Positions 1 to 64,000 of a DNA stretch of 64,000 nucleotides are shown piece after piece. The notes below the pieces were generated by a model. That model ran no database searches, was not told the origin of the DNA, and was given only the letters and a program-made list of their open reading frames with translations. Position 1 is the stretch's first letter; every line of letters begins with the position of its first letter. Source of the DNA: Candidatus Omnitrophota bacterium (GTDB lineage Bacteria > Omnitrophota > Gorgyraeia > Duberdicusellales > 4484-171); contig JBAZGN010000005.1 in assembly GCA_041652815.1 (NCBI GenBank), forward strand, positions 8,615 through 72,614. The letters run 5' to 3'. Both the position numbers and the translations under genes were made by a program.

Positions 1-232
1 TTATAAAAAATGTCATTGAAAATATTAAGGACACAATTTTTGACAGAGCGCATTTTTTTTCTTTCGCTGATTCCAGTCTTGTGTTTGAGGTGGCCTATTA
101 TGTACTAAGTCAGGATTACAATAAATATATGGATATACAACAGGAAATTAATTTCGGTATTAAAGAGGAATTAGAAAAGCGTGGCATTGAATTCGCTTAT
201 CCTACACAAACTTTGTATGTTAACAAACAATT

Positions 233-1048
233 ATGAAGCACCTTTCTGCTTTCCTGGATAAATTAGTAAAAGTTATAGACGGGAAATCCATATATCTCTT
301 TCTGGATTACGATGGTACATTGGCGCCTATTGTCGATAAACCAGAGGAGGCTTTTCTTCCCAAAGAAACCAGAGAATTACTTATAAATTTAGCTAAGGAT
401 TGTAATTGCAAGATAGCTATTATCAGCGGCCGCACCATAAATGATGTAAAAGGAAGGGTAAAAATTAAAAATATTATTTATGCAGGAAACCATGGTTTAG
501 AGATAGAAGGCCCGAAAATAAAGTTCAGAGCAAGAATCCATCCCAAATTCCTAACTATGTTTAATTCTATAAAAGACAGCCTTGCTAAGAAACTTTCCGG
601 AATCAAGGGCGTATTTGTAGAAGACAAGGGCTTAACACTAAGCCTTCATTATCGATTGGTTAACAAAAAACATGTTTCTGATGTGAAAACAATTTTTCAC
701 GAAACTGTAATTACTTATTTAGCCGGCGATAGAATAAGAGTAAAATCAGGTAAAATGATATTTGAAATAAGGCCGCCGATAGACTGGGATAAAGGAAAAG
801 CCGTCTTATGGCTTTTGTCGAGACAGCAATTTGTTAACAAAAATAAAAATGTATTGCCTATTTATATTGGTGATGACATAACCGATGAAGATGCTTTTTG
901 CGCTATAAGAAACAAAGGCCTCACTGTCTTTGTGGGTTCACCTAAAGAATCTTGTGCGGAATATTATCTTAAATCTACTCAAGATGTTGCCAAATTATTA
1001 GGAAGAATACTAGACCATTATAATAGTGATAAACAATGCAGGAATTAA
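233..1048 (+). CDS. otsB: Trehalose-6-phosphate phosphatase-like HAD hydrolase (OtsB/TPP family)
   Basis: 271 aa. HAD motif I LDYDGTLAP near the N-terminus, motif IV GDDITDEDAF near the C-terminus, and overall TPP-family architecture. The ATG at 233 is preceded by an AT-rich leader. Confidence 0.7.
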   Translation: MKHLSAFLDKLVKVIDGKSIYLFLDYDGTLAPIVDKPEEAFLPKETRELLINLAKDCNCKIAIISGRTINDVKGRVKIKNIIYAGNHGLEIEGPKIKFRARIHPKFLTMFNSIKDSLAKKLSGIKGVFVEDKGLTLSLHYRLVNKKHVSDVKTIFHETVITYLAGDRIRVKSGKMIFEIRPPIDWDKGKAVLWLLSRQQFVNKNKNVLPIYIGDDITDEDAFCAIRNKGLTVFVGSPKESCAEYYLKSTQDVAKLLGRILDHYNSDKQCRN

Positions 1049-1701
1049 TAAGGGCGAAAGAATCTTTCCGGTTTCAGACCAGGCTTCATCTTACAGAACT
1101 AACTGGTTTATACGCTTCTAATCTAAATCAGCTTCTATCGCTTATCAAGAAAGTTTCCGGTTCTTGCATTTATCACCATACCCATAGGTTTTTGCAGCAA
1201 CATCAATATTTATCTCCCGAACCACCTAATGATTTTGCCTATTGGGTAACTGAAATTTTAGGAGAAGTTGAGCTTGGTGAGAAATTAGCAAGTATTGATA
1301 CTGTCCAATTTTTAACCATCCATGGTTTACGAGAAGCAATAATAGATGTTATTGAAGAGTATCTTAAAAGTAACCGTCTGGCAAAATTAAAATTTGCCAG
1401 AGAAAACGAAGAGTTCCACTTTATCAAATCAATTAGTTTTATTTTGCCTACAAATTATTTTGCTTATGATTTAAAAGAATTTGCTGATGTTTTAGGAAAA
1501 ATAACTATCGATTCTATATATTTTCATATTTTTGAAGCACGTCTAAGATTAGAGCGGCATACAAATGATTTCTCAAACTGGATAGAGACTTCTCTTGGCA
1601 ATAAAGAATTAGCTAACCGTATCGCGCGCCTAGACCCTTATACGCGTACCTTAGAAGATTTACGCAATACACTTATTGAGATGATTAAAAAAACAATATA
1701 A
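1036..1701 (+). CDS. Conserved hypothetical protein, 221 aa, translationally coupled to otsB
   Basis: Its ATG overlaps the otsB 3' end by 13 nt and its stop lies 7 nt before treT. I recognise no domain. It is acidic and helical. The three-gene arrangement suggests an operon. Confidence 0.5.
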   Translation: MQELIRAKESFRFQTRLHLTELTGLYASNLNQLLSLIKKVSGSCIYHHTHRFLQQHQYLSPEPPNDFAYWVTEILGEVELGEKLASIDTVQFLTIHGLREAIIDVIEEYLKSNRLAKLKFARENEEFHFIKSISFILPTNYFAYDLKEFADVLGKITIDSIYFHIFEARLRLERHTNDFSNWIETSLGNKELANRIARLDPYTRTLEDLRNTLIEMIKKTI

Positions 1702-1707
1702 TAACAA

Positions 1708-2919
1708 ATGATAAAGTTACAAGATTATATTCCCATCGTTGGGCAGCAGGTTGTTGACGATCTTCGATTGCTTGCTGATAAGCTGAAAGGGAGAGTCATT
1801 CAGAATATTAATTCTACTTCGGTAGGCGGCGGTGTTGCAGAAATTCTTAACCGTATGGTTCCACTTTTGCAGGAATTGAGCATAGATGCTCGCTGGGATG
1901 TTATTAAAGGAGGAGAACAATTTTTTGAAGTTACTAAAAAGTTTCACAACGCCCTTCACGGGTTACAGGAAAAAATGAATAAAAGCGATTTCGATATTTT
2001 TTTGGAAACCAGCCAAAAGAATATCGAAGAAATGAATATTTACGGTGATATTATTTTCATTCATGATCCGCAGCCAGTTGCTTTAATAAAAAATAAGAAA
2101 GATAACAAATGGATTTGGCGTTGTCATGTAGATGTGTCTAATCCTGACCAAAAAGTTTGGAAATTTCTGAAAAATTTTGTAGTAAAATACGATGCTGCTG
2201 TTTTTTCTGCGCCAAGTTTTTCGCAAAGATTACCTATACGGCAATTTCTTATTTCTCCTTCCATTGATCCGTTAAGTGATAAAAACAAAGAGCTTCCTGA
2301 AGACGTAATTAGCGAGGTATTGAAAAAGTACGGTATTACTAATGACAAACCTATCGTCACGCAAATTTCTCGTTTTGACCGCTTGAAAGATCCTTTGGGT
2401 GTAATTACGGCTTACCGGCAAGTAAAAAAATCTATTGATTGCCAATTGATTTTGGCCGGCGGTGGCGCAAAAGATGACCCTGAAGGGGTAAAAGTTTTTG
2501 AAGAAGTTACTGAAAGAGCAAAAGAAGATAAAGATATTCATATTTTATTACTGCCGCAAAATGATATAGAAGTTAATGCTTTGCAAAGAGCATCGACTGT
2601 TATTATTCAAAAGTCGCTCAAAGAAGGATTTGGTTTAACCGTAACTGAGGCTCTTTGGAAAGCAAAGCCTGTAGTGGCATCTCATGTGGGAGGCATACCC
2701 TTACAAATAAGACATAAATACTCTGGTTTATTGTGCCATTCAGTTGATGGGGCGGCATTTGCCTTAAAGCAGCTTTTAAACAGCCCGGGATATGCAAAAA
2801 AATTAGGCGAAAATGGCAGAGAGCATGTAAAGAATAATTTTTTGCTTACACGGCATCTCAAAGAGTACATATTATTGTTTCTTTCTTTATATTATAAAGA
2901 TGACGTTGTGTATTTATAA
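1708..2919 (+). CDS. treT: Trehalose glycosyltransferring synthase (TreT-like, GT4)
   Basis: 403 aa. Blocks match archaeal/Thermotoga TreT as I recall it: NSTSxGGGVAEIL, RCHxDxS, PPSIDPLSxKN, ITQxSRFD, DDPEG, EGFGLTVTEAxWKxKPV. Confidence 0.65.
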   Translation: MIKLQDYIPIVGQQVVDDLRLLADKLKGRVIQNINSTSVGGGVAEILNRMVPLLQELSIDARWDVIKGGEQFFEVTKKFHNALHGLQEKMNKSDFDIFLETSQKNIEEMNIYGDIIFIHDPQPVALIKNKKDNKWIWRCHVDVSNPDQKVWKFLKNFVVKYDAAVFSAPSFSQRLPIRQFLISPSIDPLSDKNKELPEDVISEVLKKYGITNDKPIVTQISRFDRLKDPLGVITAYRQVKKSIDCQLILAGGGAKDDPEGVKVFEEVTERAKEDKDIHILLLPQNDIEVNALQRASTVIIQKSLKEGFGLTVTEALWKAKPVVASHVGGIPLQIRHKYSGLLCHSVDGAAFALKQLLNSPGYAKKLGENGREHVKNNFLLTRHLKEYILLFLSLYYKDDVVYL

Positions 2920-2958
2920 AATAAAAAACACTTAATTTAAATAAGATACAAAACACAT

Positions 2959-3567
2959 ATGAATTTAAGCCAGTTCTTAACAATTTTTATATCCGCAATC
3001 TTTATTAACAACGTTATCCTGTCGCGTTTTTTAGGTTTATGCCCGTTTGTTGCTATATCTAAACACACAAAACAAGCTTTTGCTATGAGTATGGCAGTTA
3101 CTTTTATTACTACCATTTCGTCAGGTATAACGTGGCTTATTTACAGGTTTCTTTTATTGCCATTTAACGTAACGTACCTGCGCACTCTTTCTTTTGTTTT
3201 AGTGATCGCTACTTTCGTGCAATTGATTGAAATGATAATTAGGAAGGTTAGCCCGGCTCTATATCATGCTTTTGGTGTCTACCTGGCTTTAATTACCACA
3301 AATTGTGCTGTATTGGGTGTAGCGGTATTAAATATTGATATGTTTTTTAAAGACGGAAGCCCAATTGTCGGCAGTTTTTATTATTCTTTATTTCAAGGTG
3401 TATGCGTTGGGATAGGCTATACATTGGTCATGCTTTTAATGTCTGGAATTCGGGAAAGATTAGATTATTGTGCTGTACCTACAGCAGTGAAGGGCTTACC
3501 AATAGCATTTATCATTGCCGCCTTAATGAGCCTTTCTTTTATGGGTTTTAGCGGTTTTCGTTTCTAA
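2959..3567 (+). CDS. rnfA: RnfA/NqrE-family membrane subunit (orphan)
   Basis: 202 aa polytopic membrane protein. It is near-colinear with E. coli RnfA as I recall it: VLxxFLGLCPF, YLRTLxFxLVIA, QxxEMxxRKxSPxLY, LITTNCAVLGVAxLN, AIxxALMSLxFMGFSG. No other rnf or nqr genes are adjacent. Confidence 0.75.
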   Translation: MNLSQFLTIFISAIFINNVILSRFLGLCPFVAISKHTKQAFAMSMAVTFITTISSGITWLIYRFLLLPFNVTYLRTLSFVLVIATFVQLIEMIIRKVSPALYHAFGVYLALITTNCAVLGVAVLNIDMFFKDGSPIVGSFYYSLFQGVCVGIGYTLVMLLMSGIRERLDYCAVPTAVKGLPIAFIIAALMSLSFMGFSGFRF

Positions 3568-3579
3568 ATAAGGTGTTAA

Positions 3580-3711
3580 ATGAAACTTAGTGGTTGGATA
3601 TTTATGATAGTTTCTTGGAGTTTTATTATAGGATTAGCTATCTTTTGTTTCCGGACAGTATTTAGACAAGGCTTTGAAGGCAAGATTCCCAAAAAAACTT
3701 CAAAAAACTAA
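3580..3711 (+). CDS. Micro-ORF, 43 aa single-TM peptide
   Basis: MKLSGWIFMIVSWSFIIGLAIFCFRTVFRQGFEGKIPKKTSKN. A hydrophobic helix followed by a basic tail. It is not in the ORF track because it is under 60 aa. The RBS is weak (aaggtg). Confidence 0.3.
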   Translation: MKLSGWIFMIVSWSFIIGLAIFCFRTVFRQGFEGKIPKKTSKN

Positions 3712-3728
3712 AATAAGAGGTAAACAAA

Positions 3729-3884
3729 ATGATGGCCGATGCGTCTTCTGATTGGGCGGTATTAGTTATTGCAGCAGCATTCCTTTCGTTTATTATTTGC
3801 GTTAGGAATTTTTTTGGCAGTCAAAAGACGCTAAAAATGTTTCGGTGGAGAGATTATAAGATATTAAAACAACTTAAGAAATAG
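3729..3884 (+). CDS. Micro-ORF, 51 aa single-TM peptide
   Basis: MMADASSDWAVLVIAAAFLSFIICVRNFFGSQKTLKMFRWRDYKILKQLKK. The RBS is good (taagaggtaaacaaaATG). TM helix plus basic tail. Confidence 0.35.
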   Translation: MMADASSDWAVLVIAAAFLSFIICVRNFFGSQKTLKMFRWRDYKILKQLKK

Positions 3885-3893
3885 GAGATTTGG

Positions 3894-4013
3894 ATGTCAG
3901 CTAGAATATGGCAGAATTTAGGAGTGTTTGTTCTAATGGTTCTGTTTTCTGTATTATTTACTCTTATTAATAGTAGAGAGCGAAAAGCGCGAATAAGGAA
4001 TAATAGAATATAA
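3894..4013 (+). CDS. Micro-ORF, 39 aa single-TM peptide
   Basis: MSARIWQNLGVFVLMVLFSVLFTLINSRERKARIRNNRI. RBS aggagatttggATG. It has the same TM-plus-basic-tail architecture as the two preceding micro-ORFs. Confidence 0.35.
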   Translation: MSARIWQNLGVFVLMVLFSVLFTLINSRERKARIRNNRI

Positions 4014-4175
4014 AAGGCCTACTATGCTTGGGCCTAAAGATATGGACATCCTCAACCACTAAGCTCTGAAAGGATTATATAAATTTTGGTTTGAAAATAA
4101 CGGACAAAATGGCCTCCTTCGACGCGCTCGCTCCGCTCGCTTGCTCAGGATTTCGCTTGATAGTAGATTAATCCC

Positions 4176-4355
4176 TTTTCCTGGATTCCACGGATATAAT
4201 CCGTGGAAAAAATAGTAAGGGGCGTCGTCCCATCGGGCACTAGCCCACTGTCTTCGACATGGACGTCGTTGGGCTCCAGGGTGTTCAAAATTTTGCGAGC
4301 CTGCCTGCCGGTAGCCCAACAGGCTGAAAGCCTGGTGGACAGGCAGGGAAATACT
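4176..4355 (+). ncRNA. Unclassified GC-rich structured RNA-like element, copy 1, paralogous to 44346-44557
   Basis: About 60% GC island in a 40% GC genome. It contains a CCACGG-N7-CCGTGG hairpin, a GGGCGTCGTCCC...GGGC-ACTA-GCCC segment, a conserved GGGCTCCAG about 64 nt after the hairpin, and pseudoknot-capable complementarity GCCTGCCTGCC / GGACAGGCAGG. The second copy has the same ordered landmarks. The overlapping track ORFs on both strands have no RBS and no consistent frame. Confidence 0.35.
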
Positions 4356-4401
4356 TCTCTAAAACCCAAATATCTTGCCATATTGCCTATATAATTCTTC
4401 T
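4356..4401 (+). repeat. 45-nt conserved motif TCTCTAAAACCCAAATATCTTG(C/T)CATA...CTATATAATTCTTCT, copy 1
   Basis: Near-identical to 44294-44347. In this copy the -35/-10 spacer is shortened to 9 nt, so it is probably not a functional promoter. Confidence 0.6.
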
Positions 4402-4580
4402 ATATAAATATAGAGAAGTTTCCCGCGTGAAATACGAGCGGAACCCCAGTAATATCGTTCTCCTCCCATAACAGGAGAGGTTAAGGGCTAGAATAAGGAT
4501 AGGGAATAAGCTTGACAAGTTTAAAATAATATGTTAAATCTTAAGTGATATGAAGCACAGTGTTTGTGCTTAAGAGAATA

Positions 4581-4617
4581 ACAAAGGCGTTCGCAAGAAC
4601 GCCTTTGTCTATTTTGT
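4581..4617 (+). terminator. Rho-independent terminator
   Basis: ACAAAGGCGTTC-GCAA-GAACGCCTTTGT hairpin followed by CTATTTTGT. Confidence 0.6.
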
Positions 4618-4720
4618 AGCACATTTTGGGAATTGATTCGGACAAGGGCGTCCTTTTTGGCAAAGTAATCAGCCAGTAGGGATGCCCTTTCTCTTTTTAG
4701 GGTAAGGGTGATGGTGAAAT

Positions 4721-5233
4721 ATGGATTTTAGAATATTACTGGAAAAAATAACGCCTGCGCTTAAATATATTGCGCGTAAGCACTTATTTTATAGTTTCTA
4801 CAGCGAAGAAGACCTTTACCAGGAAATGTGCCTTTATCTGTGGCAGCATTATGGAGGAGGATTGCCGATAGGCATAAATGAGGCTTATGTAATTAAGGGG
4901 TGCGAATTTCATATCCAGAATTTTTTAAGAAAAGGCCGGCCTAAGGCAGTAACCGCAAGCCTTGATGAGTTTATAACTCCCGGAGGTTTAACTTTCGCTG
5001 ATATTCTTGAAGACAAACGCGCAGATTTTCGTTTAAACATAGAGAGCAAGGTTACGATTGATGAGATAGCAAACATAGGTTTAACCGATAAAGAAAAATC
5101 TGTACTTTCTTATTTACTTAAAGGTTGCACAATACGCGAAATCGCAAAGGAGCTTGGAGTTTCGCATGTAATGGTTTTAAAGCACAAAAAAGAGATAATA
5201 AAAAAATGGCGCAAAAAAGGTTACCAAAAATAA
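4721..5233 (+). CDS. Sigma-70 family RNA polymerase sigma factor (small, region 2 plus region 4/LuxR-type HTH)
   Basis: 170 aa. The N-terminus has sigma region-2-like aromatic residues (YQEMCLYLWQHY). The C-terminus has an HTH, LTDKEKSVLSYLLKGCTIREIAKELGVSHVMV. RBS aagggtgatggtgaaatATG. Confidence 0.6.
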   Translation: MDFRILLEKITPALKYIARKHLFYSFYSEEDLYQEMCLYLWQHYGGGLPIGINEAYVIKGCEFHIQNFLRKGRPKAVTASLDEFITPGGLTFADILEDKRADFRLNIESKVTIDEIANIGLTDKEKSVLSYLLKGCTIREIAKELGVSHVMVLKHKKEIIKKWRKKGYQK

Positions 5234-5398
5234 CCTAAACTTTCCTGCCAAAATTTCCGCTTAACACATCTATCTATTATTTTATATCAAAACTAAGGTT
5301 ACCAAGGAGAATGTTTTTTTACTTGTATTAGTGTAGAACGCAAAGGAGCGTAAGCAATGTAAGGTTGTTTCAAAAAACATTGTTAGTGCCTTACGACA

Positions 5399-5441
5399 CA
5401 GGCGTCTTATAAATTTAGGAAAAAGACGCCTTTTATTTTTT
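5399..5441 (+). terminator. Probable intrinsic terminator downstream of the sigma gene
   Basis: AGGCGTCTT...AGACGCCT stem of 9 bp followed by TTTATTTTTT. Confidence 0.45.
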
Positions 5442-5461
5442 AGTAAGGAGGATAAAGCAGT

Positions 5462-5800
5462 ATGAAGAAAATAGAAGCAATAGTTCGTTCTGAAAAGGTT
5501 GGCGAAGTGCGGCAAGCCTTAGAGAAAATACATTATAAAGGCCTAACGCTTACGCAAGTTGATGGGCATGGTAATCAACGTGGAACTACGCAAAAGTGGA
5601 AAGACAAGGAATATAAAATTGGAATTATACCAAAAACAAAAATAGAAATTATTACTGAAGATAAAGATGTAGAAAAAATCCTTGATGTTATTGTTTTATC
5701 AGCGAGGACCGGAGAAATCGGTGATGGCAAAATATTCGTGTACACAGTAGATATGGCGTTAAGGATTAGAACAGGAGAAGCAGGGGTGAATGCTTTGTAG
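5462..5800 (+). CDS. glnB: Nitrogen regulatory protein P-II
   Basis: 112 aa. P-II fold signatures: MKKIEAIV, T-loop region GHGNQRG, GDGKIFVxxV, RIRTGE. RBS aaggaggataaagcagtATG. Confidence 0.85.
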   Translation: MKKIEAIVRSEKVGEVRQALEKIHYKGLTLTQVDGHGNQRGTTQKWKDKEYKIGIIPKTKIEIITEDKDVEKILDVIVLSARTGEIGDGKIFVYTVDMALRIRTGEAGVNAL

Positions 5801-5816
5801 AAAAAAGGGGGTTTTC

Positions 5817-7139
5817 ATGAGTTTAAGTAGAAAATTTTGCTTAATCACGATACTTACTTTTATGGGGGTTTTGTGGCTTATCGTTCCGGTATTTGCGCAA
5901 AACTCAGCTAAAATTGATACTGGCGATACAGCTTGGGTTTTATTATCTTCTACTTTAGTTATGTTAATGACCCCCGGCCTTGCATTTTTTTACGGCGGTA
6001 TGGTAAGGCGTAAAAATATGCTTAGTATATTAATGCAATGTTTCATGATCCTATGTGTATTAAGTATTCAATGGGTATTATTCGGCTATAGCCTTTCTTT
6101 TCATCCAGGTAAAGGTTTTTGGGGAGGTTTTGGCTGGTTTGGTTTAAACGGTGTAGGATTAGAGCCTTATGCTGATTATGCAGGGACTATTCCCCATCAA
6201 GCCTTTATGATTTTTCAGGCAATGTTTGCTATTATTACCCCCGCGCTTATTATCGGGGCGTTTGCTGAGCGGATGAAATTCTCGGCATTTTTAATTTTTA
6301 CAGTATTATGGGCAACCTTTGTATATGATCCGGTGTGCCACTGGGTTTGGGGAATGGGCGGTTGGCTGCGGAATTTAGGCGCGCTTGATTTTGCCGGCGG
6401 AACCGTCGTGCATATTAATGCCGGTATCGCAGCTTTGGTAGCGGCGTTAGTAATTGGCAGAAGAAAGAATCTGGATTCTAATACTCCGCCACCGCACAAT
6501 CTCCCTTTTGTAGTATTAGGAACAGGATTACTTTGGTTTGGTTGGTTTGGTTTTAATGCGGGAAGTGCTTTAGCGGCAAATGGTTTAGCGGTAAATGCAT
6601 TTGTGGTAACTAATACCGCAGCTGCCGCAGCCGGGCTATCGTGGGCGCTTTTAGAGTGGCTTCGTAATGGCAAACCTACAATGTTTGGGGTAGCCAGTGG
6701 TGCGGTAGCGGGGCTTGTGGCAATAACTCCGGCTGCAGGGTTTGTGGGCGTAATACCTGCAATAGTGATAGGAATTTTAGTAAGCGTTCTTTGTTTTACC
6801 GCCGTCAGTATCATTAAACCAAAATTAGGCTACGATGATGCATTGGATGCTTTTGGCGTTCATTGCGTAGGCGGTATTTGGGGCGCGTTAGCTACTGGTT
6901 TGTTTGCCTCTAAAGCAATAAATCCTGCGGGTGCGGATGGGTTATTTTTTGGTAATCCTAAACAATTTTTAATCCAATTATTGACGGTTCTCATAACAGT
7001 TGCCTATACTTTTATAGCCACCTTTATTATTTATAAATTAGTTAATTTGTTTGTTAGCGTACGGGTTGGCGAAAAAGAAGAACTTATGGGCCTTGACCTT
7101 ACGCAACACCGTGAAAGAGCGTATACGATATTAGAATAA
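5817..7139 (+). CDS. amt: Ammonium transporter (Amt family)
   Basis: Signal peptide plus 11-12 TM segments. Amt signatures: DFAGGTVVHINAGIAALVAALVIGRR, GWFGFNAGS, FGVHCVGGIWGALATGLFA. I moved the start to the ATG at 5817, preceded by aaaaaggggg, rather than the upstream track start. Confidence 0.9.
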   Translation: MSLSRKFCLITILTFMGVLWLIVPVFAQNSAKIDTGDTAWVLLSSTLVMLMTPGLAFFYGGMVRRKNMLSILMQCFMILCVLSIQWVLFGYSLSFHPGKGFWGGFGWFGLNGVGLEPYADYAGTIPHQAFMIFQAMFAIITPALIIGAFAERMKFSAFLIFTVLWATFVYDPVCHWVWGMGGWLRNLGALDFAGGTVVHINAGIAALVAALVIGRRKNLDSNTPPPHNLPFVVLGTGLLWFGWFGFNAGSALAANGLAVNAFVVTNTAAAAAGLSWALLEWLRNGKPTMFGVASGAVAGLVAITPAAGFVGVIPAIVIGILVSVLCFTAVSIIKPKLGYDDALDAFGVHCVGGIWGALATGLFASKAINPAGADGLFFGNPKQFLIQLLTVLITVAYTFIATFIIYKLVNLFVSVRVGEKEELMGLDLTQHRERAYTILE

Positions 7140-7272
7140 CGCGAATTCACGTTAATTGAATGCGAAGATACGCAAACAAATTCAATTCGCGATAATTCGC
7201 GTTTCCGCCAGAGGCGGATCCGCCCACATATGAAAAACGTCAGTGGCGGAAGATTCGCGATCATTCGCGTTA
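7140..7272. repeat. Nested-palindrome intergenic element, copy 1 (core TTCCGCCAGAGGCGGATCCGCCCACATAT...GTGGCGGAA)
   Basis: Outer inverted repeat TTCCGCCA/TGGCGGAA encloses a perfect 12-bp palindrome GGCGGATCCGCC. Flanks contain reiterated ATTCGCG/CGCGAAT units with AACGCGAAT...ATTCGCGTT termini. A second copy of the core lies at 11880-11960. Confidence 0.6.
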
Positions 7273-7288
7273 TAAAAAAGGAGTGAAT

Positions 7289-7630
7289 ATGAAACTAATT
7301 ATCGCTATCATCCAGCCTTACAAGTTAGAAGAAGTTAAAGAAGAGCTTTACAAGCAGGAAGTCAATCTTATTACCGTCAGCGAAGTGCTTGGTCACGGCC
7401 GGCAAAAGGGGATAACTGAAGTTTATCGCGGCGCAAAAGAAACAGGTAATCTCTTACGTAAAATACGCCTTGAAATTGCCGTAAACGAAAATTTCGTAGA
7501 ACCTACGATAAAAGCAATTGTTAAGGGCGCAAAAACCGGGGAAACCGGCGATGGAAAAATATTTGTATTAGACCTTAAAGAGTGTATTCGTATCCGTACT
7601 GAAGAACGCGGGCAATTAGCTATAGGATAG
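7289..7630 (+). CDS. glnK: Nitrogen regulatory protein P-II (GlnK-type, adjacent to amt)
   Basis: Canonical P-II: GHGRQKG T-loop, [15 protein letters not shown]. The track started at a GTG. I prefer the ATG at 7289 with RBS aaaaaaggagtgaat. Confidence 0.85.
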
Positions 7631-7672
7631 TTTTTCAGCTAAAAAGCGTATAAATAAGGAGATTTTTTATTT

Positions 7673-8935
7673 ATGCTAAAGAAAGTATTTCTTTTAATGA
7701 TGGCTTCTTTGTTGTGTTGCTGCCTTTCTTTCGCTGACGAGTTAACAAAAGATGAATTGATTCAAAAGCTGACGCAACGCGTTGAGCAATTAGAAAAGAA
7801 AGTTGAAGAGTTAAATAAAAAACAAGGCGTGTATGAAAATATCTCTGGTTCTTCAGAGGAAGTTATTCAAAAGAAAGTTGAAGACGCTTTAGCAAAGAAA
7901 GAAGAACAATCAGGAGGCCTGGCGAAAGCTTTAAAGAGCATTACCTTAAGCGGATTCGTTGATGCAGCCTATACCTATAATTTTAACAGGCTTAATTCAG
8001 GTACAAATACTGCAAGAGTATTTGATACTGAACCGAATAGTTTTACTCTACAAGCGGCAAAAATCGCCTTGGAAAAACTTCCGACCCCTGAAGATAGAGT
8101 TGGTTTTCGCACCGACGTTTTATTTGGCCAGGATGCCAAGATAATAAAACCGTATGGCTGGAATACGGATGATGTTAATCTTGAGCAAGCATACGCCGAC
8201 ATTCTATTTCCTCCTGGAAAAGGGTTAGATGTAAAAGCGGGCAAATTTGTTACTCTCGCCGGCGCGGAAGTGATTGAGTCAAAAGATAACTGGAATTTCT
8301 CACGGTCTTTGCTCTTTGGTTATGCTATTCCGTTTACGCATACGGGCTTACGCGCAAGTTACCCGCTTATGGATAATTTAACAGGGTTTTTCGGTGTGAA
8401 TAATGGCTGGGATGACATTAAGGATAACAATAAAGGAAAGTCTTTTGAAACTGCTTTAGCTTACACGGTATCGGATAAATTATCTTTTAATCTTACAGGA
8501 ATATTTGGGCCGGAACAACCTTCGAACAATCATTCCAATAGGGCTCTTGTTGATTTTGTCGCAACCTATAAACCGTTTGAGAAAATTACACTTAAGTTAA
8601 ATACCGATTATGGCCACGAAGACGATGCTGTAGCGCCGGGTAAAAACGGCGAATGGGCCGGTATTGCCGGATATATCCGTTATGACGTAAATAATTGGCT
8701 TAGTTTTTCAAATAGGACAGAATATTTTAGCGACCCGCAAGGTTTAAGAGTTGTAGCTGGGACGCCGCAGGATTTATGGGAAAATACTTTGACTACGGAA
8801 GTAAGGCCGTTTAAAAACATTATCACGCGCCTGGAGTATCGTTATGATGCGTCCAGCAAAGATGTTTTTACTAAAAATGAAACACCGATTGACCATCAAA
8901 GTACTATAGCAGCAGAGGCTATTTATATTTTTTAG
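7673..8935 (+). CDS. Outer-membrane porin with N-terminal coiled coil (phosphate-selective porin O/P-like family)
   Basis: 420 aa. Signal peptide, coiled coil ELIQKLTQRVEQLEKKVEELNKK, then a beta-rich sequence with alternating hydrophobic residues ending ...EAIYIF (terminal aromatic). Confidence 0.6.
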   Translation: MLKKVFLLMMASLLCCCLSFADELTKDELIQKLTQRVEQLEKKVEELNKKQGVYENISGSSEEVIQKKVEDALAKKEEQSGGLAKALKSITLSGFVDAAYTYNFNRLNSGTNTARVFDTEPNSFTLQAAKIALEKLPTPEDRVGFRTDVLFGQDAKIIKPYGWNTDDVNLEQAYADILFPPGKGLDVKAGKFVTLAGAEVIESKDNWNFSRSLLFGYAIPFTHTGLRASYPLMDNLTGFFGVNNGWDDIKDNNKGKSFETALAYTVSDKLSFNLTGIFGPEQPSNNHSNRALVDFVATYKPFEKITLKLNTDYGHEDDAVAPGKNGEWAGIAGYIRYDVNNWLSFSNRTEYFSDPQGLRVVAGTPQDLWENTLTTEVRPFKNIITRLEYRYDASSKDVFTKNETPIDHQSTIAAEAIYIF

Positions 8936-9329
8936 TGAGCACGTTGTTTCTGCAAGCGTTTAGCACGAAGTAAAAACAACAGTGCGGATTGACCCCGCAC
9001 CGACCTTGTTCTGGTGCAGGGTTATGTCGAATTCATAAATTTTCCAATGAATGATAATTTTTCCAATTTTCTTGATCCGATTGCAAAAGTCTGGAACAAC
9101 CAACAAGTATTACCTTATGCCTTGTCTATGCCAAAAGCAAAAATAGATAAGAAAATAAAGCCTTTTAAACGAAATCAGCCTCAAATCCAAGGTTTAAGCC
9201 CGACGAAAAAAGTTAAAACAAAAATAATTTTAAAAAAAGGTTACCAAGCAGGCTAAATCTTTACTTATATAGTAAAGGGTTAGAACTATAACCAGAGAAG
9301 CACAAGGTTTGTGCAAAAGCTATTAAAAC

Positions 9330-9372
9330 AAGGGTGTTTTAAGGCTATCAGAGCTTAAAACACCCTTTTTTT
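9330..9372 (+). terminator. Intrinsic terminator upstream of glnA
   Basis: AGGGTGTTTTAAG...CTTAAAACACCCT stem followed by TTTTTTT. Confidence 0.55.
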
Positions 9373-9399
9373 ATAACAAAAACATTAAAGGAGGTTGAA

Positions 9400-10731
9400 A
9401 TGGCTAAGAAGACAAAACAGGACATTCTAAAGTTAGTAAAGGAAAACGATGTAAAATTTATTCGTTTATGGTTTACCGATGTGTTGGGGCAAGTGAAGAG
9501 TTTTGCTATTACAGATAAGGAATTAGAGGGCGCCCTTGAAAACGGAATGGGTTTTGACGGTTCTTCTATCACTGGTTATCAGGATATAGAAGAATCCGAC
9601 ATGATCGCAATGCCAGATCCGGATACTTTTGCGATTTTACCCTGGCGGCCAAGCGAAAAAGCCGTTGCCAGAATGATTTGTAACGTGTTAAATCCCGATA
9701 AAACCCCGTATGAGGGTGACCCGCGTTATGTACTAAAAAGAGCACTAGAGCGCGCAAACAAAATGGGGTTTGACCATTATTATTTAGGGCCTGAATTAGA
9801 GTTCTTCTATTTTAAGACAGATTCGGCTACAGATATTTTAGATAAGGGGGGATATTTTGACCTTACAACGCTTGATGTTGCCAGCGATCTTCGGAGGGAA
9901 ACTGTTTTAGCTCTTGAAAAAATGGGCATCGACGTGGAATATTCCCATCATGAAGTTGCACCCAGCCAGCACGAGGTTGATATGCGTTATAAAGATGCGC
10001 TGGAAATGGCAGATAGCGTAATAACTTACAGGGTTGTTGTCAAAGAGATTGCGAGTAAGTTTGGAGTGTATGCCACTTTTATGCCAAAACCTATTTTTGG
10101 CCAGAATGGTTCAGGTATGCATACGCATCAGTCGCTATTTAAAGGAAGTAAAAATGCTTTCTTTGATGCAAAAGCGGATGATTCTCTTTCCGATACTGCC
10201 CGTTGTTTTATCGCCGGACTCCTTAAGCATTCAAAAGAAATATGCTCAATATTTGCCCAAACCACAAATTCTTACAAAAGGTTAGTGCCTGGTTACGAAG
10301 CGCCTGTATACATAGCATGGAGCCGTAGGAACAGAAGCGCGCTTATAAGGGTGCCGCTCTATTATCCGGGAAAAGAAAAAGCTACCAGGTGCGAATTTAG
10401 AGCATGTGACCCGGCATGCAATCCGTATCTTGCATTTGCCGCCATGCTTCATGCGGGGTTAGATGGTATAGAAAAAAAATATAAAGCGCCTAAACCGATG
10501 GATCAGAATTTGTATCATTTAACCGATGAGGAACGAAAAGAAAAAGGCATTGAAACATTACCTGATAACCTTGGGCACGCAATTGCCATAACCGAAAGCA
10601 GCGAACTTGTGAAGAAAGTTTTGGGAAAACATATTTTTCCAAGATTTGTTGAATTAAAGAAAAAAGAATGGGATGAGTACAGGATTCAAGTTCCTCAACA
10701 TGAACTTGATAAGTATCTTTCAATTTTATAG
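9400..10731 (+). CDS. glnA: Glutamine synthetase type I
   Basis: 443 aa. GS-I signatures: FDGSSI, DPDTFAILPW, KPIFGQNGSGMHTHQS, NSYKRLVPGYEAP, ALIRVP. RBS aaaggaggttgaaATG. Confidence 0.9.
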   Translation: MAKKTKQDILKLVKENDVKFIRLWFTDVLGQVKSFAITDKELEGALENGMGFDGSSITGYQDIEESDMIAMPDPDTFAILPWRPSEKAVARMICNVLNPDKTPYEGDPRYVLKRALERANKMGFDHYYLGPELEFFYFKTDSATDILDKGGYFDLTTLDVASDLRRETVLALEKMGIDVEYSHHEVAPSQHEVDMRYKDALEMADSVITYRVVVKEIASKFGVYATFMPKPIFGQNGSGMHTHQSLFKGSKNAFFDAKADDSLSDTARCFIAGLLKHSKEICSIFAQTTNSYKRLVPGYEAPVYIAWSRRNRSALIRVPLYYPGKEKATRCEFRACDPACNPYLAFAAMLHAGLDGIEKKYKAPKPMDQNLYHLTDEERKEKGIETLPDNLGHAIAITESSELVKKVLGKHIFPRFVELKKKEWDEYRIQVPQHELDKYLSIL

Positions 10732-10740
10732 GAAACTACG

Positions 10741-11448
10741 GTGATTCTTATCTTGCAGCATACAAAAGAGGAAGGGCCTGGAACGCTTGGCAGTTTCCTA
10801 AGAAACAGCAGCTGGGAGATAAGGATCACCCGTCTTTATAAAAAAGAAAAGTTACCGGATGATTTATCTAGAGTTGAGGCGGTTATAGTTATGGGTGGGC
10901 CAATGAATGTTTACGAAGAAAAAAAATTTCCATTCTTAAAGAGTGAAGATATCTTCTTAAAAAAAGTAATAGGCGAAGAAATTCCTATTCTGGGAATTTG
11001 TCTTGGCGCGCAGCTTTTAGCCAAAGCTCTTGGCGCAAAAGTAAAAAAAGCGCATCACGCGGAAATAGGGTGGGGTAATGTGAATTTAACAGATAATGGA
11101 AAGAATGACCAGCTTTTAAAAGGTTTAGATAAAAAACTAGACATCTTCCAGTGGCACGAAGATACTTTTGAACTTCCGAAAGGGGCGGCTCTACTTGCAA
11201 AAAATTCTTTATGCCCTAACCAGGCATTTCGCTACGGTAAAAACTGTTACGGATTGCAATTTCATATAGAAGTAGATGCTCCTTTAATTTTATGCTGGAT
11301 AAAAGATTATTGCAAAAGCCGTAATTTGAATATGCGGTTTAAGGGGCAAGAAATGTTATTTGATTATTATCAAAAGCAAGAAAAGTTCAACCGGCAAGCA
11401 GCAAATATTTATCTGAATTTTTCAAGGCTTATACAGCCGCTGAATTAA
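10741..11448 (+). CDS. Class-I glutamine amidotransferase (GATase1, GuaA-like small subunit type)
   Basis: 235 aa. ILGICLGAQLL with the catalytic Cys, and a His near the end (LQFHIE). GTG start immediately after glnA. Confidence 0.7.
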   Translation: MILILQHTKEEGPGTLGSFLRNSSWEIRITRLYKKEKLPDDLSRVEAVIVMGGPMNVYEEKKFPFLKSEDIFLKKVIGEEIPILGICLGAQLLAKALGAKVKKAHHAEIGWGNVNLTDNGKNDQLLKGLDKKLDIFQWHEDTFELPKGAALLAKNSLCPNQAFRYGKNCYGLQFHIEVDAPLILCWIKDYCKSRNLNMRFKGQEMLFDYYQKQEKFNRQAANIYLNFSRLIQPLN

Positions 11449-11529
11449 GCGTATAGGTTTTTTTGGAAAAGGTTGCATAAAATTTAGGCATAAATTGCCA
11501 GTGTTTAAGGAGGTTCATTAGCCCACAAT

Positions 11530-11763
11530 ATGGAACCGGATAAAATTGTAGATGAAATTTATAATTCTTTTTTAATCGGCAACGACGGAAAGGTTTATGC
11601 AAACACTATTGAATATATAGAAAAAATTATCATTGAAAAGGTACTTGAAAGAAGCTTCGGCAATCAATTCAGGGCAGCAAAGATTTTAGGGATTAATCGT
11701 AATACTTTACGTTCCAAAATAAAGAAATTGAATATAGACGCAAGTAGGTGGAAAGGTTATTGA
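11530..11763 (+). CDS. Standalone Fis-type helix-turn-helix DNA-binding protein
   Basis: 77 aa. C-terminal AAKILGINRNTLRSKIKKLNI matches the Fis/NtrC-C-terminal HTH. RBS taaggaggttcatta. Confidence 0.5.
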   Translation: MEPDKIVDEIYNSFLIGNDGKVYANTIEYIEKIIIEKVLERSFGNQFRAAKILGINRNTLRSKIKKLNIDASRWKGY

Positions 11764-11981
11764 TAGCTAATGAATAAAACTCTAAACCCTAAACTCGAAA
11801 CTCTAAACAAACTCGAAATCACAATGTTCCAAATCCTAAACGTTTCGAGTTTGGGATTTCGAGTTTGTAGTTTGTTTAGGATTTTCCGCCAGAGGCCCTC
11901 GGCTTCGCCGAGAGGCGAGCGGATCCGCCCACATATAAAAAATATATCGGTGGCGGAAGTGTTTAGAGTTTTAGGGTTTAA
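11764..11981. repeat. Compound palindromic repeat region containing copy 2 of the TTCCGCCAGAGGC...GGATCCGCCCACATAT...GTGGCGGAA core
   Basis: Terminal inverted repeats AAAACTCTAAACCCTAAA / TTTAGGGTTTAGAGTTTT-like. Internal AACTCGAAAC/GTTTCGAGTT reiterations. The core is near-identical to 7201-7250 with a 24-nt internal duplication. Both track ORFs here, 11757..12089(-) and 11770..11994(+), are spurious. Confidence 0.6.
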
Positions 11982-11983
11982 AT

Positions 11984-14900
11984 ATGAAATATAAGCATTT
12001 CCCAGGACAACAAGGTCTCTACTACCCGGAATATGAGCATGATTCTTGCGGGGTGGGGTTTGTTTGTAACATAAAAGGCCAGAAATCAAATGCTATCGTC
12101 CGGCAGGGAATTGAGGTTTTACGCCGGCTGTCGCACCGAGGAGCAGTAGGTTCGGACCCAAAAACCGGAGATGGCGCGGGAATCTTAATTCAGATCCCGC
12201 ACGAATTTTTTAAAAAGTCCGCTCAAGCAATAAAAATTAATTTACCGGAATTAGGTTTCTACGGCACCGGTTTGATATTTTTGCCGAAAGATATTAAAGA
12301 ACGTGAATTCTGTAAAAAAACATTTGAAAAAATTATAAAAGATGAAGGCCAAATTTTTTTAGGATGGCGTAGTGTGCCGATAGATAATTCGGATATAGGC
12401 AAAGGAGCCAAGGCCAGCGAGCCGGTTTTTGAACAAGTTTTTATTGAGAGAAACAAAGATGTAAGCGGGGAACTGGATTTTGAAAGGAAACTTTATGTAA
12501 TCAGAAAACAAGTGGAAAATATTATCCGTTCATCCGAATTACAGCAAAAGAAATCTTTCTATATTACTAATATTTCCACCCGCACATTTTCCTATAAGGG
12601 TTTGCTCATGCCTGGCCAGCTGGAGAACTTTTTTGTTGACCTTAAGGATGAAAGTATAGAAAGTTCACTATGTTTAGTGCATTCACGTTATAGTACTAAT
12701 ACTTTTCCTACCTGGGACTTAGCGCAGCCATTTAGATTCTTAGCTCACAACGGAGAAATAAATACTTTACGCGGGAATATAAACGGAGTACGGGCAAGAG
12801 AACGGTTAATTTCCAGCGAGATTTTTGGGGCAGATATAGAAAAGCTAAAACCAGTTATCGTTGAAGGAGGGAGCGATTCGGCTGCAATTGATAATCTATT
12901 TGAGCTGCTGGTTTTATCGGGCCGGCCCCTTGAGCATACAATGATGATGCTTATTCCTGCGGCTTGGGAACACGATAAATTTATGGATTGTGAGCTTAAA
13001 GATTTTTATAAATATCATGCTTGTTTTATGGAGCCTTGGGATGGGCCGGCGGCAATGGCTTTTACCGACGGAAAAAATATTGCTGCCGCTTTAGATAGAA
13101 ACGGACTTAGGCCAGCGCGTTATATTATAACTAAAAATGATTTTGTAGTGATGGCATCTGAGGTAGGCGTTTTGGATATTGCACCTAAAGATATTAAGAT
13201 TTCAGGCCGTCTTGAGCCGGGAAAATTATTTTTTATTGATACGCAAGCAGGCTGCATAGTAGACGATTCCCAGATAAAAAAAAGAGTATCCGGCAATTGC
13301 CCATATGGTAAATGGAATACCGAAAATATGGTTGATCTTGATAGCCTTGTAGGCGGCAGTACAGGCAATAAAAAACCCGCAGATATAATAGCTTGCCTTA
13401 AGGCTTTTGGTTATTCCCGGGAAGACCTGAAAATAGTTATTCGGCCTATGGCCGAAGAAGGGAAAGAGCCCGTAGGTTCAATGGGCAATGATACTCCGCA
13501 TGCTTTTTTGTCAAAGAAACCCCAGCTTCTTTATAGCTATTTTAAGCAATTGTTTGCGCAAGTAACAAATCCGGCGATAGATTCTATCAGAGAAAAGCTG
13601 GTGATGAGTTTAGAAAGTTTTATCGGCCCTGAGAAAAATATTTTAGAGGAAACTCCTAAGCATAGCCATAAACTTAAAGTAAGGAATCCGATATTAACAA
13701 ACGAAGAACTTATAAAAATTCGAGATATCAGCATAAATAATTTTAGAACCAAGACGATTTATACTTTTTTTGACGCAGTTAATCCTAAGGAAGGTTTTGT
13801 CCGCGCGCTGGAAAGGATTTGTTTTGAAGCGGAATATGCCATTGATAAAGGGTATTCTTTTATTATATTAAGTGACCGTGGAATTGATAAGGATAGAATT
13901 GCTTTGCCGGCACTTTTAGCAATGAGCGCAGTCCATCATTATCTGGTAAGAAAAACTATACGTTCGCAGGTTGCGATAATAGTTGAAAGCGCAGAGCCCA
14001 GAGAGGTACACCATTTTGCTTTGCTTTTTGGTTACGGCGCAGACTGCATAAACCCATATCTTGCCTATGAAACAATAGAATATCTTATCAGCGAAAAAGA
14101 GATTAATTTAGACCGTAAAAACGCATTGAAGAATTACAATAAAGCTTTAACAGACGGCATATTAAAAATATTGTCAAAAATGGGGATATCTACCTTAAGA
14201 AGCTATCGCGGAGCGCAAATATTTGAAGCTTTAGGTTTAGACGATGAGCTTATAGAGAAGTATTTTACCGGAACCGTATCGCGAATAGCCGGCGTTGGCC
14301 TTCCCGGGATAGCGCAGGAGACTATCGAAAGGCATAAAGAAGCTTTCGCCCAAAGAGGCGTAGTTAGCCCGTATTTAACCAGCGGTGGAATTTATCAATG
14401 GAAAAGAGATGGAGAATTTCATCTTTGGAATCCCGAAACTATCGCTGCCTTGCAAGATGCTACGCGCAATAACGATTATGACAAATATAAAGAATTTGCG
14501 CGGATGATAAATAATCAGTCAGATAATCCTGTGACCTTGAGAAGCTTGCTTAAGTTCAAAAAAGAAAAACCGATTCCTATTGATGAAGTTGAACCCGTTC
14601 AAAGTATTATGCGGCGTTTTACAACCGGCGCAATGAGTTTTGGTTCAATCAGTGCTTTAGCGCACGAAACAATTGCTATCGCCATGAACAGAATAGGCGG
14701 AAAATCTAACACCGGTGAAGGTGGCGAAGATCCGGACAGATTTACGGCCCTACCTAACGGCGACTCAAAAAGAAGCGCCGTAAAACAAGTTGCCTCCGGA
14801 AGATTCGGTGTCACTACAAACTATCTTGTTAATGCAGATGAAATACAAATAAAGATTGCTCAGGGGGCAAAGCCAGGCGAAGGAGGCCAATTACCGGGGC

Positions 14901-16513
14901 ATAAAGTAAGCCCGATAATCGCCCGAATCAGGTATACAACCCCCGGCGTTACTTTAATATCTCCGCCGCCGCATCATGATATATATTCTATTGAGGACCT
15001 TGCACAATTAATATTTGATTTAAAAAATGTTAATCCTCGCGCCCGCGTAAGCGTAAAGCTTGTATCAGAAGTAGGAGTAGGAACTGTTGCCGCAGGCGTT
15101 GCCAAAGGGCATGCGGATATGATTCTTATTTCCGGCGGAGACGGCGGCACCGGCGCATCTCCTCAGAGCTCAATAAGATATGCAGGGCTTCCGTGGGAGC
15201 TTGGCGTTAGCGAGACGCATCAAACACTCCTGCTGAATAATTTACGTTCAAGAGTGCGCATACAAACTGATGGGCAGATGCGAACCGGCCGCGATGTGGC
15301 AATAGCCGCTTTGTTAGGAGCGGAAGAATTTGGTTTTTGTTCGAGCGTGCTTGTTGTAAGCGGCTGCGTTATGCTTAGGCATTGCCAGCTTAATAATTGT
15401 TCAGTTGGCATAGCTACGCAAGATGAGGCTTTACAGAAACGCTTTGGAGGAAAACCTGAATATATAGTGAACTATTTTAATTTCATAACACAGGAACTAC
15501 GCGAAATTATGGCAAGTTTAGGCATAAGGACTATAAACGAAATGATTGGCCGCGCAGATCTTATTGAAGTAAATAAAGAGATTATTCCTTCCAAAGCGCG
15601 CGGAGTAAATTATTCCAAAATCCTTTATGTGCCGGAATTACCTCGAGATTATGCAAGATATTGTAAAGTAAAACAGGAAAGCGGGCTTGATTTTGTTTTA
15701 GACAAAGAACTTATAAAAATGTGTGGTGTTTTTAAAGAGAATGAGCCAATAAAAATTTCAGTTAAGATTAATAATACCAACAGAACTGCAGGTGCAATGC
15801 TTAGCGGAGAGTTAATCCGGCGCTATGGAGAAGCGGGGTTGCCCCATGATTCTATAGTTTGTAAATTTAAAGGCATTGCCGGCCAAAGTTTTGGCGCTTT
15901 TCTGGCGAAAGGAATTACTTTTGAATTAGAAGGTATGGCTAATGATTATGTTGGCAAAGGAATTTCCGGAGGAAAAATTATTATTTATCCAGATAAACAG
16001 ACAGGATATAAGGCCGAAGAAAATATTATTATTGGAAATACCGCGTTTTATGGTGCTATCGCTGGTGAAGCTTATATTGGAGGTGTTGCCGGCGAACGGT
16101 TTTGTATACGAAACTCAGGCCTTAAGGCAGTAGTTGAAGGCGTGGGGGATCATGGTTGCGAGTATATGACCGGCGGGTATGTCGCTATAATCGGTAAGAC
16201 CGGCCGTAATTTTGCCGCAGGTATGAGCGGCGGCATTGCGTATGTATATAATGCAGGAAAAGATTTTAATCAGAAATGTAATTTAGAAATGGTGGAGTTG
16301 GAAATTCTTTCCCAGAATGATGAAAAAGTACTTTACGATTTACTCTGTAACCATCATAAATACACTCAAAGCGCAATTGCTAAGAAAATTATTGAGCATT
16401 TTAAAAAAGAAATTAAACATTTTGTCAAAGTTATGCCAACAGAATATAAACGTATTTTAGCAGGGAAAAAAGCGATAAAGAAACCGGATTTGGTTGAGGT
16501 GTCAGATGGGTGA
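11984..16513 (+). CDS. gltB: Glutamate synthase large subunit
   Basis: 1509 aa. N-terminal amidotransferase domain with CGVGF, central domain, FMN domain (GEGGEDP, KQVASGRFGV), C-terminal GXGXG repeats. Confidence 0.95.
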   Translation: MKYKHFPGQQGLYYPEYEHDSCGVGFVCNIKGQKSNAIVRQGIEVLRRLSHRGAVGSDPKTGDGAGILIQIPHEFFKKSAQAIKINLPELGFYGTGLIFLPKDIKEREFCKKTFEKIIKDEGQIFLGWRSVPIDNSDIGKGAKASEPVFEQVFIERNKDVSGELDFERKLYVIRKQVENIIRSSELQQKKSFYITNISTRTFSYKGLLMPGQLENFFVDLKDESIESSLCLVHSRYSTNTFPTWDLAQPFRFLAHNGEINTLRGNINGVRARERLISSEIFGADIEKLKPVIVEGGSDSAAIDNLFELLVLSGRPLEHTMMMLIPAAWEHDKFMDCELKDFYKYHACFMEPWDGPAAMAFTDGKNIAAALDRNGLRPARYIITKNDFVVMASEVGVLDIAPKDIKISGRLEPGKLFFIDTQAGCIVDDSQIKKRVSGNCPYGKWNTENMVDLDSLVGGSTGNKKPADIIACLKAFGYSREDLKIVIRPMAEEGKEPVGSMGNDTPHAFLSKKPQLLYSYFKQLFAQVTNPAIDSIREKLVMSLESFIGPEKNILEETPKHSHKLKVRNPILTNEELIKIRDISINNFRTKTIYTFFDAVNPKEGFVRALERICFEAEYAIDKGYSFIILSDRGIDKDRIALPALLAMSAVHHYLVRKTIRSQVAIIVESAEPREVHHFALLFGYGADCINPYLAYETIEYLISEKEINLDRKNALKNYNKALTDGILKILSKMGISTLRSYRGAQIFEALGLDDELIEKYFTGTVSRIAGVGLPGIAQETIERHKEAFAQRGVVSPYLTSGGIYQWKRDGEFHLWNPETIAALQDATRNNDYDKYKEFARMINNQSDNPVTLRSLLKFKKEKPIPIDEVEPVQSIMRRFTTGAMSFGSISALAHETIAIAMNRIGGKSNTGEGGEDPDRFTALPNGDSKRSAVKQVASGRFGVTTNYLVNADEIQIKIAQGAKPGEGGQLPGHKVSPIIARIRYTTPGVTLISPPPHHDIYSIEDLAQLIFDLKNVNPRARVSVKLVSEVGVGTVAAGVAKGHADMILISGGDGGTGASPQSSIRYAGLPWELGVSETHQTLLLNNLRSRVRIQTDGQMRTGRDVAIAALLGAEEFGFCSSVLVVSGCVMLRHCQLNNCSVGIATQDEALQKRFGGKPEYIVNYFNFITQELREIMASLGIRTINEMIGRADLIEVNKEIIPSKARGVNYSKILYVPELPRDYARYCKVKQESGLDFVLDKELIKMCGVFKENEPIKISVKINNTNRTAGAMLSGELIRRYGEAGLPHDSIVCKFKGIAGQSFGAFLAKGITFELEGMANDYVGKGISGGKIIIYPDKQTGYKAEENIIIGNTAFYGAIAGEAYIGGVAGERFCIRNSGLKAVVEGVGDHGCEYMTGGYVAIIGKTGRNFAAGMSGGIAYVYNAGKDFNQKCNLEMVELEILSQNDEKVLYDLLCNHHKYTQSAIAKKIIEHFKKEIKHFVKVMPTEYKRILAGKKAIKKPDLVEVSDG

Positions 16514-16600
16514 GCGTTACACGTAACAAGTATCACGTAACACGTTTAAAAAAAGACGCGATACTTGTTACATGATACGTGTTACTTAATAAAGGAAAAG
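16514..16600. repeat. Palindromic GTAAC/CACGT-rich element (member of the GTATCACGTAAC-termini family) between gltB and gltD
   Basis: GTTACACGTAAC, GTAACAAGTATC...GATACTTGTTAC inverted pair, GTATCACGTAACACG. It shares terminal motifs with the elements at 23552-23662 and 50333-50461. Confidence 0.6.
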
Positions 16601-18064
16601 ATGGGTGATGTAAAAGGTTTTCTAAAAGTTAGGCGCCAAACAGCGAAATACAGGCCGGTTTGCGTGCGCGTAAAAGACTACCGTGAAGTGGCAATGCCGC
16701 GCTCTGATGAGGCTATGAAAGAGCAGGCATCGCGTTGTATGGACTGCGGAACTCCTTTTTGCCATTGGGGTTGCCCTCTGGGAAATTATATTCCCGAGTG
16801 GAATGACGCAGTTTTTCGCGGCCGATGGAAGAAAGCCTTTCAATTGCTTGAGGCAAGCAATAATTTTCCCGAATTTACCGGAAGGCTTTGCCCCGCGCTT
16901 TGTGAGTATGCTTGTATTTTGGGAATAAATGATGACCCGGTAACTATAAAAGAGAATGAATTGACGATTATTGAATATGCTTTTGATGCTGGTTTTATCC
17001 GGGCAAATCCGCCTAAAGTTCGTACCGGAAAAAAAATTGCTGTTATCGGTTCCGGCCCGTCCGGGCTTGCTTGCGCCAACCAGTTGAATAAAGCTGGGCA
17101 TAAGATAACGGTTTTTGAAAAGGATGACAAAATAGGAGGTATTTTACGCTACGGTATCCCGGATTTTAAACTTGAAAAGTGGCTCATTGACCGGCGGGTT
17201 AACCTGCTTGAGAAAGAGGGTATTGAATTTAAAACCAATGTGAATGCCGGCATAGGCTATAAAGCCTCAAAACTTAAAAAAGAATTTGATGCCATTGTGC
17301 TTACCGCTGGTTCCCGTGTTCCCCGTGACCTTAATATTGAAGGCCGAAAGCTCAACGGTATATATTTCGCTATGGATTATTTAATCCAGTCAAACAGAAG
17401 AGTTGCCAAAGAAAAAATACCCGTTAATAAGTTAATCGATGCCAAAGGAAAAAAAGTTGTTGTTATCGGCGGAGGAGATACCGGCGCTGATTGTGTCGGC
17501 ACGGCGAACCGGCAAGGCGCAAGCTGTGTGGTGCAAATTGAAATTATGCCAAAGCCTGAAGAATGCCGTACCAAAGAATACCCGTGGCCAAAATACCCGT
17601 TGATTTTAAGAACTTCTACTAGCCACGAAGAAGGAAGCGAGCGCCAGTGGAGCATTCTTACTAAAAAATTTATCGGTGAGAATGGTAAACTTGAGAAATT
17701 ATCTTGTGTCCGTGCCGAATTTATAAACGAACAACGAACAGCGAACGACAAACGGCAAGCTTGTCCGGTAATGCGCGAAATCCCTGGTTCTGAATTCGAG
17801 ATTAGCGCCGATATGGTCTTGCTGGCAATGGGTTTTGTGCATCCCGAACATTCAAAACTGCTTACAGATTTAGGCGTAGAACTGGATAAACGCGGCAATA
17901 TAAAAACAGATGCAAATTATATGACTTCCAATGAGAAAGTATTTTCTGCAGGAGACGCCAGAAGCGGCCAGTCATTAATTGTACGGGCTATTGCAGAAGG
18001 CAGGCAGGCTGCTTTCTGTGTTGATAAATATCTTATGGGCGAAAGTAGTTTGTCTATTATATAA
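16601..18064 (+). CDS. gltD: Glutamate synthase small subunit (NADPH)
   Basis: Fe-S cluster cysteines CMDCGTPFC and CPLGN; FAD/NAD Rossmann motifs GSGPSGLACA and VIGGGDTGADC. I moved the start to the ATG at 16601 (RBS aaaggaaaag). The track start lies inside the repeat. Confidence 0.9.
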   Translation: MGDVKGFLKVRRQTAKYRPVCVRVKDYREVAMPRSDEAMKEQASRCMDCGTPFCHWGCPLGNYIPEWNDAVFRGRWKKAFQLLEASNNFPEFTGRLCPALCEYACILGINDDPVTIKENELTIIEYAFDAGFIRANPPKVRTGKKIAVIGSGPSGLACANQLNKAGHKITVFEKDDKIGGILRYGIPDFKLEKWLIDRRVNLLEKEGIEFKTNVNAGIGYKASKLKKEFDAIVLTAGSRVPRDLNIEGRKLNGIYFAMDYLIQSNRRVAKEKIPVNKLIDAKGKKVVVIGGGDTGADCVGTANRQGASCVVQIEIMPKPEECRTKEYPWPKYPLILRTSTSHEEGSERQWSILTKKFIGENGKLEKLSCVRAEFINEQRTANDKRQACPVMREIPGSEFEISADMVLLAMGFVHPEHSKLLTDLGVELDKRGNIKTDANYMTSNEKVFSAGDARSGQSLIVRAIAEGRQAAFCVDKYLMGESSLSII

Positions 18065-18225
18065 GATTTGGTAACGGTTAAGGTAACCTATCATTATTAT
18101 TTTAGGTTACGCGCCTGCCGTAGGCAGGCAGGTTACCTAGGTTACACTAAATCACGAGTTTTTTGATGTAACCTTCGTAACCTACCCGTAACCTACGTAA
18201 CATATAGGCAGAAATAGCTGTTAAA
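18065..18225. repeat. GTAACC/GGTTAC heptamer array with central GC hairpin
   Basis: GGTAACGGTTAAGGTAACC; AGGTTAC-GCGCCTGCCGTAGGCAGGC-AGGTTAC; GTAACCTTC-GTAACCTACCC-GTAACCTAC-GTAAC at roughly 9-11 bp phasing, directly upstream of the 857-aa gene. Confidence 0.5.
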
Positions 18226-18233
18226 GGAGCAAA

Positions 18234-20807
18234 ATGATAAGTACTGGTATAAAAGGCCTAGATGGCGTAGTCACAGGTTTAAGAGCAGGAGATAATGTTG
18301 TCTGGCAGATAGATGACATAAATGATTATATTGATTTGGTGAAACCTTTTGTGCAAGAGGCTTTAAAGGAAGACAAGAAAGTTATATACATAAGATTTGC
18401 TTCACATAAAGAGCTGCTCAATCCTTCTAAAAACATAAAGCGATACGAACTTAATGCCTATGCGGGTTTTGAAACTTTTGCTGCCAAGGTAAACAGCATC
18501 ATTACCGAATCTGGTGAAGGTGCATATTATGTGTTTGATTGTTTATCTGAGCTTCTTTTAGCCTGGGCTACGGATCTTATGATCGGAAACTTTTTTATGG
18601 TTACCTGTCCGTATCTTTATGAACTTAAGACTGTCACGTATTTTTCTATATTACGTAATAACCATTCTTTTAAATCTATAGCCCGCATCCGCGAAACAAC
18701 ACAATTGCTTATTGATGTATATCGTTGCGAAGGGAATTTATATATACATCCTCTAAAGGTATGGAACAGGTATTCGCCGACGATGTTTATTCCCCATCAA
18801 AAAGAAGACGACAGGTTTATCCCGATCATTGACAGCGTCAATGCCGCCAAATTGTTTTCTTATATTCACGAAAAAGGCACCGAAAGCGTAAAAAGAAACC
18901 TTGATTATTGGGACCGCCTGTTCCTTGAGGCCCAGGATCTGCTTGAAAAATCTCCGGTAGCAGAAAAACTGAAAGGCACAATAAATAAACTTTCCAATAT
19001 TATGATTACCAAGGATAAAAAGATTCTATCCTTGGTAATGGATAATTTTTCGCTTCCTGAACTGATAGAAATAAAGTCAAGGTTAATAGGCACCGGTTTT
19101 GTCGGCGGAAAAACCGTCGGAATGCTTTTGGCGAGAAAAATTCTTTCCAAAAATTTTCCCAATTGGCAAAAAGTTTCCGAGCCCCATGATTCCTTTTATA
19201 TCGGTTCCGACATCTTTTATTCCTATATTGTGCAGAACCACTGGTGGAAACTGCGCATGCAGCAGAAAACAGAAGAGGGGTATTTTGAGATTGCAAAAGT
19301 TTTAAAAGAAAAAATGCTCTACGGCGTATTTGACGAGGAAGTAATGGAGCAATTTCAACAGATTATAGAATATTTCGGCTCTTCTCCTATAATTATACGT
19401 TCCAGTTCGCTTTTGGAGGATGGTTTCGGCAATGCTTTTGCCGGAAAATACGAAAGCATATTTTTAGCAAATCAAGGCAGCCCCGAACAAAGATATATTC
19501 AGTTCGCCGAAGCTGTAAAAAGAATTTACGCAAGCACTATGAACGAAGACGCCCTTACTTACCGCAAACAGCGCGGCTTGGATAAGTCTGATGAGCAAAT
19601 GGCGCTTTTAGTCCAGAGGGTTTCCGGCACGCACCATAAACAGTATTTTTTCCCGGATTTAGCCGGAGTGGGCGTATCCTACAATACCTATGTCTGGAAT
19701 GAAAATATGAGCCCCAAAGCCGGCATGCTTAGGCTGGTATTCGGGCTTGGCACAAGGGCAGTCAATCGCGTTGAGGGAGATTACCCCAGGATGGTGGCTC
19801 TGGATAACCCGTTACGCCGCCCATATTCGCAAAAGGATGATTTAAAAAGGTATTCCCAGCACGAAGTTGACCTTATCGATGTCCGAGAGAACCAGCTTAA
19901 AACTATTTCCCTAAAACAGCTTTTAAGCGAAAAATGTTATAAAGACATTAGCCGCATAGCAGTAAAAGATGATTCTATACCGATAGCAGATGAAACCGCG
20001 GAAGAAAATGAATTTTGGATTTTAACCCTGGATGGTTTATTTGATGGGGAGTTATTTGCCAATTCTTTTAAACAAATATTAGAGTCATTAGAGAAAGCTT
20101 ATGATTATCCGGTTGAAATAGAATTTACGGTAAACTTCACAAAGAATGACAAATTTAAAATTAATTTACTGCAATGCCGGCCACTGCAGACCCGCGGTTT
20201 AGGGCATAAGGTCAAAATGCCTGAGCATCTGGAAAAGCAGGATATCATTTTTGAATCGTCCGGGTATTTTCTTGGCGGAAATATTTCCCAGAGTATTTTA
20301 AGAATCATTTACATTGACCCGGAAAAATACAGCAAGCTGATTTTATCGGATAAGTATGAAATCGCTCAAATCGTAGGAAAGCTAAACACAAATATCGGCA
20401 ACAAAGATGAAACGCCTACGCTGCTTATTGGCCCGGGCAGATGGGGCACTTCTACGCCGTCTTTGGGCATACCCGTGAAATTCGCACAAATAAATAATGT
20501 TACAATACTGGCGGAACTTGCTTTTTCCGATGGCAACCTTAATCCGGAAGTTTCTTTCGGAACGCATTTTTTCCAGGACTTGGTGGAAACAAATATTTTT
20601 TATCTGGCGCTATTTCCCGAAAAAAAATATAATAAGTTTAAATGGTTCCTGCAGCAAAAAAATAGGTTTGAGGAACTTTTGCCGGCGTCTTCTAAATACA
20701 AAAATCTTATCGCGGTTTACGATATCGCGGATAACCATGTAAAGATTATGTCCGATGTCATATCACAAAAAGTGATATGCTTTTCTGGCAGTAAGAATTC
20801 TAAATAG
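18234..20807 (+). CDS. Two-domain protein: N-terminal RecA/KaiC-like fold with degenerate P-loop, plus PEP-utilizing-enzyme (PPDK/PEP synthase N-terminal ATP-grasp)-like domain
   Basis: 857 aa. N-terminus [23 protein letters not shown] follows the RecA/KaiC GxxGLDxxxxGGLxxG pattern but lacks GKT. The middle [24 protein letters not shown]...ALLVQRV matches the PPDK_N nucleotide-binding signature (RSSxxxED...FAGQ). The C-terminal ~300 aa is unassigned. RBS ttaaaggagcaaaATG. Confidence 0.8.
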
Positions 20808-20827
20808 TAAAGAGAGGAGGGCGTAGA

Positions 20828-22447
20828 ATGCCAAAATATATCTTCATAACCGGCGGGATTATTTCGAGTTTAGGTAAGGGAATAGCTTCTGCTTCTATCG
20901 GTAAGATTTTAGAAACTCGCGGCGTCAAAGTTACCATTATGAAGCTTGACCCTTATATTAATGTTGATCCTGGGACGATGAACCCTTATCAGCACGGAGA
21001 AGTTTACGTTACCGAAGATGGCGCCGAGACCGATTTAGACCTCGGCCATTACGAGCGCTTTACCAGTATTAATACTTCTAAATGCAATAATATCACTACC
21101 GGTAAGATTTATAACCAGGTTATTTCCCGGGAAAGAAAAGGAGATTATTTAGGAAAAACTATCCAGGTTATCCCGCACATTACCGATGCCATAAAAGGGG
21201 AAATCAAAAAATGCGCAGATGCGTCAAAAGCCGACATTATAATCGTTGAAATCGGCGGCACTGTTGGCGATATCGAAAGCTTGCCCTTTTTGGAAGCTGC
21301 GCGCCAATTCCGGCTGGATATGGGTTACGAAAACACCCTTTATATCCATTTAACGCTAGTCCCTTACATTAAAGCTGCCGGAGAGTTGAAAACCAAACCT
21401 ACCCAGCACAGCGTTGGCACTTTACGTGAGATAGGAATTATTCCGGATGTTTTGATTTGCCGCGCGGAAAAGCCTTTGTCAGACAGCGTTAAGGAAAAAA
21501 TTTCTTTATTTTGCAATGTCAAGAAAGAAGCTGTTATCGAATCCGTAGATATGGAGTCAATTTATCAGATACCGTTACTTTTCAAAAAACAAATTCTAGA
21601 CGAAATAATTCTTAGCCATTTTAAATTAATCTGTAAGTTTTCCGACCTGAAAGATTGGGAAGTAAATGTAGTTCAGCGAGCGCTTAATCCTAAACATAAG
21701 GTGACGGTTGCCGTCGTTGGAAAATATATTGAACTGCAGGATACCTATAAATCCATATATGAGGCAATAATTCACGCCGGTATTTTTAATAATGCTAAAG
21801 TGGAAGTTAAAAAAATTGATTCCGAAACTTTGGAAAAAGGAAACCCCAAAGAATTGCTGAAAGATGTTTGCGGAATACTTGTTCCCGGAGGTTTTGGCTA
21901 CCGCGGTATTGAAGGAAAGATTGCGGCGATTGAATTCGCAAGGTATAATAACGTTCCATTTCTAGGGCTTTGTTTGGGGATGCAATGCGCGGTCATAGAG
22001 TTTGCCAGAAATGCCTGCAATTTAAAAAGCGCTAATTCCACAGAATTTAAAAAAACAAAATATCCCGTTATAAGCCTGCTTAAAGAGCAAAGAGGGGTTA
22101 AAGATTTAGGCGGCACTATGCGCCTGGGCGCTTATCCCTGTAAAATCAAGAAAAACACCCTCGCCTTTAGCGCTTACGGTAAAGGATTGATTTATGAGCG
22201 CCATCGGCATAGGTATGAGTTTAATAATAAATATAAAAAATTGCTGGAAGAAAAAGGGATGGTCTTTTCCGGCATTTATCCTCAGAGAAATTTAGTAGAG
22301 ATAGTTGAGGTAAAAAAGCATCCTTATTTTATCGCGGTGCAGTTTCATCCGGAATTTAAATCCAAACCGGACAAAGCGCATCCGTTGTTTAGGGATTTTA
22401 TTAAAGCAGCATTAAAAAAGACAGCGGATATTGAAACTATCCGCTAA
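20828..22447 (+). CDS. pyrG: CTP synthase
   Basis: 539 aa. [19 protein letters not shown]; GATase domain GLCLGMQ...HPEF. Confidence 0.95.
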
Positions 22448-22465
22448 GCGTTAATCGCTAATAAT

Positions 22466-23551
22466 ATGCAAGCATTACTTGTTTTAGAGGACGGCACAAC
22501 ATTTCGGGGTAAGTCCTTTGGCGCAACCGGCATACGTTTCGGAGAAGTGGTTTTTAACACTAGTATGTCCGGATATCAGGAGATAATTACTGACCCTTCC
22601 TATAAAGGGCAGATTGTTGTAATGACTTACCCTTTAATTGGCAATTACGGCACAAATGACGAAGACGTTGAATCGGCAAAGCCGTATCTGGGAGGTTTTG
22701 TGGTTAAGGAATACAGTAAACTCTTCAGCAACTGGCAGGCCAAAGAATCTCTGGGGGATTATTTTAAAAGAAATAATATTTTAGGCATTGAGGGAATTGA
22801 TACCCGTGCCCTTACTTTGCATATCCGCCACTCCGGCGCTATGAAAGCAGTGCTGGCAACCGGCAATGTAAATGAAAAAGAGTTAATCCAAAAAGCGAAA
22901 AATTCACCGGGATTAGTCGGCATAGATTTAGTTAAGGAAGTTACCTGCGATAAAAAGTATCTTTGGAAAAAAGCCAAGGACAGTAAATATAAGGTAGTCG
23001 TGCTTGATTGCGGAACAAAATATAATATTTTAAGAAACCTTGTAAAAAACAAATGTGAGGTTATAGTTGTGCCGGCAAATACCCAAGCGGATGAAATTTT
23101 AGGTTTAAAGCCGGATGGCGTATTGCTTTCTAACGGCCCCGGAGACCCGGTAGCAGTCAAATATGTGATAGAGGCTACCAGAAAGCTAATCGGGAAAGTA
23201 CCTCTATTTGGCATTTGTTTGGGCCAGCAGATTTTAGGCCTGGCGTTCGGCGGGAAAACTTACAAACTTAAATTCGGCCATCACGGAGCTAACCAGCCGG
23301 TTAAAGATTTACGAACAGGAAGAGTTTTAATTACCGTGCAGAATCACGGGTTTTCCGTCGATATAAAATCCCTGAATAAAAAAGATATTGAAATAACTCA
23401 TATAAATTTAAATGACCAGACGCTGGAAGGCATCCGGCACAAAAAATTACCGATATTTTCCGTGCAATTTCATCCTGAAGCAAGCGCCGGACCGCATGAC
23501 GCTCAATATCTATTTGGAGAATTTGTTCAGATGATGAATAAATATAAGTAA
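22466..23551 (+). CDS. carA: Carbamoyl-phosphate synthase small subunit
   Basis: 361 aa. LxLEDGTxFxGxSFG N-terminus; GATase triad GICLGQQ...QFHPE. Confidence 0.95.
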   Translation: MQALLVLEDGTTFRGKSFGATGIRFGEVVFNTSMSGYQEIITDPSYKGQIVVMTYPLIGNYGTNDEDVESAKPYLGGFVVKEYSKLFSNWQAKESLGDYFKRNNILGIEGIDTRALTLHIRHSGAMKAVLATGNVNEKELIQKAKNSPGLVGIDLVKEVTCDKKYLWKKAKDSKYKVVVLDCGTKYNILRNLVKNKCEVIVVPANTQADEILGLKPDGVLLSNGPGDPVAVKYVIEATRKLIGKVPLFGICLGQQILGLAFGGKTYKLKFGHHGANQPVKDLRTGRVLITVQNHGFSVDIKSLNKKDIEITHINLNDQTLEGIRHKKLPIFSVQFHPEASAGPHDAQYLFGEFVQMMNKYK

Positions 23552-23662
23552 CACGTATTACGTAGCACGTTCATAAAATATTTCTTTGACGTGTTACCTC
23601 TACTTCAAGCGGACTCGCCTGAATATTTTTTATATTGTGGCGAGGTTACGTGATACCTGATA
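23552..23662. repeat. MITE/REP-like element with GTATCACGTAAC-type termini between carA and carB (inverted relative to the 50333-50461 copy)
   Basis: The reverse complement of 23589-23652 aligns at about 80% with 50345-50410. Shared core: CCTCGCCAC(A/C)ATATAAAAATATT(C/T)AGGCGAGTCC...GAGGTA(A/G)CACGTC. Confidence 0.6.
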
Positions 23663-23671
23663 CGCAATATT

Positions 23672-26600
23672 ATGCCTAAAAGAAAAGATATTAAAAAAAT
23701 CCTGATCATTGGATCGGGGCCGATTGTCATCGGCCAAGCCTGTGAATTTGATTATTCCGGAACCCAAGCCTGTAAAGCTTTAAAAGAAGAAGGTTTTAAG
23801 GTTATTCTGATTAATTCTAATCCCGCCACGATTATGACTGACCCGCAAACTGCAGATGTTACTTATATTGAGCCGATAACTGTGGAAATGGTTGAAAAAA
23901 TTATTGCCAAAGAAAGGCCGGATGCTTTACTTCCTACTTTAGGCGGCCAAACCGGGCTTAACACCGCTATGAAATTATGCGAAATGGGCGTGCTGGATAA
24001 ATATAAAGTAAAAATGATTGGCGCGGATTATAAAGCCATTAAAAAAGCCGAAGACCGCAAATATTTTAAAAACACTATCATAAAAATCGGCCTGGATTTA
24101 CCAAAAAGCGCGCTGGCCTACAGCATAAAAGAAGCCAGAGCTGCGCTTAAAAAAATCGGTTTACCGGTGATTGTCCGGCCAAGCTTTACTTTGGGCGGTA
24201 CCGGCGGAGGAATTGCTTATACGCTAAAAGAATTTGAAAAAATAGCCGATAACGGCTTAAGAAACAGTATGATACACGAAATTCTCATTGAAGAATCCGT
24301 AGTCGGCTGGAAAGAATATGAATTGGAAGTAATGCGCGACCTTAAAGATAACGTGGTTATCGTCTGTTCCATAGAAAATTTTGACCCAATGGGCGTGCAT
24401 ACCGGAGATTCCATAACTGTTGCGCCGGCACAAACCTTAACCGACAAGGAATATCAGGCAATGCGCGATGCCGCAATCAAGATTATCAGAGAAATCGGCG
24501 TTGAAACCGGCGGCTCCAATATTCAATTTGCCGTCCATCCCAAAACCGGCAGGATGGTGGTTATTGAAATGAACCCGCGGGTTTCCCGCAGTTCCACTTT
24601 AGCCAGTAAAGCCACAGGTTTTCCCATTGCAAAAATTGCCGCAAAACTTGCCGTAGGCTACAGCCTGGATGAAATCCAAAACGATATTACCAAAAAAACC
24701 CCGGCTTCCTTTGAGCCGGCAATAGATTATTGTGTGGTAAAAATTCCGCGCTTTGCTTTTGAAAAATTCCCCGAAGCCGGCGACATCCTCGGCGTTTCTA
24801 TGAAGTCAGTCGGTGAAACTATGGCTATCGGCCGCACTTTTAAAGAAGCCTTGCAGAAAGGTTTACGCGGCTTGGAAATCGGCCATAGCGGTTTGGATAA
24901 TAAGTCCAATTACCGCAATATTTCCGATGAAAAAATCAGGCATCGTTTGAAAGAGCCTAATGCTTCACGCATATTTTACCTAAAATATGCCCTGCAAAAA
25001 GGCTTTAGCTTGCAAGAAATATACAAGCTTACTTATATTGACCCTTGGTTTATCCATAATATTAAAGAAATTGTGGATTTCGAAAAGGAAATTCAAAAAG
25101 CCGGTAAAAATATTTCTAAAAAACTACTTGAAGAGGCCAAGCAATATGGTTTTAGTGACAAACAAATAGGGGATTTAATCGGTTTAGAGGAATCAGCCGT
25201 CCGGAAAAAAAGAAAACAGCAAGGCATTGCAGCAACTTTTAGGTTAGTCGATACCTGCGCCGGAGAATTTGAAGCTTATACCCCTTATTATTATTCAACT
25301 TACGAAAGTAAAGACGAGGCGCGCAAATCCACCAAAAAGAAAATTATGATTTTAGGCGGCGGCCCCAATCGTATCGGACAGGGAATAGAATTTGATTATT
25401 GCTGTTGTCATGCTTCTTTTGCCCTGAAAGAAATGGGGTTTGAAACGATTATGGTTAATTCCAACCCCGAAACAGTTTCTACCGATTATGATACCTCGGA
25501 TAAATTATATTTTGAGCCGCTGACTTTTGAAGATGTTATGAATATCATTGATAAGGAAAAGCCATATGGCGTAATCGTGCAATTTGGCGGCCAAACCCCT
25601 CTTAATCTGGCAAGAAAGCTGGAGGATGCCGGCGCGCCCGTTATCGGAACAACCGTTGATTCAATTGACATTGCCGAAGACCGCGATAGATTTGCTAAGG
25701 TGCTGAATAAATTAAACATCAAACAACCGCCCAACGGTTCAGCCTATTCCAAAGAGGAAGCCGTAAAAATTGCCAAAAAAATCGGTTACCCGGTTTTAGT
25801 ACGGCCTTCTTATGTTTTAGGCGGAAGAGCGATGAATATTGTTTATGATGAAAACTCTTTGGAAAAGTTTATCAAGGAAGCGCAAAAAGTTTCGCAGGAA
25901 CATCCGGTTTTAATCGATAAATTTTTGGAAGACGCAGTTGAGGTGGATGTGGACGCGATTTCCGACACTGAAACGACAATTATCGGCGGCGTAATGGAGC
26001 ATATTGAAGAAGCCGGTATTCATTCCGGAGATTCTGCCTGTGTGCTTCCGCCACATACCTTAAACGATGAAATCATTTCCGTGATTAAAAAATATACCTG
26101 CGATATCGCTAAAGAGTTAAAAGTAAAAGGGTTATTCAACCTGCAATGCGCGGTAAAAAAAGATGTGGTTTATATGCTGGAAGTTAATCCCCGTGCTTCA
26201 CGGACAGTGCCTTTTGTCAGCAAAGCTACCGGTGTACCATTAGCTAAAATTGCCAGCCAGGTTATGGCGGGTAAAAAACTGGCTGATTTTAAACTTAACG
26301 GCAAAAAAAATCTTTCTCATGTTGCCGTGAAAGAGGCGGTTTTGCCTTTTTCTAAATTTTCCGGCGTGGACATTATTCTTGGCCCGGAGATGAAATCAAC
26401 CGGCGAAGTTATGGGTATTGATACCTCTTTCGGAAAAGCGTTTTTTAAAGCCGAGGCTGCCGCCGGTCAAACCCTTCCTTTATCGGGAAAAGTATTTTTA
26501 AGCGTTAAAAACGATGACAAACGCAATATTGTCTTTATCGCCAAGAAGCTTTTTGATATGAATTTCCAAATTATTGCCACCAACGGCACATGGAAGGTTC

Positions 26601-26887
26601 TTGCCTCCAACAACATCAAAGCTAAAAGAGTAGAGAAAATTGCCGAAGGTTCAAGCCGCCTTCTGGATTTAATCAAAGGAGAAAAAATAAAACTTATCAT
26701 CAACACCCCTTCCGGAAAAAAAGGCCAATTTGATATGAAAACTATGCGCAGTCTAGCTGTCCGCTATGGTATACCCTGCATTACCACCATTTCCGGTGCT
26801 CAAGCCGCAGTCAACGGAATAGAGGCAACGTTGAAAGAGCAGCTTGGAGTGAAGGCGTTGCAGAAGTATTTTGGAACCAACAAATAA
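23672..26887 (+). CDS. carB: Carbamoyl-phosphate synthase large subunit
   Basis: 1071 aa. Duplicated ATP-grasp halves ([21 protein letters not shown] / [21 protein letters not shown]), MGS-like C-terminal domain. Confidence 0.95.
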
Positions 26888-26924
26888 CCTTATATTTTCC
26901 CTAACCCATATCTCTCTCGCGGCC

Positions 26925-27055
26925 TTAATCTAAATTCCACCGCCGCGGTGGGCTTTAGGTTTCTATCGAGCAGCTTACATTTTATTTGCTTACATTGAAT
27001 CCCCGTATTAAAATACTTTTAATCTAAATCCCACCTACGCGGTGGGTTATGGTTT
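26925..27055 (+). repeat. Pair of 37-nt direct repeats, each with a CCACC..GGTGG hairpin (26925-26962 and 27019-27055)
   Basis: TTAATCTAAATTCCACCGCCGCGGTGGGCTTTAGGTTT versus TTAATCTAAATCCCACCTACGCGGTGGGTTATGGTTT. CTTACATT x2 lies between them. They are upstream of phoB. Confidence 0.55.
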
Positions 27056-27095
27056 AATAATAGTTTTCAGTAAAAATTTTACTTGAGGAGAGAGA

Positions 27096-27788
27096 ATGAA
27101 AGAAACAATATTAATTGTCGAAGACGAGAAAGATATAGTCAAAATGTTGGGCTATAATCTGGAAAAAGAAGGGTTTAAGACGCTGTCGGTTTATGAGGGA
27201 GAAGACGCTTTGGATACGGCCGTTAGCAAACACCCGGACCTTATAATTTTGGATTTAATGCTTCCGGGCATGGATGGATTAGAAGTATGCAAAACGCTTA
27301 AAGCTGATTCTAAAACCAGCTCCATACCTATTATTATGCTTACGGCAAAAAGCCAGGATTCCGATAAAATCGTAGGGCTTGAGTTAGGGGCAGATGATTA
27401 TATGACCAAACCTTTTAGCCCCAGAGAGCTTATTGCCCGCATAAAAGCAGTGTTGCGCCGCGTGAAAGAAAAGGATAAATTGCCGGAGGTGTTAAAAATC
27501 GGCGAGTTGATGATAGATTTTTCAAAGATAGCAGTGGCCGTTAAAGATAAACCTGTAGAGCTTACATCAAAAGAGTTCGAGCTTCTAAAGACATTGGTAA
27601 AAGTAAAAGGAAGAGTCCTGTCGCGTGATTATCTTCTTGATAATATATGGGGCTTTGATAATGCTATGGAAATCCGAACCCGCACTGTGGATGTGCACAT
27701 TAGAACATTGCGTAAAAAACTAAAAAGCGAATCTAAGCGGATTCTTACCGTGAAAAATTACGGATATAGATTTAATTATGAAGATTAG
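27096..27788 (+). CDS. phoB: OmpR/PhoB-family response regulator
   Basis: Receiver domain (DDE...D54-like LDLMLPGMDG, K in TAK) plus winged-helix C-terminus (RVLSRDYLLDNIWG...VDVHIRTLRKKL). Confidence 0.85.
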   Translation: MKETILIVEDEKDIVKMLGYNLEKEGFKTLSVYEGEDALDTAVSKHPDLIILDLMLPGMDGLEVCKTLKADSKTSSIPIIMLTAKSQDSDKIVGLELGADDYMTKPFSPRELIARIKAVLRRVKEKDKLPEVLKIGELMIDFSKIAVAVKDKPVELTSKEFELLKTLVKVKGRVLSRDYLLDNIWGFDNAMEIRTRTVDVHIRTLRKKLKSESKRILTVKNYGYRFNYED

Positions 27789-29544
27789 AAGCTTTCGGTT
27801 GAAACTGATTCTTTCATATGTCTTTGTAATATTGGTATCCTTTGGGTTTGTCGGAATCTTTTTGGATAAAAATTTAGAAAAAAATTCCCTCCGTAATATA
27901 GAAACTTCTCTTATCAATCAAGCAAAATTAATCGAAAATCAGATTTTTCCGGAAAGTATCAGAAAGGAAGATGCTCCCTATTTGGAAAAATTAGCCAGGG
28001 TATCATCCTTAAAGACAAAATGCCGTATCACTATCATTGATACCCGCGGTAAGGTTTTAGCGGATTCGGAGAAATCACAGGAAGATATGGAAAATCATCT
28101 TAACCGTCCGGAGGTGCAAGCTGCTTTAAAAGGCGGCATCGGCAGCGATACACGTTATTCTTCCACTCTTAAAATAGATATGCTTTATGTCGCCTTGCCG
28201 CTCAAAGACAAAAACACTACTATCGGAGTATTAAGATTGGCCCTTACTTTAGAGGGCGTACAGAAGACATTATTGGCGATTAGAAAAACAGTCCTTCTGG
28301 GGTTGCTTTTTGCTTTGGGTTTTGCTTTTGTCTTAGGCTCTGTGTTGGCAAGCCGGGCTACCAGGCCGATTAACAAGATGATTCAGGTTTCCCGTAAGTT
28401 TTCAGAAGGCGATTTTAGCCGCAGGATAATCCAGTCTTCCCAGGATGAAATAGGGGAATTGGCAGTGACTTTGAATAAGATGGCCCAAGACATAGAAAAT
28501 AAGATTAAAGAGATTGAAAATCAAAGCCAAAAACTTGCTGCAATTTTTAACAGCATGATTGAGGGGGTTATTGTTATAGATAAATCCGGGCGCATAATTT
28601 CCATGAATCCAACGATTGAAAAAATATTCGGCGTTTCTAAAGGTGATGTCGAAGGCGCGGTTTTCCTGGAAGCGATACGCAATAATGATATTGCAGAGGT
28701 TATTGATGCGGTTTTAAAAAAGGGAAATTCGTTATCTGTAGAAATAACGCTTATTTATCCTATACGTAAAATCTTCGAGGTCAGCGCAGTGCCTATTTTT
28801 GATAGTGGCGCTATTGCCGGATGTTTGGTGGCCATACATGACATAACCGAAATTCGAAAGCTTGAGACAGTCCGCAAAGATTTCGTAGCCAATGTCTCCC
28901 ATGAATTAAAAACGCCGCTTACCTCTATAAAAGGTTTTGTGGAAACACTTCTTGAGGGCGCGTTGGATGACAAAGAGAATAACCGTAACTTTTTAAAGAT
29001 TATCCAGGAGCACGCCGAACGCCTTAATAGTTTGGTTGAGGATTTGCTTTCTCTTTCGCATCTTGAATCGAAAGAGGTAGCGCTCGATAAGAAAAATTTT
29101 AATTTGCGGCAACAGCTTGAAGGGATTATTTCAGGTTTTAAATCTCAATTAAAAAAGAAAAATATTGAAATAAAGAATGAGTTGCCTTCCGGCATTTCAG
29201 TGAGTGCCGATAGAGGCAGGATAGAGCAGGTATTTACCAATCTAATCGATAATGCGACAAAATTTAATAAAGAAAATGGCGCTATCCGGGTATATGCAGA
29301 AGAATTAAACGGAAAAATAAAAGTTTTTGTCGAAGATTCGGGGATAGGTATTCCCGAAAAAGATATTCCCCGCATATTCGAACGTTTCTACCGCGTAGAC
29401 AAAGCGCGCTCGCGCGAACTCGGAGGAACCGGCCTTGGGCTTTCTATCGTCAAACACATCGTTGAACTGCACGGTGGTATGGTTGGCGTAGAAAGTATTG
29501 AAGGTTTTGGTTCAAAATTTTGGTTCATACTGCCCAGAGCATAA
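27778..29544 (+). CDS. phoR: PhoR-like sensor histidine kinase (2 TM, HAMP, PAS, HisKA, HATPase)
   Basis: 588 aa. H-box SHELKTPLTSI; N/G boxes NLIDNATKF, DSGIGI, GGTGLGLSIV. Overlaps phoB by 11 nt. Confidence 0.85.
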   Translation: MKIRSFRLKLILSYVFVILVSFGFVGIFLDKNLEKNSLRNIETSLINQAKLIENQIFPESIRKEDAPYLEKLARVSSLKTKCRITIIDTRGKVLADSEKSQEDMENHLNRPEVQAALKGGIGSDTRYSSTLKIDMLYVALPLKDKNTTIGVLRLALTLEGVQKTLLAIRKTVLLGLLFALGFAFVLGSVLASRATRPINKMIQVSRKFSEGDFSRRIIQSSQDEIGELAVTLNKMAQDIENKIKEIENQSQKLAAIFNSMIEGVIVIDKSGRIISMNPTIEKIFGVSKGDVEGAVFLEAIRNNDIAEVIDAVLKKGNSLSVEITLIYPIRKIFEVSAVPIFDSGAIAGCLVAIHDITEIRKLETVRKDFVANVSHELKTPLTSIKGFVETLLEGALDDKENNRNFLKIIQEHAERLNSLVEDLLSLSHLESKEVALDKKNFNLRQQLEGIISGFKSQLKKKNIEIKNELPSGISVSADRGRIEQVFTNLIDNATKFNKENGAIRVYAEELNGKIKVFVEDSGIGIPEKDIPRIFERFYRVDKARSRELGGTGLGLSIVKHIVELHGGMVGVESIEGFGSKFWFILPRA

Positions 29545-29570
29545 ATACAACACTCTTTTCTCACGCTAAA

Positions 29571-29640
29571 TATTTTACCCACATTTAACCACTTCTTTAG
29601 ACGCATTTAATACCACAATTGTATACTTTGTTTAACCGTG
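29571..29640 (+). promoter_or_regulatory. Cluster of phased TTT(T/A)ACC heptamer direct repeats (Pho-box-like), copy A
   Basis: TTTTACC (29574), TTTAACC (29584), TTTAATACC (29606), TTTAACC (29631), at roughly 10-11 bp or multiples. This fits tandem binding of an OmpR/PhoB-family dimer. It sits between phoR and the porin-pst operon. Confidence 0.4.
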
Positions 29641-29782
29641 AAAAGAATAAAAAGAGCAATTGTGTATTTGCGTCAGGTATTCAAACGGATTATCGAAGGA
29701 GAAAAGGAAAGTATTGCTAGATTTTGCTCAGATAGCAATCGTCCGTTCCAATGCTTTGAACAAACATACAAGGAGGTGAAAC

Positions 29783-29971
29783 ATGTGTCCGTGTATAAGT
29801 TCAAAAAGTAAATATGCGATATGCTTAAGAAATGCATCCGAATTAATGGTTCCTTCTGTTTCAGAAAGGGTTAATTATTGTTTTGGCGTATACGAACTTT
29901 GCCCATTTTTTGGCTTTAAAGAACTAAACGATGTAACCATCATTAATGGCTTGCATGAAGGGGCTATGTGA
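29783..29971 (+). CDS. Small Cys-rich protein, 62 aa
   Basis: Strong RBS caaggaggtgaaacATG. MCPCISSKSKYAICL... with 6 Cys. It follows Pho-box-like cluster A. Confidence 0.35.
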   Translation: MCPCISSKSKYAICLRNASELMVPSVSERVNYCFGVYELCPFFGFKELNDVTIINGLHEGAM

Positions 29972-30035
29972 TTTTACCCATATTTAACATTACCTTAAGG
30001 CTATCTTAACACCCGTATTTTATACTTTAATTGGA
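29968..30035 (+). promoter_or_regulatory. Pho-box-like heptamer repeat cluster, copy B (paralogous to 29571-29640)
   Basis: ATTTTACCCATATTTAAC... aligns with copy A (ATTTTACCCACATTTAAC...). It is followed by TTAACACC and TATACTTTAAT. Confidence 0.4.
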
Positions 30036-30056
30036 GAATGAAAGGAGATGTGGCAT

Positions 30057-30188
30057 GAAAAGAATAATTTCAAGTATATTAAATTCAATAAGAAATTTTT
30101 TTAAAAAAATGTCAGATAACGAAGCAAAAAGATTCATTGAACTTTACAAACATGTTTTCGATTCCAATTCTAGAAAAGGGAGGTGAGG
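30057..30188 (+). CDS. Small basic protein, 43 aa
   Basis: RBS aaaggagatgtggcATG. MKRIISSILNSIRNFFKKMSDNEAKRFIELYKHVFDSNSRKGR. Its stop lies 1 nt before the next ATG. Confidence 0.3.
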
Positions 30189-30189
30189 T

Positions 30190-30387
30190 ATGGTTAAGGT
30201 AAAAGGCGCAAACGCGGATGAGATGGCGGCAGGTTTGCGCTCAATCGTTCTTGAATTAGAAATATTACTTCAGGCGATAGAGAAGAACGACACTGTTGTT
30301 GACGGGTATTTTGAAGAAAATTTAAAGAAAATAGGCTCTACCATTAATATATTAAGGAGACGATTCCAGGAAAGGAGGTTTGTATGA
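30190..30387 (+). CDS. Small helical protein, 65 aa, translationally coupled to the porin gene
   Basis: Strong RBS aaagggaggtgaggtATG. Its stop overlaps the porin start (ATGA). Confidence 0.45.
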   Translation: MVKVKGANADEMAAGLRSIVLELEILLQAIEKNDTVVDGYFEENLKKIGSTINILRRRFQERRFV

Positions 30388-31688
30388 GAAGGTGGGAATT
30401 CTTTGTTTCTTTTATCGCATTAATTTTTATCTCAAAAGTTGTCTTTGCAGGGGAAGTCGACATTCTTGTCCAGAAGCTCGTTGATAAAGGTATATTAACT
30501 CCCGGTGAGGCGCAGCAAATTGTTACTGAGACAAAAGAAGAGGTAAAAAAAGAGATTGCTAAAGGCACTTATTCCTCGCTTCCGTCATGGGTTCAGAACA
30601 CTAAACTAAAAGGAGATTTCAGATTACGGTACCAGCATGACCATGCAAAAGTTTTGGCTAATTCCACAACAAATAAAACCGGCGATCAAAATAGAGCCAG
30701 AATCCGCATGCGCCTGGGCTTTGAAAGTAAAGTTAACGACAAATTACTAGTTGGTGTAGGCATAGCGACCGGTAAATCCGACGGTTCTGCTGACGCGGCT
30801 CGTTCTACTAACTGGACATTGGGCGATGGTGGTTTTGGCAAAAAACCAATAGCTTTAGACTACGCATATGCGCAGTATAACGTTACCCCGTGGGCTACGG
30901 TTATCGGTGGTAAATTTAAAAATCCGCTTTGGGAGCCGGGAGACCTGATCTGGGATACAGATATTAATCCCGAGGGCGGCACTGTTAAATTAAGCATGAC
31001 AAAATTAATCCCAAACACAGAATTATTTATGAACGCTGGAGTTCTGTTGCCAGGAAATTCAAGCAGTTGGTCAGCTGACCCCACGCTTTTTGCTGTCCAA
31101 CCGGGCATCGTCTATAATTTTAACGATAAAGTTCAGCTAAAAGGCGCTTTCTCTTACTATGATTTTACCGGAGTTCGTGGCAAAGTTTTAAGCGGTAATG
31201 CCGGCACCAACAGCGGCGCGACTACAGGTTTAGCATATAGCTACAGGAATATCATTCCAGCAGCGGAACTCACCATAAAAGAACCATTAAAATTTGCGGG
31301 CCTGGATCTCCCATATTTTGCGCTTTTTGGAGAATACGTCCAAAACGTTGCGCTTAGAGCGGATGACACAAATGGTGACGACAATACCGGGTATATGTTA
31401 GGACTAAAGTTTGGCGCGGAGAAAGTGGAAAAATGGGCAGATTGGCAGGTTAGATATAATTATGCCATGCTTGAAAAGGATGCGGTATTAGATACACTTC
31501 CTGATTCTGATCGTTATGGTGGGAAAACAGGAATGCGGTCGCACGAGCTTATGTTTGACTGGGGTTTGGGTAAAAATACCTGGATTGGTATTGACGGTTA
31601 TTATGGATGGCAGCTTAAAGGAAATTTTGGTTCTACCCAGTCTAAACCGGCCTCGGTATTACAAATTGATTGGAATTTAAAATTTTAA
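30384..31688 (+). CDS. Outer-membrane porin (phosphate-selective porin O/P-like) preceding pstS
   Basis: 434 aa. Signal peptide, short coiled coil, beta-barrel-like body, C-terminal ...WNLKF. Positioned as the first gene of the pst operon. Confidence 0.6.
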   Translation: MRRWEFFVSFIALIFISKVVFAGEVDILVQKLVDKGILTPGEAQQIVTETKEEVKKEIAKGTYSSLPSWVQNTKLKGDFRLRYQHDHAKVLANSTTNKTGDQNRARIRMRLGFESKVNDKLLVGVGIATGKSDGSADAARSTNWTLGDGGFGKKPIALDYAYAQYNVTPWATVIGGKFKNPLWEPGDLIWDTDINPEGGTVKLSMTKLIPNTELFMNAGVLLPGNSSSWSADPTLFAVQPGIVYNFNDKVQLKGAFSYYDFTGVRGKVLSGNAGTNSGATTGLAYSYRNIIPAAELTIKEPLKFAGLDLPYFALFGEYVQNVALRADDTNGDDNTGYMLGLKFGAEKVEKWADWQVRYNYAMLEKDAVLDTLPDSDRYGGKTGMRSHELMFDWGLGKNTWIGIDGYYGWQLKGNFGSTQSKPASVLQIDWNLKF

Positions 31689-31707
31689 CTATCAGGAGGA
31701 AAAATAT

Positions 31708-32526
31708 ATGAGGAATTTAAACAGAATTTTTTTCTCGGTACTGCTTATCTTGGGATTGGCAATACCGTGTTTTGCCGGAACTAAAAATATAAAAATTAAC
31801 GGTTCAACTACCGTGCTTCCTATCGCGCAAGCGTGTGCGGAAAAATTTATGGAAAAAAATTCTGATATAAATATTTCTGTGCAAGGCGGCGGCTCAGGCG
31901 TGGGCATCTCTTCCCTTATTGATAAAACTACAGACATCGCCGATTCTTCAAGGGCGATAAAGGATACTGAATTAGATAAAGCAGTGGCTAATGGTGTAGA
32001 GCCAAAAGCACACGTTGTTGCTATGGATGGAATCGCTCTAGTAATTAATCCTTCAAACAATATCAGTGCACTTACCAAGAAACAAATAAGAGATATTTAC
32101 ACAGGGGCCATATCTAACTGGTCGCAGCTTGGCGGTCCTGACGAAAAAATAGTAGTTGTTTCCAGGGACACATCAAGCGGAACATTCGAAGCATTTAATG
32201 AACTTGCTTTAGATAAAGTCAAAGTTAGGACTGATGCACTGATGGAAGCGTCCAATCAGGCTGTAGTTTCCGTTGTCGATAAAACTCCCGGAGCTGTAGG
32301 CTATGTTGGGCTTGGATATATTCAAGCGGGAGTAAAAGCAGTTAGTGTAAATGGGATAATGCCTTCTAAGGAAACGGTCCTTTTAGGTAAATACCCTATT
32401 TCGCGGCCGCTTTTTATGTATACAAATGGTGCGCCTCAAGGAGCGATTAAAAAATTTATCGATTTTGTTTTAAGCCAAGAGGGGCAAAAAATAGCTGACG
32501 AGCAAGGTTATGTAGGAATTAAATAG
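31708..32526 (+). CDS. pstS: Phosphate ABC transporter substrate-binding protein
   Basis: Lipoprotein-like signal (LAIPCFAG), GSTTVLP, SVQGGGSGVGIS, SSRAIKD, YPISRPLFMYTNG. Confidence 0.9.
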   Translation: MRNLNRIFFSVLLILGLAIPCFAGTKNIKINGSTTVLPIAQACAEKFMEKNSDINISVQGGGSGVGISSLIDKTTDIADSSRAIKDTELDKAVANGVEPKAHVVAMDGIALVINPSNNISALTKKQIRDIYTGAISNWSQLGGPDEKIVVVSRDTSSGTFEAFNELALDKVKVRTDALMEASNQAVVSVVDKTPGAVGYVGLGYIQAGVKAVSVNGIMPSKETVLLGKYPISRPLFMYTNGAPQGAIKKFIDFVLSQEGQKIADEQGYVGIK

Positions 32527-32588
32527 TTTTTACTCATTAGTCACTTTCCTTTATTTATCAGTCCCGATGTAACATCGGGACTGATAAA

Positions 32589-33482
32589 TTGAATAACATG
32601 AAAGAAAAAATATATAAATGGATATTTACGATGGTTGCTTTTGCCTCTTTGCTTTTTTTAACCGGGATTACCATAATTCTTTTTAAAGAAAGTTTGCCTC
32701 TTTTTCAAAAAGTAAAATTCTTTGATTTTATCTTTGGAAAGGCCTGGTATCCCACATATGAACTTCCTGAATTTGGAATTTTACCGCTCATTTTAGCATC
32801 GGTACTAGTTACGATAGGCGCTCTGTTTGTATGCGTACCTTTAGGTATAGGAAGCGCCTTGTATATACATGAATTAGCAGGACCAAAACAAAAATCCATT
32901 TTGAAGCCAACAATAGAAATATTGGCAAGTATCCCTTCAATAGTTTTCGGATTTTTTGCGATGGCTATAATGGCACCTTTCCTGCAAAAGCTTTTACACA
33001 TCCCTGTTGGCCTTTGCGCGTTTACGGCAAGCTTAGTTTTAGGCATAATGGCCGTTCCAACCGTATGCAGTATAGCTGAAGACGCATTAAGTTATGTCCC
33101 GAAAAGTTTCAAAGAAGCTTCTTTAGCGGTTGGAGCAAACAGATGGCAAACATTGATAAGGGTTGTGATTCCTGCGGCTGGTTCCGGGATATCAACCGCA
33201 ATAATCCTTGGAATGAGTAGAGCTATAGGAGAGACCATGACGGTGCTTATGGCTGCCGGAGGCGCGGCAATCATCCCAAGCAAATTAAGCGATTTATTTG
33301 CGCCTGTCAGGCCAATGACTGCGACAATTGCAGCTGAGATGGGTGAAGCAGCCATGGGAGGTTTGCACTACCATGCATTATTTGCGATAGGTCTTATTCT
33401 TTTTATCGTTACATTTGTATTTAATATTATTGCCGAGCTAATAAGCAGAAAATTCAGGCTTAAGCTTGGGCTTAGTGGATAA
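32589..33482 (+). CDS. pstC: Phosphate ABC transporter permease PstC
   Basis: 6-TM permease with EAA-like loop EASLAVGANRWQTLIRVVIPAAGSGI. Confidence 0.9.
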   Translation: MNNMKEKIYKWIFTMVAFASLLFLTGITIILFKESLPLFQKVKFFDFIFGKAWYPTYELPEFGILPLILASVLVTIGALFVCVPLGIGSALYIHELAGPKQKSILKPTIEILASIPSIVFGFFAMAIMAPFLQKLLHIPVGLCAFTASLVLGIMAVPTVCSIAEDALSYVPKSFKEASLAVGANRWQTLIRVVIPAAGSGISTAIILGMSRAIGETMTVLMAAGGAAIIPSKLSDLFAPVRPMTATIAAEMGEAAMGGLHYHALFAIGLILFIVTFVFNIIAELISRKFRLKLGLSG

Positions 33483-33486
33483 GCCT

Positions 33487-34428
33487 ATGAATGGAAATGG
33501 ACAATTAGCGTCGGTCAAAGCATCTTATTCTATAGAAAAAGCTTTTGACCGGATAACTAAAATACAACTTCCGGAAAAAAAATCAAGCGGTAAGCTCAAG
33601 CAAAAACTTGGTTTTTTCCTTTTAGGATTATCTATGGCAATAGTGCTTCTTTTTTTGGGAAGCATTGTGTATTTTATTGTTACAAAAGGGATAAGGGCAA
33701 TCTCTTGGGAGTTCTTAACGCAGGTGCCGAAATCAGCAATGACCAAAGGCGGGGTTGCGCCGGCCATTGTAGGTACGCTTTATCTAACGCTTGGTTCGAT
33801 AATTTTTGCGCTTCCACTAGGTCTTGCTTGCGCAATATATCTTTGCGAATACAGCCCAAAAAATATTATCGTTAATATAATTCGTATTAGCATCAATAAC
33901 CTTGCCGGAGTGCCTTCTGTGGTGTTTGGTTTATTTGGCTTGGCGGTGTTTGTTAAATTTTTTGGGTTTGGCGTGTCAATACTATCAGGAAGCCTTACGC
34001 TGGGGATATTGGTATTACCTTCGATAATCTCTGCAACGCAAGAATCTCTTTTGGCTCTGCCTCAATCAATAAGAGAAGCTTCTTTGGCACTCGGCGCAAC
34101 CCAATGGCAAACCATAAAAAAAGTTATTTTGCCTTCAGCTTTACCCGGAATTCTTACCGGAATTATTTTAAGTATCGGCCGTGTTGCCGGAGAAACCGCG
34201 CCTATTCTGTTTACGGCAGCAACTTTTTATATGCGCGGCTATCCGAAATCATTGTTTTCAGAGGTGATGGCTTTGCCTTATCACATATATGCGCTTATGA
34301 CTGAAGGAACACACCCCGAAGCGCAAACACAAATTGCTTACGGTTGCGCTTTAATATTACTTGTGCTGGTGCTTTTTATTTCAAGTATCGCAATAATTAT
34401 CAGGCAAAGAACAAAAGATTTAGTTTAG
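33487..34428 (+). CDS. pstA: Phosphate ABC transporter permease PstA
   Basis: [32 protein letters not shown]. The start is ambiguous between the TTG at 33466 (track) and the ATG at 33487. I give the ATG. Confidence 0.8.
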
Positions 34429-34442
34429 ACAAAGAAAATATT

Positions 34443-35207
34443 ATGGAAAACAATAAAACAAGAATTAAGGTAAGAGAGGTAAATTTTTATTATAATAAAA
34501 CCAAGGCATTAAAAAATATCGATTTAGATATTTACGAAAATAAGGTAACAGCGCTAATAGGGCCTTCGGGTTGCGGGAAATCTACGTTTATAAGGTTAAT
34601 CAACCGCATGAACGACCTTATAATACATAGCCGGTTTGAAGGAAATATTTACCTGGATGGAGAAGATGTTTACAGTCCGGCGATAGATGTGGCTGATTTA
34701 AGGCGGCGCGTGGGTATGGTATTTCAAAAACCTAATCCTTTCCCAAAAACAATTTTCCAGAATATAAGTTATGGTATGGAAGTCAACGGCATAAAAAACA
34801 AATTATTTATAAACAACCGGGTTGAAGAATCGCTTAAAAAAGCAGCTTTATGGGAAGAGGTAAAAGATAGATTAAACGATAGCGCTCTTAGGCTTTCCGG
34901 CGGGCAACAGCAGCGTTTGTGTATCGCGCGTGCGCTTTCGGTTGAACCGGAAGTAATTTTATTTGATGAGCCATGCGCAAGCTTAGATCCTGTTTCAACC
35001 AGAAAGATTGAAGAATTACTTCTTGAATTAAAAAAAGAGTATACGATAGTTATCGTTACACATAATATGCAGCAGGCGGCTCGGGTTTCCGATTATACCG
35101 CCTTTTTATATCTTGGAGAATTAATTGAGTTTGGAAGAACCGAAAAAATATTTACCGTTCCGAAAAGTAAAATGACCGAAGAGTACGTTACGGGAAAATT
35201 TGGATAA
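34443..35207 (+). CDS. pstB: Phosphate ABC transporter ATP-binding protein PstB (canonical motifs)
   Basis: Walker [10 protein letters not shown], signature LSGGQQQRL, Walker B ILFDEP, H-loop VTHN. I moved the start to the ATG at 34443 (RBS aaagaaaatattATG). Confidence 0.9.
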
Positions 35208-35226
35208 CAGCTATAAAGGAATACAA

Positions 35227-35652
35227 ATGGAAAAGAAAAAAGTATTATTCATATGCAAGCATAATTCTGCAAGGAGTCAAATGGCTGAAGGGTTGCTTAA
35301 AAATTTCTTTGGCGATTATTATGAAGTTTATAGTGCAGGTGCAGAACCGTCTACAGTTAATCCTTTTGCTATAAAGGCAATGGAAGAAATAGGCATAGAT
35401 ATATCAAGGCAACGCTCAAAAAGTATTAACGAGTTTATCGATTCGCAATTTGATTATGTGATTACGGTATGCGATTCCGCAGAGACTGCCTGCCCATTTT
35501 TCTCTAACAGCAGATACTATGTACATAAAAGTTTTAAGGATCCTTCGCAAATTTCCGGCTCTCACGCAAAAAAGCTGGAAGCTTTTCGTAATACCAGAGA
35601 CGAGATAAAACAATGGATGGAAAAATCATTTTTTAAGGAAATAGGTAAATGA
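35227..35652 (+). CDS. arsC: Thioredoxin-coupled arsenate reductase / LMW-PTP family (ArsC, three-Cys type) embedded in the pst operon
   Basis: CKHNSARSQMAEG P-loop (CX5R), downstream Cys pair TVCDSAETACP, and DP motif, as in B. subtilis ArsC. Lies between pstB and phoU. Confidence 0.75.
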   Translation: MEKKKVLFICKHNSARSQMAEGLLKNFFGDYYEVYSAGAEPSTVNPFAIKAMEEIGIDISRQRSKSINEFIDSQFDYVITVCDSAETACPFFSNSRYYVHKSFKDPSQISGSHAKKLEAFRNTRDEIKQWMEKSFFKEIGK

Positions 35653-35683
35653 TTCTAATCTTCTGGAAAAAAGGAGAAAAACA

Positions 35684-36352
35684 ATGGAAAGGCATTTTGA
35701 CGAGGAATTAAAAAAATTGAAAGAAAATATTATCACGATGTCTTTGATATCGCAAGATATGATTGAGGATGCAATTATTATGCTCAAGGAAAGAAAAAGT
35801 GAATTAAAAGAAAGCGTATTTGAGAAAGAAAGAAAACTTAATATGATACAGATAGAGATAGACAACATAGCTTTTAAACTTATCGTGCTTAGGCAACCGG
35901 CTGCGGGGGACTTGCGATTTCTTATATCAGCTATTAAGATTAATTCCGACCTGGAAAGGATTGGTGACCTTGCGGTAAATATAGTCGAACGTAACCAGGA
36001 ATTACTTAAAGAGCTGCCGTTAAAACCGCTGATAGGTATACCACGAATGGCAAAGATATCACAAAAGATGGTGCATGACGCTATAGATTCTTTTATTAAT
36101 AGAAAAGCGGAATTAGCGCAACAGGTGTGTTGTCAGGATGATATAGTAGATAACCTGAACGAGCAAATTTTCAGAGAGTTATTGACATATATGTTGCAGG
36201 ATACGAAAAACATAACTCGCGCAATAAGCCTTACATTTATTTCGAAATATCTCGAACGCATTGCCGATCATGCTACTAACATCGGTGAAGATGTATACTA
36301 TATGGTAGAAGGTAAAGATATCCGGCATCATAGCGATGACTATTGTAAATAA
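35684..36352 (+). CDS. phoU: Phosphate signalling regulator PhoU
   Basis: 222 aa. Two PhoU repeats with DLERIGD / ERIADHATNI metal-binding motifs. Confidence 0.9.
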   Translation: MERHFDEELKKLKENIITMSLISQDMIEDAIIMLKERKSELKESVFEKERKLNMIQIEIDNIAFKLIVLRQPAAGDLRFLISAIKINSDLERIGDLAVNIVERNQELLKELPLKPLIGIPRMAKISQKMVHDAIDSFINRKAELAQQVCCQDDIVDNLNEQIFRELLTYMLQDTKNITRAISLTFISKYLERIADHATNIGEDVYYMVEGKDIRHHSDDYCK

Positions 36353-36512
36353 GATATAACTATAAACTTTCCACTGAAATCTACTTGCCCGAAGTTTATC
36401 AAACAATCAAAGAGCTAATCTGGGTGATATTCTGATTTTACATAGATTTTACATAGATTTTACACTCACCTAACATACCTATCATAAAATACTTTATTAA
36501 AAGGAGGCAAAC

Positions 36513-37367
36513 ATGTTTAAGAGATGGTTATTTATTTTAGGAATAATTACTTTTGCAAACCCGCTATTCGCCGCGTCAAATAAAAATTCTATCCAAATCA
36601 AAGGTTCAGATACCATGGTCAATTTAGGCCAGGCGTGGGCTGAAAAGTACATGGAGAAAAATACCGCTGAATTTGTAGCAGTCACCGGCGGCGGTTCAGG
36701 CACTGGGCTTTCCAGTTTAATCAGCGCTACCTGCGATATTGCGATGAGTTCAAGAAATATCAAAGATAAAGAAATTTCCTTAGCTAAACAAAAAGGAATA
36801 AATCCTTACGAGATAAAAGTAGCTTTGGATGGTTTAGCCGTAGTGGTTAACCCCAAAAATCCTGTGAGCAAATTGACTATTGACCAGCTTGCTCAGATTT
36901 TTACCGGGAAGATTACTAATTGGAAGGAACTTGGCGGGCAAGATATGAAAATTGTTATTCTTTCGCGTGAGGTCAACTCAGGAACGCACGTTTATTTTAA
37001 AGAGCATGTGTTAAGAAGAGGCGACCCAAACGCGAAAGATGAATTTGCTCCGACTGCACTATTACTTTCTTCTTCTCAGGCAATCGCAGACGAGGTAGCG
37101 GGTAACTCTGCAGCAATAGGATATTACGGGATGGGATATATTTCGGCTAAACAAAAGCCCATTATGGTAGCTAAAGATGAGAAGGCTGCGTATGAAACAC
37201 CATCCATAGAAAATGTGGTTAATGGTAAGTATCCAATATCTCGGCCGCTATTCCTTTATACGAACGGAGAGCCAAAGGAGTTGGTAAAGAAATTTGTAGA
37301 TTTTTGTCTTTCCAAGGAAGGGCAAGATATTGTTCTAAAAACTGATTTTGTTCCCGTAAGCAAATAA
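36513..37367 (+). CDS. pstS: Phosphate ABC substrate-binding protein, second system
   Basis: GSDTMVNLGQAWAEKY, TGGGSGTGLSS, SSRNIKD, YPISRPLFLYTNG. Confidence 0.9.
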   Translation: MFKRWLFILGIITFANPLFAASNKNSIQIKGSDTMVNLGQAWAEKYMEKNTAEFVAVTGGGSGTGLSSLISATCDIAMSSRNIKDKEISLAKQKGINPYEIKVALDGLAVVVNPKNPVSKLTIDQLAQIFTGKITNWKELGGQDMKIVILSREVNSGTHVYFKEHVLRRGDPNAKDEFAPTALLLSSSQAIADEVAGNSAAIGYYGMGYISAKQKPIMVAKDEKAAYETPSIENVVNGKYPISRPLFLYTNGEPKELVKKFVDFCLSKEGQDIVLKTDFVPVSK

Positions 37368-37373
37368 ATTTCC

Positions 37374-38237
37374 ATGCGTAAAATTAAAGAGTTCATCATT
37401 GAGAAGCTAATCTTGATTTCAGGATTAGCTTCTATCTTTTTCGTTATTCTTATCTTTTTATTTCTCCTCAAGGAAGGATTCGCAGTATTTAAAATAGAAA
37501 GCCCGCTTAATTTTCTTTTCGGCAGAAGCTGGTATCCGATTTCAGAACCGCCTCAACTAGGGATATTGCCGTTGATTCTTGGTTCTTTGCTGGTTACCCT
37601 GGGGGCTGCGATAATTTCCATACCCATCGGAATAGGATGCGCGGTTTACATTGCCGAAATAGCCCCGGTTAAAATCAAAGAAATACTTAAGGCAGGTGTA
37701 GAGTTATTAGCGGCTATACCCAGTGTTGTTTTGGGTTTTGTAGGTATGGTAACGTTGGTGCCTTTGGTAAAGACAATTTTTCATTTGCCCACAGGCCTTA
37801 CCGCGCTGTCCGGTTCGATAATGCTGGCATTTATGGCTATGCCGACAATCGTTTCGATTGCCGAAGATGCTCTTTATTCAGTTCCAAAAAATTATAAAGA
37901 AGGTGCTCTCGCGCTAGGAGCAACCCATTGGCAAACCATTTGGCGAGTGATGCTTCCGGCAGCGTCCAGCGGGATACTTGCCGCGGTAATGTTGGGGATT
38001 GGCAGAGTAATAGGCGAGACAATGGCGGTTATGATGATTACTGGAAATGCCGCGGTGATTCCGCAGAGCATTTTGGTTCCGGTAAGAACCTTGACTGCAA
38101 CTATCGCGGCAGAAATGGGCGAGGCTGTAGTAGGGAGCGAGCATTATTTTGCTTTGTTCGCTATTGGCATAGTTTTATTTGTTATAAGCTTCGCAATTAA
38201 CGTAACCGCAGATTTATTTTTGCATAAGAAAGAATGA
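37374..38237 (+). CDS. pstC: PstC permease, second system
   Basis: EGALALGATHWQTIWRVMLPAASSGIL. Confidence 0.9.
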   Translation: MRKIKEFIIEKLILISGLASIFFVILIFLFLLKEGFAVFKIESPLNFLFGRSWYPISEPPQLGILPLILGSLLVTLGAAIISIPIGIGCAVYIAEIAPVKIKEILKAGVELLAAIPSVVLGFVGMVTLVPLVKTIFHLPTGLTALSGSIMLAFMAMPTIVSIAEDALYSVPKNYKEGALALGATHWQTIWRVMLPAASSGILAAVMLGIGRVIGETMAVMMITGNAAVIPQSILVPVRTLTATIAAEMGEAVVGSEHYFALFAIGIVLFVISFAINVTADLFLHKKE

Positions 38238-39082
38238 AAAATCCATATCGGACACAAAAAATCGCATTTTTCTTTTTACTCCTAGCAACTCTTTTAATTG
38301 TTATTCCTGTCGGTCTTATCGTCGTAATTATTATCCAGAAGGGTTTACCTGCGATAAATTGGCAGTTTCTTTCGGATATACCACGACAGGGGATGCGCGC
38401 AGGAGGAATATTCCCCGCCATTATAGGCACTATATATTTGGTTTTCGGTGCAATTATTTTTGCTCTGCCCATAGGGCTTCTGGCAGCGATATATTTAAGC
38501 GAATATTCCAAAGATAATTTACTTACCCGGATTATAAAATTAGCAATCATAAACTTGGCAGGCGTGCCGTCTGTCGTTTACGGCCTTTTTGGTTTAGCGC
38601 TCTTTGTAATATTTTTCAAATTTGGAGCGTCTATACTTTCTGGTTCACTTACGCTGGGGATAATGATTCTTCCTTTAATTATCACTGCTTCGCGTGAAGC
38701 TTTGGAAAGTGTTCCGCAAACCTTTCGCGAGGTAAGTTTATCTCTGGGAGCAAGCAAATGGCAGACTATCAGGCATATAGTTTTGCCTAATGCCATACCA
38801 GGCATATTAACCGGGACAATTTTAGGGTTAGGCAGAGCCGCCGGCGAAACAGCGCCAATTCTTTTTACTGTGGCAGCTTTTTATCTACCGCGGCTGCCAA
38901 AGTCTATTTTTGACCAGGCTATGGCTTTACCTTACCATCTTTATGTTATTTCAACGCAGGTACCTAATGTTGATGAGAAGATAAGATACGGAACGGCCTT
39001 TGTGCTCTTGGCATTGGTTTTGTTTATGAATTTGGTGGCAATAATAATACGTTATAAATTCAGAAGGAAGAAGAAATGGTGA
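38234..39082 (+). CDS. pstA: PstA permease, second system
   Basis: EVSLSLGASKWQTIRHIVLPNAIPGILTG. Overlaps its neighbours by 4 and 7 nt. Confidence 0.9.
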   Translation: MKNPYRTQKIAFFFLLLATLLIVIPVGLIVVIIIQKGLPAINWQFLSDIPRQGMRAGGIFPAIIGTIYLVFGAIIFALPIGLLAAIYLSEYSKDNLLTRIIKLAIINLAGVPSVVYGLFGLALFVIFFKFGASILSGSLTLGIMILPLIITASREALESVPQTFREVSLSLGASKWQTIRHIVLPNAIPGILTGTILGLGRAAGETAPILFTVAAFYLPRLPKSIFDQAMALPYHLYVISTQVPNVDEKIRYGTAFVLLALVLFMNLVAIIIRYKFRRKKKW

Positions 39083-39822
39083 AATTTAAGGTTCATGATT
39101 TAAATATATGGTTCGGCTCCATACATGCGATAAAGCAGGTAAGCATGGAGATAGAAGCTAATGAGATTTTAAGCATCATTGGCCCTTCTAATAGCGGTAA
39201 AACAACTTTCTTGCGTACGTTAAACCGCTTGAACGATCTAAGCCTAAGTTTTAAACTTACTGGCGCGGTGGAATTAGAAAGAGAAAATATCAAAGCGATA
39301 GATGTTGAGGTGTTACGCCGTAAAATAGGAATGGTTTTTGCGCTACCTCTACCGCTCCCGTTATCTATATTTGATAATGTGGCTTATGGGATAAAGATGC
39401 ATGGAGAAAGAAAAAAGAAAAAGCTTGCGGAAAAAGTAGAAGAAGCATTACGGCAAGCCTATCTTTGGGAAGAGGTAAAAGACAGGCTTAGTGAGTCAGC
39501 CTTTAAATTATCCGGAGGCCAACAGCAGCGTCTTTGTATAGCAAGAACATTAGCTGTTTGCCCAGAAGTAATTTTATTTGATGAACCTTGTTCCGGATTA
39601 GACCCTATTTCTACCGCAAAAGTAGAGGATGCTATGGTTAAGTTAAAAGAGAAATACACAATAGTTTTAGTGACTAATAACGTAAAACAAGCGGCAAGGG
39701 TTGGGGATAAAACCGCATTCTTTTTAAGTGGAGAGCTTATCGAGATAGATAAAACCGATAAGATTTTTACAGCGCCAGGAGATAAACGTACAGATGGTTA
39801 TATTAGGGGAAAATTTGGATAA
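39076..39822 (+). CDS. pstB: PstB-like ATPase, subunit 1 of a probable heterodimer (H-loop His replaced)
   Basis: Walker [10 protein letters not shown], signature LSGGQQQRL intact, Walker B ILFDEP, but the H-loop reads VLVTNN instead of VTHN. Confidence 0.85.
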
Positions 39823-39824
39823 AG

Positions 39825-40577
39825 ATGAAAATAATAACTAAAAATCTAAATCTTTGGTACGGCAGTTTTCATGCCTTAAAAAATATAAATTCCTGTTTTG
39901 AAATAAACAGGATTACCGCGATAATCGGGCCATCTGGTTGTGGTAAGTCAACAATGCTACGGGTTTTTAACCGGATGAATGATTTGATTGAAGGTGTGCG
40001 CACAGAAGGTGAGGTTATAATTGATGAAGCAAATATTCTTGATGAAAATGCTGACTTAGTTACTTTACGTAAAAAAGTGGGGATGGTATTTCAGAGGCCT
40101 AATCCGTTTCCGTTATCTGTTTATGAAAATATTATTTTTGGAGAAAAAATCCATGGAGAAAGAGTAAAGCGAGATAGATTGGATGAAATAGTTGAAGAAA
40201 GCTTAAAAAGTGTTCTGTTGTGGGATGAGCTGAAAGATAAACTCAATGAACCAGCTTTAAGATTATCATTAGAACAAAGGCAAAGGTTATGCATTGCAAG
40301 GCTAATTGCCGTTAAACCCGATGTGTTATTGATGGATGAACCGTGTTCTGCTTTAGACCCCCAGGCAACCCAGAGGATTGAGGAATTAATGCGTGAACTA
40401 AAAAACAATTATACTATAATAATAGTGACGCATAACATGCAGCAGGCAGCGCGCGTTTCGGACGATACCGGATTTATGCTTTTAGGTGAATTGATAGAAT
40501 TTGGTAAAACCGAAAACATATTTACTGCGCCCCGCGATAAACGCACGGAAGATTACATCACCGGTAGATACGGATAA
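39825..40577 (+). CDS. pstB: PstB-like ATPase, subunit 2 (degenerate ABC signature)
   Basis: Walker [10 protein letters not shown], Walker B LLMDEP, H-loop VTHN intact, but the signature reads LSLEQRQRL instead of LSGGQ. Confidence 0.85.
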
Positions 40578-40595
40578 AAAAATCGGAGGTTTAAA

Positions 40596-41273
40596 ATGGA
40601 GAGACATGTTGATCAAGAATTAAAAGGGTTGAATAAAGAAATTCTGAAGATGAGTGCCTTAGTAGAAGAAGCCATCTGTAAATCTATTGAGGCGCTAAAG
40701 AACAGAGACAGGGGAATGGCCATAAGCGTCATAGATAATGACTCCAATATTGATAAGTTAGAATTATCCATAGATGAAAAGTGCATTGATTTGATAGCGC
40801 GCTATCAACCTATGGCTAAAGATCTCCGCTTTATTACCACCGGCATGAAAATAAATGCTGAATTAGAGCGGATAGCGGATATTGCTGTAGATATAGCCCA
40901 ACGCACGCTTGAAATAGTAGATAAGCCGCTCTTAAAGCCGCTAATTGATATACCTAAGCTAACAGTGGTTGCGCAAAACATGGTAAAGCTGTCTATAGAC
41001 GCATTTGTTAAAGGTGATATCGCGCTCGCCAAAAAAGTTTTACTGTCTGATTCCGAAGCTGACGAGCTTCGGAATATAATACAAAAAGAGCTTATCGAAG
41101 ATTACATGGTAAAAGATGGAACGACTGCTCCAAGGGCAGTGCAGCTGTTGTTGATAGCCCGTTTTCTGGAACGTATATGCGACCACACTACTAATATTGC
41201 CGAAGATGTGATTTATATGGTTCAGGCAGAAGTTGTAAGGCATCATCCTGAGAAATTAAAAAATGGAAAATAA
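40596..41273 (+). CDS. phoU: PhoU, second copy
   Basis: 225 aa. ELERIADIAVDI / ERICDHTTNI. Confidence 0.9.
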   Translation: MERHVDQELKGLNKEILKMSALVEEAICKSIEALKNRDRGMAISVIDNDSNIDKLELSIDEKCIDLIARYQPMAKDLRFITTGMKINAELERIADIAVDIAQRTLEIVDKPLLKPLIDIPKLTVVAQNMVKLSIDAFVKGDIALAKKVLLSDSEADELRNIIQKELIEDYMVKDGTTAPRAVQLLLIARFLERICDHTTNIAEDVIYMVQAEVVRHHPEKLKNGK

Positions 41274-41369
41274 AATGTCTACTTCTTGGCGAGGAAACAT
41301 CTCTCAAATTTACCAAAAACACTTGACAAGATTACGCCTTAGTGTTATCTTTCTAAGGAAGGTGTTACT

Positions 41370-41771
41370 ATGAGAACAATAAAAAGATTTGGCGTATCAT
41401 TAGAGGAAGAGCTGTTTAATGAATTGGATGCTATTGTCAAAAAGCATAAATTTCCTAACAGAAGCCAGGCCATCCGTTTTCTCATACGTAAGAATACAGC
41501 CGAAGAAGCATACGAAGAAAATAAAGAAGTTTCAGGAGCGGTTGTTATAATTTATGACCATCATAGAAGGGAGCTTGTTAATAAGTCATTAGATATCCAG
41601 CATGAGTTTACCAATATAATCTTAGCCAGCCAGCATGTTCATTTAAGCCATCACAGCTGTTTAGAGATAATCGCTCTTAAGGGGAAAGCTTCAAACCTTA
41701 AAGCGTTAGCAGATAAACTGATAGCCTTAAAAGGAGTAAAACACGGTAAGCTCGTAGTTACTTCAGCGTAA
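41370..41771 (+). CDS. nikR: Nickel-responsive regulator NikR
   Basis: Ribbon-helix-helix N-terminus (KRFGVSLEEELFNELDAIV...NRSQAIRFLI). C-terminal ACT-like domain with His/Cys cluster HVHLSHHSC. The promoter region contains a CCTTAG-N10-CTAAGG palindrome. Confidence 0.8.
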   Translation: MRTIKRFGVSLEEELFNELDAIVKKHKFPNRSQAIRFLIRKNTAEEAYEENKEVSGAVVIIYDHHRRELVNKSLDIQHEFTNIILASQHVHLSHHSCLEIIALKGKASNLKALADKLIALKGVKHGKLVVTSA

Positions 41772-41815
41772 AAATTTTTTTAATTTCTGGTAGCACGATT
41801 TTTAGAAAAGTAGCA

Positions 41816-41977
41816 ATGAATAATAAAAATGTAGCAACAGAAGATAAAGAAAAGCAGCAAATTCTTGCTGAAATTAAAACCGCAATGGAAAAAATAAAAT
41901 ATGGAGAAGTAGTGATTACGATCCATGATTCAGAAGTTGTACAAATTGAAAAAAGAGAGAAGAGGCGGTTTAAATAG
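41816..41977 (+). CDS. YezD/DUF2292-family small protein, 53 aa
   Basis: ...IKYGEVVITIHDSEVVQIEKREKRRF matches the DUF2292 signature (GxVxIxxxDGxVVQIExxEKxR). Not in the track because it is under 60 aa. Confidence 0.5.
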   Translation: MNNKNVATEDKEKQQILAEIKTAMEKIKYGEVVITIHDSEVVQIEKREKRRFK

Positions 41978-42065
41978 CGAATACTACTGCGCCCGCAGTG
42001 TCAGATATTAAATAGTAGTTTTTTCGACTGGACAACCAGAGAAAGAAATAAAGGAGGTTGTCCAG

Positions 42066-43412
42066 ATGCGGATAATTGCATTTTTAATTGGCATTTGTTT
42101 TTTTACAAATGCTTGTTTTGCTGAAGAAGTTTCCATAAAAGATGAGATTACTCAACTTAGGGCTCGCCTTGAAGTTTTGGAGCAGAAATTAGCTATCCAG
42201 GAAAAAAGTATGGGTGAACAAAAGCAGTGCATTCTAGACCAAAATAAGAAAATTTCCGATTACGAATCAAAACTAAGCCAATTTGATACGAAGTTACATC
42301 GCGAGGCAGGCAAACCCATTCCGCTCGTAGAAGGCCTTGATATCAGCGCCGGCGCTACAATGATTGTGCAGGGCACCAATAACGTAAACAGCGCTTCAGA
42401 TGCCGCGGCGCTAAAAGACAGCCGTGCTGATGGTTCCTATTCTACCGACATCACTATAGCTAAAGAATTTGAAGAAATCAGCGGCCGGGCCTTTCTGCAC
42501 CTTGAAAACGGCCAGGGCGAAGGACTTGAAGATAACCTTACCTTGTACAGTAATGTCAACCGTGACGCTGACGATGATGTCAATGTCAGGGTTACCGAAG
42601 CCTGGTATGAACAAGGTTTTTTCAATAATAAAGCAGCTATAACCTTTGGAAAGTTAGATCCTACGGTTTATTTCGACAACAATGAAGTTGCCAATGATGA
42701 AACTACCCAGTTTTTAGGCAGAATGTTTCGTAACGCTGCGACAATTGATTTTCCGGATAATACTGCCGGTATCCGCCTTGCCTACATGCCGAAAGAATGG
42801 ATTGAATTCAACTATGGCGTATTTGATGGAAACAATGATTGGGAAAAAATTACCGATAACCTGGTTAATATGGGCCAGGTAACTTTTAAAACTAACTTCT
42901 TCAATCTTCCCGGTAACTACCGTTTCTACGGCTGGAACAATAATACCTATTACACTAAATGGCTCGATGAAACTAAAAACAAAGAAAATGCCTATGGTTT
43001 TGGCTTAAGTTTTGACCAGAAGGCAAACGATATCGTAACTCTTTTTACCCGTTACGGTTGGCAGAATCCGGAAGTTTATAATCCTAATATCACGGCAACC
43101 GGAGATTTAAGTTATTCCCTTGAACAATCCTGGAGCGCAGGTTTTCAGGTGGAAGGTAAACCCTGGGGTAGAGAGAACGATGTAGCTGCTTTTGCGATTG
43201 GCCAGATTTTCCCTTCCGATAATTACAAAGAAGCCACCGGACGTCTGGGTAAATCCGAAGGCCATCTTGAAGCTTATTACAAAATATTTGTTAACAAGCA
43301 CCTTTCCTTAAGCCCTGATTTCCAATATATCTGGAATCCTTTTGGAAAAGATATACCAGATGATACAAACGGAGTGTTTGTAGGCGGAATGAGGACACAG
43401 GTGGATTTTTAA
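42066..43412 (+). CDS. Outer-membrane porin with long N-terminal coiled coil (OprB/carbohydrate-porin-like barrel)
   Basis: 448 aa. Signal peptide, ~60-aa coiled coil (ITQLRARLEVLEQKLAIQEK...), beta-rich body ending ...GGMRTQVDF. A CTGGACAACC-N18-GGTTGTCCAG inverted repeat abuts the start codon. Confidence 0.55.
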   Translation: MRIIAFLIGICFFTNACFAEEVSIKDEITQLRARLEVLEQKLAIQEKSMGEQKQCILDQNKKISDYESKLSQFDTKLHREAGKPIPLVEGLDISAGATMIVQGTNNVNSASDAAALKDSRADGSYSTDITIAKEFEEISGRAFLHLENGQGEGLEDNLTLYSNVNRDADDDVNVRVTEAWYEQGFFNNKAAITFGKLDPTVYFDNNEVANDETTQFLGRMFRNAATIDFPDNTAGIRLAYMPKEWIEFNYGVFDGNNDWEKITDNLVNMGQVTFKTNFFNLPGNYRFYGWNNNTYYTKWLDETKNKENAYGFGLSFDQKANDIVTLFTRYGWQNPEVYNPNITATGDLSYSLEQSWSAGFQVEGKPWGRENDVAAFAIGQIFPSDNYKEATGRLGKSEGHLEAYYKIFVNKHLSLSPDFQYIWNPFGKDIPDDTNGVFVGGMRTQVDF

Positions 43413-43561
43413 GTGAAACATTAACCCCGCACCCAGTCTGTATAAAAGAAAATTTAAGGGTACTGGGTGCGGAGTAATTCGCGCTAACATTTTTTCTGCG
43501 CCACGCCCGCTTTACAGCGGTCAGGGCTCGAAAAAATGTTGCGCTCATTAGGAGGTAAAAA

Positions 43562-43840
43562 ATGTGGTTAGCAACAACTTCTATTGCGGCAAGCTGTGCA
43601 ACTTTAGCTAAATTTGCTTTGCCAAAAAAATACAAATTAGGTTTTTTGGCTTTAATGTTATGGGGGGCGACAATAATGATTTTTATTGATCATATATTAG
43701 GGTACGAAGGCGGAGGGTTTTTAGAGAAAACAACAGATGGAATGATTAAGAATAGTACAGTGTTAGGGCTTGCAATGTTGGTGCCGGTGTTTATAATATG
43801 GGGAATATCACTTTTAATTTCAAATTTAAAAAGGAGGTAA
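43562..43840 (+). CDS. Small membrane protein (3 predicted TM), paralog A
   Basis: 92 aa. RBS ttaggaggtaaaaaATG. Shares LxxMLWGxxxMxxxxH and IWGI motifs with the next ORF. Confidence 0.5.
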   Translation: MWLATTSIAASCATLAKFALPKKYKLGFLALMLWGATIMIFIDHILGYEGGGFLEKTTDGMIKNSTVLGLAMLVPVFIIWGISLLISNLKRR

Positions 43841-43843
43841 CAA

Positions 43844-44158
43844 ATGGCTTGTTTTGTTGTTCCAATGAGTGCGGCAATAGTAACCACTGCTGTAAGCAAA
43901 AAAGTTCCTGAAAAATATCATCTTAGTTGGTTAAATGCGATGTTATGGGGCGGCGTGGCAATGTTGGCAGTTGAACATGTCACTCACGGCGAAGTTGTTC
44001 TTTATCCGCCCTTTCTAACCGCTGGCCTTCCTGAGGTTTTGCCGGAAATGGCAAGAGTTGGCATCCCGATGACCCTGTCTATTTTCCTAATATGGGGAAT
44101 AATGGTAACAGTAGCCGCGGTGATGAGTAAAAAATTAAAGTATGTAGAAACGCGATAA
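43844..44158 (+). CDS. Small membrane protein (3 predicted TM), paralog B
   Basis: 104 aa. RBS aaaggaggtaacaaATG. The HVTHGE motif and conserved LWG/IWGI segments parallel paralog A. Confidence 0.5.
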   Translation: MACFVVPMSAAIVTTAVSKKVPEKYHLSWLNAMLWGGVAMLAVEHVTHGEVVLYPPFLTAGLPEVLPEMARVGIPMTLSIFLIWGIMVTVAAVMSKKLKYVETR

Positions 44159-44179
44159 AGAATTACGATAGACATAACC

Positions 44180-44210
44180 AAGGCCCACCTATTAGGTGGG
44201 CCTTGTGTTT
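44180..44210 (+). terminator. Rho-independent terminator
   Basis: AAGGCCCACC-TATTA-GGTGGGCCTT perfect 10-bp stem followed by GTGTTTAT. Confidence 0.6.
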
Positions 44211-44293
44211 ATGCAATCTTAACTTCCACTTAAACCGTAAATGGAGAAGCCGTCCCTTTGTAGATTATTTCTGCCATTCGATGTTGGAATGCC

Positions 44294-44347
44294 TCTCTAA
44301 AACCCAAATATCTTGTCATAACGCTACATCGTCTATATAATTCTTCT
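44294..44347 (+). promoter_or_regulatory. Conserved motif copy 2, containing a consensus sigma-70 promoter (TTGTCA-17-TATAAT)
   Basis: TTGTCA at 44313-44318 and TATAAT at 44336-44341 with a 17-nt spacer. Near-identical to 4356-4401 apart from spacer length. The predicted TSS is about 44346-44348, at the start of the GC-rich element. Confidence 0.5.
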
Positions 44348-44557
44348 CTCCCATTGCCAGAGGCCACGGACTACGCCCGTGGACGAATGGTGGAGCGGGA
44401 CGCCGCCCCACTGGGACGTATTTAGAGAACAGGGACCATGGGTATGCCAATGGGGCTCCAGTATAAATAGGGAGGGGTTTTCCCTCGGTCGATGCGAGTG
44501 GGATCTCAATATTATGCCTTTCAACGTGCGAGGCAGAGAGATAATAGCGCCGGTTTT
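44346..44557 (+). ncRNA. Unclassified GC-rich structured RNA-like element, copy 2 (paralog of 4176-4355), with its own promoter
   Basis: Same ordered landmarks as copy 1: CCACGG-N7-CCGTGG hairpin, GGGACGCCGCCCCACTGGGA, and GGGGCTCCAG about 70 nt downstream of the hairpin. A second consensus promoter (44611-44639) follows, so this is probably an independent transcript. The overlapping track ORFs lack RBSs. Confidence 0.35.
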
Positions 44558-44610
44558 TAAATATGATCAGTACTATTTTTATGCCCAAGTATAGAAAAAT
44601 GAACTAAAAA

Positions 44611-44639
44611 TTGTCATTTAATTTGCTATCTGTTATAAT
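44611..44639 (+). promoter_or_regulatory. Sigma-70 promoter for the porin/MFS operon
   Basis: TTGTCA-17-TATAAT, 12 nt before the ATG region of the 44651 gene. Confidence 0.5.
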
Positions 44640-44650
44640 GTATACGACAA

Positions 44651-45982
44651 ATGAAGAAAATTATCACTTTCTCGATAGTATTTCTTCTAATAGCTAATTG
44701 TGCATTCGCGCAAGAGGCGATAATTTCTCCTTCCAAGCCTGCGACATTATTTCAACAATTAAAATCATGGTGGAGCGGTGAGTATTTTTTCGGTAATTGG
44801 GGCGGTAAACGGAAAGAATTAAGTGAGCGCGGAGTAGATTTTACCAGCACTTACGTTACCGACCTTTTAACGAATGTCCACGGCGGCATAAGAAAGAACC
44901 GTTTCCGTTATGACTCATCTTTAGGTTTGGATATTAACGTTGACCTTGAAAAAGTTTTCGCTTTAAACGGATTACAATTCCATATTTCTGGCGTCTATCG
45001 TGAAGGAAAAAACCTTTCCGGAGACATAGGTAATCGTTTCCCGCCTTCGAGTATCTACGGCTCAGAGTATGTACAGCTTTATAACCTTTATCTGGAACAA
45101 GAGATGTTTCAGGATAAGGTAAGCCTTAAAGTAGGGCGTCTTGGTACAGGAGACGACTTTGCGCAATCGCCGCTCTACGGGACATTTCTTACCAATTCCA
45201 TAGATGGCTGCCCCATCAGTTTGCCGATAAACTTTTTTTTCACGGTTTATCCAACCGCCACCTGGGGTGCCCGTTTGAAATTGAAACCGGCGAATGCTTT
45301 TGTGTGGCAGGGCGGGATTTATCACCAGGATTCAGGTGTTAGCCGCGAAGCTGCGCACGGAGCAGATTTAACATGGAGAAGCAATAAGGGAATTCTTTTC
45401 ATTCAGGAATTTAGTTTCTTGCCCAATCAATATGCTGAAGCAGAAGGCCTTCCGGGAAATTATAAATTAGGAGTTTTTTATTCCACGGGGCGTTTCAAGG
45501 ATTTATATGCGGACGAAAACGGAGGCTCTTATGCTTCAACGGGTTTGCTTCAGAAGAGGCGTTATGGAAATTACGGCCTTTACCTTCATGCCGATCAGAT
45601 GCTCTATCGCGAGCCGGATTCTAAAGACCAGGGGTTTACGCCATTTTTTGTAGTGGTATTGCAGCCAAGCGATATGAATGAACTACCGCTTTTCATAGAT
45701 TTAGGGCTTACTTATAAAGGATTAATTCCCGGCCGCGATAATGATGTTGCCGGAATAGGCCTTGCTTATGGCAAGTGGAGCAGGCAATTAAACAAACACC
45801 ATAGTGATGCCGGAGAAGAAAAACAGACATTTGAAACCGTAATTGAGGCTACTTATAAAATCGCCATAAACCAATGGCTATATTTCCAACCGGATATTCA
45901 ATATATCATTAATCCCAACGGCGGTAATCAGGATACTGGTAACGCTTTAGTTACCGGAGCAAGAATCGGCATTACCTTTTAG
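44651..45982 (+). CDS. Carbohydrate-selective porin (OprB family)
   Basis: 443 aa. Signal peptide. GNWGGKR..L...GV.F motif near the N-terminus. Barrel body ending ...GARIGITF. Confidence 0.65.
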   Translation: MKKIITFSIVFLLIANCAFAQEAIISPSKPATLFQQLKSWWSGEYFFGNWGGKRKELSERGVDFTSTYVTDLLTNVHGGIRKNRFRYDSSLGLDINVDLEKVFALNGLQFHISGVYREGKNLSGDIGNRFPPSSIYGSEYVQLYNLYLEQEMFQDKVSLKVGRLGTGDDFAQSPLYGTFLTNSIDGCPISLPINFFFTVYPTATWGARLKLKPANAFVWQGGIYHQDSGVSREAAHGADLTWRSNKGILFIQEFSFLPNQYAEAEGLPGNYKLGVFYSTGRFKDLYADENGGSYASTGLLQKRRYGNYGLYLHADQMLYREPDSKDQGFTPFFVVVLQPSDMNELPLFIDLGLTYKGLIPGRDNDVAGIGLAYGKWSRQLNKHHSDAGEEKQTFETVIEATYKIAINQWLYFQPDIQYIINPNGGNQDTGNALVTGARIGITF

Positions 45983-46035
45983 TTTTTATAAAGTTACGGA
46001 CGTTACATTCGTAACATAAATACAAGGAGGCAGAT

Positions 46036-47415
46036 ATGCCCAAGCCCCAACGTTTGGACAATCTTTTTATTATTTATATTATCGCCTTTATCGCAGCTTT
46101 GGCTGGTTTGCTCTTTGGTTATGATACAGGCGTAATTTCCGGAGCAATACTTTATCTGAAAGACCAATTCAACCTGACTTCCCTGGTTGTTGAGAGGGTA
46201 GTCAGTGCTGTATTGTTAGGTGCCGTTATCGGAGCAGCTTTTAGCGGAGCAATGGCAGATAAGCTTGGCAGGCGCCGCAGCATAGTGATTACCGCTTTGC
46301 TTTTTTCTATTGGAGCAGTCGGCAGCGCATTCTCGCCGAGTATCCTTGTTTTAATCGGCTGTCGTCTCCTTATCGGCCTGGCAATAGGCGTTGCTTCTTA
46401 TGTCGCCCCTTTGTATATTTCGGAAATTTCTCCCGCTAAAGCAAGAGGTTCTTTAGTTTCGCTAAATCAGCTGATGATTACCTGCGGCATAGTAGTTTCT
46501 TATCTGGTTGATTATATGCTGACACTCGGAAAAAACGAGTGGCGCTGGATGTTTGGCTTGGGTGCTATTCCGGCAACGATTTTGCTTATCGGTATGATTT
46601 ATCTTCCTGAAACCCCTCGTTGGCTTATCAGCAGAGGATTGATAGATAAAGCAAAGGATGTTCTTTGCCGCACCGGCTCAGCGGATAATATTGATAATGA
46701 GATAAAAAATATTTCCAGTTCCATATCCGATAAAGTCTGCTGCTGGAGCGAGGTTTTTGCACCCTGGGTGAGGCCGGCGCTTTTTGTGGGTATTGCTTTA
46801 GCTTTTTTTCAACAGGCAACCGGTATAAATACTATTATTTATTATGCCCCGACGATATTTGAATTCGCCGGTTTTGGGACGCATAAGGTAGCGATATTGG
46901 CTACCGTTGGAGTGGGGATGGTTAATGTTTTGATGACATTGGTAGCAATTTGGCTTTTGGATAAATTAGGCCGTAAACCCCTGTTGTATATCGGCATGGC
47001 TGGTATGGCATTAAGTTTGGCAGTTTTGGGAATAGCTTTCAATATGGCTACTTTATCAGGTTTTTTAAAATGGATTGCCGTAGGCAGTGTAGTCTTTTAT
47101 ATTGCTTCGTTTGCGATTAGCCTCGGGCCGATATTCTGGTTAATCATCGCCGAAATTTATCCGCTTAGAATTCGCGGAAGAGCAATGAGTTTGGCTACCG
47201 TGGCGAATTGGGGGTTCAATATGATTGTGGCCGCCACTTTTCTTACTTTGATTGAAAAGCTGGGCAAGGCAGGAACATTCTGGCTTTTTGCGTTGATTTC
47301 TCTTGCTGGAATAGTTTATTGTTATTTCTTTGTTCCCGAAACAAAGGGCTATACATTAGAACAAATTGAAGAGCATTTACATAGCGGCAAAGGTTTAAGA
47401 AAATTAGGCGCTTAG
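46036..47415 (+). CDS. MFS sugar porter-family transporter
   Basis: 12 TM. GRRRSI motif after TM2, PETPRWL, second-half repeat motifs, PETKG near the C-terminus. Confidence 0.85.
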   Translation: MPKPQRLDNLFIIYIIAFIAALAGLLFGYDTGVISGAILYLKDQFNLTSLVVERVVSAVLLGAVIGAAFSGAMADKLGRRRSIVITALLFSIGAVGSAFSPSILVLIGCRLLIGLAIGVASYVAPLYISEISPAKARGSLVSLNQLMITCGIVVSYLVDYMLTLGKNEWRWMFGLGAIPATILLIGMIYLPETPRWLISRGLIDKAKDVLCRTGSADNIDNEIKNISSSISDKVCCWSEVFAPWVRPALFVGIALAFFQQATGINTIIYYAPTIFEFAGFGTHKVAILATVGVGMVNVLMTLVAIWLLDKLGRKPLLYIGMAGMALSLAVLGIAFNMATLSGFLKWIAVGSVVFYIASFAISLGPIFWLIIAEIYPLRIRGRAMSLATVANWGFNMIVAATFLTLIEKLGKAGTFWLFALISLAGIVYCYFFVPETKGYTLEQIEEHLHSGKGLRKLGA

Positions 47416-47776
47416 AATAAATACCGGTTGGTGCAAAAATTACAAGTTATGTGAGTGAATTGCTTTCTTAATTCCGGAATTTTGCCGCTAATCTTTTCAA
47501 ATTCTACAAAACCTGCTTGTAGTGAGCATTTCACGGCGAGTTAATTTTGTTATCCAAAAAGTGAAGGCTGGTTTCATGGATATCAGTGCCAAAAACTCTC
47601 TATCTATTTTTTCTTGATTGCAATATATAAAAGAGTATAATCCTAATGAAAGTTTTTAAGGTGGAGGCCGCTTGAAGAAGATAAATAAAATTATAGTTGG
47701 ATTGGTGATTTTTTTGAATTAACCCAAGCCTTACAGAAATGCAAGCCTTGGGTTTTTTGTTTATGTAGTAAATAAT

Positions 47777-50128
47777 ATGCCAAAGAAGAAAAAGGAGAAA
47801 TCTAAAAAATTGGCGCAGCCCAAGGAATTGCAATACAGGGCACTTATTGAGAACCTTCCTCAAAAGATTTTCCTCAAAGATATAAATTCAATATATACAT
47901 CCTGTAATGAAAATTATGCCAGGGATTTAAGAATCAAAGCAGACGAAATTGTCGGTAAGACAGACTATGACTTTTTCCCGGAATATTTAGCAGAAAAATA
48001 CAGGGCTGCCGATAAGAGAGTTATGGAATCAGGGGAAACAGAGACGATGGAGGAGGAGTACATAGTAATCACTGATTTTACTAGCAAATTCGAAGAGAAG
48101 TTTATCAATACAGTGAAAGTTCCTGTTCGTGATGAAAGCGGAAAAGTCATAGGGGTATTAGGCATATTTTGGGATATCACTGAGCGTAAGAAAGCAGAAG
48201 ATGAAATACGCAATCTGAATAAGCAAGTAGAGTTCATACTTGGAGCTACAAAGACCGGCCTTGATATTATAGATTCCAATTTCAATTTGATGTATATCAA
48301 CCCGGAATGGCAAAAAGTTTATGGAGACCCGGAAAATAAAAAATGTTACCGGTATTTTATGGGCAGGAATAAAGAGTGCCCTGATTGCGGTGTCAGAAAA
48401 GCTTTCGAGACGAAAAAAGCTGTGATTACCGAAGAGATTTTGGTAAAAGAGGGAAACCGTGTTGTGCAGGTAACCAGCATTCCATTTCAGGATAGAAAAG
48501 GCGATTGGCTTGTAGCTGAAGTTAATGTCGATATTACCCAGCGCAAGCAGATGGAAGAAGAGCTGCTTTTAAGCGAAAAAAAGATTCGTGCTCTCTTCGA
48601 CCAGACTTTTCAGTTTATCGGCATGATGACGCCGGATGGGAGGCTAATTGAGGCGAATAAGACGGCTATGCAGTTTGCTGGAATCGCTGAAGTTGATTGC
48701 ATAGGCAAGTTTTTCTGGGACACGCCCTGGTGGGCTCATTCAAAAGAGATGCAAGGCAGGCTGCGTGAAGCTACGATAAAAGCGGCTGGTGGCCAATCGG
48801 AATTTTTTGAAGCAACCCACCTTGCTGCCGATAAAAGCATTCACTTTATAGATTTTTCGCTTAAACCAGTTAAAAATCGAGATGGAAAAGTTATATTTAT
48901 TATTCCTGAAGGGCGTGATATCACCGAGCACAAGCGGATTGAAGATGAATTGAAGAGATATCGTGAGCATTTGGAGGAGCTTGTTAAAGAAAAAACAGAG
49001 GCAATAGAGGAAAGTGAGAAAAAATTCAAGGCCATATTTGAAAATTCTAGAGACGGTATCCTCCTGGCGGATGCAAAGACTAAAAAATTTAGCTTGTGTA
49101 ACAAAATGATGACTAATATGTTAGGATATACCGAGGAAGAGATAAAAAATCTTAGCGTAAAAGATATTCATCCAGAGAAAGATCTGGCACGAATTGTGGA
49201 AATATTTGAAAAGCAGGTGCGGGGGGAGTTGATGACTGCAGATGGTTTGCCTGTAAAGAGGAAAGATGGCAGTATCTTTTATGCGGATATTACTACGTCA
49301 TTAATAACTTTATTCGGTGACAAAATACTCGTGGGTAGTTTCCATAATGTTACTGTGCGCAAGGAAGTTGAAGACATACTGAAACGTGACAAAGAAACAT
49401 TCGAAAGGCTTGTTCAAGAAAGAACAAAAGAACTGCTTGAGATACAGATGGAACTAGAGAGAACAAAGCGCCTTTCTGATATTGGAGTATTGGCGGCTAC
49501 TGTTGCGCATGAGCTTCGAAATCCCTTGGCTGTGATAGATATGGCTGTTTATAATATCAAGCGAGAAATAAAAACACCGGATATTGATAAATACATTGCA
49601 GATATCGAAAAAAAAATAAGGGAAAGCAATCAGATTATCAGCAACCTCCTTTTTTACTCGCGTTTAAAGCCGCCTCACTATGAAAATGTTAACATGTTTA
49701 ATATTATCGAGGAATCAATAGTCACCGTCAGAAACTACCTTAATAAGGGCGTATCGATAATTAAGAACATTAATTCGTTTGAGGGTATTTTTATAGAGGT
49801 TGACCCTATTCAAATTAAAGAAGTTTTTCATAATATATTAAATAATGCCTGCGACGAGGTTATGCCGGCGAAGGGACAAATAGAGATTATGGGTATATGT
49901 GAAGATGGATTTATCAGGGTTGTCTTTAAAGATAACGGACAGGGAATGGATAAGGAGACTTTAACAAAAATATTTGATCCATTTTTCACAACAAAAGCGA
50001 AAGGAATAGGCCTCGGGCTTACAGTCTGCCAGCAGATAGTTAATCTGCATCATGGTTCAATTTGTATTGAGAGCGAAGTTGGGAAAGGAACCACGGTTAT
50101 GATTTGCCTGCCAAAAAAGAAAAAATAA
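47777..50128 (+). CDS. Multi-PAS sensor histidine kinase (cytoplasmic)
   Basis: 783 aa. Several PAS/PAC repeats (FWDITERKKAEDE, GRDITEHKRIEDE), HisKA H-box AHELRNPLAVI, HATPase N/G boxes NNACDEV, DNGQGM, GIGLGLTVC. Confidence 0.85.
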   Translation: MPKKKKEKSKKLAQPKELQYRALIENLPQKIFLKDINSIYTSCNENYARDLRIKADEIVGKTDYDFFPEYLAEKYRAADKRVMESGETETMEEEYIVITDFTSKFEEKFINTVKVPVRDESGKVIGVLGIFWDITERKKAEDEIRNLNKQVEFILGATKTGLDIIDSNFNLMYINPEWQKVYGDPENKKCYRYFMGRNKECPDCGVRKAFETKKAVITEEILVKEGNRVVQVTSIPFQDRKGDWLVAEVNVDITQRKQMEEELLLSEKKIRALFDQTFQFIGMMTPDGRLIEANKTAMQFAGIAEVDCIGKFFWDTPWWAHSKEMQGRLREATIKAAGGQSEFFEATHLAADKSIHFIDFSLKPVKNRDGKVIFIIPEGRDITEHKRIEDELKRYREHLEELVKEKTEAIEESEKKFKAIFENSRDGILLADAKTKKFSLCNKMMTNMLGYTEEEIKNLSVKDIHPEKDLARIVEIFEKQVRGELMTADGLPVKRKDGSIFYADITTSLITLFGDKILVGSFHNVTVRKEVEDILKRDKETFERLVQERTKELLEIQMELERTKRLSDIGVLAATVAHELRNPLAVIDMAVYNIKREIKTPDIDKYIADIEKKIRESNQIISNLLFYSRLKPPHYENVNMFNIIEESIVTVRNYLNKGVSIIKNINSFEGIFIEVDPIQIKEVFHNILNNACDEVMPAKGQIEIMGICEDGFIRVVFKDNGQGMDKETLTKIFDPFFTTKAKGIGLGLTVCQQIVNLHHGSICIESEVGKGTTVMICLPKKKK

Positions 50129-50280
50129 ATATTTAATAATACGGTAATATCCGGCAGCATCATTTAGGTGCTTATATTTGGGGGAAGGTATAGTATCCTG
50201 ATTGGAAAAATCAATCAGGATTTTTGTTTTTAGATAGGTAAAGAGATTAATTGACACAATAAAAAAATATGCTAAGCTGT

Positions 50281-50298
50281 TATGAACATATGTTCATA
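50281..50298. promoter_or_regulatory. Perfect 18-bp palindrome TATGAACATATGTTCATA (candidate operator)
   Basis: Self-complementary. Lies about 190 nt upstream of the first gene of the arsenic cluster. Confidence 0.4.
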
Positions 50299-50332
50299 AC
50301 AAACGTTACCTATATCTTATCTTTTGAAATAT

Positions 50333-50461
50333 GTATCACATAACACGTATCCTCGCCACCATATAAAAATATTTAGGCGAGTCCACTTGGAGTGGAGGTA
50401 GCACGTCACGTAATCATTAGAGGATGAAAAAACATAATACCTGTTGCCTGCGACGTGATAC
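50333..50461. repeat. MITE/REP-like element with inverted termini GTATCAC(A/G)TAACACG ... CGACGTGATAC
   Basis: The core 50345-50410 is about 80% identical to the reverse complement of 23589-23652. Contains hairpins CTCGCC-loop-GGCGAG and CCACT-TGG-AGTGG. Confidence 0.55.
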
Positions 50462-50489
50462 TTAACCAATATGAGGTATATTAAAATTT

Positions 50490-50795
50490 ATGAGGCCTAA
50501 AAAAACAAGATGGGTTAAGTGCGAGCCTGGGGAGAGGTGTTTTAAGCCGGTATGTAAACCTTTAAACAGGCTTACGTGTGTGTGTTTAACTTTGGATGAG
50601 TTTGAAGCCATAAGATTAGCTGACCTTGAGGAGTTAAAGCAGATTGATGCGGCTAAAAAACTAAAAATATCGCGGCCGACATTCTCGAGGATTATATCGT
50701 CTGCACACAGCAAGATTGCTGATGGATTGGTTAATATCAAAGCCATTAGAATTGGCGGTGGTTGCTGCAAGATTGGCGGAAGGAGTAAGAAATGA
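50490..50795 (+). CDS. DUF134 (UPF0251) family putative DNA-binding protein, Cys-rich
   Basis: 101 aa. Central sigma-region-4-like HTH (LTLDEFEAIRLADLEELKQIDAAKKLKISRPTFSRII). N-terminal Cys cluster C11/C17/C22/C30/C32 and C-terminal GGGCC. First gene of the ars cluster. Confidence 0.6.
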   Translation: MRPKKTRWVKCEPGERCFKPVCKPLNRLTCVCLTLDEFEAIRLADLEELKQIDAAKKLKISRPTFSRIISSAHSKIADGLVNIKAIRIGGGCCKIGGRSKK

Positions 50796-51997
50796 AGGAG
50801 TGGAAAAAGTTTCTTTATATCTTAGCCATATTCTTAGGATGTTTTTATCTGCCGGTAGAGAATTTACGATTTACCCTGCTAGAAAATAATTTTCTAACGG
50901 GGTTTACCAATGCTATCCTTGAAGCTCTTGCTCTTGTTAAATGGTATGCCCGGGAGCATGTTATTTTGTGCCTTGTCCCGGCATTCTTTATCGCAGGAGC
51001 CATTTCGGTATTTGTCAGCCAGGCATCAGTCATAAAATATTTTGGCGCAAAAGCTAATAAATTTCTTTCATATGCTGTTGCTTCGATATCAGGAACTATC
51101 CTTGCCGTGTGTTCCTGTACGGTGCTCCCGTTATTTTCCGGTATATACAAACGCGGCGCAGGCCTGGGCCCCGCGATTGCTTTCCTATATTCCGGTCCTG
51201 CCATAAATATTTTGGCTGTTATTCTAACGGCACGTATTCTTGGCTGGCAATTGGGGTTGGCAAGAGCCATAGGTGCTATTATGTTTAGCGTTGTAATCGG
51301 CTTATTAATGCATCTCATTTTTTTAAAGGAAGAACGAGAACGTCATGCCACCGGTGATTTTAATGTAGGTGAGATAAAAGAAACCCGTTCTTTGGGTAAA
51401 ACAGTTCTATATTTTGCTTCAATGGTTGCGTTTCTTGTTTTTGCTAACTGGGGTAAACCCCTTGAAGGTGACTATGGGATATGGACTTTGGTGTATCAAT
51501 ATAAATGGTGGATAGCTGGTTTTTCATTTATCAGTTTACTGGTTATGATTTTTAAATGGTTCAAAAAGGATGAATTAAAGGAATGGACTTCTGCAACCTG
51601 GGGCTTTGCTTTACAAATCCTGCCGCTTTTATTGGGCGGCGTGCTCATTTCCGGATTTCTATTGGGCCGAGTTGGCCATGAGGGCGTTATTCCTTCCAGT
51701 TTTATAGAGGCACTTGTCGGAGGCAATTCTTTGCGGGCAAATTTCTTTTCTTCGATTGTTGCGGCGTTTATGTATTTCGCTACTCTTACTGAAGTGCCGA
51801 TTTTACAAGGATTAATTGGTTCAGGTATGGGCAAAGGTCCGGCGCTTGCGCTTCTTCTGGCCGGGCCCGCATTGAGTTTGCCTAGTATGCTTGTAATTAG
51901 AAGTGTCATTGGTACAAAAAAAACAGTTATATATGTTTCTTTGGTTGTTATCATGGCTACAGTTACGGGAATGATTTTTGGTTTTATTGCCGGTTAA
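50792..51997 (+). CDS. arsP: ArsP-like permease (DUF318 family)
   Basis: 401 aa polytopic. Conserved CSC motif in a TM segment (AVCSCTVLPLFSG), as in organoarsenical efflux permease ArsP. Confidence 0.65.
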   Translation: MKEWKKFLYILAIFLGCFYLPVENLRFTLLENNFLTGFTNAILEALALVKWYAREHVILCLVPAFFIAGAISVFVSQASVIKYFGAKANKFLSYAVASISGTILAVCSCTVLPLFSGIYKRGAGLGPAIAFLYSGPAINILAVILTARILGWQLGLARAIGAIMFSVVIGLLMHLIFLKEERERHATGDFNVGEIKETRSLGKTVLYFASMVAFLVFANWGKPLEGDYGIWTLVYQYKWWIAGFSFISLLVMIFKWFKKDELKEWTSATWGFALQILPLLLGGVLISGFLLGRVGHEGVIPSSFIEALVGGNSLRANFFSSIVAAFMYFATLTEVPILQGLIGSGMGKGPALALLLAGPALSLPSMLVIRSVIGTKKTVIYVSLVVIMATVTGMIFGFIAG

Positions 51998-52021
51998 GTT
52001 AAACGAAAAGGGAGTTATAAG

Positions 52022-52855
52022 ATGAAAAAAGATACAAAAAATATTAAAGACGTGGTTAAAAAAGGTTATGCCAAAATTGCAGTTAATGAAGTTTCGTGTT
52101 GTTCTGGAGGTTCGTGTTGTCCAGGCATAGCGCAAGCTAAAGATATAAGCAAGATTGTCGGTTATACTGATAAAGAAATGAATGTAGTTCCTGATGGTGC
52201 TAATTTAGGCCTTGGCTGTGGAAATCCTGTGGCTATCGTATCTTTGAAAGAAGGTGAGGTTGTGCTTGATCTGGGCAGCGGTGCTGGATTTGATGCTTTT
52301 CTTGCTTCCCCTAAAGTAGGCAAGACTGGACGTATTATTGGCGTTGATATGACTTCTGAAATGATTAAAAAAGCGCGTACGAATGCTAAAAAAGGAAACT
52401 ATACAAACGTTGAATTCAGGCTTGGCGAGATTGAAAAGCTTCCGGTTGAAAATAATTCAATTGATGTAATTATTTCAAACTGCGTGATCAATCTTTCTCC
52501 GGATAAAGAAAGTGTTTTTAGCGAAGCTTTTAGGGTTTTAAGGCCGGGCGGAAGGCTTATGGTTTCAGATCTTGTTTTGGTAAAGGAGCTGCCGGCAATT
52601 ATTAAAGATTCTGTTGAGGCTTATGTGGGCTGTCTTGCCGGAGCGATTATGAAGGATGAATACTTGGAATATATCAAGGAAGCCGGGTTTAAAAACGTAG
52701 ATGTTGTAAGCGAGACTAATTATCCTATTGAGGCGATGGCGAATGATATCACCGCACAGATTGTCAAAAGTAATCCCGGCATAAAACAGAAAGACCTGCA
52801 AGGCGTTGAAAGTTCAGTAGTAAGTATTAAGGTTAGTGCGTTAAAACCTAAATAA
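52022..52855 (+). CDS. arsM: Arsenite S-adenosylmethionine methyltransferase
   Basis: Near-colinear with ArsM as I recall it: LGLGCGNP, VLDLGSGAGFD, IGVDMTSEM, DVIISNCVINLSPDK, AFRVLRPGGR, VGCLAGA. N-terminal Cys pairs CCSGGSCC. Confidence 0.9.
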   Translation: MKKDTKNIKDVVKKGYAKIAVNEVSCCSGGSCCPGIAQAKDISKIVGYTDKEMNVVPDGANLGLGCGNPVAIVSLKEGEVVLDLGSGAGFDAFLASPKVGKTGRIIGVDMTSEMIKKARTNAKKGNYTNVEFRLGEIEKLPVENNSIDVIISNCVINLSPDKESVFSEAFRVLRPGGRLMVSDLVLVKELPAIIKDSVEAYVGCLAGAIMKDEYLEYIKEAGFKNVDVVSETNYPIEAMANDITAQIVKSNPGIKQKDLQGVESSVVSIKVSALKPK

Positions 52856-52868
52856 GAGGAAGGAAATT

Positions 52869-53102
52869 ATGAAAATTGAAATATTGGGAGTGGGCTGCTC
52901 TAAATGTAGGCAATTAACTGCAAACGCGGAAATGGCGCTTAAAGAGCTTAGTATTTGTGGGGACATTTCAAAAGTAACGGATATTGGAAAAATTACCGAA
53001 TACGGCGTGATGATGACACCGGCGCTTGCAATCGATGGCAAAGTGGTTTCTTCAGGCAAGGTATTGACGAAGGATGAGATAAAAAAATTAATAGCCGGAT
53101 AA
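52869..53102 (+). CDS. Small thioredoxin-fold protein (redox-active disulfide protein 2 family)
   Basis: 77 aa. CxxC as GCSKC near the N-terminus. Typical small Trx-like gene of anaerobe ars operons. Confidence 0.6.
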   Translation: MKIEILGVGCSKCRQLTANAEMALKELSICGDISKVTDIGKITEYGVMMTPALAIDGKVVSSGKVLTKDEIKKLIAG

Positions 53103-53112
53103 GGAGAGCTGT

Positions 53113-53529
53113 ATGCGCAAGAAAACATTGTTGGTTCTGTTTATGCTTGGATTCATCACAGTTTATTTTGCCGCCGATAAGCCATCAGATAGCAAAGTAA
53201 CAGCATATTATTTTCACGGAAACTATCGCTGTTCTACCTGTCGTAAACTTGAACAGTATTCCAAGGAAGCGATAGAATCAAATTTCAAAAACGAGCTTGC
53301 TTTGGGGAAATTGGCTTTTATTGCAGTTAATATTGATGAAAAAGGTAATGAACATTTCGTGAAAGATTACCAGCTTTATACAAAGTCCCTTGTATTGTCT
53401 TTGGTCAAAGATGGCAAAGAGATAAAATCAAAAAATCTTACTAAGATATGGGAGTATGTTCGTGATAAACAAAAATTCTTTGATTACATCAACGAAGAGG
53501 TAAATAATTTCTTAAAGGAAGCGCAATGA
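53113..53529 (+). CDS. Secreted thioredoxin-like protein (CxxC = CSTC), probable partner of CcdA
   Basis: 138 aa. Signal peptide plus YYFHGNYRCSTCRKLE. Overlaps ccdA by 4 nt. Confidence 0.5.
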   Translation: MRKKTLLVLFMLGFITVYFAADKPSDSKVTAYYFHGNYRCSTCRKLEQYSKEAIESNFKNELALGKLAFIAVNIDEKGNEHFVKDYQLYTKSLVLSLVKDGKEIKSKNLTKIWEYVRDKQKFFDYINEEVNNFLKEAQ

Positions 53530-54218
53530 CAGATATTTTGATTACTTTTGGCTCGGCATTATGGCTTGGGGTATTAACCTCAATAAGCCCTTGTCCTTTG
53601 GCTACCAACGTAGCAGCCATATCGTTCTTAGCAAAAAAGATAACTCATCCATTTTTTGTTTTACTCTCCGGAATCGCCTATACCGTGGGTAGAATGGCTA
53701 CCTATGCGATACTAGGATTTATACTCATCAATTCAATATTGAGCATCCCGCAGGTGGCGCAGTTTTTGCAAAAATATATGACCAAAGCCCTTGGGCCCAT
53801 TCTGATTGTTACGGGATTAATTTTACTTGATGTAATTAAGATAAACTTTACGGGATTATCGCTTTCCCAAAAGCATCACAGCAAACTTGTTGAAGCAGGT
53901 GTTCTGGGAGCATTTTTATTAGGAGCGATATTCGCTCTCGCGTTTTGTCCGGTATCAGCAGCTCTTTTCTTCGGCAGCCTCATTCCGTTTGCGCTTCAGT
54001 CTAAGTTTGGGGCAATACTACCTTTTATTTATGGAATCGGCACAGGGCTTCCGGTATTAATGTTTACTATCGCCATTGCCGCAGGCATTACTTCGTTAAG
54101 TCACTGGTTTCATAGGCTTGCAAAATTGGAATATTATATGCGAAAAGTTACTGGCGTTATTTTTATTCTTGTCGGTATTTATTACCTGGCATTAAATCTT
54201 TTGAAAGTTGGAGGTTAA
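53526..54218 (+). CDS. ccdA: CcdA/DsbD-family thiol-disulfide transporter membrane protein
   Basis: 230 aa, 6 TM. Conserved Cys in TM1 (SPCPLAT) and TM4 (AFCPVS). Confidence 0.8.
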
Positions 54219-54220
54219 TA

Positions 54221-55267
54221 ATGAAGGAAGCCATAACAAAAAAAATGTCTTTTTTTGATCGTTATCTTACTTTATGGATATTCTTGGCAATGGCAATTGG
54301 AGTCGTGTCCGGGTATCTCTATCCGCAGATTGTAAATTTTTGGAATCAATTCCAGGTTGGTACAACCAACATTCCTATCGCTATCGGCTTGATTCTAATG
54401 ATGTATCCGCCGCTGGCAAAAGTGAAATATGAAGAATTAGGCGATGTGTTTCGCGATTTTAGGGTCTTGGGATTATCTTTGGTTCAGAACTGGATTATAG
54501 GTCCGGTTTTGATGTTTTTATTAGCGATAGTTTTTTTACGCGGCTATCCCGAATATATGATTGGTCTGATTATGATTGGCCTGGCGCGATGCATTGCTAT
54601 GGTTATTGTTTGGAATGATTTAGCCCGAGGAGATACTGAATATTGTGCCGGCCTTGTTGCTTTTAATTCTATTTTTCAGGTATTATTCTACTCTGTTTAT
54701 GCTTGGGTGTTTATCACAATCTTGCCCGCCTGGTTCGGCCTAAAGGGGAAGACAGTTAATATTACAATGGTGCAAATAGCCCACAGCGTTTTTGTCTACT
54801 TAGGTATACCTTTTTTAGCTGGAATTATCACGCGCCTCGCCCTTATTAAAATAAAAAATAAAGAGTGGTATGAAAATAAATTTATCCCGGCAATAAGCCC
54901 GATAACCTTGATTGCCTTATTGTTTACTATCGTGGTAATGTTTTCGCTTAAGGGTGAGTATATCGTAAAAATTCCCTTGGATGTAATTCGTATTGCTATA
55001 CCGCTTCTGATTTATTTCATAGTGATGTTTTTGATTTCATTCTATATGGGAAAGAAGTTTAATGCCGGTTACGCTAAAACAGCAACGCTATCTTTTACCG
55101 CCGCAAGCAACAACTTCGAATTGGCGATTGCGGTTGCGGTAGCTGTATTCGGAATAAACTCCGGCGCAGCATTTGCCGCGGTTATTGGGCCTTTAGTTGA
55201 GGTTCCCGTTCTTATTGGTCTTGTAAATGTTTCGCTCTATTTTAAGAGGAAGTATTTCGATGGATAG
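54221..55267 (+). CDS. acr3: Arsenite efflux transporter ACR3 family
   Basis: 348 aa. [48 protein letters not shown]. Confidence 0.9.
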
Positions 55268-55679
55268 GAAGAAAGTTTTATTTATTTGCGTACATAATTC
55301 TGGCCGCAGCCAAATGGCTGAAGCGTTTTTAAAGCAAATGGCAGGGGACAGGTTTGAAGTAGAAAGCGCAGGGCTTGAGCCCGGTGCACTAAATCCTTTA
55401 ATTGTTGAAGTAATGAAAGAAATAGGCATAGATATTTCTCAAAATAAAACTAAAAGCGTTTTTGATTTTTACAGGCAAGGCAAACAATATGACTATGTAA
55501 TCACTGTTTGCGGCCAGTCGCAGGCTGCTAAATGCCCGGTTTTTCCCGGGGCTGTTCAACAGCTACACTGGGGATTTGATGACCCTTCGGCTTTTAAGGG
55601 AAGCTGGCAAGAGAAACTGGAAAAAACAAGACAAGTGAGAGATGAGATTAAGCAAAAGATTAAGGAATGGATAAAGTGA
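55260..55679 (+). CDS. arsC: Thioredoxin-coupled arsenate reductase (LMW-PTP type)
   Basis: [14 protein letters not shown]-loop, Cys pair [15 protein letters not shown] moved the start to the ATG at 55260 (MDRKK), overlapping the acr3 stop by 8 nt. Confidence 0.85.
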
Positions 55680-55727
55680 TTTTACGAATTTTCAAATAAG
55701 CCGATAAGCTGTCCTAAATGTTACTGC

Positions 55728-55755
55728 TTGATAAATATGAACAGTGTGGTATAAT
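55728..55755 (+). promoter_or_regulatory. Sigma-70-like promoter upstream of the DEAD-box helicase (TTGATA-16-TATAAT)
   Basis: Followed in the 5' UTR by a weak CCGTA...TACGG hairpin plus T7 run at 55782-55812. Confidence 0.4.
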
Positions 55756-55841
55756 TAATTAATTGGATTAGAATTCTTAAGCCGTAGAGGGAACTAGCCT
55801 TTACGGTTTTTTTCTTTAGCTAACTTTTGTTTAAAAATAAC

Positions 55842-57092
55842 ATGGATAAAAAACCTAATATAAACAATTTTCCTCAAGGAATTAATCAGCCAGAATCCGG
55901 TTTTTATGGTTTGGGTATTGCGCCTAAAATTTTAGATATACTTCAACGGATGAGATTTAAGGCGCCAACGCCGATACAAATGAAGGCTATACCTTTGGGT
56001 ATTCAAGGCAAAGATATTATCGGCGTAGCGCAAACAGGTACAGGGAAAACCCATTCATTTGCCATACCTATGGTGCAGAGGCTTGCTCAGGAAAAAGGAA
56101 CGGGTTTGGTGCTTGCGCCAACAAGGGAATTGGCTATCCAGATAGATGATGCATTTAGAATGCTCGCGCATGCTTTTGGTATGTATACAGTTTGTCTTAT
56201 CGGAGGTGCTCCAATGCAGCCTCAGATACAGAAACTGCGTAGAAATCCTCGTATTGTAATAGCCACTCCGGGAAGGCTTATTGACCATATATGGCAAGGC
56301 AATGCATCTGTGGATTATGTTTCAATGCTCGTTCTTGATGAAGCAGACCGCATGCTTGATATGGGATTTGCTCCACAAATTGAACAAATTTTACGTTTCC
56401 TGCCGCGTAACAGGCAAACGATGCTTTTTTCCGCAACTATTCCCAAAGAAATTATGGATATCACTTCCAAATATATGAAGCTTCCTGTTAGCGTAGAAAT
56501 TGCTCCTTCCGGAACTACTGCCGAGCGCGTTACCCAGGAAGTATTTATTGTAAGGCGCGAAGCTAAATTAACTCTTCTTAGCAGGATACTTGCTCAATAT
56601 CGCGGAGCAGTACTTTTATTCTCGCGCACCAAGCATAATGCCGGAAGAATTGTGAAGAGCATAAGGGATATGGGTTATAGAGCGGCTGAAATACACTCCG
56701 ACCGAAGCCTTGGCCAACGGCGCGAAGCGCTTGAAGGCTTTAAATCCGGTAAATATAAAGTGCTTGTTGCAACAGATATCGCGGCAAGAGGAATTGATGT
56801 AACCGGCATTGAGTTGGTTATCAATTTTGATTTACCTGACGATGCGCAAAATTATGTGCATCGTATCGGACGCACAGCGCGTGCCGGCCACCCCGGCCAT
56901 GCAATTTCTTTTGCAACACCTGACCAAGGCCAGGATGTGCATGCCATAGAGAAGCTTATAAGGGCGACACTCCCTATCTCAAAACACCCGCAAATTCCTT
57001 CGGAGCAATTTGTCCAAAGCCCTCCTAATCATCAAGCCCGCCACTTTAGGCGTGGTTTTGACCGTAACCGCCACAGGCCGCGCAAATTTTAG
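55842..57092 (+). CDS. DEAD-box ATP-dependent RNA helicase
   Basis: Q-motif region, Walker A AQTGTGKT, PTRELA, DEAD (VLDEAD), SAT, HRIGRTARAG. Basic R/H-rich tail. I prefer the ATG at 55842 to the track TTG at 55827. Confidence 0.9.
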   Translation: MDKKPNINNFPQGINQPESGFYGLGIAPKILDILQRMRFKAPTPIQMKAIPLGIQGKDIIGVAQTGTGKTHSFAIPMVQRLAQEKGTGLVLAPTRELAIQIDDAFRMLAHAFGMYTVCLIGGAPMQPQIQKLRRNPRIVIATPGRLIDHIWQGNASVDYVSMLVLDEADRMLDMGFAPQIEQILRFLPRNRQTMLFSATIPKEIMDITSKYMKLPVSVEIAPSGTTAERVTQEVFIVRREAKLTLLSRILAQYRGAVLLFSRTKHNAGRIVKSIRDMGYRAAEIHSDRSLGQRREALEGFKSGKYKVLVATDIAARGIDVTGIELVINFDLPDDAQNYVHRIGRTARAGHPGHAISFATPDQGQDVHAIEKLIRATLPISKHPQIPSEQFVQSPPNHQARHFRRGFDRNRHRPRKF

Positions 57093-57283
57093 TTAAGCAT
57101 ATATAATCAAATAAATAATCTGTTTATCTGCGAAACTGCCATCTGCTATCTGTAATGTAACCGTTTACAAAAAATTCTTCAAAAAATCTTCAACTATACC
57201 CCAAAAAATGGTATCATTTAAAGAGTACCGGTTAAAACGAGTTTACTATATATAGGTAAGGGCGGCTCTCAGAAATTTAAAAA

Positions 57284-60200
57284 ATGATTCCATTTCTTAT
57301 ATTACTTATGATCGGTGGCGTTGGTGCAGGGCTTTATGTGCTTTTATCTCCTTCTGGAGAAAAAGGTAAAGTTCCGGATATACAAAAAGAAGATTATGAA
57401 GCAACCATTAGAAGGCTTCAGGATAAAATAAGTTCTCTTAAGGAGAATGTTTCTTCGCTGAATACAAAACTAAAAAAAACCGATGAAAGTATAAAGAGCC
57501 TTGAAAAACAACTGCAGGCGCAGGAGAAAGAAAAAGCTGAGCTGGAAAAAATCATAGAGAAGCAGAAAAAATGGGAGGAATTAGGGACTAAAGATACGGG
57601 AAAAATAAAACAGCAGGCGATGGAATTTAAGGATAAGCTTCAGGAGAAAGAGAAAGAATTAGAGAAAAAGTTTTCAGAAAATGTAAAGCTGACGAGAGAA
57701 ATAAAAGAGTTAAGCGATAATATAGAGTCTCTTACTAAAAGCAATAACGAAAAAGAAGAGGAAATAAGAGTATTAAAATTTAAATTAAAGGATTATCTTT
57801 CGAAACTGCAGGAGCAGACAAAAACAACGCACGGTTTAAAAAGAAAGCTGGAGCAAAGCGATTGGGTAACGAAAGATGAGTACAAAGAGCTAAAAGGAAA
57901 CTTTGATTCGTTGGAGAAGGAAATAGAGGAGAAGAAAAAAATATTATTGGCCAAAGATGAGCGGCTTAACGAATTAGAAGCAAAAGTGCATCAATTAAAT
58001 GCTCAATTGACAGCTAAAGCAAAAGAAGTTCCGTCTAAGGATGCTTTACCTGAAGAAGGGGCTGATAAGAGTGTAGCAGGGCCTGCCGAGCAAGTTGAGC
58101 CGAAGCTTCTTGAGTCTACGCCTGAACCAAGTAAGGCTTTAGAGGCAACTTCTGAGAGCCTACCTACGCAACCGCAACCAGCGCTACAACCAGAAGCTGT
58201 TGAGGCGCCTCAGTTGGAAAATCCGATAAAGGAAGAAATCGAAACCAAGCCTAGCGAAGAAGCGCCGGTGGATTTGTCCGTTGAGCCAACACCAGAGCAA
58301 CCAGAAGAAAAAATAGATTTATCTGTAGACCTTAGCAAGGTAAGGAATATAGGTATTATGGCGCATATTGACGCCGGAAAAACCACACTTACGGAACGCC
58401 TGCTTTTTTATACAGGAAAGATCCACAAAGTTGGTGAAGTCCATGATGGTAAAGCAACTATGGATTGGATGAAGCAGGAACGCGAGCGCGGTATCACCAT
58501 AACTGCAGCTGCAACTACCTGTTTCTGGCTTGATACGCGAATCAATGTTATCGACACCCCGGGACACGTTGATTTTACCGCTGAGGTTGAACGAAGTCTG
58601 CGCGTCCTTGACGGTGCGGTTGTAGTGTTTTGCGCGGTTGGAGGAGTTGAAGCGCAGTCAGAAACTGTGTGGAGGCAATCCGATAAATACCATGTTTCAA
58701 AAATGGTATTTGTAAATAAAATGGACCGTCTCGGAGCTGATTTTTACAAGGTTCTGGGTGAAATAGAAGAAAAACTAGCAGCTAACGCAGTACCGGTAGA
58801 AATCCCTATCGGCGCGGAAGCTGAATTTAAAGGTGTGATTGATTTAATAGAAATGAAATCCTACATGTATGGTACGGACGAAGATGTGAAAAAAGTAGCT
58901 GCAGAGGATATACCTTCGGAGTATTTGGAAATTGCAAAAAAATGGCGGCATAATTTATTGGAGAAGGCTTGCTCTTTGGACGAATCCTTGGCGGATAAAT
59001 ATTTGAAAGATGAAAGTTCGGTAACCGAGGAAGAATTAAAATCAGCCATAAGAAAAGCTACTATTGCCAATAAAATTATTCCTATGCTTTGCGGCTCAGC
59101 GCTAAAAAATAAGGGGTTACAAAAGCTTCTGGATGGGGTAACATTTTATCTGCCTTCTCCGGTAGACCTTCCAGCGGTTATCGGGCATGACCCAAAGGAT
59201 AGCAGTAGCATAATTAAAGTTTCTCCTTCTGTGAATGAGCCTTTTGCCGCTCTTGCTTTTAAAATACAGTCAGACCCGCATGTTGGTAAGCTTGTATATT
59301 TCAGAGTATATTCTGGTTATCTTGCGGCTGGCTCATATATTTTAAACAGCACCAAAAATAAAAAAGAAAGAGTGGGAAGGCTTTTGCAAATGCACGCAAA
59401 TCAGAAAGAAAACAGAAGCTCTATTTGTGCGGGCGATATCGGCGCGGCAGTGGGCCTAGGTTCAACTGTAACCGGAGACACACTCTGCGCAGAAACACGC
59501 CCGGTAATCTTAGAAGCTATAGAATTTCCTGAGCCGGTAGTTTCCATAAGCATAAAACCAAAGACAAGGCAGGACCAGGATAGATTAGGCAAAGCCATAA
59601 TGAAACTTGTAGAAGAAGACCCGACTTTTGCTTTTGAAACCGATGAAGAGACGAATGAAATCCTTCTCTCGGGGATGGGAGAATTGCATTTGGAAATTAT
59701 GGTAGACAGATTAAAGGAGGAGTTTAATGTCCAGGCAGAAGTAAGCCCTCCTAAGGTTGCTTATAAAGAAACCATTCTAAAAGCAGTGACAGGTGAATAT
59801 AAACATATAAAGCAAACAGGAGGACATGGCCAGTATGGCCATGTAGTTATAGAATTTTCTCCTAACGAAAAAGGCAAAGGCTTTATTTTTGAGACTAAAA
59901 TAAAAGGCGGAGCAATACCGCAAAATTTTATACCTTCAATAGAAAAAGGCTTAAAGGAAGTTATGAAAAAAAGCGTATATGCGGGATATCCCGCCGTAGA
60001 TATAAAGGCAACATTGCTTGATGGTTCTTTCCACGAGGTTGATTCTTCGGATATAGCTTTCAGGCTTGCAGCCATGGGTTGTTTTAGGGAAACTTTTCCA
60101 AAGGCAGATCCCGTGCTCATTGAGCCTTATATGCGTATTGAGGTTCTGACCCCCGAAGAATATTTAAGCAGTATCGTGGGTTATATATGCTCTAAGAGAG

Positions 60201-60418
60201 GCAAGATTATAAATATAGAAGACAAAAGTAATCAAAAACTCGTCATATCAGAAGCTCCGCTTTCGGAAATGTTCGGCTATTCCCAGATTTTCCGCTCGCT
60301 TTCCAGCGGCCGCGCAACTTTTGCGATGGAATTTTCAAAATACGAGCCGCTCCCTTCGAACTTAGCAGAAAAAATTGTCGCAGAAAAAAAGAAAGAGAGA
60401 GAAGAACAGAACAAATAG
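57284..60418 (+). CDS. Membrane-anchored coiled-coil::EF-G fusion (N-terminal TM helix, ~230-aa coiled coil, Pro/Glu/Ala-rich linker, complete EF-G-like GTPase domains I-V)
   Basis: 1044 aa. [21 protein letters not shown] is a TM helix. Residues ~30-250 form heptad-rich K/E repeats. From ~345 on: [28 protein letters not shown], and the domain-IV loop GSFHEVDSS, diagnostic of EF-G-type translocases. Confidence 0.85.
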
Positions 60419-60458
60419 AGATTTGACCTGCCTATTTTGAATAAACAATCAATTTCTA

Positions 60459-60531
60459 TGAATTTCGCAAAGCAAATCTCAATTAATTTCAATTGAGATT
60501 GATAGAAATTTGTAGAAATTGATAGAAATTT
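60459..60531. repeat. AT-rich iteron-like repeats: AATTTCTAT inverted versus 2x TTGATAGAAATTT plus GTAGAAATT
   Basis: CAATTTCTATGAATTT ... ATTGATAGAAATTTGTAGAAATTGATAGAAATTTATCG. Lies in a ~350-bp AT-rich spacer. Confidence 0.45.
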
Positions 60532-60766
60532 ATCGTCGCGATCTTGACAAAAATATATTTTTGAATATAATTTTATTTCCGTTATGGTTTGGAAAATTTT
60601 TTCTTCTAAAGCATTAGAATATAAATAATTGTCTTCATACAACTCTTACAGTAAAAATATTCTTCTGCTTGATAAGATTCTAAAAATTTTCTACAGCCTA
60701 GTAATTTAATATTAAAAATTTAAGCTTGCGGCTATAATTTTATAAATAACCGCAAAAAGGCAGGTT

Positions 60767-61048
60767 GTGATGTCTTGGTTTAAACTTTCCTGGCTGTGTA
60801 GAATTTTCGGCCATCATTTTGTATTAATTAGAGATTTACGGATAAGCCTTAAAAGAGAAAGGCTTATCTACAGGTGCGTAAGATGCAACCACCCGGTGAT
60901 AATAAGGCAATCTGAGCACAGAAGGTTTGAACGCCGCAATAAGGTTGACAGAAGGAATGCGTTTCGCGGTCAATATGACAGGCGGCAATACGAAAGAAGG
61001 GGCGTTTACGTTTCGGGGCATGATATGCCGCACCTTTTGGGTAGATAA
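60767..61048 (+). CDS. Hypothetical small Cys/His plus Arg-repeat protein, 93 aa
   Basis: C-x4-HH ... C-x2-C, then (D/E)RR repeats (RRFERRNKVDRRNAFRGQYDRRQYERRG). No clear RBS. The coding status is uncertain. Confidence 0.3.
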   Translation: MMSWFKLSWLCRIFGHHFVLIRDLRISLKRERLIYRCVRCNHPVIIRQSEHRRFERRNKVDRRNAFRGQYDRRQYERRGVYVSGHDMPHLLGR

Positions 61049-61248
61049 AACATAAATCCAGCCAAATAACTGCAATTCCAAAGCCATAACCAGCGTTTTC
61101 TGTTTTTTCTCAAAGATGCCAAATTGCCGCTTGTAATTCATTTATAAAATGCTATTATATTTACGGTTTTAGGGTGTTTACTTAAAAAACGGCTTATCGC
61201 TTGTAAGGTAATATTATGGGTGTAAAGCTTACAAGAAAGGAGGTTTTT

Positions 61249-61692
61249 ATGAGTAAGGTGAAGTCGGAATTAATAATAATGCTTAATAAAGCTCTTGAAC
61301 TGGAACATGCGGCAAGGATACAGTATCTTGCTCACGCAGAACTTATCAGCGGCATCAATGCAGAAAAAATTATCGAGCGTCTCAAAGAAATAGCATCAGA
61401 CGAAGAAAAGCATGAGGGAAAATTCCGTGGATTAATCGGCGATTATCTTGGCGGAGAACCAGTGATGAGCCTTGCAGAAACCCATAAGGCAAAAGATTTG
61501 AAAAAGATATTAGATGTAAATCTTAAAGGCGAAAAAGACGCGATTGATTTTTACAAACAAATTTACCAAAAGGTCATTGAGAATAAAGAAGAATTTCAGT
61601 ATCAATTTGAAACTCTTGAGCATGAAATACGGCATGTAATAATAGATGAGCAAGAGCATGTGACCGAGTTAGAATTGTTATTAGGAAAATAA
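61249..61692 (+). CDS. Ferritin-like diiron-carboxylate protein
   Basis: 147 aa. Repeated E-x-x-H motifs (ELEHAA, EEKHEG, LEHEIRH, EQEHV). I moved the start to the ATG at 61249 with RBS aaggaggtttttATG. An inverted repeat CTTGTAAG...CTTACAAG lies immediately upstream. Confidence 0.7.
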   Translation: MSKVKSELIIMLNKALELEHAARIQYLAHAELISGINAEKIIERLKEIASDEEKHEGKFRGLIGDYLGGEPVMSLAETHKAKDLKKILDVNLKGEKDAIDFYKQIYQKVIENKEEFQYQFETLEHEIRHVIIDEQEHVTELELLLGK

Positions 61693-61779
61693 ATATTTAA
61701 AAGCTATCAGCTGTCAGCCTTCTGCTCTCAGCTGAAAGCTGAAGACTGAAAGCTGATGGCTTTTCGAAAGGAGATAAAT

Positions 61780-62175
61780 ATGCCTGACTTTAAAGACCTA
61801 TTCCAAAGCGCTGACTGGAAAGCCGAGAAACATGTCCCGGCAATTGAATCACCGGAAAAAGCGAAAAAGGGGGAGTTTTTTAAGGTAGCCGTTAGCGTGG
61901 GCAAGGAAATTGCTCACCCAAACAAAACAGAACACCATATCCGCTGGATTGACATATTTTTTCATCCAAAAGGAGAAAAATTTCCTTACCAGATAGCAAA
62001 AGTAGAATTTAATGCTCATGGCGAATCTGTCCAGGGGCCAGATACAAGTTCAATATACACACACCACGAAACTGTCGTAAGTTTCAAAACGGAAAAGCCA
62101 GGCACTATTTTCGCTTCAAGTTATTGCAATATCCATGGTTTATGGCAGGCTTCAAAAGAGATTGATGTTGAATAA
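61780..62175 (+). CDS. sor: Superoxide reductase (1Fe-SOR / neelaredoxin-type)
   Basis: KHVP motif, His ligands (HPNKTEHHIRWI), and C-x2-H (CNIHGLW). Start at the ATG at 61780 with RBS aaggagataaatATG. Confidence 0.85.
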   Translation: MPDFKDLFQSADWKAEKHVPAIESPEKAKKGEFFKVAVSVGKEIAHPNKTEHHIRWIDIFFHPKGEKFPYQIAKVEFNAHGESVQGPDTSSIYTHHETVVSFKTEKPGTIFASSYCNIHGLWQASKEIDVE

Positions 62176-62456
62176 ATTATACACGCAAACTTCATTTTTT
62201 GACGAATATCAATTTTTTTAGCTGCGATAGGTTCTCTTATATAAATCAGTACTGTAAGAAATAAAATAATATTGCGTAACATTTAGCGCAATCTCTGCCT
62301 CGGCAATAAACTAACCACTTGGGGCTTTAGCGTCTGCTTCCTTGAATAGCACCTCACGAAATGGCTGGTTACGCTTACTGTGATTCTCTTGTGTTTAAAT
62401 AAACTTATCGATTAGCGCTTTACAGCCTGGAATAAAGGGTATTATAATAAAATAAT

Positions 62457-64000
62457 ATGTTTTCAGAGCTTACAATAAAAATTGCCGGAGAAGCCGGCCA
62501 GGGAATGCAAACCGTTGGTTTAAACCTATGCAGGCTTTTTAAGTGTATTGGTTTTTATGTTTTTGCTAATCAGGATTATATGTCACGCGTGCGCGGCGGA
62601 AATAATTTTTTTCAATTACGCATAGCAAATAAACCGCTTTATGCCTTAAGGAAAAACAGCGATATAATCGTAGCGTTAGATGAGCCTAGCGTAGGGATGC
62701 ATAAGCCAACGCTTAATAAGGATGGAATAATAATTATAGACAGGAAAAAAAATAACATCGCCCAAGAGAGCCCGTTTGTAGATATTCCTATGCATGAAAT
62801 AGCAAAGAATCTGGGGAATGAAATATTTGTTAATTCCGTAGCTTACGGTGCTATAGGAAGTATTGTCGGCGCAGAGATAGATTGTATGATTGAAATCATT
62901 CAAAAGAATTTTTCTGCTAAAAATGCAGATGTAATTGCAAAGAACATAGAAGCGGTAAAGGCAGGGTATATGTTTGCCAAAGATAACATAAAGGAAGAGC
63001 GACTTAAGATAAAACAAAACAAAAATAAAAAAACAATGCTTCTAAACGGTAACGAAGCAATTGCCCTGGCAGCCGTACGCTCAGGGTGTAAATTTTATTC
63101 AGCTTACCCAATGACGCCTTCAACAAGTATAATGAATGAAATGGCAGCTTATTCAGGGCAATTCAATATTATCGTAGAACAGGCTGAAGATGAGATTGCC
63201 GCAGTAAATATGGCAATTGGAGCTTCATTTGCCGGCGCACGTTCAATGACAGCTACTTCAGGAGGCGGATTTTGTCTGATGGTTGAGGGGGTCAGCCTTT
63301 CGGCAATGACAGAGACCCCGGTTGTAATAGTGGATGCCCAGCGTCCCGCGCCTGCTACGGGTTTTCCTACACGCACAGAACAGGCAGACCTTCTTTTTGT
63401 GCTCCAGGCCGGCCATGGAGAGTTTGCCAAGGCAATTTTTTCTCCGGGTACAGCCGAAGAAACTTTTTATATTACGATGCGTGCGTTTAATCTGGCTGAA
63501 AAATACCAAATACCTGTATTTATTATGACTGACCAGTATCTCGCTGACTCTTACCGCAACATTGATATGTTTAATTGGGATACTGTTAAAGTAGAGAGGT
63601 CGATTATCCCCAAAGAATTATCAAAAAAAATATCCGGTTATAAAAGATATGAATTTAACGAAAATGGTATATCGCCCCGTGCGATACCTTCCTGGATAAA
63701 CGGTGTGGTTTATGCCGACAGCGATGAGCATACTGAAGAGGGGCATATTACGGAAGATGCTTCAATACGCATAAAAATGGTTGAAAAAAGAATGCATAAA
63801 AAAATGCGGGGTTTGATGGAGGAAGCAATAAAACCAAATACTTTTAATATAGAAAAAGCACAAATAGTGCTGATAGGATTCGGTTCAACGTATGGTGTTC
63901 TTCGCGAAATTTGCGAAGTTTATCCTGACAAGTTTGGTTTTATACATTTTCCTCAAGTATGGCCGTTGCCTGCGGATAGCGTGGTTAAATTCTTGAGAGA
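62457..64000 (+). CDS. 2-oxoacid:ferredoxin oxidoreductase, fused gamma-alpha subunit (KorA/VorA-like); 3' partial at window end
   Basis: N-terminal gamma domain (IAGEAGQGMQTVG...ANQDYMSRVRGG). Then the alpha subunit N-terminus (LNGNEAIALAAVRSGCKFYSAYPMTPST) and the TPP-binding region. The ORF stays open to position 64000. It is absent from the track because it has no in-window stop. Confidence 0.8.
   Translation, partial: MFSELTIKIAGEAGQGMQTVGLNLCRLFKCIGFYVFANQDYMSRVRGGNNFFQLRIANKPLYALRKNSDIIVALDEPSVGMHKPTLNKDGIIIIDRKKNNIAQESPFVDIPMHEIAKNLGNEIFVNSVAYGAIGSIVGAEIDCMIEIIQKNFSAKNADVIAKNIEAVKAGYMFAKDNIKEERLKIKQNKNKKTMLLNGNEAIALAAVRSGCKFYSAYPMTPSTSIMNEMAAYSGQFNIIVEQAEDEIAAVNMAIGASFAGARSMTATSGGGFCLMVEGVSLSAMTETPVVIVDAQRPAPATGFPTRTEQADLLFVLQAGHGEFAKAIFSPGTAEETFYITMRAFNLAEKYQIPVFIMTDQYLADSYRNIDMFNWDTVKVERSIIPKELSKKISGYKRYEFNENGISPRAIPSWINGVVYADSDEHTEEGHITEDASIRIKMVEKRMHKKMRGLMEEAIKPNTFNIEKAQIVLIGFGSTYGVLREICEVYPDKFGFIHFPQVWPLPADSVVKFLR

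What the first reader, a model, noticed from the sequence alone, without database searches (positions are those of the whole stretch)
7140..7272. Nested-palindrome element (TTCCGCCA ... GGCGGATCCGCC ... TGGCGGAA) present in two nitrogen-gene spacers (amt|glnK and fis-like|gltB)
A perfect 12-bp palindrome GGCGGATCCGCC sits inside an 8-bp outer inverted repeat. The core is nearly identical at 7201-7250 and 11880-11960, where the second copy carries a 24-nt internal duplication. Each copy is embedded in locally reiterated flanks (ATTCGCG units at the first site, AACTCGAAAC/GTTTCGAGTT units at the second). Dyad symmetry of this kind fits either a dimeric repressor operator common to nitrogen genes or a REP-type structural element. 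The spurious ORFs the track calls here should be ignored.
Basis: seen in the sequence. Interest (0 to 1): 0.55.

Follow-up and report, generated by a model that had tools for sequence, protein, structure and literature searches.

The report
Tiny mobile double-hairpin DNA element
The palindrome seen next to two nitrogen genes is not a nitrogen switch: it is two copies of a very small GC-rich double-hairpin insertion found in many uncultured bacterial phyla, often inserted in frame inside essential genes.

Summary
Window 7203-7251 and 11884-11958 carry the same GC-rich core, and copy 2 has a 24-nt hairpin insert. The nitrogen-operator reading fails. Relatives with at least 90% identical GlnA have 12-40 nt amt|P-II spacers and overlapping HTH_8/gltB genes, with no element. 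Long-form copies in other genomes lie beside coaD, an M16 peptidase gene, hrcA, pdxA and cbiM.

The core belongs to a large family whose basic form is a 30-bp dyad, TCCGCC-NNA-GGCGGA|TCCGCC-TNN-GGCGGA. It occurs in MAGs labelled Omnitrophota, candidate-phyla-radiation bacteria (CPR), Elusimicrobia, Planctomycetia, Dehalococcoidia, Kiritimatiellaeota and Binatia. The metagenome scan stopped at its 120-locus limit.

Filled and empty TatD alleles show a precise 30-bp insertion with no target duplication, at the same codon boundary in two lineages. Of 93 perfect copies, 58 lie in long ORFs in one frame, encoding S-A-x-G-G-S-A-x-G-G (DnaE, PolA, MutS, MutL, DnaK and others). Stems are conserved or co-vary within each 15-mer (14 changes keep pairing, 2 break it), and loops vary.

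Best reading: a selfish insertion of the REP/REPIN (repetitive extragenic palindrome) kind, whose mobilising enzyme is unknown. I found no published description.

The parts
7203..7251 (+). Core copy 1 (long form). Hairpin 1 is 7204-7218 (TCCGCC-AGA-GGCGGA). Hairpin 2 is 7219-7250 (TCCGCC, an expanded AT-rich loop CACATATGAAAAACGTCAGT, then GGCGGA).
   Evidence: the same 22-mer occurs in other genomes
7138..7203 (+). Site-1 left arms: an AT-rich imperfect hairpin with arms 7138-7161 and 7180-7203 (24 nt, 83% complementary). The sequence is specific to this site.
   Evidence: (I1); no match in other loci
7253..7273 (+). Site-1 right arm: a direct repeat (95%) of 7185-7203, and complementary to 7136-7146.
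   Evidence: D1, I5
11884..11958 (+). Core copy 2 (long form). Hairpin 1 is 11885-11923, hairpin 2 is 11924-11957.
11897..11920 (+). 24-nt insert inside hairpin 1 of copy 2 (CCTCGGCTTCGCCGAGAGGCGAGC). It partly duplicates CGCCAGAGGC and extends hairpin 1 with a nested GC stem.
11775..11883 (+). Site-2 left arms: units with a period of about 7 nt (AAACYCK) followed by their complements. They form a long imperfect hairpin (11777-11808 with 11842-11873).
   Evidence: (I1, I3, D1-D5)
11958..11988 (+). Site-2 right arm (GTGTTTAGAGTTTTAGGGTTTA). It is a direct repeat of the near-left flank and complementary to 11760-11790. It runs into the gltB start codon at 11984.
   Evidence: (I2, D7)

Best explanation
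Each site holds a copy of a small, non-coding, GC-rich double-hairpin insertion element. The basic unit is a 30-bp dyad made of two 15-bp hairpin units in inverted orientation: TCCGCC-NNA-GGCGGA | TCCGCC-TNN-GGCGGA. The window carries a long form seen mainly in MAGs labelled Omnitrophota, in which the loop of hairpin 2 is expanded. In copy 2 the loop of hairpin 1 is expanded as well.

Shown: the element is inserted DNA and not ancestral regulatory sequence. It enters precisely, without target-site duplication, at sites with T at -2 and A at +2. It spreads or persists independently of gene function, and it survives in ORFs mainly in the one frame that reads as a flexible Ser/Ala/Gly linker.

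Inferred: it is mobilised in trans by an enzyme that recognises the hairpins or cruciform. A REP/RAYT-like or IS200/IS605-like single-strand mechanism is the closest model, but the enzyme was not identified. The stable palindrome then provokes replication slippage or template switching. This would build the site-specific direct and inverted AT-rich arms wherever selection allows, that is, in spacers.

Inferred for this window: the two modules pushed apart genes that are tightly spaced or overlapping in relatives. They add very stable RNA and DNA hairpins between amt and glnK and between the HTH_8 gene and gltB. Any effect on nitrogen-gene expression is a by-product, such as loss of translational coupling or a barrier to 3' exonucleases. 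It is not a conserved control mechanism.
For: Family and breadth. An exact 22-mer scan of species-representative genomes gave about 15 true copies. They came from MAGs labelled Omnitrophota, Moranbacteria, Falkowbacteria, Binatia, Elusimicrobia, Planctomycetia, Dehalococcoidia and Kiritimatiellaeota.

Insertion polymorphism. TatD L022 reads ...AAT TTG|30 bp|GAT ATT..., against empty L154 ...GAA TTT|AAT ATT.... L155 reads ...AAA TTT|30 bp|GAT TAT..., against empty L156 ...ATT TTT|GAT TAT.... The two filled alleles sit in separate clades and share the same codon boundary.

Absence from orthologous spacers of close relatives.

Frame bias. Of 93 perfect copies, 58 lie in stop-free frames of at least 150 aa in frame 0, against 8 and 6 in the other two frames. 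The hosts are real genes with Pfam domains on both sides of the insert: DnaE, FtsK, UvrC, DnaK, AlaRS, MutL and an ABC1 kinase, plus PolA, MutS, HflX, TatD and QueA by reading the translations.

Flanks. T at -2 in 86% of copies, A at +2 in 84%, both in 74%, and no general duplication.

Structure is under constraint. Stems are invariant while loops vary. Fourteen two-sided changes keep Watson-Crick pairing within one 15-mer and 2 break it.

Local repeats. Exact direct matches of at least 7 nt between the two flanks occur in 8 of 92 copies (0.7 expected), and inverted matches of at least 9 nt in 4 (0.1 expected). L019 and L115 show duplicated copies of the uninterrupted target sequence next to the filled site.

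No nitrogen link. Long-form copies lie at rsmD|coaD, trpA|M16 peptidase, upstream of hrcA, surA|pdxA and nikR|cbiM.

Both window modules fold far better than shuffles, with z = -5.0 and -7.4.
Against: No transposase or other recurrent gene was found in 0.86 Mb around 136 copies, nor between closely spaced copies. Mobility is therefore inferred from distribution and was not observed.

Both window copies sit within 4.7 kb inside one nitrogen cluster. By my own rough count of spacers, random placement would give this only about 2% of the time. Local hopping or a recent local function could explain it.

All 7 long-form copies have the same orientation as their flanking genes. This would also fit an RNA-level role.

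Identical stems across phyla are unusual for REP-like repeats, which are normally specific to a lineage.

The arms are new sequence relative to relatives, and their origin by slippage or template switching is conjecture.

The phylum labels rest on the titles of MAG records.
Confidence: 0.72

Rival explanations
1. Operator for a dimeric nitrogen regulator: the dyad is bound as duplex DNA and co-regulates amt/glnK and gltB.
For: The sequence has dyad symmetry. Both window copies lie in spacers of one nitrogen-assimilation cluster, 26-38 nt upstream of start codons.
Against: It is absent from the same spacers in all relatives examined, where the genes are 12-40 nt apart or overlap. L002/L003 encode an identical P-II protein but lack the core. 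The same element lies inside ORFs and beside unrelated genes in many phyla. No promoter-like site lies at either copy. A different motif, AGGTTACCAA, is the one conserved upstream of glnA and the amt operon across relatives.
Confidence: 0.03
2. A domesticated RNA-level cis element: once transcribed, the hairpins act in the mRNA. They could protect the upstream amt or HTH_8 message from 3' exonucleases, set the relative expression of neighbouring cistrons, or mask and unmask the downstream start through the alternative pairings A:A' and A:A''. REP sequences do this in some E. coli operons.
For: All 7 long-form copies are co-oriented with their flanking genes and lie between co-directional genes, 20-90 nt upstream of a start codon. 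The modules are strongly structured, with z = -5.0 and -7.4. Each module has one 5' arm that could pair with either of two 3' arms. The same layout appears by eye in L016 and L005.
Against: All genes in the window are on one strand and GC skew is positive throughout, so orientation is confounded with replication direction. The arms are not conserved between sites. There is no T-run and no terminator-like site. Single-sided stem changes on the sense strand give 10 G.U against 6 A.C, which is not significant. No Rfam family matches. Close relatives manage without the element.
Confidence: 0.17
3. Not mobile: the hairpins arise repeatedly in place by a local mutational process (fold-back or template-switch synthesis), or they are an assembly or sequencing artefact.
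For: Template switching is known to create local inverted repeats (PMC10710096). The arms around the cores are local duplications.
Against: The same 24 specified bases recur at unrelated sites and in different phyla, so they cannot derive from local sequence. The window and the separately recorded ENA contig L001 carry identical copies at both sites. The TatD insertions come from separate projects. Natural variation includes compensatory changes.
Confidence: 0.04

Closest known systems
REP / BIME / REPIN elements mobilised by RAYT (TnpA-REP) transposases (PMC3116915, PMC2817692, PMC3733652)
   Same: Both are short GC-rich imperfect palindromes that form hairpins. The replicating unit is a doublet of two units in inverted orientation. 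Both are non-coding, lack target duplication and are presumed to be mobilised in trans. In spacers they can act as mRNA hairpins.
   Different: This element is half the size or less, at 30 bp with no spacer between units. It lacks a GTAG/CGTC tag. Most copies lie inside ORFs. The stem sequence is shared across phyla instead of being lineage-specific. No RAYT gene was found nearby. The density seen here is low, roughly one copy per 30-80 kb.
Rickettsia palindromic elements (RPE) (background knowledge; mentioned in PMC1779305)
   Same: [quoted passage not shown]
   Different: RPEs are about 100-150 bp and confined to Rickettsia. There is no sequence relation. The present element is 30 bp and encodes a fixed S-A-x-G-G-S-A-x-G-G decapeptide readable on either strand.
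Mitochondrial GC clusters (yeast GC42, PMC4478555), double-hairpin elements of Allomyces (Paquin et al. 2000, cited in PMC4478555) and sponge repetitive hairpin-forming elements (PMC2800124)
   Same: All are GC-rich hairpin or double-hairpin elements of tens of bp scattered in AT-rich genomes. Stems are conserved and substitutions concentrate in loops. Presence/absence polymorphism indicates mobility, and the mechanism is unknown.
   Different: Those elements are organellar and this one is bacterial. GC42 has an AG target duplication, whereas none is seen here. There is no sequence similarity. The present family is shared among distant phyla.
IS200/IS605-family ends and their non-autonomous derivatives (background knowledge)
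   Same: Both have hairpins at the two ends and insert without target duplication next to a short preferred sequence. Orientation bias relative to replication is expected for single-strand transposition.
   Different: Those elements have a one-sided tetra- or pentanucleotide target and spacers between hairpin and cleavage site. Here the flank preference is two-sided (T at -2 and A at +2 in 74% of copies) and the element is nothing but the two hairpins. No TnpA gene was identified.
PARCEL palindromic amphipathic repeat coding elements (PMC2996958; title and abstract only)
   Same: By its title, this is a palindromic coding repeat that is horizontally distributed among distant microbes.
   Different: By its abstract, PARCELs concern intragenic tandem repeats and repeat proteins. 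The present element is a single 10-codon insertion into unrelated housekeeping proteins and also occurs in spacers.

Membership tests
Operator of a nitrogen regulon | Conserved at orthologous promoters or spacers in related genomes | tested here: not met
   Relatives L157-L167 have amt|P-II spacers of 12-40 nt and overlapping HTH_8/gltB genes, with no core. L002/L003 have an unrelated spacer.
Operator of a nitrogen regulon | Copies enriched next to functionally related genes | tested here: not met
   Long-form copies lie beside coaD, an M16 peptidase gene, hrcA, pdxA and cbiM. Short forms lie inside DnaE, FtsK, UvrC, DnaK, AlaRS, MutL, PolA, MutS, HflX and TatD.
REP / REPIN | Short GC-rich imperfect palindrome able to form a hairpin, with stems under constraint | tested here: met
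   Each hairpin has a 6-bp stem and a 3-nt loop. Fourteen compensatory changes keep pairing and 2 break it.
REP / REPIN | Replicative unit is two REPs in inverted orientation | tested here: met
   The first loop ends in A in 84 of 93 copies and the second starts with T in 82 of 93, so the 30-mer is dyad-symmetric about GGA|TCC.
REP / REPIN | Extragenic location | tested here: not met
   At least 58 of 93 perfect copies lie in long ORFs, in frame.
REP / REPIN | Conserved GTAG or CGTC tag at one end (PMC3733652) | tested here: not met
   The flank profile shows only T at -3 to -1 and A at +1 to +3.
REP / REPIN | Cognate RAYT gene, typically flanked by REPs | tested here: inconclusive
   No protein family recurs in more than 6 of 136 loci (0.86 Mb). 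Genes between paired copies in L139 are cobalamin-synthesis genes. Whole genomes were not available.
REP / REPIN | Tens to hundreds of copies per genome | tested here: inconclusive
   There are 2 copies in this 64-kb window and 3 on short contigs of one MAG. In 9 of the 120 metagenome loci the scan pattern matches at two or more separate places.
MITE (DDE-transposon derived) | Terminal inverted repeats plus target-site duplication | tested here: not met
   The two halves are inverted repeats, but filled and empty TatD alleles show no duplication, and there is no general flank repeat.
IS200/IS605-type single-strand elements | End hairpins, no target duplication, insertion 3' of a fixed short one-sided target | tested here: inconclusive
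   Hairpins and absence of duplication are met. The flank preference is two-sided rather than one-sided. Transposase not tested.
Known structured RNA families (riboswitches, ribozymes, sRNAs in Rfam 15) | Match to a covariance model | tested here: not met
   No hit at gathering score in the window, and only chance-level miRNA-like hits at E up to 10 in 6800-12300.
Rickettsia palindromic elements | In-frame insertion into ORFs; about 100-150-bp RPE consensus; Rickettsia host | tested here: not met
   In-frame insertion is shared. Size and host differ. Sequence relation to RPE consensus was not tested.

The most novel reading that the evidence does not exclude
The 30-bp dyad TCCGCC-NNA-GGCGGA|TCCGCC-TNN-GGCGGA is an undescribed class of minimal mobile DNA. 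It is shared with identical stems among CPR, Omnitrophota, Elusimicrobia, Planctomycetota, Chloroflexota and other uncultured lineages. It inserts precisely, without target duplication, at T|A-type sites. It persists in essential genes because either strand translates it as a Ser/Ala/Gly linker. If so, an unrecognised hairpin- or cruciform-specific enzyme, exchanged horizontally among these lineages, moves it. The element would then be a natural source of protein insertions and of new structured intergenic spacers such as the two in this window.
Probability: 0.4. Interest if true: 0.8.

Novelty: new variant of a known kind. Interest (0 to 1): 0.62.

Why it matters
For this window, it removes a false lead. 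The palindrome is not the nitrogen operator, and a different conserved motif (AGGTTACCAA) is the better candidate.

More broadly, the family would be among the smallest mobile DNAs known, and it crosses phylum boundaries. It adds 10-residue linkers to core replication, repair and translation proteins of small-genome uncultured bacteria. It also converts overlapping or tightly coupled genes into separated cistrons with strong hairpins between them.

It offers a tractable way to find a new hairpin-specific DNA enzyme, by profiling which genes co-occur with the element across genomes. It is also a practical warning for annotation: it causes spurious ORFs in spacers, unexpected insertions in marker proteins and palindromes that disturb assembly.

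Tried and rejected
- **Rfam.** Searches at gathering score over the whole window and at E up to 10 over 6800-12300 gave nothing relevant. Known riboswitches, including the glutamine classes I recalled from memory, are rejected.
- **Promoter and terminator scan, 4600-12200.** No site lies at either copy. The sigma-54-like spacing I saw by eye in TGGCGGAAGATTCGC at site 1 is not kept at site 2, so I rejected it.
- **Leader peptide.** A small ORF starting at the ATG inside copy 1 has no counterpart in copy 2 (ATA at that position), so I rejected it.
- **Conserved arms.** The arms of the two sites match nothing in 167 loci. The apparent similarity to the L005 flanks extends only about 13 nt to the left and 5 nt to the right beyond the core.
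- **Partner gene.** All-against-all clustering of 2,029 ORFs around 136 copies gave no family in more than 6 loci. Genes between paired copies in L139 are cobalamin genes.
- **Cultured-organism collections.** The 36-nt consensus has no match in PLSDB plasmids or INPHARED phages. The viral-contig scan gave one new true copy plus one contig identical to L024, and the rest looked like chance.
- **RNA versus DNA selection.** Wobble-type changes on the sense strand gave 10 against 6, which is not informative.
- **Literature.** Nine full-text searches by sequence, encoded peptide and keywords found no description of this element.
- **Other ideas considered by reasoning only.** I dropped integron attC sites, archaeal-type bulge-helix-bulge splicing motifs, protelomerase sites, DNA-uptake sequences and library adaptors.

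Full report
**1. The observation**

The sequence is as described. Copy 1 is TTCCGCCAGAGGCGGATCCGCCCACATATGAAAAACGTCAGTGGCGGAA at 7203-7251. Copy 2 lies at 11884-11958 and has the same outer 8-mers. The 12-bp palindrome is exact only in copy 1; copy 2 reads AGCGGATCCGCC (2 matches at one mismatch or fewer, 0.07 expected). The gapped outer/inner pattern matched none of 100 shuffles.

Copy 2 has exactly 24 extra bases (11897-11920). They partly duplicate CGCCAGAGGC and form their own GC-rich stem.

The flanks are locally reiterated. At site 1, a 19-mer immediately to the left of the core (7185-7203) recurs at 95% identity immediately to the right (7253-7271). An inverted copy further left (7138-7161) forms an AT-rich hairpin. 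At site 2, units of about 7 nt and their complements form 25-32-nt inverted arms and a right-hand repeat. A fuzzy search for the 15-mer hairpin unit found no further copy in the 64 kb.

**2. Gene context and organism**

The gene order is as follows:
- LuxR/GerE-type regulator, 4721-5233
- P-II, 5462-5800
- Amt, 5790-7139
- [copy 1]
- P-II, 7289-7630
- OmpL-like porin, 7673-8935
- GlnA, 9400-10731
- class-I amidotransferase, 10741-11448
- 77-aa HTH_8 protein, 11530-11763
- [copy 2]
- GltB, 11984-16513
- GltD, 16565-18064

Exact look-up of three window proteins names the source as a Candidatus Omnitrophota MAG. All ORFs of at least 130 aa that are not nested within a longer plus-strand ORF are on the plus strand, and GC skew is positive throughout.

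**3. The nitrogen-operator idea fails its own test**

The GlnA cluster at 90% identity gave relatives L157-L167. In all of them the amt|P-II spacer is 12-40 nt, and the HTH_8 gene overlaps gltB by 4-19 nt. None contains the core (regex check; alignments).

Contigs L002/L003 encode a P-II protein identical to the window's. Their 78-nt spacer holds a different local hairpin and no core.

So both modules, about 130 nt and 220 nt including arms, are additions specific to this lineage. They are not conserved control regions.

Long-form copies in other genomes lie at rsmD|coaD (L005), trpA|M16 peptidase (L008), upstream of hrcA (L009), surA|pdxA (L010) and nikR|cbiM (L016). No promoter-like or terminator-like site coincides with either copy, and Rfam has no match.

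**4. What the core is**

An exact scan of one genome per species for CCGCCAGAGGC-N(0-30)-GGATCCGCCCA gave 21 loci. About 15 are clearly the same element. They come from MAGs labelled Omnitrophota, Moranbacteria, Falkowbacteria, Binatia, Elusimicrobia, Planctomycetia, Dehalococcoidia and Kiritimatiellaeota. The hits with non-zero gaps in high-GC genomes look like chance.

Most copies are a shorter form: TCCGCC-NNN-GGCGGA-TCCGCC-NNN-GGCGGA.

Among 93 perfect 30-mers:
- The first loop ends in A in 84 copies, and the second starts with T in 82. The commonest loops are AGA, AAA, GGA and GAA, and their pyrimidine mirrors.
- The second loop is the exact reverse complement of the first in 12 copies.

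The element is therefore two 15-bp hairpin units in inverted orientation, abutted at GGA|TCC.

**5. Evidence that it is inserted, mobile-type DNA**

TatD of a Falkowbacteria MAG (L022) carries [10 protein letters not shown], which its closest homologues (70-75% identity) lack. Two more distant TatD proteins (P0027, P0042) carry SARGGSA[L/S]GG at the same alignment column, while their own nearer relatives lack it.

At the DNA level:
- L022 reads GAA AAT TTG | 30 bp | GAT ATT, against the empty L154, GAA GAA TTT | AAT ATT.
- L155 reads AAA TTT | 30 bp | GAT TAT, against the empty L156, ATT TTT | GAT TAT.

The insertion is exactly 30 bp, with no target duplication, at the same codon boundary in two clades.

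**6. Coding copies**

Of the 93 perfect copies, 58 lie in stop-free frames of at least 150 aa in the frame reading S-A-x-G-G-S-A-x-G-G. The other two frames hold 8 and 6, and 21 copies lie in short frames. None of the three frames contains an obligatory stop, so the bias is not an artefact of the sequence itself. By my own chi-square calculation, the departure from equal use of frames is about 72.

The hosts are genuine genes with Pfam domains on both sides of the insert or around it:
- DnaE (between the PHP and NTPase domains)
- FtsK (before the gamma domain)
- UvrC, DnaK (C-terminal tail), AlaRS, MutL (linker), an ABC1 kinase and an LptC-like protein
- PolA, MutS, HflX, TatD, QueA and a group II intron reverse transcriptase, identified from their translations

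By eye, several copies directly follow an ATG.

**7. Structure under constraint**

Allowing up to 5 mismatches in the 24 specified positions gave 72 further hits in 1.13 Mb, against 1 in reversed-sequence controls. Within the variants with 1-4 mismatches, 14 two-sided changes keep Watson-Crick pairing within a single 15-mer, and 2 break it. Examples are TCTGTC..GACAGA, TCCACC..GGTGGA, TCAGCC..GGCTGA and TGCGCC..GGCGCA.

These changes preserve the tandem hairpins (half-sites 1:2 and 3:4) and would break the nested pairing (1:4). ViennaRNA also folds both window copies as two tandem hairpins within the full modules. The modules fold far better than shuffles, with z = -5.0 and -7.4.

Whether the selected structure forms in DNA or in RNA could not be decided. 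Single-sided transitions on the sense strand give 10 G.U against 6 A.C.

**8. The arms**

The arms are site-specific and match nothing in other loci. Because relatives have no spacer at all at the gltB site, the arms are new sequence and not a pre-existing target.

Across the family, flanks share exact direct repeats of at least 7 nt in 8 of 92 copies (0.7 expected). They share inverted repeats of at least 9 nt in 4 copies (0.1 expected).

In L019 the element sits in the third copy of a 33-nt tandem repeat, in frame inside HflX. In L115 it interrupts a duplicated 5' fragment of tRNA-Val that lies 100 nt upstream of the intact gene.

I infer that the stable palindrome promotes slippage or template switching, and that the products are kept where selection allows. 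This step is conjecture.

**9. Mechanism and its limits**

What is shown: precise insertion without duplication, a two-sided T/A flank preference, hairpin constraint, independence from gene function and a breadth spanning several phyla.

What is inferred: mobilisation in trans by a hairpin- or cruciform-specific enzyme.

No candidate gene recurs near copies. The consensus is absent from PLSDB plasmids and INPHARED phages.

All 7 asymmetric long-form copies are co-oriented with their flanking genes. This fits either strand-specific single-strand insertion or an RNA-level constraint. In this window the two cannot be separated, because every gene is on the leading-type strand.

That both window copies lie 4.7 kb apart in one cluster and belong to the same long-form subtype is most simply explained by a local duplication or hop.

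**10. Comparison with known systems**

The closest kinds are these:
- REP/REPIN elements mobilised by RAYT (PMC3116915, PMC2817692, PMC3733652)
- Rickettsia palindromic elements
- Mitochondrial GC clusters and double-hairpin elements. In yeast GC42, stems are conserved, loops vary and mobility is inferred from presence/absence (PMC4478555).
- Sponge repetitive hairpin-forming elements (PMC2800124)

The element works like these but fails the defining tests for REPs (extragenic location, GTAG/CGTC tag) and for MITEs (target duplication). Nine full-text searches found no description of it. The library is incomplete, so prior description cannot be excluded.

**11. Verdict**

The operator interpretation is refuted and the REP-type alternative is supported. 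The finding opens onto a family of minimal palindromic insertions that spans phyla and appears to be undescribed.

For the nitrogen genes themselves, the better regulatory candidate is AGGTTACCAA. It occurs exactly three times in the window, all in the cluster, and its 9-nt core GGTTACCAA is conserved at the corresponding upstream positions in the relatives.

Noticed in passing
window 5218-5227, 5296-5305, 9238-9247 (and 18130-18139 with one mismatch): AGGTTACCAA occurs exactly three times in 64 kb, all inside the nitrogen cluster: upstream of the first P-II/amt operon and about 160 nt upstream of glnA. GGTTACCAA is kept at the corresponding upstream positions in every relative fetched (L157-L167, L002). 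It is a better candidate for a shared nitrogen-cluster operator or promoter element than the palindrome.
   Followed up: partly
window 9324-9373: A perfect hairpin (AAAACACCCTT...AAGGGTGTTTT) followed by a T-run lies in the glnA leader about 25 nt before the ribosome-binding site. It looks like an intrinsic terminator or attenuator upstream of glnA. By eye, a T-run after a GC-containing segment is also present in the L157 leader.
   Followed up: no
window 1-64000: Every ORF of at least 130 aa that is not nested within a longer plus-strand ORF is on the plus strand, and GC skew is positive in all 16 bins. This extreme co-orientation confounds any test of element orientation against transcription versus replication.
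   Followed up: partly
window 5462-7630: Two P-II genes flank amt (P-II, amt, P-II), and the second is followed by an OmpL-like beta-barrel porin. In relatives the layout is porin-like gene, amt, a single P-II, and glnA follows directly. This lineage has rearranged the cluster as well as acquiring the two elements.
   Followed up: partly
L115 3266-3320 and 3372-3448: A 30-bp element interrupts a duplicated 5' fragment of tRNA-Val at the D-loop (GGGCCCGTAGCTCAGTT | element | GGTGAGAG). The intact tRNA-Val lies about 100 nt downstream. An uninterrupted copy of the target therefore sits next to the filled site.
   Followed up: partly
L019 5500-5630: Inside HflX, the element is embedded in frame in the third copy of a 33-nt tandem repeat (encoding KGGHPAISPLV) and is followed by a single variant hairpin, TCCCGCC-AAA-GGCGGGA. 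Together they add about 45 residues to a loop of the GTPase.
   Followed up: partly
L014 1763-2483 and 5937: An Elusimicrobia MAG contig carries four copies of a related single hairpin with a different stem (CCCGCC-ATA-GGCGGG), plus one canonical double hairpin. This suggests sister families of 15-17-nt hairpin units.
   Followed up: no
family-wide: The commonest single changes in the stems are transitions at the CpG of CCGCC/GGCGG (GGTGGA, TCCACC, TCTGCC). This fits CpG hypermutability and possibly cytosine methylation in these organisms.
   Followed up: no
L024 / L031 6748-6781: A copy forms the last 10 codons of a group II intron reverse transcriptase/maturase ORF in an Omnitrophota contig. 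The same contig is also filed in IMG/VR as viral.
   Followed up: no

Follow-up and report, generated by a model that had tools for sequence, protein, structure and literature searches.

Three copies of a short palindromic repeat with arms of tandem heptamers lie in the window, by which we mean the whole 64,000-nt stretch of Candidatus Omnitrophota DNA analysed here. One copy separates gltB from gltD, the second separates carA from carB and the third occupies the 5' leader of an ars gene cluster. We consider it probable, at roughly two chances in three, that these copies are MITE-like mobile palindromes, i.e. small, non-coding and self-complementary insertions that are tolerated by the host and are selfish rather than regulatory. 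Comparison of the two enzyme junctions with those of relatives shows that the elements are insertions and that the ancestral gltB/gltD and carA/carB pairs each overlapped by 8 nt.

Insertions into overlapping stop and start codons

In five relatives (L003, L004, L085, L096 and L097) the gltB/gltD junction reads …GAGGTnTCnGATGGGTGAT…, where the ATG of gltD and the TGA of gltB share the 8-nt overlap ATGGGTGA; a single GATGGGTGA is found at this overlap in L003, L004, L085 and L097. The junction of the window reads …GAGGTGTC-AGATGGGTGA-(85 nt)-AGATGGGTGA-TGTAAAAGG, and the two copies of AGATGGGTGA agree at 10 of 10 positions. The left copy of this 10-bp target duplication (16504–16513, forward strand), recognized by comparison with the single-copy junction of the relatives, carries the gltB stop codon TGA (16511–16513) together with the ancestral, now unused ATG of gltD, and the right copy (16599–16608, forward strand) contains the working gltD ATG (16601). 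Because the duplicated target spans the overlap, the stop of gltB and the start of gltD are both preserved. The 85-nt unit between the duplications, copy A (16514–16598, forward strand), was delimited from sequence, fold, periodicity and junction alignment, and the alignment with the relatives shows it to be a discrete insertion. Its left arm (16516–16543) consists of the heptamers GTTACAC GTAACAA GTATCAC GTAACAC and is followed by an A-rich loop of 14 nt (16544–16557), a right arm of four inverted heptamers (16558–16585; GCGATAC TTGTTAC ATGATAC GTGTTAC) and a 13-nt tail (16586–16598; TTAATAAAGGAAA) that supplies the Shine-Dalgarno-like AAGGA of gltD. Copy A is a pure hairpin without the type-2 core that is described below. 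The first-pass annotation had placed the elements exactly in intercistronic spacers; their location between subunit genes is correct, but no spacer pre-existed, the insertion having created it from the 8-nt overlap.

The gltB|gltD junction of L083 is filled as well, with a decayed duplication (GATGGCTAA versus TATGGGTGA). A single ancient insertion shared by the window and L083 was considered and rejected: the duplication is perfect in the window and decayed in L083, and the two inserts cannot be aligned, which points to separate events in the two genomes.

At the carA|carB junction, copy B (23548–23665, reverse strand; previously given as 23552–23662) was delimited from motif matches, core alignment and fold. 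It contains the heptamers GTAACAC GTATTAC GTAGCAC at 23548–23568, an inner GTGTTAC at 23591–23597 and GTTAC GTGATAC CTGATAC at 23645–23663. The stop codon TAA of carA (23549–23551) is supplied by the conserved end of the element itself, the reverse complement of GTGTTAC-TTA. In four relatives (L085, L096, L097 and L101) carA and carB overlap by the 8 nt ATGCCTAA. The junction is filled in the window and in L083, L087, L095, L100 and L004, each time with different heptamers, and palindromic repeats keep the two genes 98–170 nt apart in the window, L083, L087 and L095; the distance is about 75 nt in L004 and 61 nt in L100. As to the conservation of copy positions, which the first-pass annotation proposed to compare in relatives in order to tell mobile from fixed copies, five relatives have no insert at gltB|gltD, and at carA|carB four have none and five have one, with different heptamers.

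The 61-nt insert of L100 is made solely of heptamers (GCTTTCA GCCTTCA GCTTTCA GCCTTCA, four units of GCTGACA, then GCTGA). Here too the overlap was duplicated over 10 bp, and AATATGCCTA on one side of the insert agrees with AATATGCCCA on the other at 9 of 10 positions. This alignment shows that a member of the same class with unrelated sequence entered the carA|carB overlap in the manner of copy A, with a 10-bp duplication, and that the duplications at gltB|gltD of the window and at carA|carB of L100 stem from two independent events. In a neighbor-joining tree of CarA, a single-gene tree of modest support, the window, L083, L087 and L095 group together (bootstrap 78.5% for this filled clade), L100 falls with a genome whose junction is empty, and the outgroup position is taken by L004. 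Since filled genomes occupy at least three places in the tree, carA|carB was filled at least three times. The motif GTGAGCGAAGCGA is common to the carA|carB inserts of L083, L087 and L095. Homology of the window's insert with these three was considered and dropped, as it cannot be aligned with them, and at this site neither sequence nor covariation-type conservation is seen between genomes. Copies B and C are flanked by AATAT pentamers only, which could represent a duplication of 5–6 bp, an AT-rich target or chance.

The GTATCAC family and its nested cores

Copies A, B and C have GTWWCAC heptamer arms in common and share the ends 5'-GTATCAC…GTGATAC-TTA-3', in fuller consensus form 5'-(GC/AT)GTWWCAC … ACGTGWTAC-TTAW-3'. 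Judged by these ends, A and C lie on the forward and B on the reverse strand, and the orientation of the core agrees. Element size ranges from 85 to 135 nt, no copy contains an ORF, and all three fall within 64 kb; terminal inverted repeats are present in 3/3 copies, with arm pairing over 20–28 bp. The 7-nt period is strongest in copy A (lag-7 autocorrelation z = 5.7, against 2.3 for B and 2.2 for C). Allowing up to two mismatches, GTATCACGTAAC has 13 matches in the window compared with 2.3 ± 1.5 in shuffled sequence, none of 100 shuffles reaching 13, and ten of the 13 fall inside the three loci; the two-unit pattern GTWWCACGTWWCAC has 15 matches where 2.0 are expected. The motif enrichment and the shared ends support the three copies of the first-pass annotation, with its coordinates and motifs, as one repeat family. 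Its flanking gene names are equally sound, gltB, gltD, carA and carB all matching the expected Pfam families.

Two independent ENA assemblies, made from different samples, contain this sequence without any difference, so the repeats are not an assembly artefact. Among the 99 loci compared, the GTATCAC family is confined to the organism of the window. The GTDB species representatives that match its GltD best are MAGs of Candidatus Omnitrophota (66% and 63% identity). An identical CarA is listed at NCBI under Candidatus Omnitrophica, and the next most similar one has 82% identity, so that a close strain is lacking for comparison.

Copy C (50333–50467, forward strand; previously 50333–50461), likewise delimited from motif matches, core alignment and fold, belongs to the 5' leader that precedes the DUF134/ars cluster and reads GTATCAC ATAACAC GTATC, core, GTAGCAC GTCAC, loop, GTGATAC (50455–50461) and the tail TTAACC. 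The Pfam domains encoded downstream (DUF134, ArsP, a methyltransferase, ACR3 and ArsC) bear out the earlier assignment of a third copy upstream of ars genes.

Short, repeated and symmetric ACGT-containing units at three operons might also be read as an operator array, in which the heptamers are half-sites of a dimeric or multimeric regulator over nitrogen, pyrimidine and arsenic genes. We regard this as highly improbable. At two of the three sites the neighboring genes are co-transcribed and promoter-like sequence is lacking, and the ars leader has a 22-bp perfect palindrome of its own (50279–50300) beside the promoter-like TTGACA (50252), both upstream of copy C. The same architecture is built in the same genome from many other heptamer sequences, and orthologous junctions carry unrelated heptamers (CACGAAT, CACAGAT, GAAAAGC, GCTGACA) or nothing. 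The proposal that a dimeric regulator binds CACGT/GTAAC half-sites therefore fails, given the unrelated heptamers at the junctions of relatives, the occurrence of both orientations and the operons of about half of the relatives, which work without an element.

Within the heptamer arrays sit hairpin cores of 48–52 nt. The longest inverted repeat of the window, 44 nt with 89% identity, is shared by copies B and C, and its alignment extends to the block of about 65 nt that had been reported as their conserved core, which confirms that part of the first-pass annotation. Inside this block we define a type-2 core, a module of about 48 nt with two adjacent hairpins. In copy B (23597–23645, reverse strand) it reads CCTCGCCAC-A-ATATAAAAAATATT-C-AGGCGAG, then TCCGCTTGAAGTAGA, then GG, and is inserted inside a heptamer arm; in copy C (50351–50398, forward strand) it reads CCTCGCC-ACCATATAAAAATATTTA-GGCGAG, then TCCACT-TGG-AGTGGA, then GG. 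The exact type-2 pattern has no match in GTDB representatives, JGI metagenome contigs or IMG/VR, from which the genome of the window is evidently absent.

A second module, the type-1 core, follows the pattern TTTCCGCC-AGA-GGCGGA, then TCCGCCCAC, an A/T-rich loop and GTGGCGGAAG; at 7202–7252 of the window the loop is ATATGAAAAACGTCA. Further copies occur at 11882–11959 and, in a single JGI metagenome, on the contigs L088, L091 and L093, and a variant with the matched stem changes CCCGCC/GGCGGG lies in the carA|carB element of L083. Five of these six copies are nearly identical, and on both sides of each copy the local heptamer is repeated in direct orientation. The scan of JGI metagenomes for this core gave three true matches and four chance matches on high-GC contigs, and that of IMG/VR gave none. 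Type-1 and type-2 cores share the loop motif CAC(C)ATATAAAAA(A)TAT. A 24-nt hairpin (about 11897–11920) is nested in the core at 11882–11959 and is absent from the otherwise identical copy of L093. In gltB of L083, an 81-nt cluster of GC-rich hairpins with the ends TCCGCC…GGCGGA is inserted in frame and lengthens by 27 residues a linker at which every other relative aligns without a gap. These two cases suggest that small nested hairpins also act as insertions.

A wider class of heptamer-armed palindromes

The GTATCAC family is one of a broad class that populates transcribed spacers of this Omnitrophota clade. About eight spacers of the window, and many in relatives, contain inverted arrays of tandem 7-nt (or 7+3-nt) units, whose sequence differs by locus and by genome and in which small GC-rich hairpins are often nested. 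On the forward strand of the window, the amt|glnK spacer (7140–7269) has ATTCGCG/CGCGAAT units with a period of about 10 nt on both sides of a type-1 core. The region from an HTH_8 gene to gltB (11770–11983) has AAACTCT/AAACCCT heptamers and inverted copies of them around the core at 11882–11959; the two genes overlap by 4 nt in L097 and are 220 nt apart in the window. Downstream of gltD (18065–18205), GGTAACC/GTAACCT units occur in both orientations around the hairpin GCGCCTGCCGTAGGCAGGC. A pure heptamer palindrome at 61699–61764 (GCTATCA GCTGTCA GCCTTCT GCTCTCA versus GCTGAAA GCTGAAG ACTGAAA GCTGATG) represents the GCTGAAA family, which recurs in L100 on both sides of carA (pyrG|carA and carA|carB). 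The units of relatives include CACGAAT (L083, both junctions), CACAGAT and GATAGAA (L087 and L095), GAAAAGC (L004), AATCAAA (L003), TCTAATT and GATGCTA (L087) and CTAAACG and GCGTATA (L091 and L093). A telomerase-like origin, suggested by TTTAGGG-like units upstream of gltB, was rejected, as the units differ at every locus.

Periodicity was judged spacer by spacer, since pooled intergenic autocorrelation gives only a weak lag-7 signal. Individual spacers reach z values of 3–7 (maximum 7.4) at lag 7 or lag 10, and ordinary spacers show none. Strict detectors of tandem arrays or of exact 6-mer clusters miss such imperfect arrays, and TRF picks up the stronger ones. Scanned for lag-7 arrays, 244 kb of Omnitrophota loci yield 5.7 per 100 kb, and 1.34 Mb of loci from other phyla, retrieved by the same search, yield 1.0 per 100 kb. 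Members of the class also follow terminal genes, occupy leaders and even occur in coding DNA, there at lineage-specific loop expansions.

All spacers tested are predicted to fold strongly (z −2.1 to −7.7, other class members −3.4 to −7.7). The predicted RNA folds of the three copies, compared with shuffles, reach −28.4 kcal/mol (z −3.1) for A, −38.1 (z −4.2) for B and −38.8 (z −2.1) for C, and as single-stranded DNA the two strands of copy A give z −3.2 and −5.8. The base of the predicted stem includes or abuts the upstream stop codon, and the stem ends 8–19 nt before the downstream AUG. A promoter and terminator scan found no terminator-like or promoter-like site in 16514–16600 or 23552–23671, and no terminator-like site within copy C. 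The whole window has no match in Rfam 15 at the gathering threshold, and two other structured regions gave nothing credible in Rfam at an E-value threshold. No tRNA was found, and a BLASTN search with copy C returned nothing from plasmids or phages.

Strong predicted stems with their base at the stop codon and the ribosome-binding region left free, whose positions are precisely the junctions of subunit genes and a 5' leader, would suit a selected cis-regulatory RNA, whose hairpins set the ratio of large to small subunit via processing by a double-strand RNase, stabilization of the 3' end of the upstream message or controlled re-initiation. The hairpin potential at carA|carB is moreover kept in six genomes despite complete turnover of the sequence. 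We nevertheless judge this explanation quite unlikely. That same turnover leaves one site without sequence or covariation-type conservation across genomes, the elements occur in both orientations (B versus A and C), and the signature of a terminator is absent. About half of the relatives retain the ancestral 8-nt overlap for the same enzymes, and the positions after terminal genes, in leaders and in coding DNA do not fit a role in balancing subunits.

The heptamers themselves raise another alternative, growth in place without transposition, by which slippage of heptamers would be followed by formation of palindromes through intrastrand template switching at the hairpin. What the members of the class have in common is indeed the 7-nt (or 7+3-nt) periodicity and not a sequence. 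According to later summaries of Mrazek (2007), heptanucleotides are the top class of long simple repeats in most genomes analysed, and slippage was proposed as their origin (PMC4679880, PMC4692102). Among close relatives in Xanthomonas, the heptamer arrays found at the same intergenic positions differ in length and in sequence (PMC4692102). The arrays at loop expansions in coding DNA fit such growth, as do the carA|carB elements of L087 and L095, which share one end and differ by a nested array. However, slippage cannot separate two copies of a target by sequence that is new and unrelated, and the gltB|gltD insert is unlike its target yet bounded by an exact 10-bp target duplication; the insert of L100 behaves likewise. 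Identical heptamers and ends, and the core too, recur at three unlinked loci of the window, and the GCTGAAA family is found at different loci in two genomes. We therefore consider growth in place unlikely as the origin of the elements. Heptamers as excision footprints of the local target were rejected, the arm sequence being unrelated to the duplicated target.

Relation to known repeats, putative mechanism and significance

In the literature searched, we came across no account of heptamer-armed palindromes from Omnitrophota, nor of repeats of any other class from this phylum. Among known systems MITEs come closest. They are recognized by inverted termini, flanking direct repeats, a stable fold and sites that are filled in some relatives and empty in others, and bacterial examples are Nezha of Anabaena/Nostoc and Chunjie of Geobacter, the latter with 9-bp direct repeats (PMC3184786). 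The elements described here resemble them in being small, non-coding and, with three copies in 64 kb, apparently multi-copy, with terminal inverted repeats and very stable predicted folds, in having filled and empty sites, and in their intergenic, transcribed location; the direct repeats of 10 bp at copy A and in L100 compare with the 9 bp of Chunjie. They differ in that their arms are tandem heptamer arrays instead of one unique terminal inverted repeat derived from an IS, in that families with unrelated arms share the architecture, and in that only one copy of the GTATCAC family has a clean duplication; a parent IS is not known for the Omnitrophota elements.

REP and REPIN elements, mobilized by RAYT, measure 20–40 nt, have a conserved 5' tetranucleotide and cause no target duplication (PMC3116915). 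Like these, the Omnitrophota elements are extragenic palindromes within operons that may form mRNA hairpins and are selfish but tolerated; unlike these, they span 60–220 nt with heptamer periodicity and a 10-bp duplication, and no RAYT gene was seen. Of the earlier description as MITE/REP-like, the MITE-like size and terminal symmetry stand, and the REP part is contradicted by the excessive length, the missing 5' tetranucleotide and the target duplication. The palindromic elements of Rickettsia (RPE) are 105–146 bp long, with conserved family sequences, and lie mostly inside ORFs (Ogata 2000, as listed in PMC3184786). They too are palindromic selfish DNA tolerated where insertion is normally lethal, and the related GC-hairpin module that lies in frame in gltB of L083 (+27 aa) is comparable. 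In contrast to RPE, the GTATCAC family is seen only between ORFs and makes use of the duplicated stop/start overlap, not of in-frame read-through.

Heptanucleotide repeats of cyanobacteria, Xanthomonas and Beggiatoaceae, among them TAACTGA (PMC4679880) and GGGNATC (PMC4692102), keep their position and vary in sequence and length (PMC4679880, PMC4692102). The elements described here resemble such repeats and the cyanobacterial STRR in their tandem heptamers in intergenic and transcribed DNA, in which position is kept and sequence and length are variable. STRR heptanucleotide repeats of cyanobacteria are said to have been described by Mazel in 1990, and the small dispersed repeats (SDR) of Nostoc reportedly by Elhai in 2008. 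SDR are hairpin elements of 21–27 nt that insert into heptamer arrays and into one another. The hairpin modules of 24–50 nt, nested here in heptamer arrays and within each other, may be comparable to the Nostoc SDR. The arms of copies A, B and C consist of head-to-tail 7-nt units in the manner of STRR and LSSR, but they are not simple direct arrays, since the units form inverted pairs that fold into one hairpin and, for copy A and the insert of L100, the whole is bounded by a target duplication. Distinct from STRR and SDR are also the phylum, the shortness of the arrays (3–5 imperfect units, in inverted pairs that form one long hairpin), the insertion of the whole palindrome as a unit with a 10-bp duplication, and the absence of a single dominant heptamer.

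For the MITE-like palindromes that we favor, the following course can be envisaged. An element would integrate via a staggered cut of about 10 bp made by a trans-acting enzyme in the fashion of MITEs. Insertions would persist only where they are harmless, which may be enough to explain the bias towards junctions, and for a duplication of 10 bp about three registers would span an 8-nt overlap. The harm would be small because the whole insert is predicted to fold into one long mRNA stem-loop that leaves the ribosome-binding region free, and an insert without terminator or promoter would leave the operon co-transcribed. After insertion, the arms may diversify by slippage of heptamers and hairpin-templated correction; CACAGAT, CACGAAT and CACGTAT at carA|carB of related genomes and the nested array that distinguishes L087 from L095 would be examples. 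Translational coupling between stop and start would probably be lost or weakened as a side effect, and the RNA duplex of 20–28 bp is a potential substrate of a double-strand-specific RNase, again as a side effect and not as the reason why the element exists. An effect on RNA processing, mRNA stability or subunit coupling is thus plausible from the predicted folds.

Some observations count against the MITE-like reading. A clean target duplication is present at one of the three family copies (A), and the unrelated arm sequences are hard to reconcile with one sequence-specific transposase. The two clean duplications fit a fixed stagger of 10 bp and the survival of any duplication of at least 8 bp alike. 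No transposase appears in the ORF list of the window or in the gene and Pfam tables, which cover loci other than L088, L091 and L093 from the pattern scan, and neither the window nor the surroundings of any copy contain a candidate mobilizing gene. Because the families share architecture and not sequence, the integrating enzyme may instead recognize the hairpin. A structure-defined class of mobile hairpins is therefore conceivable, in which the elements, integrated by one hairpin- or cruciform-recognizing enzyme with a staggered 10-bp cut, repeatedly colonize the 8-nt stop/start overlaps of essential operons and coupling is preserved; such an enzyme could integrate any tandem-heptamer palindrome, and the folded insert would keep the terminating ribosome near the downstream start as a structural bypass. 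We rate this more specific proposal as unlikely. The interest of the system could rise to high if structure-specific integration or preservation of coupling by hairpins were demonstrated.

In practical terms, the elements are usable as strain-typing markers, and they are a warning for gene callers and for the prediction of operons and ribosome-binding sites in Omnitrophota MAGs. The class joins tandem heptamer repeats and MITE-like palindromes, which are usually treated apart, in a phylum without a cultured model. If the mobilizing activity does recognize structure and not sequence, it would represent a new mechanism of integration. The elements offer a natural example of how selfish DNA can invade a compact genome even where its genes overlap: duplication of a target across the overlap restores the stop as well as the start codon, and the self-folding insert would keep the operon working. 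In several lineages these two junctions were filled by separate events.

Flanks of the palindromes and the ars-cluster leader

The three heptamer-armed palindromes, which consist of inverted arrays of tandem 7-nt units, differ in what surrounds them. In contrast to copy A at gltB|gltD, which is bounded by a 10-bp target duplication, copy B at carA|carB (window 23540-23552 and 23664-23671) and copy C in the DUF134/ars leader (50326-50332 and 50468-50473) carry AATAT on both sides, extended to AAATAT on the left and to AATATT or AATATG on the right. These flanks could represent a 5-6-bp duplication, a preference for AT-rich targets, or chance. Copy C is located in the leader downstream of a TTGACA hexamer and a perfect 22-bp palindrome, GTTATGAACATATGTTCATAAC (50279-50300), which together (50252-50300) probably serve the DUF134/ars cluster as promoter and operator.

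Hairpins and heptamer arrays in and around the glt genes

Upstream of gltB, the type-1 core, a double-hairpin module found within heptamer arrays, carries in its small loop a nested 24-nt hairpin, CCTCGGCTTCGCCGAGAGGCGAGC (window 11897-11920). The core on the JGI metagenome contig L093 (3537-3600) lacks this hairpin and is otherwise identical to the window copy, and in both sequences it is surrounded by AAACTCT heptamers. Repeats of this kind were also found inside coding DNA. In the relative L083 (GCA_030692055.1), gltB carries an in-frame insert of 81 nt (1956-2036), a GC-rich hairpin cluster bounded by TCCGCC…GGCGGA that adds 27 amino acids (SAEGGSLPVRQAGASCAKGASASGGGG) to the protein, while the linker hosting it shows no gap in the window, L097, L003 and L004. 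This insert resembles the intragenic palindromic elements of Rickettsia. Within gltD, heptamer arrays occupy equivalent positions in the window (17717-17760, AACGAAC x3) and in L083 (5225-5272, with a different unit), and they match a loop expansion of 6-9 amino acids that is absent from other relatives.

The pyrG|carA and carA|carB junctions in relatives

Three relatives carry a heptamer palindrome at the pyrG|carA junction (L083:9938-10002, L087:3711-3752 and L100:3502-3571), and these palindromes partly overlap pyrG at its 3' end; the same junction in the window is only a plain spacer of 18 nt. Directly 5' of the carB ATG, the motif GTGAGCGAAGCGA was found in L083 (11218-11242), L087 (4990-5014) and L095 (5478-5501), and it is not present in the window. 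It includes GCGAAGC, a DNA mini-hairpin of unusual stability.

Other repeats and strand bias of the window

Two non-coding, GC-rich regions (4068-4400 and 44259-44560) are dense in hairpins and have in common a 33-nt block of 91% identity (4350-4382 and 44288-44320); an Rfam search of both regions gave no credible match. The second region also contains TTGTCA-17-TATAAT. The 37-nt hairpin TTAATCTAAAT-CCACC..GGTGG-TTTAGGTT occurs twice between carB and the response-regulator gene (26925-26961 and 27019-27055), with 81% identity between the two occurrences. The 840-nt gap preceding the Porin_5 gene contains, 5' of small ORFs, a 58-nt direct repeat rich in TTTAAC/TTTACC (29572-29629 and 29971-30028, 71% identical). 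In the phosphate-transport region, 2.8 copies of GATTTTACATA with a period of 11 nt (36434-36464) lie approximately 50 nt 5' of the ORF at 36513-37367, a spacing that resembles that of a Pho box. All of the ~50 genes of the window (1-64000) are encoded on the plus strand and each 2-kb interval has a positive GC skew, a strand bias that is unusually strong for 64 kb of sequence.

Follow-up and report, generated by a model that had tools for sequence, protein, structure and literature searches.

How does a phosphate importer work if both of its PstB ATPases deviate from the consensus, each in different motifs? This question is raised by the second of two Pst systems encoded in the window (the whole stretch of 64,000 nucleotides of Candidatus Omnitrophota DNA that was analysed). 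In E. coli PstSCAB (PDB 9k3x, 9k3y, 9k3s) the two PstB subunits are identical, one NBD being placed on PstA and one on PstC (PMC12976172). System 2, too, is a high-affinity phosphate importer of the PstSCAB type; it is encoded on the forward strand by genes for the periplasmic phosphate-binding protein PstS (36513..37367; Pfam PBP_like_2, E = 1.3e-48), the permeases PstC (37374..38237) and PstA (38234..39082; both Pfam BPD_transp_1), two PstB proteins, and PhoU (40596..41273; Pfam PhoU, E = 5.7e-43). The two pstB genes lie at 39076-40577, exactly where the original prediction had placed them: PstB-1 (248 aa, here B1) at 39076..39822, its start overlapping pstA by 7 nt, and PstB-2 (250 aa, B2) at 39825..40577. 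They are adjacent, separated by 2 nt in the window and mostly overlapping in orthologues (-1 or -4 nt), and are translationally coupled. Both are thus part of a pstS-pstC-pstA-pstB(-phoU) operon and form, as adjacent paralogues within it, a tandem of the kind known from Firmicutes (E. faecalis, PMC12096839; B. subtilis PstBA/PstBB, PMC11466899), where two neighboring pstB genes also reside in a pst-phoU operon. System 1 encodes a PstB (B0; 34443..35207, forward strand) in which all motifs are consensus; presumed to be a homodimer, it served as the internal comparator.

TIGR00972, the NCBIfam equivalog for PstB, has a curated cutoff of 343.2 bits; B0 (399.9 bits) and B2 (377.4 bits) score above it, and B1 (341.3 bits) falls 1.9 bits under it. 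B1 and B2 are each 52-55% identical to B0, and about half of the residues are common to the two. B1 has the fold of a PstB NBD: the best PDB matches of an AF2 model, which covers B1 only (pLDDT 95.3), are E. coli PstB (TM 0.92-0.95), with a TM of 0.95 and 47% identity to 9k3x_C.

Alignment with canonical PstB confirmed that the motifs of both subunits differ from it. B1, aligned to B0, reads GPSNSGKTT / GMVFA(LPLPLP) / LSGGQ / ILFDEP / SGLD / VTNN; as had been predicted, the signature LSGGQ (39508..39522) is intact and VTNN replaces the H-loop His, but the list of changes was incomplete, five further substitutions having been missed. Walker A (39181..39207) retains Lys and Thr but carries Gly to Asn and Cys to Ser exchanges; the Q-loop Gln is replaced by Ala (A89; 39340..39342); the D-loop (39592..39603) is SGLD, with Gly for Ala, instead of the canonical SALD; and the H-loop region NNVK (39676..39687, within VTNNVK) contains, besides His to Asn (N201), a Gln to Lys exchange at H+3 (K204). 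The Walker B Asp-Glu (39580..39585) is kept. B2 (GPSGCGKST / GMVFQ / LSLEQ / LLMDEP / SALD / VTHN) is canonical apart from its signature, LSLEQ (40263..40277), where Leu-Glu replaces Gly-Gly; as foreseen, the Walker motifs and the H-loop are preserved, with Walker A at 39927..39953 and the H-loop His203 at 40431..40433, both established by motif alignment and in related loci. Neither subunit therefore carries the full catalytic motif set, Q-loop Gln and H-loop His being absent from B1 and the two signature glycines from B2.

In a metagenome-assembled genome, sequencing or assembly errors are conceivable a priori, though only so, as the cause of such deviations, and B1 might likewise be a decaying duplicate. 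Sequencing or assembly error, or substitutions not conserved in orthologues, had been named as what would overturn the prediction; neither applies. Among the related loci (the best 80 in a scan of GTDB genomes, mostly labelled Omnitrophota; motif counts are based on alignment) the substitutions are kept in 80/80 B1 and in all 76 complete B2 copies, with VTNNVK and the Q-loop Ala in 80/80 of the former and L[ST]LEQ in 76/76 of the latter. The elements that B1 retains are just as stable (LSGGQ in 79 of the 80, FDEP and hence the Walker B D-E-P in every one). The motif substitutions are fixed in 120/120 close homologues, and identical ones recur in hundreds of independent assemblies. The order PstS-C-A-B1-B2(-PhoU) is kept in all of the best 80 loci wherever the contig allows, PstS being the first gene of the conserved block and PhoU following B2 in most; PstC is 83-97% identical across these loci. 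The dN/dS ratio is 0.06-0.07 for B1 and ~0.05 for B2, estimated from the closest loci only, as dS is saturated in most pairs, where NG86 yields no valid value. B1 and B2 are under purifying selection, and the predicted fold of B1 is intact, with high model confidence. Sequencing error or a pseudogene is rejected by this conservation and the dN/dS values, and the probability left for an explanation by error or decay is negligible.

The positions at which the two types depart from canonical PstB were compared with a set of 50 cluster representatives, chosen because they carry His, Gln and SGGQ at the motif positions, so that the corresponding values of 100% in this set reflect the choice. In B1-type proteins the Q-loop position is Ala in 99% (Gln in 100% of the set, which was picked for it), the H-loop position Asn in 100% (His in 100% of the set, likewise picked for it) and H+3 Lys in 99% (canonical Gln, 74%); the Walker A Ser is conserved in 98%, where 96% of the canonical proteins have Cys, and the D-loop Gly in 95%, where 82% have Ala. 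B2-type signatures have Leu in 99% and Glu in 97% at the two positions that are Gly in 100% of the set picked for SGGQ.

The arrangement is found well beyond the close relatives. In distant B1-type proteins (50-60% identity, GC 55-70%), from genomes labelled Planctomycetota, Verrucomicrobia, Spirochaetota and Deltaproteobacteria (labels taken from MAG names only), TNN is conserved in 206 of 207 (117/118 and 89/89), LSGGQ in 118/118 and 88/89, and the Walker B D-E-P in 118/118 and 89/89; in all lineages B1 retains the Lys of Walker A, the Asp-Glu of Walker B and the aromatic residue of the A-loop. In 9/9 complete distant loci (GC 0.55-0.70) a TNN-type B1 is followed by a partner with Glu or Asp at the second signature Gly, the signatures of such distant partners being LPLEQ, LPLDQ, LSLEE, LSGEQ, LAPEQ and LSAEQ; in the reverse direction, starting from a B2-type protein, a TNN-type C-terminus was found upstream. 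A search of protein cluster representatives did yield distant TNN-type and signature-variant representatives but no close one for B1 (best, 58% identity), because clustering at 50% merges B1 with canonical PstB. The distance matrices of B1 and B2 are correlated (r = 0.88, Mantel p ~0.001), and the arrangement is conserved and co-inherited across phyla. In an NJ tree the B1-type proteins form one clade (bootstrap 96) on a long stem; the B2-type clade has a bootstrap of 31, and a sister grouping of B1 and B2 is recovered in 1/100 replicates. A recent local duplication as the source of the pair was rejected, the two being non-sisters in this tree and the B1 stem being long. The complementary B1/B2 design turns out to mark an old, strictly conserved PstB subfamily in many uncultured bacteria, which so far is undescribed as far as the literature searched goes: searches for degenerate or heterodimeric PstB, or for PstB1/PstB2, found no description of a complementary pair. 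The original statement that such an arrangement is not typical of PstB holds for characterised PstBs; it does not for a large subfamily of uncultured, mainly PVC-group or Omnitrophota-labelled lineages, in which the arrangement is the rule.

The B1-specific substitutions all lie on the nucleotide-binding side (Walker A, Q-loop, H-loop), the B2-defining ones in the signature. In a head-to-tail NBD dimer, Walker A, Q-loop, Walker B and H-loop of B2 would face the LSGGQ of B1, and the opposite site would combine the B1 Walker side with the B2 signature. In the 76 complete Omnitrophota-type pairs and in 9/9 distant pairs the non-consensus residues come together in one composite site and the other is consensus. 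Since all changes map to one composite ATP site, the heterodimer would have one consensus site, as the motif logic of the original prediction had it, and because of the motif pattern in B1 and B2 either homodimer would have none. The two NBD subunits of system 2, being different, would then have to pair with each other. Judged from these motif patterns, the best explanation, which we hold to be likely, is that B1 and B2 form an obligate heterodimer with one competent ATP site and a non-catalytic site opposite. The site made of B2 and the B1 LSGGQ would be the only catalytically competent one and would drive the conformational cycle of PstC/PstA. Its counterpart, with neither H-loop His nor Q-loop Gln and an altered P-loop on the B1 side, and LSLEQ on the B2 side, would be incompetent for hydrolysis or very slow. 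B1 probably still binds nucleotide, since Lys and Thr of Walker A, the aromatic residue of the A-loop and Asp-Glu of Walker B are kept. With an acidic residue in place of the second signature Gly, B2 should resist tight closure on the γ-phosphate, and for this reason the degenerate site is most likely a non-catalytic, structural or regulatory contact. Heterodimerisation, a turnover of one ATP per cycle and this role of the degenerate site are what we infer.

[quoted passage not shown] By this precedent, where PstB1 is accessory, a homodimer of B2 could be the motor of system 2 and B1 an accessory or regulatory paralogue outside the catalytic dimer, perhaps one that serves PhoU/PhoR signalling as a docking subunit; that B2 passes the TIGR00972 cutoff while B1 stays just below it, and that the PhoU gene comes after the pair, would fit. 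A B2 homodimer, however, would have two LSLEQ sites, each with an acidic residue in place of the Gly that contacts the γ-phosphate, a change that in CFTR abolishes ATP-driven closure; the invariant LSGGQ of B1 would be needed only for completing a working site with a partner, and the two proteins co-evolve. An accessory B1 is accordingly rated very improbable.

ABC heterodimers with one degenerate site are well known, among them TAP1/2, TM287/288, TmrAB and CFTR (reviewed in PMC7756269 and PMC3971661). Like these, system 2 has two non-identical NBDs, of which one would contribute its Walker side and the other its signature to the non-consensus site while the second site is consensus. These are exporters and channels with fused TMD-NBD; system 2, by contrast, is a type I importer that depends on a binding protein and has free NBDs. 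With respect to E. coli PstSCAB, operon type and PstB fold are alike, but there the PstBs are identical and both sites consensus, whereas system 2 has distinct PstBs and one predicted consensus site. Our verdict is that system 2 probably represents an asymmetric ABC heterodimer within a type I importer. The likeness to asymmetric heterodimers that had been drawn stands as far as the convergence of the defects on one site goes; it fails at two points, the Walker B Glu and the nature of the signature change. Loss of that Glu from the degenerate site is called a hallmark (PMC7544095), and B1, which keeps D-E-P, does not share this trait. As to the signature, the first Gly is the one changed in TAP2 and MRP1, whereas in B2 it is the second that is replaced by Glu or Asp. 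Chemically the same substitution, G551D or G551E in CFTR, blocks ATP-driven NBD dimerisation by charge repulsion (PMC4178940); there it concerns a consensus site and is a pathogenic loss of function, while the B2 change is conserved, selected and placed in the degenerate site.

As the catalytic Glu is kept in essentially all B1 proteins, residual or alternative catalysis at the degenerate site is possible. Taken further, Asn in place of His, Lys at H+3 and the signature Glu might constitute an alternative catalytic constellation, with both sites active and two ATP used per cycle; the nucleotide-binding residues that B1 retains in all lineages and the invariance of the replacements (Asn 100%, Lys 99%, Glu 97%), which suggests function rather than mere loss, speak for it. 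At a site that has lost Q-loop Gln, H-loop His and the two signature glycines, however, most contacts to the γ-phosphate, Mg and the attacking water are gone (PMC7756269), and in CFTR an acidic replacement of the second signature Gly is inhibitory; we regard two active sites as very improbable. Somewhat speculative, and rather unlikely in our estimate, is the idea that the degenerate site goes beyond a dead ATPase site and is a re-engineered, largely nucleotide-independent latch, with the consensus site alone doing the opening and closing. The invariant Glu/Asp of B2 would occupy or repel the γ-phosphate position, paired with the B1-specific Asn201 and Lys204, and the site would be kept in a fixed geometry, empty or with ADP. 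If so, a natural one-ATP-per-cycle phosphate importer would exist beside a canonical two-site paralogue, which may be favoured in energy-limited organisms or may provide a dedicated docking surface for PhoU signalling.

To our knowledge, work on degenerate ATP sites has been confined almost entirely to ABC exporters and CFTR. There is continuing debate about the number of ATP that an ABC importer needs for each substrate; degenerate sites occur commonly among exporters, and in HisP a single active site suffices (PMC3971661). The B1/B2 pair would add to a well-understood type I importer a variant with a single consensus site that is widespread and naturally selected. For this importer a high-resolution homodimeric reference now exists (E. 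coli PstSCAB, 2026), and a canonical PstB paralogue only 4 kb away in the same genome is a built-in control. For the family it would mean that the annotation "PstB" by TIGR00972 lumps two functionally non-equivalent subunits, and that a change of the second signature Gly to an acidic residue, pathogenic in CFTR, is a conserved design feature of the B2 type.

Two complete phosphate-specific transport operons lie on the + strand between 30.4 and 41.3 kb of the window. System 1 encodes a Porin_5-family outer-membrane porin (30384-31688; Porin_5 E = 7e-49) directly upstream of pstS, followed by PstS (31708-32526), PstC (32589-33482), PstA (33466-34428), a single PstB, here B0 (34443-35207), an LMW-phosphatase/ArsC-like protein (about 35227-35652; Pfam LMWPc E = 3e-18) and PhoU (35684-36352). 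The porin, which system 2 lacks, may be phosphate-selective and co-transcribed with the canonical system. The B0 reading frame (34344-35207) extends upstream to a TTG at 34344, within pstA; the ATG at 34443, which matches the N-termini of other PstBs in the alignment, is likely the true start. The frame between pstB and phoU spans 35200-35652 with a likely start at 35227, and LMWPc homologues (42-49% identity) adjoin pstB or phoU in the Omnitrophota loci L006, L010, L011, L025, L028 and L032; this gene may encode an arsenate reductase tied to arsenate leakage through Pst. System 2 comprises PstS (36513-37367), PstC (37374-38237), PstA (38234-39082), two PstB-like proteins, B1 (39076-39822) and B2 (39825-40577), and PhoU (40596-41273); pstA and B1 overlap by 7 nt, and the B1 stop and the B2 start are 2 nt apart. 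In NCBI an identical protein carries the label Candidatus Omnitrophica. Directly downstream are genes for a NikR-type regulator (41370-41771; NikR_C, E = 6e-30), then an OprB-family porin (42066-43412; E = 5e-29) and a large ORF of 443 aa (44651-45982).

When the three PstBs were aligned with each other, all motifs of B0 were canonical. As originally noted, B1 retains LSGGQ and has Asn for the H-loop His (VTNN). It also keeps Lys/Thr of Walker A and Asp-Glu of Walker B; beyond what was noted, its Q-loop Gln is Ala, Walker A is altered, the D-loop reads SGLD and Lys replaces Gln three residues after the H-loop position. B2, equally as noted, has the signature LSLEQ, every other motif, including Walker A/B and the H-loop, being canonical. 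The NCBIfam TIGR00972 scores are 399.9 bits for B0, 377.4 for B2 and 341.3 for B1, with a cutoff of 343.2; by the curated threshold B1 is thus a borderline PstB.

The substitutions are fixed in relatives. Among the database homologues closest to B1 (82-100% identity), 120/120 have both the Q-loop Ala and TNN. Scanning GTDB species genomes yielded 318 relatives, and the best 80 loci, mostly labelled Omnitrophota, were analysed; the gene order PstS-PstC-PstA-B1-B2(-PhoU) holds in all of these where the contig suffices, with junctions in orthologues mostly overlapping by 1 or 4 nt. By alignment, VTNNVK, the Q-loop Ala, SGLD and the Walker B FDEP are each found in 80/80 B1 copies and LSGGQ in 79/80, while 76/76 complete B2 copies combine L[ST]LEQ with a canonical Walker A and the H-loop His. 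Estimated from the closest pairs only, those with unsaturated dS, dN/dS is 0.066-0.068 for B1, about 0.05 for B2 and 0.02-0.04 for PstC and PstA. An AlphaFold2 model of B1 (66 homologues, pLDDT 95.3) superimposes on E. coli PstB (9k3x_C) with a TM of 0.95 and an rmsd of 1.1 Å. Motif conservation, dN/dS and predicted fold together argue that B1 is an intact NBD under purifying selection; a sequencing or assembly error at the B1/B2 motifs is ruled out by the fixed substitutions and dN/dS.

A search of 50%-identity cluster representatives recovered divergent TNN-type proteins and signature-variant PstBs, and two profile searches seeded with these gave 118 and 89 further proteins with 50-60% identity to B1. 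TNN is present in 117/118 and 89/89 of them, LSGGQ in 118/118 and 88/89, DEP in all, and Ala or Ser for the Q-loop Gln, as well as SGLD, in nearly all; their MAG labels include Verrucomicrobiae, Planctomycetota, Candidatus Desantisbacteria, Rectinemataceae and Deltaproteobacteria. In 9/9 distant loci that are complete (GC 0.55-0.70), the gene directly after the TNN-type one encodes a PstB whose Walker A, Q-loop, Walker B and H-loop are canonical and whose signature is degenerate (LPLEQ, LPLDQ twice, LSLEE, LSLEQ twice, LSGEQ, LAPEQ, LSAEQ). Starting in reverse from a B2-type protein (LSAEQ), the partial gene upstream has a B1-type C-terminal end. One Verrucomicrobiae-labelled locus (L084_g3) also has a separate canonical pst operon, as in the window. 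Judged by these sequences, the arrangement is ancient, widespread and previously unnoticed; its uncultured carriers are labelled mainly PVC-group and Omnitrophota.

Some B1-type proteins, namely P0362 (L083:5001-5846, labelled Rectinemataceae) and about 12/118 distant proteins, have Ala for the Gly before the P-loop Lys (GPSGSAKTT or GPAGSAKTT), which suggests that in some lineages nucleotide binding at the degenerate site has eroded further. A B1-type operon labelled Candidatus Desantisbacteria carries a small DUF433/PIN-like (DUF5615) gene pair, probably a toxin-antitoxin module, between pstS and pstC (L089:2280-2878). Other PstB lineages, outside the B2 clade, have the signatures LSVGQ, LSLGQ, LSIGQ, LSAGQ, LTRGQ or LSPGQ; an LSVGQ protein (P0235, L093:477-1322), directly after PstA and the sole PstB there, would form a homodimer with two non-consensus signatures, unlike the B1/B2 pair.

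Residues were called B1-specific if 85% or more of B1 and fewer than 10% of the canonical sequences have them, the latter being 50 cluster representatives chosen for their His, Gln and SGGQ. These are Thr to Leu before the P-loop, Cys to Ser in Walker A, Gln to Ala and Phe to Leu in the Q-loop segment, Ala to Gly in the D-loop, His to Asn, and Gln to Lys at H+3. Specific to B2 are Leu-Glu for the signature Gly-Gly and six further positions (L97, L136, L160, Q180, R190, Y249). At the motif level, the defects of B1 thus lie on its Walker side and those of B2 in its signature. ABC dimers are universally head-to-tail, the Walker side of one NBD and the signature of the other forming one composite site, and in such a dimer both sets of defects are predicted to meet in one site. 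Residue positions and the conserved gene pair support the idea of one consensus and one degenerate site.

A neighbor-joining tree of 142 PstB sequences places all 42 B1-type proteins in a single clade (bootstrap 96); a B2-type clade of 20 is weakly supported (bootstrap 31), and the two types do not group as sisters (bootstrap 1). Across 76 pairs, the pairwise distances among B1 correlate with those among B2 (r = 0.88, Mantel p about 0.001), consistent with inheritance as a unit.

A B1 homodimer would lack Gln and His in both sites and a B2 homodimer would have LSLEQ in both; only B1:B2 would yield a consensus site, from the Walker motifs of B2 and the LSGGQ of B1, and the best explanation for the invariance of LSGGQ in a B1 that is otherwise degenerate is that it completes this site. 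From this motif logic we infer an obligate heterodimer, which would hydrolyse ATP at a single site. That a type I importer can work with one active site is stated for HisP in a passage of PMC3971661 citing Nikaido & Ames. Loss of the Walker B Glu is named a hallmark of degenerate sites in a passage of PMC7544095; in contrast, the B1 degenerate site keeps this Glu. About 97% of B2-type proteins have an acidic residue at the second signature Gly, the position of CFTR G551D and G551E, which block ATP-driven NBD dimerisation via γ-phosphate repulsion, an effect not seen with G551K and G551S (PMC4178940). Given the retained B1 residues and the acidic B2 signature, the site may bind nucleotide, via B1's intact Lys/Thr, Asp-Glu and aromatic A-loop residue, and probably does not close normally on ATP; hypothetically, the conserved B1 residues Lys204 and Asn201 could pair with the Glu of B2.

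In E. coli PstSCAB the two PstB subunits are identical, one sitting on PstA and the other on PstC (PMC12976172), whereas those of system 2 are distinct; the arrangement is atypical in that comparison, as had been proposed, but it is conserved across a wide set of uncultured lineages. [quoted passage not shown] According to reviews, pairs of a consensus and a degenerate site occur mainly in exporters (PMC3971661, PMC7756269), and among B. subtilis importers degenerate status was noted only for the fused RbsA and NupO (PMC11466899); no degenerate PstB pair was described in the literature searched. The observation is real, and its interpretation as an asymmetric ABC dimer is supported by the sequences. 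The principle, an asymmetric dimer with one consensus site, is known; the setting in a Pst importer is previously undescribed, and the motif solution of the B1/B2 pair is distinctive.

Follow-up and report, generated by a model that had tools for sequence, protein, structure and literature searches.

The five genes at 41280-44160 of the window (the whole 64,000-nucleotide stretch of Candidatus Omnitrophota DNA analysed here) probably form a nickel-uptake operon that is repressed by NikR and encodes a new type of permease, in which two subunits would contribute three helices each. A first-pass annotation of the sequence had proposed an undescribed nickel route, or an outer/inner-membrane relay, controlled by NikR through three inverted repeats. 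The association with nikR and NikR boxes, and the position of the two small membrane proteins in an importer slot, support this proposal, but the inverted repeats themselves did not hold up as the control sites.

Organization of the cassette

ORF calling in the window placed all five genes (nikR, a YezD-like gene, a porin gene and two mini-protein genes) where the first-pass annotation had them. The features of the region are as follows.

41323-41351, + strand: promoter P1 of nikR (-35 TTGACA, 17-nt spacer, -10 TATCTT)
41337-41358, + strand: dyad 1, CCTTAG-N10-CTAAGG, present but with arms that are not conserved
41342-41368, + strand: predicted NikR box 1, GTGTTAT-N13-GTGTTAC
41370-41771, + strand: nikR, predicted nickel-responsive RHH repressor, 133 aa
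41768-41816, + strand: predicted NikR box array 2, GTAAAAA-N15-GTAGCAC-N13-GTAGCAA, ending in the DUF2292 ATG (probable promoter P2)
41816-41977, + strand: DUF2292/YezD-like gene, 53 aa
41978-42075, + strand: porin leader RNA, fold z -2.75, conserved in 16 loci
41985-42000, + strand: small leader hairpin, with covariation across loci
42023-42072, + strand: extended leader hairpin, core arms 42028-42037 and 42056-42065 (dyad 2)
42024-42042, + strand: conserved leader motif CCGACUGGACAACCAGAGG
42066-43412, + strand: OprB-family porin gene, 448 aa, with signal peptide and N-terminal coiled coil
43424-43475 and 43481-43544, + strand: two intercistronic RNA hairpins, the second being dyad 3
43562-43840, + strand: mini1, 92-aa membrane protein
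43844-44158, + strand: mini2, 104-aa membrane protein
44179-44205, + strand: terminator-like stem with 13-bp arms, 21 nt past the mini2 stop codon

We have taken the terminator-like stem as the end of the operon. As the first-pass annotation had it, canonical nickel transporters are absent: tblastn with the NikM and NikQ proteins of a sister cassette (L088; loci are denoted by L numbers) found no homologue anywhere in the window, and there are no NikABCDE parts (periplasmic binding protein, two permeases, two ATPases) within 41280-44160. Nearby ABC genes are limited to pstCAB, which serve phosphate transport. The queries used detected no gene for a nickel enzyme or its maturation in the 64 kb.

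NikR and its predicted binding sites

The nikR product, which had been called a clear NikR, matches NikR_C in Pfam (6e-30) and passes the NCBIfam NikR equivalog NF003381 over its full length (152 bits against a cutoff of 105). The match to RHH_1 (E 6e-4, 20.1 bits) falls slightly below the Pfam cutoff of 20.5. The closest PDB match is NikR of Pyrococcus horikoshii (2bj1, E 2.3e-34), in which HVHMDEHNC aligns with HVHLSHHSC of the window protein; the YDHH region is aligned too. The high-affinity site of NikR is made up of H-x-H-x5-C and one His from the neighbouring subunit, and the window protein has this H-x-H-x5-C spacing, as in the solved structures, rather than the HxHxxxxC first reported. 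With an N-terminal RHH domain and a C-terminal NikR_C domain carrying the nickel-site ligands, the product belongs to the NikR family.

Promoter P1 matches the consensus at 10 of 12 positions in a consensus scan and its -35 element is invariant across six orthologous loci. Box 1 spans the -10 element, the RBS and the base just before the nikR ATG. Its half-sites are a direct-repeat variant of GTGTTAC-N13/14-GTAACAC, the consensus described for NikR (Rodionov et al., 2004; PMC545781), and they are kept in L001, L011, L013, L025 and L051; the inverted form is found at the same promoter position in sister Omnitrophota. Because the half-sites in the window are direct and not inverted, array 2 is weak by itself (three mismatches) and one box per 64 kb is not significant alone (approximately four are expected in shuffled sequence), the case for NikR boxes rests on conservation between loci. 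In sister loci an identically phased array precedes the porin gene, the gene for an alternative outer-membrane protein, or mini1. The density of boxes is 1.31 per kb within 200 nt upstream of the cassette genes and 0.017 per kb elsewhere, an enrichment across loci of about 77-fold; at least one is present in the upstream zones of 38 of the 49 nikR-linked loci. They are even found upstream of mini pairs that have no adjacent nikR (L057, L060, L072 and L073). NikR characteristically acts on paired half-sites spaced by about two helical turns at nickel-uptake promoters, and the predicted boxes have this arrangement. In bacteria the boxes lie over the -10 element and RBS, and in Hadarchaeota they flank the TATA box. 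This geometry of repression suggests that the genes are expressed at low nickel, which would fit an importer.

A family of paired small membrane proteins

The tandem 92- and 104-aa proteins had been described as paralogous, and BLASTP agrees (28% identity, E 3e-11). The homology and HMM searches that the first-pass annotation had proposed gave no Pfam or NCBIfam family for the window proteins or for 49 diverse members, so no non-metal family was matched, and neither a PDB profile search nor Foldseek returned a relative. The pair appears to represent an undescribed family; none like it was found in the literature covered, though an earlier description is possible. At 90% identity the searches gave 820 and 430 clusters, and at 50% identity the family has 384 representatives.

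The conserved His-containing motifs that had been noted are borne out by the alignment of 45 paired sequences, in which D43 and H44 of mini1 and E44, H45, H48 and E50 of mini2 are invariant. C3 and E68 of mini2 are also invariant, as is the MWLxTT N-terminus of mini1. Across 79 loci, mini1 begins with MW in all 79 and mini2 with MAC in 77, the N-terminus of mini2 being MACF in all but two loci. Across Omnitrophota the mini proteins are 75-88% identical, compared with merely 45-50% for NikR.

A hydropathy scan gives three helices in mini2, in agreement with the first-pass topology, and two to three in mini1. Natural mini2-mini1 fusions exist (P0245, P0391, P0392 and P0323), and AlphaFold gives 3+3 long helices for a fusion homologue, although the models are weak (pLDDT 67-70, pTM 0.38-0.55). 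Three membrane helices per protein are therefore plausible as a model. The K+R bias is 6.3 against 0.4 in mini2 and 3.9 against 0.4 in mini1.

The two genes are adjacent, in either order, in 79 of 83 related loci, which range over Omnitrophota, candidate-phyla-radiation bacteria, Hadarchaeota, Thermoplasmatota and DPANN archaea. A search for co-occurrence with nikR, also proposed at first pass, found nikR beside the pair in 49 of the 83 loci, in bacteria and archaea (Thermoplasmatota, Hadarchaeota, Aenigmatarchaeota, Altiarchaeota and Iainarchaeota included). This adjacency is seen in at least six phyla, with both gene orders and both relative orientations. The archaeal neighbours of the pair include HypF (nine loci), LarC/LarB/LarE (three to four loci) and the large subunit of a group-4 [NiFe]-hydrogenase. 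In about 40% of the loci nikR is missing from the neighbourhood, in most cases together with any recognizable box; these loci belong to candidate-phyla-radiation bacteria, Bacteroidota, WOR-3, Atribacterota and a large Chloroflexi/Actinobacteria clade. NikM and NikQ were not found in any of the 83 loci by tblastn with the L088 proteins.

The outer-membrane module and its leader RNA

The porin matches OprB (4.7e-29; PF04966, 102.4 bits against a cutoff of 22.9) over residues 148-448. It had been annotated as a coiled-coil porin; the OprB barrel and signal peptide are clear, but the N-terminal region gives weak coiled-coil-type matches only. The 53-aa gene is DUF2292/YezD-like as annotated (PF10055, 1.5e-15; 57 bits against a cutoff of 22). 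It was rejected as OscA (NCBIfam equivalog NF033785, 46.7 bits against a cutoff of 85).

In sister loci the porin is exchanged for a non-homologous outer-membrane protein of the Phenol_MetA_deg type behind the same NikR array, and in L015 the outer-membrane component is absent. The DUF2292-leader-OprB module also follows NikR-NikM(PDGLE)-NikQ-NikO in the metagenomic sister cassette L088 and DtxR-FeoA-FeoA-FeoB in L133 and related loci. As the same trio is found behind NikMQO or FeoAB, the mini pair fills the slot of the inner-membrane importer. The context of NikR, NikMQO and FeoAB cassettes also points to metal cations, and not the carbohydrates for which OprB is named, as candidate cargo of the porin.

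The leader lies behind the DUF2292 gene in every locus compared. Dyad 2 (CTGGACAACC-N18-GGTTGTCCAG, 42028-42065) ends at the porin ATG, and its hairpin encloses the porin SD and AUG, reaching across the start codon. Over 16 loci the core stem shows one compensatory change (C-G to U-A) and two changes to G.U. The 3' arm is missing in the Feo- and NikMQO-type loci, where the 5' motif persists. Judged by these changes, dyad 2 is a hairpin conserved at the RNA level that buries the RBS and start codon of the porin gene. Searched against Rfam 15, the whole window gave no match at the gathering threshold, and hits at E up to 10 were no better than chance.

Proposed mechanism

We propose that NikR shuts the operon off when nickel is plentiful, by binding at two places to arrays of GTGTTAC/GTAACAC-type half-sites. 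The position of box 1, over the -10 element, the RBS and the base preceding the nikR start codon, suggests autoregulation, and the array ending at the DUF2292 start codon probably covers a second promoter serving DUF2292, porin, mini1 and mini2. Under nickel limitation the OprB-type porin would pass Ni(II) through the outer membrane. Mini1 and mini2, each oriented N-out and C-in, would then form a heteromeric six-helix permease in the inner membrane that carries Ni(II) into the cytoplasm, with a probable metal site on the outer face formed by C3, E44, H45, H48 and E50 of mini2 and D43 and H44 of mini1. The conserved leader hairpin would gate porin translation by burying the SD and AUG, and the two hairpins between porin and mini1 would act on the mRNA, most likely on its stability or on the relative expression of both parts. 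The analysis shows what the genes are, how the family is distributed, its linkage to NikR and NikR boxes, and the RNA-type conservation of the hairpins. We infer the nickel substrate, the direction of import, the formation of a heteromer, the metal ligands and the mode of energy coupling; no energy-coupling component is evident in the cassette.

A more specific form of this mechanism can be put forward only tentatively. The pair would found a new, minimal family of high-affinity Ni(II) importers, as a heterodimer of two three-helix subunits that works without an ATPase, and would supply the missing nickel transporter of many anaerobes with small genomes (Omnitrophota, candidate-phyla-radiation bacteria, DPANN, Hadarchaeota and Thermoplasmatota). 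Nickel would be captured by an N-terminal hook, the mini2 (Met-)Ala-Cys, along with the mini2 E-H-x-x-H-x-E motif and the mini1 D-H pair on the outer face, in a role like that of the N-terminal sites in NikM/CbiM or Ni-SOD. DUF2292 proteins would be the trans partners of the conserved CUGGACAACCAG leader and so gate translation of a metal-uptake porin.

Comparison with known systems

The cassette resembles the NikR-controlled nikMNQO, nik(MN)QO and nikKMLQO operons, which encode ECF-type nickel importers (Rodionov et al., 2004, PMC545781; Zhang et al., 2009, PMC2667541), in its regulator, operator family (GTGTTAC-N13/14-GTAACAC) and repressed uptake. Unlike those operons, it is without CbiM, CbiQ, PDGLE, CbiN or an ATPase, and its inner-membrane part consists of two proteins, each about 100 aa long, in which homology to an ECF component could not be detected. 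Neither the mini proteins nor the 49 relatives matched CbiM, PDGLE or CbiN in Pfam, and the CbiQ matches of two of the 49 members are at chance level (best E 3.3).

The HupE/UreJ, NiCoT (NixA/HoxN) and UreH transporters are likewise membrane proteins without an ATPase, in which His, Asp and Glu at helix ends are proposed nickel ligands, and their genes often lie beside hydrogenase or urease maturation genes. They are, however, single polypeptides of six to eight helices, in contrast with two paralogous three-helix subunits with strictly conserved N-termini, and the NiCoT, HupE/UreJ and UreH profiles did not match the 49 members at E up to 10.

Joint control by NikR of an outer-membrane component and an inner-membrane importer recalls Helicobacter, where FrpB4 and FecA3 are cited in PMC11247825 as NikR-regulated and TonB-dependent in outer-membrane nickel uptake. 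Here the outer-membrane protein is a passive OprB-type porin, or in sister loci a Phenol_MetA_deg-type barrel, and there are no TonB/ExbBD genes in the cassette. The porin is also similar to the cyanobacterial Som-type 'iron uptake porin' (NF033921) in its OprB barrel, N-terminal coiled coil and association with metal-cation uptake, relatives of the window porin following feoAB; it differs in having no SLH domain and only a weak match to that model (E 0.0012, 17.5 bits against a cutoff of 100). The small protein shares with DUF2292/YezD/OscA proteins a Pfam DUF2292 match above the gathering threshold. Unlike OscA, its gene lies in metal-uptake cassettes, in every case ahead of a conserved RNA leader and porin, and not in a context of sulfur starvation.

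Alternative functions of the pair

It is unlikely, though worth weighing, that the pair is a split substrate-capture unit resembling an ECF S component, or an accessory unit, that needs an energizing module or transporter encoded elsewhere (EcfA/A'/T or ABC). Six helices together are the size of an S component, the cassette encodes no energy source, and Znu-like ABC genes are found near L019, L026 and L046. In the structures of CbiM and NikM the metal site is at the N-terminus, which the near-invariant N-termini of the pair recall. However, the only recurrent partners in the 83 loci are nikR and an outer-membrane protein; CbiQ, EcfT or a dedicated ATPase does not recur, and in L088 the ECF system NikMQO replaces the pair and does not accompany it.

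We consider it quite improbable that the pair serves in detoxification, by export or sequestration of nickel or cobalt, or that it senses or chaperones nickel at the membrane for the maturation of hydrogenase or Lar. HypF and LarBCE are adjacent in archaea, metal might just as well be released as bound at the outer-face acidic and His residues, and NikR can activate genes in some bacteria, Helicobacter pylori among them. Against this, boxes over the -10 element, RBS or TATA box have the geometry of nickel-dependent repression, the porin is in the same operon, and the cassettes that share the outer-membrane module carry the importers NikMQO or FeoAB. Known nickel exporters, moreover, are usually controlled by de-repressors of the RcnR, CsoR or ArsR type and not by NikR.

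The inverted repeats

All three dyads of the first-pass annotation were found in place, but its suggestion that they are control sites for NikR is not supported. Dyad 1 overlaps the -10 element; its arms vary without compensation in close relatives (L001, L013 and L025), and the conserved elements over it are GTGTTAY half-sites, 13 nt apart. Dyad 3 has a perfect 11-nt core (43486-43496 and 43530-43540) that extends to 43481-43544 with one bulge. The two intercistronic hairpins fold at -58 kcal/mol (z -5.0), neither has a U-tail, and they are shared only with L051, where four pairs are changed on both sides. Dyad 3 lies in a 149-nt insert shared by one relative alone, the gap between porin and mini1 being 15-25 nt in most others, and no further copies of the hairpin arms beyond chance were found in the window. 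Dyad 3 is a lineage-specific intercistronic RNA hairpin. Plain intrinsic terminators, which had been offered as the other reading of the repeats, were rejected for dyads 2 and 3 because no U-tract follows either stem.

The dyads are very unlikely to be operators at which each unit is controlled by NikR or some other DNA-binding protein. The near-invariance of dyad 2 in 16 loci would be expected of a DNA site too, but this dyad tolerates G.U changes that keep RNA pairing only, has a compensatory change, spans the start codon, and can lose its 3' arm while the 5' motif stays; dyad 3 is present in only two loci, with a loop of 17 to 33 nt, and the NikR half-site enriched across loci is unlike all three. 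Least credible of all is an incidental link to nickel, with generic small membrane proteins lying beside nikR by chance, since despite the loci without nikR and the uninformative contexts in the Chloroflexi/Actinobacteria clade, the spread of nikR adjacency over phyla, the enrichment of boxes and three independent kinds of nickel-related neighbour all argue against it.

Implications

Surveys of nickel use have turned up many prokaryotes that have nickel enzymes but lack a recognizable nickel transporter. Zhang et al. (2009; PMC2667541) list 62 such bacteria and report a [NiFe]-hydrogenase in three of four Thermoplasmales genomes, among which there was a single NiCoT, its specificity unassigned. 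The two-gene pair of about 200 residues tied to NikR is a concrete candidate for a missing nickel transporter in bacteria and archaea. If the proposal is correct, it would add a transporter family of unusual architecture and improve metabolic reconstruction of uncultured lineages. Additionally, the analysis has yielded a conserved RNA leader without an Rfam entry that may gate translation, and a portable DUF2292-leader-porin module of the outer membrane that is common to nickel and iron uptake cassettes.

Organization of the NikR-headed operon

The unit headed by nikR consists of five genes on the same strand and is followed by a terminator-like stem:

Features of the NikR-headed operon (window coordinates)
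41370-41771, + strand, nikR (ORF, Pfam, NCBIfam)
41816-41977, + strand, DUF2292/YezD-like gene (ORF, Pfam)
42066-43412, + strand, OprB-family porin with signal peptide and N-terminal coiled coil (ORF, Pfam)
43562-43840, + strand, mini1, small membrane protein of 92 aa
43844-44158, + strand, mini2, small membrane protein of 104 aa
44179-44205, terminator-like stem with 13-bp arms, 3' of mini2

The first-pass annotation had placed the five genes in this way, and the ORFs and the Pfam and NCBIfam matches agree with it. Upstream, on the + strand, are pstC-pstA-pstB-pstB-phoU, and beyond the stem at 44179-44205 there is an unrelated OprB porin, then a sugar MFS transporter. NikR passes the NCBIfam equivalog and has the H-x-H-x5-C nickel ligands, and its best PDB match is Pyrococcus horikoshii NikR (E 2.3e-34); judged by its sequence, it is a full member of the NikR family. 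Mini1 matches, residue for residue, a 'hypothetical protein' deposited for a Candidatus Omnitrophota genome, and the proposed paralogy of mini1 and mini2 holds (28% identity, E 3e-11). With neighbour proteins as queries, there was no HypF, [NiFe]-hydrogenase, LarBCE, Fur, FeoB or ZIP in the 64-kb window.

From the operon terminator to the porin gene that follows, approximately 450 nt (44206-44650) contain no convincing ORF and gave no Rfam match. There are two strong sigma-70-like promoter matches in this stretch, at 44313-44341 and 44611-44639 (11/12 each).

Control by NikR

The association with nikR recurs in other genomes, as the first-pass annotation had proposed checking: a nikR homologue is present in 49 of the 83 mini-pair loci, upstream and co-directional in Omnitrophota and divergent in most archaea. 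Clustering of all neighbour proteins identified the other recurrent partners. These are HypF (9 loci), the nickel-pincer cofactor genes LarC, LarB and LarE (3-4 Thermoplasmatota loci), a group-4 [NiFe]-hydrogenase large subunit in Hadarchaeota and, in a few loci, Fur, FeoAB and ZIP.

The delta-proteobacterial NikR operator is GTGTTAC-N13/14-GTAACAC (PMC545781). The nikR promoters of sister Omnitrophota carry this operator exactly in place, perfectly in two loci (L029 and L035) and with one mismatch in the others. Two related sites are found in the window:

NikR sites in the operon (window coordinates)
41342-41368, NikR box 1, GTGTTAT-N13-GTGTTAC, covering the -10 (TATCTT), the RBS and the base before the nikR ATG
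41768-41816, second array, GTAAAAA-N15-GTAGCAC-N13-GTAGCAA, ending in the ATG of the DUF2292 gene

One box with up to two mismatches is not significant alone, as about 4 turn up per 64 kb of shuffled sequence; because a single box in 64 kb is at chance level, the case for these sites rests on conservation across loci. The half-sites of box 1 and the -35 are kept in the five closest loci and the second array is conserved in the same relatives. Half-sites in the window lineage are direct, not inverted, repeats. Another Omnitrophota subtype has an equivalent array, GTATTAT-N14-GTAGCAC-N13-GTAGCAC followed by an RBS, directly upstream of the OprB porin, of an outer-membrane protein of the Phenol_MetA_deg type or of mini1 itself. 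In archaea, the nikR-mini intergenic regions contain the box as GTAGCAC-N13-TTGTTAC. Within 200 nt upstream of cassette genes the density of boxes is 1.31 per kb, against 0.017 per kb elsewhere (approximately 77-fold), and at least one box is present in the upstream zones of 38 of the 49 nikR-linked loci. The boxes lie over the -10 and RBS in bacterial loci; in Hadarchaeota it is the TATA box that they flank. Such a layout is expected of nickel-dependent repression and therefore suggests that the products are needed when nickel is scarce. The operon very probably belongs to the NikR regulon. That the linkage of the pair to nickel is incidental is a very improbable reading. In L057, L060, L072 and L073, where nikR is not adjacent, there is also a NikR box upstream of the pair.

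The only other box-like matches in the 64-kb window are in the intergenic region at 16514-16590, between the ORF for the glutamate synthase large subunit (11984-16513) and that for the small subunit (from approximately 16600). Repeated GTAACAC, GTGTTAC and GTATCAC words with 14-nt spacing, the same heptamers as NikR half-sites, build up a long imperfect hairpin here (RNA fold -28.4 kcal/mol, z -3.7). It may be either a cluster of NikR sites or a mere intercistronic hairpin.

The mini-protein family

The homology and HMM searches suggested in the first-pass annotation assign the mini-proteins to no Pfam, NCBIfam or PDB family. With the threshold relaxed to E = 1, mini1 and mini2 still matched nothing in Pfam or NCBIfam, 49 diverse relatives scanned individually against both at E up to 10 gave no family, and the mini profile had no match among PDB sequences. 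No description was found in the searched literature, whose coverage was incomplete. Clustering at 90% identity leaves 820 and 430 clusters, and an exhaustive profile search found 384 representatives at 50% identity. When one genome per species was scanned, 80 loci were returned, with bacterial hosts among Omnitrophota, Patescibacteria/candidate-phyla-radiation bacteria, WOR-3, Atribacterota and Bacteroidota, and archaeal hosts among Hadarchaeota, Thermoplasmatota, Aenigmatarchaeota, Altiarchaeota and Iainarchaeota. The minis of Omnitrophota are 75-88% identical, while NikR proteins from the same loci go down to 45-50%. These comparisons indicate that the mini-proteins are an unnamed yet large, constrained family.

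The mini1 and mini2 genes adjoin in 79 of 83 loci, in either order, and natural mini2-mini1 fusion proteins occur. From bacteria to archaea the N-termini are near-invariant (MACF in mini2, MWLxTT in mini1); the invariant residues are C3, E44, H45, H48, E50 and E68 in mini2 and D43 and H44 in mini1. Lys+Arg counts on the cytoplasmic and outer sides (6.3 vs 0.4 in mini2, 3.9 vs 0.4 in mini1) put the predicted loop 1 and C-terminus inside in both proteins. The two subunits would therefore be parallel, with the near-invariant N-terminus and the acidic/His cluster facing outward. AlphaFold models of the fusion P0392 from two alignments have 3+3 long helices; confidence is low (pLDDT 67-70), so the models were used for helix count only. 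Foldseek against the PDB found no solved fold similar to the P0392 model, only noise.

P0392 (236 aa, L198 5001-5711) is a full-length six-helix mini2-mini1 fusion, and its Arg-rich linker conflicts with the N-terminus-outside topology predicted for free mini1. No such conflict remains in the fusions P0245, P0391 and P0323, whose mini1 half has lost its first helix. P0392 itself could be an intermediate form, or an artefact of gene calling.

Chloroflexi and Actinobacteria hold a further large clade of the family (L194/L195 5001-5701; L196/L197; L198 5001-5711), with no nikR near these loci. A mini2-like protein of 134 aa in this clade has an insertion within the cytoplasmic loop, and the stop codon of its gene overlaps a 98-aa ORF; alternatively, the two are fused (206-236 aa). 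Common to the 5' regions are a short palindrome past the -10 and, close to the RBS, a TCCCTGA(A/G)AGG element. For the palindromes that precede the pair in L194, L196 and L198, Nur- or Zur-type boxes were considered as a possible identity. Rfam found no riboswitch ahead of the pair in these or the candidate-phyla-radiation loci; the sole cobalamin riboswitch among them (L196) serves genes on the opposite strand.

In one Omnitrophota lineage (L002/L003/L016; approximately 7100-8315 of L002), mini2 is alone beside Fur, rubrerythrin, ZIP and FeoAB. The expected place of mini1 is taken by an AAA-ATPase/DUF4143 gene, a 95-aa ORF and a gene for a '23S rRNA intervening sequence protein', an arrangement suggestive of an insertion that broke up the pair.

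Proposed function of the mini pair

The working logic is that of known NikR-controlled nickel uptake operons, and the regulator and operator are ordinary family members. The transporter part, in contrast, fails every membership test for NikMNQO/CbiMNQO, NikABCDE, NiCoT, HupE/UreJ, PDGLE and CbiN; the first-pass annotation had already remarked on the lack of canonical importers. In a fairly probable reading, mini1 and mini2 assemble into a heteromeric six-helix permease for Ni(II) uptake, under repression by NikR and served by the porin for outer-membrane passage. NikR would repress the operon, the porin would pass Ni(II) through the outer membrane and the mini1-mini2 heteromer would carry it inward.

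The main rival, much less probable, is that the pair is a split S-component-like unit dependent on a module encoded elsewhere. Neither the window nor any of the 83 mini-pair loci has a NikM or NikQ homologue, and the pair would therefore replace an ECF importer rather than assist one. That the pair is an exporter, chaperone or sensor is similarly improbable; for the permease we infer direction, substrate, stoichiometry and energy coupling, and the repression layout of the boxes fits uptake. Many nickel-using prokaryotes, Thermoplasmata included, have no identified nickel importer (PMC2667541). For such prokaryotes the mini pair matters as a candidate importer that is small and directly testable.

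The three inverted repeats

Sequence reading and a repeat search found the three dyads of the first-pass annotation at their positions: dyad 1 (CCTTAG-N10-CTAAGG, 41337-41358), dyad 2 (core 42028-42065, porin leader) and dyad 3 (43481-43544, porin-mini1 gap). Their proposed role as regulatory or NikR sites was not upheld, as dyad 1 is not conserved and dyads 2 and 3 are RNA hairpins. The arms of dyad 1 vary without compensation among the closest relatives; it was rejected as a control site and is a feature that overlies NikR box 1 by chance or is private to the lineage.

Dyad 2 folds as an RNA hairpin. Its 10-bp core is kept in 16 window-type loci, with one compensatory C-G to U-A and two G.U changes, and the helix runs on across the AUG, where three more G.U-type variations occur. 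A small hairpin upstream also shows covariation, and the porin-leader fold beats shuffles (z -2.75).

Dyad 3 comes second in a pair of very stable hairpins (-58 kcal/mol, z -5.0) within a 149-nt insert shared with one relative only, L051, in which four pairs are changed on both sides. Most relatives have merely 15-25 nt with an SD in this gap. An operator or terminator was rejected on this restricted distribution and the absence of a U-tail, and dyad 3 is best read as an intercistronic mRNA element for stability or differential expression. A dispersed REP- or MITE-like element was also rejected: there is no convincing further copy in the window, and weak 2-mismatch matches are near chance. Rfam found no riboswitch or known RNA in the whole window at the gathering threshold or in 41200-44700 at E up to 10.

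The DUF2292-leader-porin module

A metagenome scan with the 5' arm of dyad 2 gave about 27 genuine loci. In every locus with flanks on the contig, CCGACUGGACAACCAGAGG has a DUF2292 gene on one side and a coiled-coil OprB porin on the other; the leader is not in Rfam. According to Pfam, three kinds of cassette carry it: NikR with the mini pair; NikR-NikM(CbiM+PDGLE)-NikQ-NikO (L088); and DtxR-FeoA-FeoA-FeoB ... Fur (L133, L145, L154, L160, L179 and others). Because leaders of the NikMQO and Feo types lack the 3' arm yet keep the self-complementary CUGG-ACAA-CCAG, dyad 2 is a lineage-specific extension of the DUF2292-associated leader, sequestering the SD and AUG. The distribution points to a general role for DUF2292 and the leader in expressing metal-uptake porins. 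The trio is a portable outer-membrane module placed on the inner-membrane importers FeoAB, NikMQO or the mini pair. We rate the system as known regulatory logic with a new transporter family, and this module as a second new element.

The module is at 3557-5074 in L088 and at 4873-6461 in L133 and is also present in L115 and L161. Several of the DtxR-FeoA-FeoA-FeoB cassettes have an extra small Cys-rich membrane protein, with Fur flanking.

One Omnitrophota locus, L015, is without any outer-membrane gene. Eight others (L012, L014, L017, L021, L023, L024, L027 and L029) have, in place of the OprB porin between nikR and mini1, an outer-membrane protein of approximately 300 aa that is not homologous to it and belongs to the Phenol_MetA_deg family (PF13557). 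In L012, L017, L023 and L024, for which the upstream region was read, this gene is behind the same NikR half-site array.
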